Notes under the pieces: model-generated
Database searches by the model: none
Told to the model about the DNA's origin: nothing
The model's input: only the letters and a program-made list of their open reading frames with translations
Virus record (IMG/VR): IMGVR_UViG_3300023487_000099
DNA length: 5,393 nt
Source: a virus
Lineage: Duplodnaviria > Heunggongvirae > Uroviricota > Caudoviricetes
Reading direction: 5' to 3' (one strand)
Program-made: the position numbers and the translations under genes
Shown: positions 1-5,393 of the stretch, one piece after another
How the letters are laid out: each line of letters begins with the position of its first letter
Position numbering within the stretch: position 1 is the first letter of the stretch

Positions 1-2
1 TG

Positions 3-503
<501 letters not shown>

Positions 504-521
504 ATTTTATAACCCAGAACG

Positions 522-548
522 GGCGTCAGAAATGACGCCTTTTTTATT
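522..548 (+). terminator. Rho-independent terminator between J and lom
   Basis: GGCGTCA (522-528) / loop GAAA / TGACGCC (533-539) forms a perfect 7-bp GC-rich stem, followed directly by TTTTTTATT (540-548). Confidence 0.7.
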
Positions 549-558
549 GCAGAAAAGC

Positions 559-564
559 GAGAGG
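559..564 (+). promoter_or_regulatory. Shine-Dalgarno for lom
   Basis: GAGAGG lies 5 nt upstream of the ATG at 570. Confidence 0.6.
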
Positions 565-569
565 TAATT

Positions 570-1169
570 ATGCGTAAAGTTTGTGCAGCCATTTTGTCCG
601 CAGCCATCTGTCTGGCCGTATCCGGTGCGCCTGCATGGGCGTCTGAACATCAGTCCACGCTGAGCGCGGGGTATCTTCATGCCTTGACGAACGTTCCCGG
701 CAGCGATGATCTTAACGGGATTAACGTGAAATACCGTTATGAGTTTACGGACACACTGGGGCTGGTGACGTCATTCAGCTATGCAGGAGACAAGAATCGC
801 CAGCTGACCCGTTACAGCGATACCCGCTGGCATGAAGATTCCGTTCGTAACCGCTGGTTCAGCGTAATGGCGGGGCCGTCTGTGCGCGTGAATGAATGGT
901 TCAGCGCGTATGCGATGGCGGGTATGGCTTACAGCCGTGTGTCGACTTTCTCCGGGGATTATATCCGCGTAACTGACAACAAGGGGAAAACGCACGATGT
1001 GCTGACCGGAAGTGATGACGGTCGCCACAGCAACACGTCTCTGGCGTGGGGAGCTGGCGTGCAGTTTAACCCGACCGAATCCGTGGCCGTTGACGTCGCT
1101 TATGAAGGCTCCGGCAGCGGTGACTGGCGTACCAACAGTTTCATCGTTGGTGTCGGTTATAAATTCTGA
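570..1169 (+). CDS. lom: Lom outer-membrane protein (Ail/Lom/PagC/Rck family 8-stranded beta-barrel), 199 aa
   Basis: N-terminal signal peptide MRKVCAAILSAAICLAVSGAPAWA with an AWA|SE cleavage-like site. The C-terminus …AYEGSGSGDWRTNSFIVGVGYKF ends in the aromatic residue typical of OMP barrels and matches lambda Lom as I recall it. Position between J and stf is as in lambda. Good SD; stop TGA at 1167-1169. Confidence 0.92.
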   Translation: MRKVCAAILSAAICLAVSGAPAWASEHQSTLSAGYLHALTNVPGSDDLNGINVKYRYEFTDTLGLVTSFSYAGDKNRQLTRYSDTRWHEDSVRNRWFSVMAGPSVRVNEWFSAYAMAGMAYSRVSTFSGDYIRVTDNKGKTHDVLTGSDDGRHSNTSLAWGAGVQFNPTESVAVDVAYEGSGSGDWRTNSFIVGVGYKF

Positions 1170-1196
1170 TTAGCCAGGTAACACAGTGTTATGACA

Positions 1197-1222
1197 GCCC
1201 GCCGGTTCAGGCGGGCTTTTTT
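1197..1222 (+). terminator. Rho-independent terminator downstream of lom
   Basis: GCCCGCC (1197-1203) / loop GGTTCA / GGCGGGC (1210-1216), followed by TTTTTT (1217-1222). Confidence 0.75.
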
Positions 1223-1233
1223 GTGGGGTGAAT

Positions 1234-4200
1234 ATGGCAGTAAAGATTTCAGGTGTACTGAAAGACGGCACAGGAAAACCGGTACAGAACTGCACAATCC
1301 AGCTGAAAGCAAAACGTAACAGCACCACGGTGGTGGTGAACACGCTGGCCTCAGAAAATCCGGATGAAGCCGGGCGTTACAGCATGGACGTTGAGTACGG
1401 GCAGTACAGCGTTATTCTGTTGGTGGAGGGATTCCCGCCGTCACATGCCGGGACCATCACCGTGTATGAAGATTCCCGACCCGGTACGCTGAATGATTTT
1501 CTCGGTGCCATGACGGAGGATGATGCCCGTCCTGAGGCACTGCGCCGTTTTGAACTGATGGTGGAAGAGGTGGCGCGTAACGCGTCCGCGGTGGCACAGA
1601 ACACGGCAGCCGCGAAGAAGTCAGCCAGCGATGCCGGCACATCAGCCCGTGAGGCGGCAACCCATGCGACTGATGCTGCAGGCTCAGCAAGCGCAGCCAG
1701 CACGTCAGCCGGACAGGCCGCGTCGTCGGCTCAGTCAGCATCTTCCAGCGCAGGAACGGCATCAACAAAGGCCAGTGAAGCATCGAAAAGTGCTGCTGCT
1801 GCAGAGTCCTCAAAAAGCGCGGCAGCTACCAGTGCCGCTGCGGCGAAAACGTCAGAAACGAATGCGGCAGCGTCACAACAATCAGCAGCCACTTCTGCAT
1901 CCGCCGCGACCACGAAGGCGTCAGAAGCAGCCACCTCAGCCCGGGATGCGGCGGCCTCAAAAGAAACGAACGCATCATCGAGCGCCAGTAGTGCCGCTTC
2001 CTCGGCAACGGCGGCAGGCAATTCCGCGAAGGCGGCAAAGACGTCTGAGACAAACGCCAGGTCTTCTGAAACGGCAGCGGAACAGAGTGCCTCAGCTGCG
2101 GCAGGCTCAAAAACAGCGGCTGCGTCGTCTGCCAGTGCAGCGTCAACAAGTGCCGGGCAGGCCTCAGCCAGTGCTAGCGCCGCCGGAAAATCGGCAGAAA
2201 GCGCCGCATCGTCCGCTTCAACAGCCACAACGAAGGCTGGCGAAGCCACTGAACAGGCCAGCGCAGCAGCGAGGTCTGCTTCCGCAGCGAAGACATCCGA
2301 GACGAACGCGAAAGCGTCGGAAACCAGCGCAGAATCCTCAAAAACGGCTGCCGCATCGTCCGCCAGTTCGGCGGCGTCATCGGCATCATCGGCGTCTGCT
2401 TCAAAAGATGAGGCGACCAGACAGGCATCAGCAGCGAAAGGCAGCGCCACGACGGCATCCACGAAGGCGACAGAGGCAGCTGGTAGTGCGACGGCAGCAG
2501 CTCAGAGCAAAAGTACGGCAGAATCTGCAGCAACGCGCGCTGAGACAGCGGCAAAACGGGCAGAGGATATTGCATCCGCCGTGGCGCTTGAGGATGCGAG
2601 CACGACGAAAAAGGGGATAGTACAGCTCAGCAGTGCGACCAACAGCACGTCTGAAACGCTGGCGGCAACGCCAAAGGCAGTAAAAGCAGCCTATGACAAT
2701 GCAGAGAAACGTCTGCAGAAAGACCAGAACGGCGCTGATATACCTGATAAGGGACGCTTCCTGAACAACATTAACGCGGTCAGTAAAACAGACTTTGCTG
2801 ATAAGCGTGGTATGCGTTATGTGCGGGTTAACGCTCCTGCAGGTGCAACATCTGGAAAATATTACCCTGTTGCTGTTATGCGTTCTGCTGGCTCAGTAAG
2901 CGAACTGGCATCAAGGGTCATTATCACCACGGCAACGCGAACCGCAGGCGATCCGATGAATAACTGCGAGTTTAACGGATTTGTTATGCCTGGTGGCTGG
3001 ACTGACAGGGGGCGTTATGCTTATGGAATGTTCTGGCAATATCAAAACAATGAACGAGCCATCCACTCAATAATGATGAGTAATAAGGGCGATGATTTGC
3101 GCTCTGTGTTCTATGTTGATGGCGCTGCTTTCCCTGTTTTTGCGTTTATCGAAGATGGCCTGTCAATATCCGCACCTGGTGCTGATCTCGTTGTTAATGA
3201 TACGACCTATAAGTTTGGGGCAACAAATCCGGCGACTGAATGTATCGCGGCGGACGTTATCCTTGATTTTAAGAGTGGGCGTGGTTTTTATGAGTCTCAT
3301 TCGTTAATCGTTAACGATAACTTGTCGTGCAAAAAACTTTTTGCCACAGACGAAATTGTAGCGCGTGGTGGTAATCAGATTCGAATGATAGGTGGGGAGT
3401 ATGGGGCATTATGGCGTAATGATGGCGCTAAAACTTACCTGCTGCTTACCAATCAAGGTGATGTTTATGGTGGCTGGAATACATTAAGACCGTTTGCTAT
3501 TGATAACGCAACCGGCGAACTGGTTATTGGAACCAAACTGTCCGCAAGTCTGAACGGTAATGCATTAACAGCAACAAAGCTGCAAACGCCAAGACGGGTT
3601 TCTGGTGTTGAGTTTGATGGTTCCAAAGATATTACTTTAACCGCCGCGCATGTGGCTGCTTTTGCCAGAAGGGCAACGGATACATATGCCGATGCGGATG
3701 GGGGCGTTCCCTGGAATGCCGAATCAGGCGCTTATAAGGTCACCCGCTCTGGCGACAGCTATATTCTGGTTAACTTCTATACCGTAGTCGGAAGTTGCCG
3801 GACCCTGCAGATGAAGGCGCATTACAGAAATGGTGGTCTGTTCTACCGTTCTTCAAGAGACGGTTATGGTTTTGAGGAAGACTGGGCAGAAGTTTATACT
3901 TCGAAAAATCTTCCACCAGAAAGCTACCCAGTCGGCGCACCAATCCCGTGGCCATCAGATACCGTTCCGTCTGGTTATGCCCTGATGCAGGGGCAGACTT
4001 TTGACAAATCTGCCTACCCGAAACTTGCAGCCGCTTATCCGTCAGGCGTGATCCCTGATATGCGTGGCTGGACGATTAAGGGCAAGCCCGCCAGTGGTCG
4101 TGCCGTATTGTCACAGGAACAGGACGGCATTAAATCGCACACCCACAGCGCCAGCGCATCCAGTACGGATTTGGGGACGAAAACCACATCGTCGTTTGAT

Positions 4201-4566
4201 TACGGCACTAAATCCACGAATAACACTGGTGCGCATATCCATAGTGTTAGCGGTACGGCTGCTTCAGCCGGTGCACATACCCATTCGATGACATTTGTTT
4301 CAGGTGGTTCCAGTGGTGCTCCGGGAAGTGGATCACCTGATTATTCTAAATACAGTGTTAACACTTCTTCTGCAGGCGCTCATACGCACTCTGTATCGGG
4401 TACTGCTGCAAGCGCAGGTGCACACGCACATACTGTCGGTATTGGTGCTCATACGCACTCCGTTGCGATTGGTTCACATGGACATACCATCACCGTTAAC
4501 GCTGCTGGTAACGCGGAAAACACCGTCAAAAACATCGCATTTAACTATATTGTGAGGCTTGCATAA
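1234..4566 (+). CDS. stf: Side tail fibre protein Stf (long, ~1110 aa, Rac StfR-like)
   Basis: N-terminus [37 protein letters not shown]… is the conserved lambda Stf N-terminal domain. A conserved fibre motif [25 protein letters not shown] follows the repeat block. The C-terminal part has the collar-like motif GAPIPWPSD…[17 protein letters not shown], then His-X-His repeats, and ends …[11 protein letters not shown] as lambda Stf does. The track starts the ORF at GTG 1228, but ATG 1234 reproduces the lambda N-terminus and has GGGG upstream. Stop TAA at 4564-4566. Confidence 0.93.
1579..2605 (+). repeat. Ala/Ser/Thr-rich low-complexity imperfect tandem-repeat block inside stf (fibre shaft)
   Basis: About 340 codons are dominated by A/S/T/K/E. 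The heptapeptide KTSETNA recurs at nt 1848-1868, 2038-2058 and 2290-2310, and phrases such as [16 protein letters not shown] and TKA(S/G/T)EA recur. Hand-counted GC is about 65% in one 60-bp line (2161-2220), reflecting GCN/AGC codons. Confidence 0.7.
4138..4485 (+). repeat. Seven His-X-His motifs in the Stf C-terminal tip (predicted metal-binding needle domain)
   Basis: Translation contains SHTHS, GAHIHS, GAHTHS, GAHTHS, GAHAHT, GAHTHS and SHGHT, which is seven HxH motifs between nt 4138 and 4485. Confidence 0.7.
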
Positions 4567-5141
4567 TGGCATTCAGAATGAGTGAACAACCACGGACCAT
4601 AAAAATTTATAATCTGCTGGCCGGAACTAATGAATTTATTGGTGAAGGTGACGCATATATTCCGCCTCATACAGGTCTGCCAGCAAACAGTACCGATATT
4701 GCACCGCCAGATATTCCGGCTGGCTTTGTGGCTGTTTTCAACAGTGATGAGGCATCGTGGCATCTCGTTGAAGACCATCGGGGTAAAACGGTTTATGACG
4801 TAGCGTCAGGGGACGAGTTATTTATTTCTGAACTCGGTCCGTTACCGGAAAATGTTACCTGGTTATCGCCGGAAGGGGAGTTTCAGAAGTGGAACGGCAC
4901 AGCCTGGGTGAAGGATACGGAAGCAGAAAAACTGTTCCGGATCCGGGAGGCGGAAGAAACAAAAAACAGCCTGATGCAGGTAGCCAGTGAGCATATTGCG
5001 CCGCTTCAGGATGCTGCAGATCTGGAAATTGCAACGGAGGAAGAAATCTCGTTGCTGGAAGCATGGAAAAAGTATCGGGTATTGCTGAACCGTGTTGATA
5101 CGTCAACTTCACAGGATATTGAATGGCCAGCACTGCCGTAG
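4566..5141 (+). CDS. tfa: Tail fibre assembly protein Tfa (chaperone), 191 aa
   Basis: [54 protein letters not shown]… matches lambda Tfa nearly residue for residue as I recall it. The ATG at 4566-4568 overlaps the stf TAA (TAATG), with GAGG at 4554-4557. Stop TAG at 5139-5141. Confidence 0.9.
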
Positions 5142-5238
5142 GGTAAAACATATAAATTCTATAATTAGATGTATCTTTCCATTTACGGCAAGGAAGGGGG
5201 CTTGGAAGACGTAAAGCATCTCACACCGAGATTATTTT

Positions 5239-5393
5239 TTATATGTCAGGTGTCTGAAGTTTTGCTTTGGCTCTTAAAATGGTTTGCCGCGAGGTTTTGA
5301 ATTCCCGGGCAATGGCACTTATACTTACACTTGACTTAATTCGTTCGAATACCACCTGTTTCTGTTCTTCATTTAACACAGGTGGTCGACCAA
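5239..5393 (-). CDS. pin: Serine recombinase, Pin/Hin/Gin-like DNA invertase, C-terminal HTH domain only (3' end; gene continues beyond the window end)
   Basis: Minus-strand translation of 5391→5239 reads [50 protein letters not shown]. The GRP…helix-turn-helix tail is typical of small serine recombinases and invertases, and it is convergent with tfa, as pinR follows stfR-tfaR in Rac to my recollection. Only 50 codons are visible, so the call rests on the C-terminal domain alone. Confidence 0.72.

What the first reader, a model, noticed from the sequence alone, without database searches (positions are those of the whole stretch)
4138..4485. Seven HxH motifs at the Stf tip, the same number as metal sites reported for the T4 gp37 needle
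The C-terminal 120 residues carry exactly seven His-X-His motifs spaced along the chain. In the T4 long-tail-fibre tip (gp37), HxH motifs from three chains coordinate a column of iron ions in the trimeric needle, and my recollection is that there are seven. The same count here suggests a homologous metal-stabilised needle forming the receptor-binding tip, chaperoned by the downstream Tfa.
Basis: partly seen in the sequence, partly recalled or inferred. Interest (0 to 1): 0.45.

Follow-up and report, generated by a model that had tools for sequence, protein, structure and literature searches.

The report
Prophage tail-fibre tip, T4 gp37-type needle
The seven His-x-His motifs are real and lie in the tip of an E. 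coli Rac/lambda-type prophage side tail fibre that is 69% identical to the solved iron-studded needle of the phage T4 long tail fibre, so this is a correct reading of an already well-known structure.

Summary
Observation confirmed. The 1112-aa Stf ORF (1228-4566) has exactly seven HxH motifs at residues 971, 1003, 1017, 1052, 1066, 1075 and 1084 (nt 4138-4485). They hold all 14 His of the last 152 residues. No shuffle out of 100,000 reached seven.

Interpretation supported, by homology rather than by the count. The last 215 residues match the T4 gp37 tip crystal structure (PDB 2XGF) at E = 1e-88 and 69% identity. All seven motifs align with gp37 H883/915/929/966/980/989/998. The spacings are identical (32, 14, X, 14, 9, 9), and only the head loop X differs (35 vs 37 residues, about 33% identity). 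Published work reports seven Fe ions in that needle, each held by HxH from three chains.

The downstream Tfa is 95% identical to lambda Tfa and 30% identical to T4 gp38.

Seven is not a family constant. Lambda Stf has eight, and relatives have five to ten, with outgoing and returning modules added in pairs, as a hairpin needle requires.

The window is a Rac/Qin-type E. coli prophage (J-lom-stf-tfa-pin), found in more than 1,000 complete genomes. Trimer geometry and metal content could not be tested here.

Verdict: already known, low interest.

The parts
1228..4566 (+). stf, the side tail fibre gene. It is 1112 aa from GTG 1228. RefSeq relatives start at the ATG equivalent to 1234, which gives 1110 aa. 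The stop is TAA at 4564-4566.
   Evidence: ORF list. Pfam: phage_tail_N at residues 3-136, Gp34_trimer at 659-758, Collar at 903-950, Phage_fiber repeat at 1047-1060. Annotated as stfR in E. coli genomes that are 97% identical.
3919..4137 (+). Collar-equivalent segment, residues 898-970. It aligns to gp37 residues 811-882.
   Evidence: 83% identity to T4 gp37. Pfam Collar PF07484. The alignment to 2XGF begins here.
4138..4284 (+). Outgoing needle strand, residues 971-1019. It carries HxH 1-3 (971, 1003, 1017) and one SFDYGTK unit.
   Evidence: 73% identity to gp37 883-931. The HxH align with gp37 H883, H915 and H929.
4285..4380 (+). Variable head loop between HxH 3 and HxH 4, residues 1020-1051. 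This is the presumed receptor-binding head.
   Evidence: Only ~33% identity to gp37 932-965 and 23% to the lambda head. The HxH3-to-HxH4 spacing ranges from 33 to 70 residues among relatives while the flanks stay fixed. T4 receptor-contact residues lie in the homologous stretch (PMC6957217).
4381..4485 (+). Returning needle strand, residues 1052-1086. It carries HxH 4-7 (1052, 1066, 1075, 1084).
   Evidence: 69% identity to gp37 966-1000. The HxH align with gp37 H966, H980, H989 and H998.
4486..4563 (+). Conserved C-terminal tail, residues 1087-1112 (...[26 protein letters not shown]).
   Evidence: 88% identity to gp37 1001-1026. The distance from the last HxH to the C-terminus is identical in all 245 intact relatives.
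4566..5141 (+). tfa, the tail fibre assembly chaperone (191 aa). Its ATG overlaps the stf stop codon (TAATG).
   Evidence: Pfam Caudo_TAP, E = 1.2e-42. 95% identical to lambda Tfa. 30% identical to T4 gp38, E = 1e-18. The C-terminus matches Mu assembly protein U, PDB 5YVQ. The junction sequence is shown.

Best explanation
The region encodes the distal tip of the side tail fibre (Stf) of a Rac/Qin-type lambdoid prophage of E. coli. The tip is a member of the T4 gp37 / lambda Stf receptor-binding-tip family.

By homology to the gp37 crystal structure, three chains each run out from a collar, form a small head, and run back. Together they make a six-stranded needle. At seven levels along the threefold axis, one HxH motif from each chain supplies two imidazoles. 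The six His at each level bind one metal ion octahedrally; in T4 the metal is Fe(II). These ions rivet the thin needle together.

The divergent 32-residue loop between HxH 3 and HxH 4 forms the head and sets receptor specificity. The overlapping downstream gene tfa encodes the chaperone needed to trimerise the tip.

Shown here: the motifs, the homology, the preserved register and the chaperone homology. Inferred: the trimeric geometry, the metal and its identity, and the receptor.
For: - Seven HxH at the stated coordinates, far above chance.
- Match to PDB 2XGF (T4 gp37 tip) at E = 1.1e-88, or 1.1e-106 with a profile. Identity is 69% overall: 83% collar, 73% and 69% for the two needle strands, 88% C-terminal tail.
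- All seven motifs align with gp37 H883/915/929/966/980/989/998, with spacings 32, 14, X, 14, 9, 9 in both proteins.
- All 14 His are invariant or at least 90% conserved across 38 relatives.
- gp37 G964, reported to need a small side chain next to H929, is conserved as G1050.
- Published facts: seven Fe along the gp37 needle, and Ala substitution of H929 or H931 is lethal (PMC6957217). The octahedral six-His HxH iron sites in 2XGF and in other fibres and spikes are described in PMC6116203.
- Independent sequence test of the hairpin topology: in 242 of 245 intact relatives, the outgoing inter-motif length minus the returning length stays at 13-16 residues while the outgoing length varies from 32 to 56. 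Each extra 10-residue SFDYGTK unit on the outgoing strand is matched by one extra 9-residue IGAHxHxV unit on the returning strand. The 14-residue SGTAASAG unit is present on both strands or on neither.
- Tfa is 95% identical to lambda Tfa and homologous to gp38. Lambda Tfa is reported to substitute for gp38 (PMC9659904).
- Gene order is J-lom-stf-tfa-pin, 97% identical to annotated E. coli prophages.
Against: - No trimer model or metal measurement was possible. The monomer AlphaFold2 model had pLDDT 45.4 and pTM 0.17. This is expected for an obligate intertwined trimer, and it gives no support either way.
- The metal identity is taken entirely from T4 and other HxH proteins. T4 gp12 has an HxH site that holds Zn in its crystal.
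- Rac-type prophages are often defective, so expression of this fibre in its host has not been shown.
- The head loop is too diverged from T4 and lambda to infer the receptor.
Confidence: 0.93

Rival explanations
1. The fold is gp37-like, but the HxH sites in this protein hold a different metal (Zn, Ni or Co), or only some of the seven are occupied.
For: HxH sites are not strictly iron-specific. T4 gp12 shows Zn at an HxH site, though possibly because of how it was reconstituted (PMC6116203). Nothing in the sequence specifies the metal.
Against: At 69-73% identity to the gp37 needle, with identical spacing and conserved neighbouring residues, the coordination shells should be nearly identical to those that hold Fe in 2XGF. 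Iron is the usual occupant in gp37, P2 gpV, phi92 gp138 and the R-pyocin fibres.
Confidence: 0.08
2. The conserved GxHxH units matter mainly as 'His-box' recombination sites. On this view they are conserved islands, at DNA and protein level, that let head domains be swapped between fibres, rather than metal ligands.
For: The segment between HxH 3 and HxH 4 is hypervariable, with spacings of 33-70 residues, while the flanks are constant. Phage nucleotide hits typically split into two pieces flanking the head. The His-box recombination idea for T-even gp37 (Tetart and Krisch, 1990s) is cited from my own knowledge and was not found in the paper library.
Against: The two roles are not exclusive. 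The crystal structure shows that the His are metal ligands, and H929A and H931A are lethal in T4. Conservation falls on the His residues themselves, and the out/back lengths are matched. That argues for a structural constraint, not only a DNA one.
Confidence: 0.05
3. The gene is a silent relic of a defective prophage. The motif pattern is inherited but no functional fibre is made.
For: Rac and Qin prophages are commonly defective (my own knowledge). The window shows only the tail-fibre end of the prophage.
Against: stf (1112 aa) and tfa (191 aa) are both intact, with no frameshift or premature stop, unlike lambda PaPa's split orf401/orf314. All 14 His and the C-terminal tail are preserved. This rival concerns expression, not what the sequence encodes.
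Confidence: 0.15

Closest known systems
Bacteriophage T4 long tail fibre distal subunit gp37, receptor-binding tip (PDB 2XGF)
   Same: Collar, needle and C-terminal tail are 69-88% identical. All seven HxH align with the same spacings (32, 14, X, 14, 9, 9). The C-terminal ...[15 protein letters not shown] is the same. A homologous chaperone gene lies immediately downstream.
   Different: The head loop is 2 residues shorter and only ~33% identical. Most T4 residues reported as critical for OmpC/LPS binding are changed: I933 to M, N937 to S, G940 to S, G943 to A, S947 to G, Y949 to G. Everything upstream of the collar is unrelated, because this is a lambdoid siphovirus side fibre and not a myovirus long fibre.
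Phage lambda (Ur-lambda) side tail fibre Stf (orf401/orf314 in lambda PaPa) with Tfa
   Same: The N-terminal domain family (PF08400) and the J-lom-stf-tfa gene order are shared. The needle strands are 83-84% identical and Tfa is 95% identical.
   Different: Lambda has eight HxH (spacings 42, 14, 48, 14, 9, 9, 9): one extra SFDYGTK unit on the outgoing strand and one extra IGAHxH unit on the returning strand. Its head is longer and unrelated (23% identity). The window protein is longer overall, and its middle carries extra Gp34_trimer-like and Mu S-like segments.
E. coli Rac/Qin prophage StfR/StfQ, TfaR/TfaQ and PinR/PinQ
   Same: The whole window is 97% identical at the DNA level to loci annotated stfR/tfaR/pinR (or tfaQ/pinQ), next to ydfK, uspF and ompN. 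At least 80% of the window is present in 1,192 of 5,426 complete E. coli genomes.
   Different: Allelic differences only (2-3% at DNA level). No record in the collection covered the whole window at more than 97.6% identity.
Other HxH iron sites in trimeric phage fibres and spikes (R1/R2 pyocin fibres, P2 gpV, phi92 gp138)
   Same: The chemistry is the same: three HxH motifs give six His around one octahedral Fe on the threefold axis (PMC6116203).
   Different: Those proteins have a single site and no detectable sequence homology to this tip. Here seven sites are stacked in a hairpin needle.

Membership tests
T4 gp37 / lambda Stf receptor-binding tip (collar-needle-head) | Significant sequence homology to the solved gp37 tip across the collar and both needle strands | tested here: met
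   2XGF matched at E = 1.1e-88 (phmmer) and 1.1e-106 (profile). Identity is 69% over 222 aligned residues.
T4 gp37 / lambda Stf receptor-binding tip (collar-needle-head) | HxH motifs at the positions of the iron-coordinating histidines, in the same register | tested here: met
   Motifs at 971/1003/1017/1052/1066/1075/1084 align with gp37 883/915/929/966/980/989/998. Spacings are 32, 14, 35, 14, 9, 9 here and 32, 14, 37, 14, 9, 9 in gp37.
T4 gp37 / lambda Stf receptor-binding tip (collar-needle-head) | Conserved C-terminal tail (...[15 protein letters not shown]) at a fixed distance from the last HxH | tested here: met
   88% identical to gp37. The distance from the last HxH to the C-terminus is the same in all 245 intact relatives.
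T4 gp37 / lambda Stf receptor-binding tip (collar-needle-head) | Hairpin (out-and-back) needle topology | tested here: met
   Tested indirectly. Outgoing and returning segment lengths co-vary: the difference is 13-16 residues in 242 of 245 relatives, and modules are added in pairs. This was not tested on a 3D model.
T4 gp37 / lambda Stf receptor-binding tip (collar-needle-head) | Homotrimer with His pairs lining the threefold axis in octahedral sites | not testable with these tools
   The monomer AF2 model was poor (pLDDT 45.4). No coordinates are returned by the tools.
T4 gp37 / lambda Stf receptor-binding tip (collar-needle-head) | Bound iron (seven per trimer) | not testable with these tools
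   This needs metal analysis of purified protein. It is known for T4 only from the literature.
T4 gp37 / lambda Stf receptor-binding tip (collar-needle-head) | Dedicated gp38/Tfa-type assembly chaperone encoded immediately downstream | tested here: met
   tfa at 4566-5141 overlaps the stf stop codon. Pfam Caudo_TAP, E = 1.2e-42. It is 95% identical to lambda Tfa and 30% identical to gp38.
Lambdoid side tail fibre Stf (lambda Stf / Rac StfR) | N-terminal prophage tail-fibre domain (PF08400) and the gene order J - lom - stf - tfa | tested here: met
   PF08400 at residues 3-136, E = 1.5e-71. Lom (PF06316, E = 3e-121) is encoded at 570-1169. The end of J lies upstream. The locus is annotated this way in 97%-identical genomes.
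Pfam PF03335 Phage_fiber (14-residue tail-fibre repeat) | Score above the gathering threshold | tested here: inconclusive
   21.9 bits against a cut-off of 20, E = 1.6e-4, with only one stretch at 1047-1060 around HxH 4 and no stretch passing on its own. Precomputed PF03335 hits are present on most relatives.

The most novel reading that the evidence does not exclude
The head loop of this allele (residues 1020-1051, the 35-residue spacing class) may define a receptor specificity different from T4 gp37 (OmpC/LPS) and Ur-lambda Stf (OmpC). More generally, the needle may be a modular ruler whose length, and so its number of metal sites (five to ten), is changed by adding matched out/back units. 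As far as I could find, that regularity has not been described explicitly.
Probability: 0.3. Interest if true: 0.25.

Novelty: already known. Interest (0 to 1): 0.1.

Why it matters
It matters little as a discovery. That lambdoid Stf tips are homologous to the T4 gp37 tip, that lambda Tfa can replace gp38, and that the gp37 needle is held together by seven His-coordinated iron ions are all textbook or published facts.

The practical value is in annotation. The last ~215 residues of this StfR-type protein can be labelled with confidence as a gp37-type collar-needle-head tip. The receptor-determining head can be placed at residues 1020-1051. That is useful for host-range engineering of lambda-based particles, which swap exactly this module together with its Tfa.

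Tried and rejected
1. AlphaFold2 of the 223-residue tip as a monomer with a 38-sequence alignment gave mean pLDDT 45.4 and pTM 0.17. This is too poor for a fold search, so none was run. It is expected for an obligate intertwined trimer.
3. The primary structure paper (Bartual et al. 2010, PNAS) is not held in the library, by DOI or by PMC id. The seven-iron statement is therefore cited from papers that report it.
4. A search for 'His boxes' found no paper using the term. That lead rests on my own knowledge.
5. I looked for inverted repeats that could mark an invertible tail-fibre segment served by the neighbouring pin gene. Nothing convincing appeared in the window.
6. I considered that 'seven' itself is diagnostic and rejected it. 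Lambda has eight, and relatives have five, six, eight or ten.
7. The overlapping ORFs in other frames across 4064-4555 and 1631-2620 were treated as by-products of the repeat composition and were not pursued as genes.

Full report
**What the window is.** The window holds, on the + strand:
- the 3' end of a J-like tail-tip gene;
- lom (570-1169; Pfam Ail_Lom, E = 3e-121);
- a 1112-aa side tail fibre gene stf (1228-4566; RefSeq relatives start at the ATG equivalent to 1234);
- tfa (4566-5141; Pfam Caudo_TAP).

On the minus strand it holds the last 45 codons of a pin-type recombinase (5257-5393).

The whole window is 97-97.6% identical to E. coli chromosomal loci annotated gpJ / Ail-Lom / stfR / tfaR (or tfaQ) / pinR (or pinQ), which sit next to ydfK, uspF and ompN. 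At least 80% of the window is present in 1,192 of 5,426 complete E. coli genomes. It is a Rac/Qin-type lambdoid prophage.

**Checking the observation.** Stf has exactly seven HxH motifs, at residues 971, 1003, 1017, 1052, 1066, 1075 and 1084. These correspond to nt 4138-4485, exactly as stated.
- The motifs use all 14 His of the last 152 residues; the whole protein has 20 His.
- Shuffles of that C-terminal segment give a mean of 1.19 motifs and never reach seven (0 of 100,000).
- Whole-protein shuffles give a mean of 0.34 (0 of 20,000).
- The only slip is that the motifs occupy the last ~142 residues, not the last 120.

**What it is.** A search of all PDB sequences with the last 312 residues returns the T4 gp37 receptor-binding tip (2XGF) at E = 1.1e-88, covering residues 898-1112. 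With a family profile the E-value is 1.1e-106.
- In a three-way alignment with T4 gp37 and lambda orf314, the window is 69% identical to gp37 and 79% identical to lambda.
- All seven HxH align one-to-one with gp37 H883, H915, H929, H966, H980, H989 and H998.
- Spacings are 32, 14, 35, 14, 9, 9 here and 32, 14, 37, 14, 9, 9 in T4.

| Segment | Identity to gp37 |
|---|---|
| Collar | 83% |
| Outgoing needle | 73% |
| Head loop (between motifs 3 and 4) | 33% |
| Returning needle | 69% |
| C-terminal tail | 88% |

- Across 38 relatives, all 14 His are invariant or at least 90% conserved.
- gp37 G964, reported to need a small side chain next to the H929 iron site, is kept as G1050.

**What the literature says about the template.** The gp37 needle carries seven coordinated iron atoms, and alanine substitution of H929 or H931 abolishes plaque formation (PMC6957217). 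The HxH motif from three chains gives an octahedral six-His iron site in 2XGF, the R-pyocin fibres, P2 gpV and phi92 gp138 (PMC6116203). [quoted passage not shown] Lambda Tfa can replace gp38 in folding gp37 (PMC9659904).

**An independent sequence test of the needle topology.** I surveyed 261 relatives: 120 from the 90%-identity cluster search and 141 more from the 50%-identity representative search. Of these, 245 have intact tips, and they fall into discrete classes.

| HxH count | Spacings | Example |
|---|---|---|
| 5 | 32, X, 9, 9 | |
| 6 | 42, X, 9, 9, 9 | |
| 7 | 32, 14, X, 14, 9, 9 | this protein, T4 gp37 |
| 8 | 42, 14, X, 14, 9, 9, 9 | lambda Stf |
| 10 | 62, 14, X, 14, 9, 9, 9, 9, 9 | one protein (P0185) |

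- Each extra 10-residue SFDYGTK unit on the outgoing strand is matched by one extra 9-residue IGAHxHxV unit on the returning strand.
- The 14-residue SGTAASAG unit is present on both strands or on neither.
- The outgoing length minus the returning length stays at 13-16 residues in 242 of 245 proteins.
- The HxH3-to-HxH4 spacing (X) varies freely, from 33 to 70 residues.

This is what an out-and-back hairpin needle with a terminal head requires. It also shows that seven is a class property and not a family constant.

**The chaperone.** tfa begins at the ATG that overlaps the stf stop codon (TAATG). Its product is 95% identical to lambda Tfa and 30% identical to T4 gp38 (E = 1e-18). Its C-terminus matches the Mu assembly protein U, PDB 5YVQ.

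**What could not be tested.** A monomer AlphaFold2 model was uninformative (pLDDT 45.4). No tool returns coordinates or handles metals. The trimeric geometry, the metal occupancy and the metal identity are inferred from 69% identity to a crystal structure. That is a strong inference but not a measurement. The receptor is unknown, because most T4 residues reported as critical in the head are replaced here.

**Verdict.** The feature is already known: an allele of E. coli prophage StfR carrying a gp37-type iron-needle tip and its Tfa chaperone. Interest is low. The only mildly new points are the paired-module length classes of the needle and the possibly distinct specificity of this head variant.

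Noticed in passing
Relatives P0121-P0261 and window 4138-4485: The needle is modular. Relatives carry 5, 6, 7, 8 or 10 HxH. Each added 10-residue SFDYGTK unit on the outgoing strand is matched by one added 9-residue IGAHxHxV unit on the returning strand. The 14-residue SGTAASAG unit occurs on both strands or on neither. Only the spacing across the head loop between the strands (33-70 residues) varies freely.
   Followed up: partly
window 3655-3936 (Stf residues ~810-903): The segment just upstream of the collar matches the phage Mu tail fibre protein S (PDB 8JU3, residues 323-415, E = 2.8e-20). Residues 659-758 match Pfam Gp34_trimer. The fibre shaft is therefore a mosaic of modules also found in myovirus fibres.
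   Followed up: no
window 1600-2700: The Ala/Ser/Thr-rich repetitive shaft region of Stf (roughly residues 120-500) produces long spurious ORFs in other frames and on the opposite strand (1631-2620 +, 329 aa; 1731-2462 -, 243 aa). Lambda's annotated orf206b lies in the equivalent place.
   Followed up: no
window 5257-5393, minus strand: These are the last 45 codons of a Pin-type serine recombinase ([45 protein letters not shown]), annotated pinR/pinQ in relatives. No inverted-repeat crossover sites that would mark an invertible tail-fibre segment were found inside the window.
   Followed up: partly
window 1228-1236 and 4562-4568: The mechanical ORF starts at GTG 1228 (MNMAVK...). RefSeq relatives and lambda start at the ATG two codons later (MAVKISG...). 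The stf stop and the tfa start overlap as TAATG, which suggests translational coupling.
   Followed up: partly
L001 (T4 record OZ209023.1), gp37 residue 939: This T4 genome record reads Ile at gp37 position 939 (WNGIGVGG), where the 2XGF chain has Thr (wngtgvgg). This is a strain or mutant difference inside the receptor-binding head.
   Followed up: no

What the first reader, a model, noticed from the sequence alone, without database searches (positions are those of the whole stretch)
4566..5393. Convergent Pin-like invertase directly after stf-tfa: possible tail-fibre (host-range) switching, or a decayed remnant
Only about 97 bp separate the tfa stop (5141) from the stop of a minus-strand serine recombinase whose C-terminus resembles Pin/Gin/Cin/Hin invertases. 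In Mu, P1 and e14 such invertases flip a segment carrying alternative fibre C-termini and tfa genes. In this window only one tfa orientation is present and I could not recognise a 26-bp crossover site by eye, so the recombinase may act on a segment beyond the window, on a site inside stf, or be an orphan.
Basis: partly seen in the sequence, partly recalled or inferred. Interest (0 to 1): 0.5.

Follow-up and report, generated by a model that had tools for sequence, protein, structure and literature searches.

The report
pinQ/pinR recombinase, not fibre switch
The gene end after the tail-fibre genes is the well-known E. coli prophage recombinase pinQ/pinR, which descends from transposon and plasmid resolvases and does not flip the neighbouring tail-fibre genes, so the arrangement is ordinary.

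Summary
A minus-strand ORF ends at 5239, 97 bp later, and runs off the window. Its 50 visible residues are a resolvase-type HTH and match E. coli PinQ/PinR at 49/50.

The fibre-switch reading does not hold. There is no inverted tfa'/stf' cassette, no inverted repeat above chance and no gix/hix/pix-like site. Eighty related phage loci are all collinear. The tfa–spacer–pin junction is intact in 2,662 E. coli genomes, against 2,753 that carry pin. The 5' end of pin points away from the fibre genes, towards ydfK and the prophage end.

PinQ/PinR is only 35–38% identical to Gin/Cin/Hin/PinE. It is 60–84% identical to more than 1,500 plasmid homologues and to resolvases paired with Tn3-family transposases. 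Those relatives carry a conserved res-like site (28- and 34-bp-type dyads of TGTCCGAAA) just upstream of the gene. The prophage keeps one degenerate copy, outside the window.

Every prophage copy examined has Cys where Tn3 resolvase has its catalytic Arg71, yet the gene is under purifying selection.

The only reported activity is in trans: inversion of the e14 P segment (Kirigo et al., NAR 2025). Direct catalysis by PinQ was not shown.

The arrangement is already known; interest is low to moderate.

The parts
1..503 (+). 3' end of the tail tip gene J (context only)
   Evidence: In L001 the annotated gpJ ends at 10503, which is window 503.
570..1169 (+). lom (Ail/Lom outer-membrane protein; context only)
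   Evidence: ORF of 199 aa, annotated as Ail/Lom in all best hits.
1234..4566 (+). stf, side tail fibre gene. It has a single orientation and no internal recombination site.
   Evidence: ORF 1228-4566; the annotated start in L001 corresponds to window 1234. No pix/hix-like site and no res-profile hit (best E=1.3). The 3' part is mosaic among relatives, with breakpoints near 3925, 4265 and 4380, always collinear.
4566..5141 (+). tfa, tail fibre assembly gene, single copy
   Evidence: 191 aa, Caudo_TAP E=1.2e-42. The last ~110-135 bp (from ~5005/5030) belong to a block shared by all 80 related loci. The rest is exchanged among alleles.
5142..5238 (.). 97-bp tfa-pin spacer. The part from about 5194-5200 to 5238 is the 3' tail of the plasmid-homologous recombinase module. 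A 5-bp hairpin (5218-5232) is followed by a T-run on the + strand.
   Evidence: Homology to the plasmid modules L003/L004 extends 39-45 bp past the pin stop. The hairpin appears in both the MFE and centroid folds, but the region is not more structured than shuffles (z=-1.3) and the terminator scan did not call it. A terminator role is inference only.
5239..5393 (-). 3' end (last 50 codons plus stop) of a pinQ/pinR-type small serine recombinase gene. The visible part is the arm (GRPP) and the HTH_7 DNA-binding domain. The gene continues beyond the window.
   Evidence: Translation. HTH_7 E=2e-10. 49/50 aa and 251/252 nt identical to L001 over 5142-5393. The full-length 196-aa homologue has Resolvase plus HTH_7 domains.

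Best explanation
The minus-strand ORF is the 3' end of pinQ/pinR, the small serine recombinase gene that sits with ydfK/ynaE at the right end of the late region of Rac/Qin-type lambdoid prophages and of viable lambdoid phages such as 2H10. It is not part of a tail-fibre inversion switch and rearranges nothing at this locus.

Shown: (1) it belongs to a clade of res-associated resolvases, namely Tn3-family TnpR and plasmid multimer-resolution enzymes, not to the Gin/Cin/Hin/Pin invertases. (2) That clade has a conserved res-like site directly upstream of the gene: a 28-bp-type dyad and a 34-bp-type dyad of TGTCCGAAA half-sites, plus further half-sites overlapping the promoter. (3) The phage genome holds exactly one copy of this site, degenerate, upstream of pin and outside the window, and none in stf or tfa. 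(4) All prophage copies have Cys at the position of the catalytic Arg71 of Tn3/gamma-delta resolvase. (5) The protein is nevertheless under purifying selection. (6) Fibre diversity among relatives comes from collinear mosaic exchange of stf-3'/tfa-5' segments.

Inferred: the gene was captured from a plasmid or transposon res-resolvase module and has been exapted. With one weak site per genome and an altered active site, it is unlikely to be an efficient resolvase or a local invertase. It most likely persists as a DNA-binding protein that acts elsewhere. The one published activity is promoting inversion of the e14 P segment in trans, which creates StfE2 and blocks T2 adsorption. Whether PinQ catalyses that inversion itself or works through PinE is open.
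For: - Identity and context: whole-window matches at 94.8-97.8% identity in the 30 best E. coli records, annotated J-lom-stf-tfa-pinQ/pinR. The downstream neighbours are ydfK, ynfT and the prophage end at ydfJ. In phage 2H10 they are a ydfK-like gene, dinI and int.
- No local switch: no inverted repeats above chance in the window, L001 or L002. The same settings recover 161/158-nt U/U' repeats and the 58-nt gix repeat in D108. No pix/hix site.
- All homologous segments in 80 IMG/VR loci are collinear. The junction is intact in 2,662 genomes against 2,753 with pin.
- Published BLAST surveys found inversions only in e14, not in Qin or rac (PMC12529663).
- Family: 35-38% identity to Gin/Cin/Hin-type invertases in phages. 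60-84% identity to more than 1,500 plasmid homologues, which sit in maintenance regions next to a ParE/RHH toxin-antitoxin pair, parAB or rep.
- A divergent Tn3-family tnpA lies immediately upstream in L008 and in 22 of 79 loci from GTDB (Genome Taxonomy Database) species-representative genomes.
- res: conserved dyads at -115/-98 and -75/-52 in 61 of 79 loci. An nhmmer profile built only from plasmid/transposon sites hits once in the 46-kb phage 2H10 (E=2.9e-10, directly 5' of pin), once in L001 (E=8e-8), and nowhere in the window.
- Degeneracy: prophage half-sites score -2.5 to 8 bits against 11-16 bits for nearly all plasmid half-sites. The res region is 88.8% identical between two prophage types whose CDS is 99.2% identical. 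The recognition helix is conserved across the clade.
- Cys76: present in 82/82 prophage/phage copies and in a second prophage lineage at 85% identity. Arg is present in 112/120 homologues and in 70/79 GTDB loci. Cys occurs only in the Escherichia/Shigella prophage type.
- Tn3 R71A/K mutants show no recombination and about 1000-fold lower cleavage (PMC2794168).
- Selection: 16 synonymous against 6 nonsynonymous variants (pN/pS 0.12). dN/dS is 0.35 between the two Cys76 lineages. No internal stop codons.
Against: - The window shows only the last 50 codons. Residue 76, the catalytic Ser and the res-like site are inferred from relatives that are 97-99% identical, not seen in this sequence.
- Kirigo et al. 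(PMC12529663) report that over-produced PinQ raises e14 P-segment inversion from 30% to 88% and call the enzyme active. If PinQ catalyses this directly, Cys76 is tolerated and 'altered active site' overstates the defect.
- By whole-protein score PinQ is somewhat closer to Gin (E=1.9e-28) than to gamma-delta or Tn3 resolvase (E~2e-21), and it has the invertase-like GRPP arm.
- The e14 pix half-site (TCTCCCAAA) scores 3.7 bits on the clade matrix, about as well as the prophage's own half-sites. Binding to pix is therefore plausible.
- The third res subsite could not be assigned cleanly.
- The selection estimates rest on few substitutions.
Confidence: 0.8

Rival explanations
1. PinQ/PinR is a fully active DNA invertase whose natural substrate lies elsewhere in the chromosome. 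It directly catalyses inversion of the 1,797-bp P segment of prophage e14 between pix sites, producing chimeric StfE2, which blocks T2 adsorption. On this reading the gene next to tfa is a trans-acting anti-phage switch operator.
For: PMC12529663 reports several results. PinQ over-production raises inversion from 30% to 88%. Survivors in T2 lytic zones carry the inversion. Deleting stfP or stfE abolishes the effect. T2 induces pinQ. The catalytic Ser11, Tyr7, Arg9 and Arg73 are present in full-length relatives. The pix half-site matches the clade consensus at 7 of 9 positions (3.7 bits). The protein is under purifying selection.
Against: No purified-protein assay or catalytic-site mutant is reported. 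Table S4 has no PinQ over-production in a delta-pinE background, and the delta-pinE strain is locked in one orientation despite chromosomal pinQ and pinR. Cys replaces the Arg71 equivalent, whose mutation abolishes recombination in Tn3 resolvase. The clade's cognate sites have res-type geometry (28/34 bp) with accessory dyads, not 26-bp Din-type sites with a Fis enhancer. Identity to PinE/Gin is only 35-38%.
Confidence: 0.35
2. There is a local tail-fibre host-range switch. The recombinase inverts a segment carrying the stf C-terminus and tfa, using a site inside stf and a site near its own gene, as in Mu G, P1 C or e14 P.
For: Gene adjacency only (tfa followed by a serine recombinase), plus the precedent of Mu, P1 and e14 (for the D108 layout).
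Against: No alternative cassette within 10 kb on either side in a chromosome or in a complete phage genome. No inverted repeats or crossover-like sites, with the D108 positive control working under the same settings. Only one res-like site per phage genome. 80 of 80 loci are collinear and the junction is fixed in about 97% of pin-bearing genomes. The recombinase faces tfa with its 3' end. A published survey found no inversions in Qin or rac.
Confidence: 0.02
3. It is a working resolvase for the phage itself. Acting at the single res-like site upstream of pin, it resolves dimeric circular phage genomes or tandem double lysogens into monomers, as its plasmid relatives do for plasmid multimers.
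For: Clade relatives sit in plasmid maintenance regions and in Tn3-family transposons with a conserved res. The prophage keeps one recognisable res-like site in the right place (E=2.9e-10 and 8e-8). The site overlaps the promoter region, as in autoregulated tnpR genes. One 42-kb circular 'plasmid' record carries a 99.5% identical PinQ (H111).
Against: The half-sites are strongly degenerate although the recognition helix is unchanged. The site diverges about 13 times faster than the CDS between prophage types. It is interrupted by IS elements in some lineages (L033, L077). The catalytic Arg71 equivalent is lost in every copy.
Confidence: 0.1
4. It is an orphan with no function: a hitch-hiking relic of a captured resolvase module, widespread only because Rac/Qin-type prophages are widespread.
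For: Loss of a catalytic Arg, a degenerate cognate site, no partner site and IS insertions upstream. The prophages concerned are often cryptic.
Against: No frameshift or stop codon in 82 copies. pN/pS is 0.12 within the lineage and dN/dS is 0.35 between two lineages 15% apart that both keep Cys76. The gene is also present in viable phages. Phenotypes are reported for deletion and over-production.
Confidence: 0.13

Closest known systems
PinQ / PinR of E. coli K-12 cryptic prophages Qin and Rac (gene order stfR-tfaR-pinR-ynaE and its Qin counterpart)
   Same: 49/50 residues identical in the visible part. The gene order J-lom-stf-tfa-pin(-)-ydfK is the same and the hits are annotated as pinQ/pinR. 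This is the same gene.
   Different: One substitution (Ser for Gly in KSGVS). Here stf and lom are intact, whereas my own recollection (not a tool result) is that lomR in K-12 Rac is interrupted by IS5.
Tn3-family TnpR resolvases and plasmid multimer-resolution resolvases with a res site (gamma-delta/Tn3 paradigm: subsites I, II, III of 28, 34 and 25 bp)
   Same: Domain order is Resolvase plus HTH_7. The clade relatives are 60-84% identical. 22 of 79 loci from GTDB (Genome Taxonomy Database) species-representative genomes have a divergent Tn3-family tnpA. The conserved upstream dyads have the inner spacing of 28-bp and 34-bp sites. The half-site TGTCCGAAA is close to the gamma-delta/Tn3 site I half-sites (the latter recalled from memory). 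The site overlaps the promoter.
   Different: Only 32% identical to gamma-delta resolvase itself. The third subsite is unclear. In the prophage the site is degenerate, single and unaccompanied by tnpA, and Arg71 is Cys.
Din family of Fis-dependent DNA invertases (Gin of Mu/D108, Cin of P1, Hin of Salmonella, PinE of e14)
   Same: It is a small serine recombinase with a GRPP arm, encoded next to phage tail-fibre genes. The best solved-structure match is Gin (E=1.9e-28). It is reported to promote inversion of the e14 P segment (PMC12529663).
   Different: 34-38% identity, while as I recall Din members are about 60-70% identical to one another. There are no 26-bp inverted crossover sites and no invertible segment. 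The gene orientation is opposite to Mu/D108. The recognition helix differs (SRQTILRA against ALSTLYKK). The clade's cognate sites are res-type.
RK2/RP4 par locus (ParA resolvase with a multimer resolution site, divergent from the parDE toxin-antitoxin pair); comparison from memory
   Same: The nearest plasmid homologue (pAPEC-O1-ColBM, 84% identical) is transcribed divergently from a ParE/RHH toxin-antitoxin pair, with the res-like site in between.
   Different: Sequence relatedness to ParA of RK2 was not tested. The prophage copy has no toxin-antitoxin neighbour.

Membership tests
Din-type Fis-dependent DNA invertases (Gin/Cin/Hin/PinE) | Close sequence relationship to Gin/Cin/Hin/Pin | tested here: not met
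   31.7-39.4% identity to the phage-encoded invertases among the hits listed (35.5% to gin, cin and hin; 36.8% to pinL), with a gap between the >=95% PinQ group and everything else. 38% identity to PinE according to PMC12529663. In the visible C-terminus, 9/50 identical to Gin and 15/50 to Hin.
Din-type Fis-dependent DNA invertases (Gin/Cin/Hin/PinE) | Two ~26-bp crossover sites in inverted orientation flanking a segment, one next to the 5' end of the invertase gene | tested here: not met
   No hix/gix/pix-like sites above chance. No inverted repeats above chance in the window, in the 25-kb chromosomal locus or in the phage locus. The positive control on D108 finds them.
Din-type Fis-dependent DNA invertases (Gin/Cin/Hin/PinE) | Alternative, oppositely oriented fibre C-terminus and tfa cassettes inside the segment | tested here: not met
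   There is a single stf and a single tfa. Nothing fibre-like lies beyond pin. 80 of 80 related loci are collinear.
Din-type Fis-dependent DNA invertases (Gin/Cin/Hin/PinE) | Recombinational enhancer with two Fis sites in the 5' part of the invertase gene; Fis dependence | not testable with these tools
   The Fis consensus is too degenerate to score reliably, and the 5' part of the gene is outside the window.
res-site resolvases (Tn3-family TnpR / plasmid multimer resolution) | N-terminal serine-recombinase catalytic domain plus C-terminal HTH_7 | tested here: met
   PF00239 at E=1.1e-35 and PF02796 at E=3.7e-11 in the full-length homologue. PF02796 at E=2e-10 in the window fragment.
res-site resolvases (Tn3-family TnpR / plasmid multimer resolution) | Multi-subsite res directly upstream of the gene, made of inverted half-sites with different spacings | tested here: met
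   Met for the clade: dyads of 9+8+9 and 9+14+9 bp (28- and 34-bp-type) at fixed positions in 61 of 79 loci. The prophage copy is recognisable (nhmmer E=8e-8 and 2.9e-10) but degenerate, and it lies outside the window. The third subsite is ambiguous.
res-site resolvases (Tn3-family TnpR / plasmid multimer resolution) | Association with a Tn3-family transposase or with plasmid maintenance genes | tested here: inconclusive
   True of relatives: a divergent tnpA in L008 and in 22 of 79 GTDB loci, and a toxin-antitoxin pair, parAB or rep as neighbours on plasmids. Not true of the prophage copy, whose neighbours are tfa and ydfK.
res-site resolvases (Tn3-family TnpR / plasmid multimer resolution) | Complete set of catalytic residues (Tn3 numbering Y6, R8, S10, D36, R68, R71) | tested here: not met
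   The Y, R, S and R68 equivalents are present. D36 is Glu throughout the clade. The R71 equivalent is Cys76 in all 82 prophage/phage copies and Arg in the plasmid and transposon members. Not visible in the window itself.
PinQ/PinR (Qin/Rac prophage recombinase) | Near-identity of sequence and the same gene neighbourhood | tested here: met
   49/50 aa and 251/252 nt over 5142-5393 against L001. Annotated pinQ/pinR in the best genome hits with J-lom-stf-tfa upstream.

The most novel reading that the evidence does not exclude
PinQ/PinR, carried by about half of all sequenced E. coli, is an exapted resolvase. It came from a Tn3-family or plasmid res-resolvase module, lost a catalytic arginine (Arg71 to Cys76) and let its own res decay. 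It is nevertheless kept by selection as a DNA-binding factor. On this reading the reported 'PinQ inversion' of the e14 P segment would be catalysed by PinE, with PinQ acting as a modulator through site binding, mixed synapses or regulation. That would revise the mechanism of the first 'recombinase-activated' anti-phage system.
Probability: 0.3. Interest if true: 0.55.

Novelty: already known. Interest (0 to 1): 0.27.

Why it matters
As a genome feature it does not matter much. stf-tfa followed by a convergent pinQ/pinR is the standard right end of Rac/Qin-type prophages, is present in about half of complete E. coli genomes, and is not a host-range switch.

Two by-products may be useful. First, annotators and readers should not assume that every serine recombinase next to tail-fibre genes is a Gin-like invertase. 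This one belongs with transposon and plasmid resolvases and has its own vestigial res. Second, the Cys at the Arg71 position and the res-type cognate site sit uneasily with the recent claim that PinQ is the active invertase of the e14 P segment. That tension can be settled with simple point mutants.

Tried and rejected
- Searched for pix (TTCTCCCAAACCAA, up to 3 mismatches) and a hix/gix core (AAACCNNGGTTT, up to 2 mismatches). Hits were at or below chance and none lay near stf, tfa or pin.
- Inverted-repeat scans of the window, the 10-kb chromosomal region and the phage region gave only pairs of 29-32 nt or less at 70-88% complementarity, typical of chance. None was shared in a meaningful position.
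- The promoter/terminator scan of the spacer and the pin upstream region gave no terminator call in the spacer. Folding shows only a weak 5-bp hairpin (z=-1.3), so I make no firm terminator claim.
- Two loci whose homology breaks inside the res-like region (L033, L077) looked at first like products of res-site recombination. They are IS insertions, an IS903-like end and an IS66-family element with its TnpB and orf1.
- I looked for a lambdoid phage with a genuine fibre switch as a contrast. mEp237 (phi80-like) has a Din-type invertase next to attP but no evident invertible fibre segment, so D108 served as the positive control instead.
- I tried to assign a third res subsite with 25-bp geometry. 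The GTAC palindrome makes the half-site orientation ambiguous, so this is left open.
- I searched the Kirigo et al. main text and supplement for a PinQ catalytic mutant, purified protein, or PinQ over-production in delta-pinE. None was found.
- A serine-integrase role, as in Ralstonia RSM phages (34.6% identical), was rejected. The phages and prophages here have their own tyrosine integrase and excisionase.
Full report
**1. What is in the window**

The window reads as follows:
- the 3' end of J (1-503)
- lom (570-1169)
- stf (1234-4566)
- tfa (4566-5141; Caudo_TAP E=1.2e-42)
- a 97-bp spacer (5142-5238)
- on the minus strand, the last 50 codons and stop of an ORF that runs off the window (5239-5393)

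The 50 residues ([50 protein letters not shown]) match Pfam HTH_7, the resolvase helix-turn-helix, at E=2e-10. No inverted repeat in the window exceeds about 24 nt at 71-88% complementarity. No e14 pix-like half-site is found with up to 3 mismatches.

**2. Identity and surroundings**

The whole window matches E. coli chromosomes at 94.8-97.8% identity in the 30 best records listed. The genes there are annotated J, lom, stfR/Q, tfaR/Q and pinR/pinQ. 1,192 of 5,426 complete genomes hold at least 80% of the window. Viable lambdoid phages (2H10, PhiR34_1, Kati, Turner, mEp460) have the same arrangement.

In a Qin-site prophage (L001) the recombinase is 196 aa, and beyond it lie ydfK, ynfT and the prophage end at ydfJ. 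In phage 2H10 it is followed by a ydfK-like gene, dinI and int. The visible fragment is 49/50 identical to that PinQ, and the DNA over 5142-5393 is 251/252 identical. So this is pinQ/pinR, a gene known from E. coli K-12.

**3. Is there a fibre switch here?**

No, on five independent grounds.

(a) There is no second tfa or stf cassette within 10 kb in a chromosome, or anywhere in a complete phage genome.

(b) There are no inverted repeats above chance around the genes. With identical settings, the D108 G segment gives 161- and 158-nt U/U' repeats and the 58-nt repeat holding the gix sites.

(c) In 80 IMG/VR loci encoding a PinQ at least 99% identical, every segment homologous to the window is collinear and none is inverted.

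(d) The junction (tfa 3' end, spacer, pin 3' end; window 5030-5393) is intact in 2,662 complete E. coli genomes. The pin gene with its upstream region is found in 2,753. The authors of PMC12529663 likewise found inversions only in e14, not in Qin or rac.

(e) The orientation is wrong. In D108, gin starts 55 bp beyond the right inverted repeat and reads away from the invertible segment. Here the 3' end of pin faces tfa and the 5' end faces ydfK.

What does vary among relatives is the stf 3' part and the tfa 5' part. These are replaced by other alleles at recurrent breakpoints (about 3925, 4265, 4380 and 5005/5030), always in the same orientation. Fibre diversity at this locus comes from mosaic exchange, not inversion.

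**4. What kind of recombinase is it?**

The full-length protein has Resolvase and HTH_7 domains. Its best solved-structure match is Gin (E=1.9e-28), followed by gamma-delta and Tn3 resolvases (E about 2e-21).

Among phage records there is a sharp gap. Eleven records are at least 95% identical, all E. coli lambdoid phages, and one lies between 60 and 80%. The remaining 219 records are all below 60%. The Gin, Cin and Hin-type invertases listed there are 35-37% identical to PinQ.

Plasmids tell a different story. 1,584 records carry a homologue, mostly at 60-84% identity. The large protein database shows the same continuum across Enterobacterales and beyond. On plasmids the gene sits in maintenance regions:
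- divergent from a ParE/RHH toxin-antitoxin pair in pAPEC-O1-ColBM
- near parAB in an Erwinia plasmid
- next to rep in a 7-kb Proteus plasmid

In a Klebsiella michiganensis plasmid, a Tn3-family transposase is transcribed divergently 159 bp upstream. A scan of GTDB (Genome Taxonomy Database) species-representative genomes gave 79 loci, of which 22 have that same divergent tnpA. The clade is therefore one of transposon and plasmid resolvases.

**5. The cognate site**

Aligning the regions upstream of the gene from prophage, phage and plasmids shows a conserved block of about 130 bp ending at the start codon. In the plasmid and transposon members it contains:
- TGTCCGAAA-N8-TTTCGKACA at -115 to -90
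- TGTCCGAAA-N14-TTTCGKACA at -75 to -44
- one or two further half-sites around -33 and -21, with a TATAAT between

 With the usual 12-bp definition of half-sites, the two dyads have the geometry of the 28-bp site I and the 34-bp site II of Tn3/gamma-delta res. That comparison is from my own knowledge of those sites. 61 of 79 GTDB loci keep at least 3 of the 4 half-sites with 2 or fewer mismatches.

An nhmmer profile built only from nine plasmid and transposon sites finds exactly one significant match in the 46-kb genome of phage 2H10 (24989-25091, E=2.9e-10, directly 5' of pin). It finds one in L001 (E=8e-8). It finds nothing in the window (best E=1.3). So the phage has a single res-like site, next to pin and outside the window, and no partner in stf or tfa. 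A single site cannot support inversion or deletion within one genome copy.

**6. Two signs of functional change in the prophage lineage**

First, the half-sites are degenerate. They score -2.5 to 8 bits on the clade matrix, against 11-16 bits for nearly all plasmid half-sites. The recognition helix is essentially unchanged across the clade (…[11 protein letters not shown][TS]RQTILR…). Between two prophage types, the 125 bp of res-like sequence are 88.8% identical while the CDS is 99.2% identical. IS elements interrupt the region in some lineages (L033, L077).

Second, the Arg that aligns with Arg71 of Tn3/gamma-delta resolvase (KLDRLGR) is Cys76 (TGT instead of CGT). This holds in all 82 prophage and phage copies examined. 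It also holds in a second prophage lineage whose protein is only 85% identical (L095). It is Arg in 112 of the 120 best database homologues and in 70 of 79 GTDB loci. The eight Cys loci are all of the Escherichia/Shigella prophage type: five are on Escherichia or Shigella records and three are on MAG contigs that are probably E. coli contamination (L150, L153, L154; see noticed in passing). These eight also have the poorest half-sites. In Tn3 resolvase, R71A and R71K abolish recombination and lower single-strand cleavage about 1000-fold (PMC2794168).

The gene is nevertheless not decaying. There are no stop codons in 82 copies. Variation is 16 synonymous against 6 nonsynonymous changes (pN/pS about 0.12). 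dN/dS is 0.35 between the two Cys76 lineages. The numbers are small but point to constraint.

**7. What it most likely does**

Shown: the gene is pinQ/pinR. It is not linked to an invertible fibre segment. It derives from a res-resolvase clade. It keeps one weak res-like site. It has an altered catalytic pocket and is conserved.

Published: Kirigo et al. (NAR 2025, PMC12529663) report the following:
- Over-produced PinQ raises inversion of the 1,797-bp e14 P segment from 30% to 88%.
- The inverted form encodes StfE2, which lowers T2 adsorption.
- T2 induces pinQ.

That paper has no purified-protein assay, no catalytic mutant and no PinQ over-production in a delta-pinE background. It notes that delta-pinE locks the segment although pinQ and pinR are present.

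Inferred: the recombinase does nothing to its neighbours stf and tfa. It acts, if at all, in trans. Given Cys76 and res-type cognate sites, direct catalysis of P inversion is uncertain. The e14 pix half-site (TCTCCCAAA) matches the clade consensus at 7 of 9 positions, about as well as the prophage's own sites, so binding there is plausible. The pix dyad spacing is 2 bp shorter than that of dyad I.

I put about 0.8 on the composite statement 'pinQ/pinR of resolvase descent, no local switch, acts elsewhere if at all'. Within it, I put roughly 0.35 on direct trans-invertase activity and 0.3 on a modulator or exapted role.

**8. Comparison and novelty**

The arrangement is already known (stfR-tfaR-pinR in K-12 Rac and its Qin counterpart) and very common. 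It works unlike Mu G, P1 C or e14 P. Membership of the Din invertase family fails on sequence distance, crossover sites, cassette structure and orientation. Membership of the res-resolvase kind is met for domains and site architecture. It is met only in relatives for transposon or plasmid association, and it fails for the complete catalytic set.

The resolvase ancestry, the vestigial res and the fixed Arg-to-Cys change were not mentioned in the papers I could read. They create a testable tension with the published mechanism. That is the only part with some interest.

**9. Limits**

Everything about the catalytic domain and the res-like site comes from relatives, not from this window. Site III is unresolved. 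The selection estimates are rough. The effect of Cys at the Arg71 position is extrapolated from Tn3 resolvase.

Noticed in passing
window 3925-5030 (stf 3' part and tfa 5' part), compared with L014-L093: Among 80 loci with near-identical pin, the stf C-terminal region and most of tfa are replaced by other alleles at recurrent breakpoints (~3925, 4265, 4380, 5005/5030). The last ~110 bp of tfa, the spacer and pin form a constant block. This is a classic mosaic exchange of receptor-binding modules.
   Followed up: partly
window ~4290-4530 (Stf C-terminus): There are repeated His-rich motifs ([38 protein letters not shown]). The underlying DNA repeats are at 4375-4394 and 4444-4463. They resemble the HxH repeats of other phage fibre tips.
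   Followed up: no
window 1600-2650 (stf N-terminal third): A long Ala/Ser-rich, internally repetitive coding stretch produces many long spurious ORFs in other frames and on the opposite strand (for example 1631-2620 +, 1731-2462 -). These are by-products of composition, not genes.
   Followed up: no
L033 ~540-652; L077 1-1045; L052 upstream of pin: IS elements are inserted in or near the res-like region. An IS903-like end removes the left half of dyad I (L033). An IS66-family element sits between dyads I and II (L077). IS1 lies ~305 bp upstream (L052).
   Followed up: yes
L001 15990-16163 (minus strand; between ydfK and pin): The intergenic region further upstream of the res-like site is also well conserved among prophages. 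It contains repeated TTTTCCAC motifs (…CATTTTTCCACTTTAACAACATTTTGCTCCACTTTTCCACGACC…) and two short hairpins after ydfK. Their function is unknown.
   Followed up: no
L003 3941-5591 (pAPEC-O1-ColBM): The closest plasmid homologue (84% identical, Arg at position 76, perfect TGTCCGAAA dyads) is divergent from a ParE/RHH toxin-antitoxin pair. The layout is reminiscent of the RK2 parCBA/parDE stability locus.
   Followed up: partly
L150, L153, L154 (contigs binned as Alistipes, Draconibacterium, Caldithrix): E. coli prophage-type pin (Cys76) appears on short contigs of unrelated MAGs. This is probably contamination. The same caveat applies to the 'trematode' PinQ hits quoted in PMC12529663.
   Followed up: no
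L175 5998-6546 (phage mEp237): This phi80-like lambdoid phage carries a Din-type invertase (35% identical to PinQ) right next to attP, with no evident invertible fibre segment. It is another 'orphan' invertase in the same genomic neighbourhood.
   Followed up: no
H111, NZ_CP141086.1 (42,027-bp circular 'plasmid' of E. coli): The record carries a PinQ 99.5% identical and has the size of a lambdoid phage genome. It may be a circularised phage or a phage-plasmid.
   Followed up: no

What the first reader, a model, noticed from the sequence alone, without database searches (positions are those of the whole stretch)
4228..4431. Two copies of a 19-residue peptide repeat encoded by almost completely different codons
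GAH(I/T)[13 protein letters not shown](T/A)H occurs at nt 4228-4284 and again at 4375-4431. Codon by codon, only 6 of 19 codons are identical. All three Ser codons switch between the AGY and TCN families (agt→tct, agc→tcg, tca→agc), which needs at least two substitutions each, and most Gly/Ala/Val/Thr/His third positions differ. The protein repeat is conserved while nucleotide identity is minimised. That pattern fits an old duplication under strong purifying selection, possibly with selection against homologous recombination between the copies.
Basis: seen in the sequence. Interest (0 to 1): 0.45.

Follow-up and report, generated by a model that had tools for sequence, protein, structure and literature searches.

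The report
Paired iron-binding repeats in tail-fibre tip
The two identical-looking peptides are the up-going and down-going iron-binding "His-box" strands that flank the receptor-binding tip of a prophage side tail fibre; this is a known structural repeat, and its scrambled codons are what ordinary long-term drift at silent sites produces.

Summary
Positions 4228-4284 and 4375-4431 encode GAH(I/T)[13 protein letters not shown](T/A)H twice: 17/19 residues are the same, 6/19 codons are the same, and all three Ser codons switch family.

Random synonymous codon draws give 5.6-5.9 identical codons, against 6 observed. Pooled over 19 cassette types, 107 codons are identical against 95.7±7.5 expected. 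Silent sites are therefore saturated, not minimised.

The gene is a lambdoid side tail fibre (lom-stf-tfa). Its last 215 residues align end to end with the T4 gp37 receptor-binding needle (PDB 2XGF, E 8e-89), and all seven iron-coordinating HxH boxes are in register. The two copies are stem boxes 2-3 (ascending) and 4-5 (descending), on either side of the 30-residue hypervariable tip.

In all ~60 genome loci and 120 protein clusters checked except a few damaged variants, this 14-residue unit is present on both sides of the tip or on neither. Between alleles the gene backbone is 95-100% identical, but the arms and tip form an old, divergent cassette.

Of 68 distinct arm pairs, 67 are codon-divergent. 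Citrobacter koseri alleles are the exception, with 51-53/57 identical nucleotides, which indicates recent gene conversion. One collapsed, tip-less variant also exists; its junction lies in an 8-nt microhomology.

This is a known feature and of low interest.

The parts
1228..4566 (+). stf, a lambdoid prophage side tail fibre gene (1112 aa)
   Evidence: ORF listed. Pfam hits are PF08400 (N-terminus, E 1.5e-71), PF21446, PF07484 Collar and PF03335. Near-identical genes are annotated as prophage tail fibre / stfR in 3907 of 5426 E. coli genomes.
3934..4077 (+). Collar domain (aa 903-950) that precedes the needle
   Evidence: PF07484, E 7e-12. It aligns to the T4 gp37 D10 collar in 2XGF and PMC6957217.
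4138..4146 (+). His box 1 (SHTHS, aa 971-973), at the start of the ascending stem strand
   Evidence: Coordinates. In register with T4 H883/H885.
4228..4284 (+). Repeat copy 1 ('arm 1', aa 1001-1019): ascending stem strand carrying His boxes 2 (4234-4242) and 3 (4276-4284)
   Evidence: It aligns to T4 G913-H931. T4 H929 and H931 bind iron and are essential (PMC6957217).
4285..4374 (+). Hypervariable tip / head insert (30 aa, [30 protein letters not shown]); presumed receptor-binding site
   Evidence: It corresponds to the T4 tip subdomain 932-959. In other alleles it is replaced by unrelated inserts of 18-51 aa; 19 head types were found.
4375..4431 (+). Repeat copy 2 ('arm 2', aa 1050-1068): descending stem strand carrying His boxes 4 (4381-4389) and 5 (4423-4431)
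   Evidence: It aligns to T4 G964-H982. The Pfam PF03335 hit lies at aa 1047-1060.
4450..4485 (+). His boxes 6 (AHTHS, 4450-4458) and 7 (SHGHT, 4477-4485): 9-residue descending units
   Evidence: In register with the last two boxes of T4.
4192..4227 (+). [12 protein letters not shown]: the His-free ascending unit that pairs with the 9-residue descending His-box units
   Evidence: The copy number of the 10-residue FDYGTK unit rises in step with the number of 9-residue descending boxes across homologues.
4566..5141 (+). tfa, the tail fibre assembly chaperone. Its start codon overlaps the stf stop codon (TAATG).
   Evidence: PF02413, E 1.2e-42; ORF listed.
570..1169 (+). lom, an Ail/Lom outer-membrane protein gene upstream of stf
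   Evidence: PF06316, E 3e-121.

Best explanation
The two 19-residue copies are the two halves of one structural rung in a T4-gp37-type trimeric receptor-binding needle. The chain runs up the stem (copy 1, His boxes 2-3), forms the hypervariable tip, and runs back down (copy 2, His boxes 4-5).

By homology with the T4 structure, each HxH box from the three chains would coordinate one iron ion on the fibre axis. The residues between the boxes must be small (G, A, S, T) or a single core hydrophobic residue, because the ascending and descending strands pack antiparallel against each other. That is an inference from the T4 homologue. This packing keeps the peptide almost invariant.

Silent sites are free to change and in this allele have drifted to saturation. 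That accounts fully for the 'different codons'; no selection for dissimilar DNA is needed. The arms and tip together form an old, divergent cassette set in a recently homogenised gene backbone.

Elsewhere in the family the arms are occasionally re-homogenised by gene conversion, which also helps keep the two peptides alike.

Shown here: the homology, the register of the boxes, the paired presence or absence of the unit, the codon statistics, the cassette boundaries, the converted alleles and the collapsed allele. Inferred: iron binding, the trimer and the packing in this particular protein.
For: - Homology: the last 215 aa align end to end with PDB 2XGF (T4 gp37 tip), E 8.2e-89, with all 7 HxH boxes in register.
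- T4 structure and genetics: the stem is 882-931 plus 960-1009, with the tip 932-959 inserted between them. H929 and H931 bind iron and are essential. G921 (arm 1 position 9) packs on F970 (arm 2 position 7) of another subunit, and G964 (arm 2 position 1) packs on H929 (arm 1 position 17). All from PMC6957217.
- Paired units: box spacings across about 60 genome loci and 120 protein clusters follow [22|H|9], [32|H|9,9], [42|H|9,9,9], [52|H|9x4], [32,14|H|14,9,9], [42,14|H|14,9,9,9], [22,14|H|14,9], [52,14|H|14,9x4] and [32,12|H|12,9,9]. Apart from a few damaged variants, the 14-residue unit is never on one side only.
- Codon statistics: identity equals the random expectation here and over 19 cassette types. 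pS is 0.71.
- Cassette: allele backbones are 95-100% identical, while arm 1 is 63-88% and arm 2 is 68-88% identical and the tips are unrelated.
- Purifying selection: orthologous arms have pN 0.024 against pS 0.4-0.64.
- Conversion: C. koseri arms are 51-53/57 nt identical, and the similarity stops exactly at the arm edges. L052 arm 1 matches L063 arm 2 at 44/45 nt of same-residue codons (P < 1e-5).
Against: - No structure or metal analysis exists for this protein. Iron binding and packing are transferred from T4 at 69% identity.
- Distant homologues (Rahnella, Rosenbergiella, T4) have arms that are only 7-10/19 alike. The fold alone therefore does not force identical peptides. The 17-19/19 identity in E. 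coli alleles needs shared ancestry, conversion or a symmetric-packing optimum, and these were not separated here.
- The codon null assumes independent draws from gene-wide usage.
- Most sampled loci are related E. coli prophages and are not independent.
Confidence: 0.8

Rival explanations
1. Codon divergence between the copies is actively selected, because identical DNA repeats 147 nt apart would recombine and delete the receptor-binding tip.
For: Deletion between the arms does happen. P0096/L166 is a one-copy, tip-less variant whose junction lies in GGTGCACA, the longest run shared by the arms. In 67 of 68 distinct arm pairs the longest shared run is 17 nt or less, and usually 8 or less. No collapsed allele was seen at the top of two searches of 5426 complete E. 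coli genomes.
Against: Identity is not below the random-synonymous expectation in the window (6 against 5.6-5.9 codons). It is slightly above expectation when pooled (107 against 95.7±7.5; P(<=obs) 0.94). C. koseri alleles with 30-nt perfect runs and 89-93% arm identity persist in several genomes. Neutral saturation predicts the same pattern.
Confidence: 0.1
2. The two arms have no common origin. They look alike only because any strand in this narrow iron-stapled stem must read G-x-H-x-H followed by small residues (convergence).
For: The composition is restricted to G, A, S, T, V and H. The arms pack against each other in a pseudo-symmetric, antiparallel way in T4. Position 7 co-varies between arms (V/V, L/L, I/I) in 12 of 19 head types against 6.5 expected (P about 0.01, uncorrected).
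Against: Rahnella, Rosenbergiella and T4 build the same rung with dissimilar peptides, 7-10/19 alike, so the constraint alone does not give 17-19/19. Direct evidence of DNA-level copying between arms exists. Pfam treats the unit as a repeat family, PF03335.
Confidence: 0.08
3. Recent duplication followed by targeted or accelerated mutation (for example a diversity-generating mechanism), or artificial recoding.
For: None beyond the appearance of different codons for the same peptide.
Against: The same codon-divergent arms occur in thousands of natural E. coli genomes and IMG/VR prophages. Differences are spread over all third positions rather than adenine-specific. The arms are the conserved part of the region and the tip is the variable part.
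Confidence: 0.01

Closest known systems
T4 gp37 long-tail-fibre receptor-binding needle (PDB 2XGF; Bartual et al. 2010, cited via PMC11705849 and PMC6957217)
   Same: It shares 69% identity over 215 aa. Both have a collar, a stem of ascending and descending strands with seven HxH boxes at the same spacing [32,14|tip|14,9,9], a tip inserted between arm 1 and arm 2, the conserved C-terminal [15 protein letters not shown], and a chaperone gene immediately downstream.
   Different: The T4 arms are only 10/19 alike (GGHTHSGSGSTSTNGEHSH and GNHSHTFSFGTSSAGDHSH): Gly 'holes' on the ascending strand face Phe 'knobs' on the descending strand. Here both arms read SVSG, a symmetric solution. The tip sequences are unrelated. 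The rest of the fibre is lambdoid Stf, not T-even gp37.
Phage lambda (Ur-lambda) side tail fibre Stf and E. coli cryptic-prophage StfR/StfQ alleles
   Same: They share the N-terminal domain (PF08400), the lom-stf-tfa order and the needle plan. The lambda arms GAHAHSLSGSTGAAGAHAH and GSHSHSLSGTAVSAGAHAH are also codon-divergent, at 33/57 nt.
   Different: Lambda has eight boxes ([42,14|tip|14,9,9,9]), a 45-residue tip and arms that are 13/19 alike. The window allele has seven boxes, a 30-residue tip and arms that are 17/19 alike.
Pfam PF03335 'Phage tail fibre repeat' and the 'His-box' GxHxH motifs of T-even tail fibres (Tetart, Desplats & Krisch 1998; existence of the paper confirmed, its content recalled from memory)
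   Same: The repeat unit is this motif. PF03335 hits aa 1047-1060, the start of arm 2, and is precomputed on most homologues. The conserved boxes bracket the swappable specificity segment, as proposed for T-even phages. Here the backbone-to-cassette transitions fall at the first codon of arm 1 and inside the 3' half of arm 2.
   Different: In this allele series the arms themselves are divergent at DNA level between alleles. Present-day exchange therefore most likely uses the 95-100% identical backbone rather than the boxes.
Conserved-motif / hypervariable-segment layout of T2-type gp38 adhesins (Trojet et al. 2011; recalled from memory, listed in the references seen)
   Same: Conserved small-residue motifs frame hypervariable receptor-contact segments that are exchanged by recombination.
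   Different: It is a different protein and fold: monomeric, with a polyglycine sandwich and no iron. The resemblance is one of analogy only.

Membership tests
T4 gp37-type receptor-binding needle (PDB 2XGF) | End-to-end sequence homology of the C-terminal ~215 residues | tested here: met
   phmmer E 8.2e-89; query residues 74-288 align to chain residues 27-242.
T4 gp37-type receptor-binding needle (PDB 2XGF) | Series of HxH boxes in the stem, in register with T4's seven | tested here: met
   There are seven boxes at aa 971, 1003, 1017, 1052, 1066, 1075 and 1084. The spacing 32,14,35,14,9,9 compares with T4's 32,14,37,14,9,9.
T4 gp37-type receptor-binding needle (PDB 2XGF) | Collar domain before the stem, with the tip inserted between ascending and descending stem strands | tested here: met
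   PF07484 at aa 903-950. The variable insert at aa 1020-1049 aligns to the T4 tip 932-959.
T4 gp37-type receptor-binding needle (PDB 2XGF) | Homotrimer with each iron ion coordinated octahedrally by six His (an HxH from each of three chains) | not testable with these tools
   Known only for T4 (PMC6957217, PMC11705849). No coordinates or metal data are available for this protein.
T4 gp37-type receptor-binding needle (PDB 2XGF) | Dedicated assembly chaperone encoded immediately downstream | tested here: met
   tfa at 4566-5141, PF02413 E 1.2e-42.
Pfam PF03335 Phage_fiber repeat | Whole-protein score at or above the gathering threshold | tested here: met
   21.9 bits against a cut-off of 20; best stretch aa 1047-1060. 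The match is marginal, but PF03335 is also precomputed on most of the 120 homologues.
Lambdoid side tail fibre (Stf) | Prophage tail fibre N-terminal domain and lom-stf-tfa gene order | tested here: met
   PF08400 E 1.5e-71, PF06316 (Lom) upstream, PF02413 (Tfa) downstream. E. coli hits at 99.7% identity are annotated as phage tail protein / tfaQ.
Repeats kept codon-dissimilar by selection against recombination | Synonymous identity between the copies significantly below the random-codon expectation | tested here: not met
   6 identical codons against 5.6-5.9 expected. Pooled over 19 cassette types, 107 against 95.7±7.5, P(<=obs) 0.94.
Repeats kept codon-dissimilar by selection against recombination | No viable homologues with near-identical DNA copies | tested here: not met
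   C. koseri alleles have 51-53/57 nt identical with perfect runs of 20-30 nt, in an NCBI genome and in Logan samples.

The most novel reading that the evidence does not exclude
The two stem arms evolve in concert. Because they pack antiparallel in a locally pseudo-symmetric way, the same peptide is optimal on both strands (position 7 co-varies V/V, L/L, I/I). Episodic intragenic gene conversion, caught in the act in Citrobacter koseri, resets them to identity, after which silent sites drift apart. Together with the strict both-or-neither presence of the 14-residue unit, this would be a simple 'paired-rung' grammar for lengthening or shortening iron-stapled fibre needles.
Probability: 0.35. 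Interest if true: 0.35.

Novelty: already known. Interest (0 to 1): 0.15.

Why it matters
As a finding it matters little. It re-identifies the HxH iron-binding stem repeat of gp37/Stf-type tail fibre tips, and its codon divergence is ordinary saturation.

It has some practical value for tail-fibre engineering. The comparison marks the exact limits of the natural swappable cassette (arm 1, tip and the 5' half of arm 2). It shows that stem units must be added or removed in matched ascending and descending pairs. It also shows that an 8-nt microhomology between the arms can already delete the tip, so synthetic designs should keep the arms codon-divergent.

Tried and rejected
- The primary structure paper (Bartual 2010) could not be read by DOI or by PMC id. 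Structural statements are therefore taken from PMC6957217 and PMC11705849.
- A full-text search for 'His boxes' found nothing. Only the existence of the Tetart 1998 paper could be confirmed; its content is from memory.
- A chimeric 'collapsed' query and the real collapsed junction were searched against 5426 complete E. coli genomes. All top-ranked hits were two-piece, uncollapsed alleles. Only the top rows are visible, so rare collapsed copies of other alleles cannot be excluded.
- The first regular expression for arm 2 was wrong and found nothing. It was fixed.
- An IMG/VR scan for relatives of the C. koseri allele found none closer than 67%. Independent copies came instead from the cluster look-up.
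- Structure prediction was not run. The tool folds monomers and returns no coordinates, so it could not test arm-arm packing in a trimer.
- A diversity-generating retroelement and synthetic recoding were considered and dropped. The arms are the conserved part of the region, and the same codons occur in thousands of natural genomes.
- The resemblance of L036 arm 2 to arm-1-type DNA (45/54, P = 0.03) is too weak after multiple testing to count as an exchange event.

Full report
**Observation**

The window carries lom (570-1169), a 1112-codon stf gene (1228-4566) and tfa (4566-5141). Within stf, nt 4228-4284 encode [19 protein letters not shown] and nt 4375-4431 encode [19 protein letters not shown].
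- 17 of 19 residues, 6 of 19 codons and 37 of 57 nucleotides are identical.
- Third positions agree in only 7 of 19 codons.
- All three Ser codons change between the AGY and TCN families.

The peptide match is far beyond chance. About 2e-10 such pairs are expected from composition, and the best match in 300 shuffles was 9/19. A DNA repeat finder does not see the pair in register. The best DNA repeat in the region is His box 4 against His box 6 (4375-4394 and 4444-4463, 18/20), which is out of register with the peptide repeat.

**Is the nucleotide identity 'minimised'?**

No. I drew synonymous codons at random from the gene's own codon usage for the 17 shared residues.
- This gives 5.6-5.9 identical codons, against 6 observed.
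- It gives 37.3±2.6 identical nucleotides of 51, against 35 observed (P(<=obs) 0.21-0.25).
- Three Ser family switches have P = 0.08.

Nei-Gojobori pS is 0.71, which is at saturation. Pooled over 19 different cassette types from E. coli, Citrobacter, Scandinavium, Dryocola, Yersinia, Rosenbergiella, lambda and T4, 107 codons are identical at 276 same-residue positions, against 95.7±7.5 expected. That is slightly more than random, not less. The pattern is saturation of silent sites, and there is no sign of selection for dissimilarity.

**What the peptide is**

The last 215 residues align end to end with the crystallised receptor-binding tip of T4 gp37 (PDB 2XGF, E 8.2e-89). A Collar domain (PF07484) precedes them, and Pfam's 'Phage tail fibre repeat' PF03335 hits residues 1047-1060, the start of copy 2.

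The protein has seven HxH boxes, at residues 971, 1003, 1017, 1052, 1066, 1075 and 1084. Their spacing is 32,14,35,14,9,9, the same plan as T4's 32,14,37,14,9,9.

In T4 the stem is formed by residues 882-931 and 960-1009, and the tip (932-959) is inserted between them. Seven iron ions lie along the needle, each held by HxH histidines, and H929 and H931 are essential (PMC6957217; PMC11705849).

Mapping through the alignment:
- Copy 1 corresponds to T4 G913-H931, the ascending strand with boxes 2-3.
- Copy 2 corresponds to T4 G964-H982, the descending strand with boxes 4-5.
- The 30 residues between them (4285-4374) correspond to the tip.

The same paper reports that G921 (arm 1 position 9) packs on F970 (arm 2 position 7) of another subunit. 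It also reports that G964 (arm 2 position 1) packs on H929 (arm 1 position 17). The two arms therefore lie antiparallel and in contact. That this holds for the present protein is inferred from 69% identity.

**A rule for the needle**

Homologues from phages and from about 60 bacterial genome loci have 4 to 9 boxes. The spacings fall into two series.
- [22|H|9], [32|H|9,9], [42|H|9,9,9], [52|H|9,9,9,9]. Each 10-residue His-free FDYGTK unit on the way up is matched by one 9-residue IGAHxHxVx unit on the way down.
- The same patterns with a 14-residue His-box unit next to the tip on both sides: [22,14|H|14,9], [32,14|H|14,9,9] (this window and T4), [42,14|H|14,9,9,9] (lambda), [52,14|H|14,9x4], and once [32,12|H|12,9,9].

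Apart from damaged variants, the 14-residue unit is never present on one side only. The finding's '19-residue repeat' is this paired unit plus its flanking box. The matched lengths follow from the two strands running side by side.

**The arms belong to an old cassette**

Among 79 IMG/VR prophage loci there are 28 distinct arm pairs and about 10 tip types. Compared with the window:
- the 300 nt upstream, the 135 nt downstream and tfa are 95-100% identical;
- arm 1 is only 63-88% identical and arm 2 is 68-88% identical;
- the tips are unrelated.

At single-nucleotide resolution, backbone identity stops at the first codon of arm 1 and resumes inside the 3' half of arm 2. Orthologous arms have pN about 0.024 against pS 0.4-0.64. 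The peptide is thus strongly constrained, while the cassette of arm 1, tip and arm 2 is much older than the backbone it sits in. This matches the picture recalled from the T-even literature of conserved boxes bracketing the swappable specificity segment (Tetart et al. 1998; only the existence of the paper was confirmed). Here, however, present-day exchange more plausibly uses the near-identical backbone.

**Are the copies always codon-divergent? Do collapsed variants exist?**

Across 184 loci with two-box arms there are 68 distinct arm-pair DNA sequences. The median identity is 38/57 and the range is 27-53. Sixty-seven of the 68 have 44 or fewer identical nucleotides.

The exception is a Citrobacter koseri prophage tail fibre (the P0100 cluster).
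- Its arms are 53/57 identical in a Logan contig.
- They are 51/57 identical, with a 30-nt perfect run, in NCBI assembly GCA_016503785.1 and in another sample.
- The similarity ends exactly at the arm edges.

That is the signature of a recent gene conversion or re-duplication. A further trace of exchange is that L052 arm 1 matches L063 arm 2 at 44 of 45 nucleotides of same-residue codons (P < 1e-5).

A collapsed variant also exists. P0096/L166 reads ...[28 protein letters not shown]... with a single hybrid arm and no tip. Its DNA is arm-1-type up to GGTGCACA and arm-2-type after it. The 147-nt in-frame deletion therefore occurred in the 8-nt run that is the longest identity between the arms. 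That gene is also fused at its N-terminus to a tape-measure fragment, so it sits in a decayed prophage. No such allele appeared at the top of two searches of 5426 complete E. coli genomes.

**Why are the peptides so alike?**

Fold constraint alone is not enough. T4, Rahnella and Rosenbergiella build the same rung with arms that are only 7-10/19 alike. Three factors remain, and I could not separate them:
- common descent with strong purifying selection;
- episodic conversion, which is shown for C. koseri;
- a symmetric packing optimum.

On the third point, T4 puts Gly holes on one strand and Phe knobs on the other, whereas here both arms read S-V-S-G. Position 7 matches between arms (V/V, L/L, I/I) in 12 of 19 tip types, against 6.5 expected (P about 0.01, not corrected for phylogeny).

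**Verdict**

It is wrong where it proposes minimised identity or selection against recombination. The feature is the known HxH iron-binding stem repeat of gp37/Stf-type tail-fibre tips, so it is already known and of low interest. The paired-unit rule, the cassette limits, the converted C. koseri alleles and the microhomology collapse are small comparative additions.

Noticed in passing
L167:409-1464; L249:301-1353; L250:301-1353: Citrobacter koseri prophage tail-fibre alleles have the two stem arms 51-53/57 nt identical, with perfect runs of 20-30 nt, and the similarity stops exactly at the arm edges. This is a recent intragenic conversion or re-duplication in an otherwise codon-divergent family.
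   Followed up: yes
L166:988-1902: This is a one-copy, tip-less stf remnant. A 147-nt in-frame deletion has its junction in the 8-nt microhomology GGTGCACA. The gene is also fused at its 5' end to a tape-measure (TMP_2) fragment, next to a DUF1441 gene.
   Followed up: yes
L093-L102, L143: Lambda-identical stf/tfa segments sit on contigs of about 48.5 kb or roughly 1x coverage in assemblies labelled Chromatium, Leeuwenhoekiella, Pseudomonas, Shewanella, Paenibacillus, Kitasatospora, Oceanobacillus and others. This is almost certainly lambda DNA contamination of those assemblies.
   Followed up: no
window 4237-4239: The first His box of copy 1 reads GAHIH (ATC). Every other arm 1 variant listed has Thr at this position (ACN). 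This is a single C-to-T change in the x position of an HxH box.
   Followed up: partly
window 4375-4394 and 4444-4463: His box 4 and His box 6 are 18/20 nt identical (GGYGCTCATACGCACTCYGT). This is the closest DNA repeat in the region, it is out of register with the peptide repeat, and the copies start 69 nt apart.
   Followed up: no
window 1500-2700: The Ala/Ser/Thr-rich low-complexity shaft of Stf (GC 0.58-0.63) contains recurring KTSETNA-type segments. It generates long spurious ORFs in other frames and on the opposite strand, for example 1631-2620 (+) and 1731-2462 (-).
   Followed up: no
P0007, P0081, P0099, P0104: Stf C-terminal needles are fused to terminase, DUF1441 or C40-peptidase fragments. 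Large internal deletions in decaying prophages repeatedly leave the needle and tfa behind.
   Followed up: no
L035; P0028; P0005: Some alleles lack one His box. In L035 a 14-codon deletion removes box 3. P0028 reads AHTY and P0005 reads GANTHS. These may be defective fibres or sequencing errors.
   Followed up: no
window 4563-4568: The stf stop codon and the tfa start codon overlap (TAATG), which suggests translational coupling of the fibre and its chaperone.
   Followed up: no
window 30-72: A 19-nt tandem repeat, 2.3 copies, 84% matches (GTCAGATTAAGGAGAAACT), lies upstream of lom.
   Followed up: no
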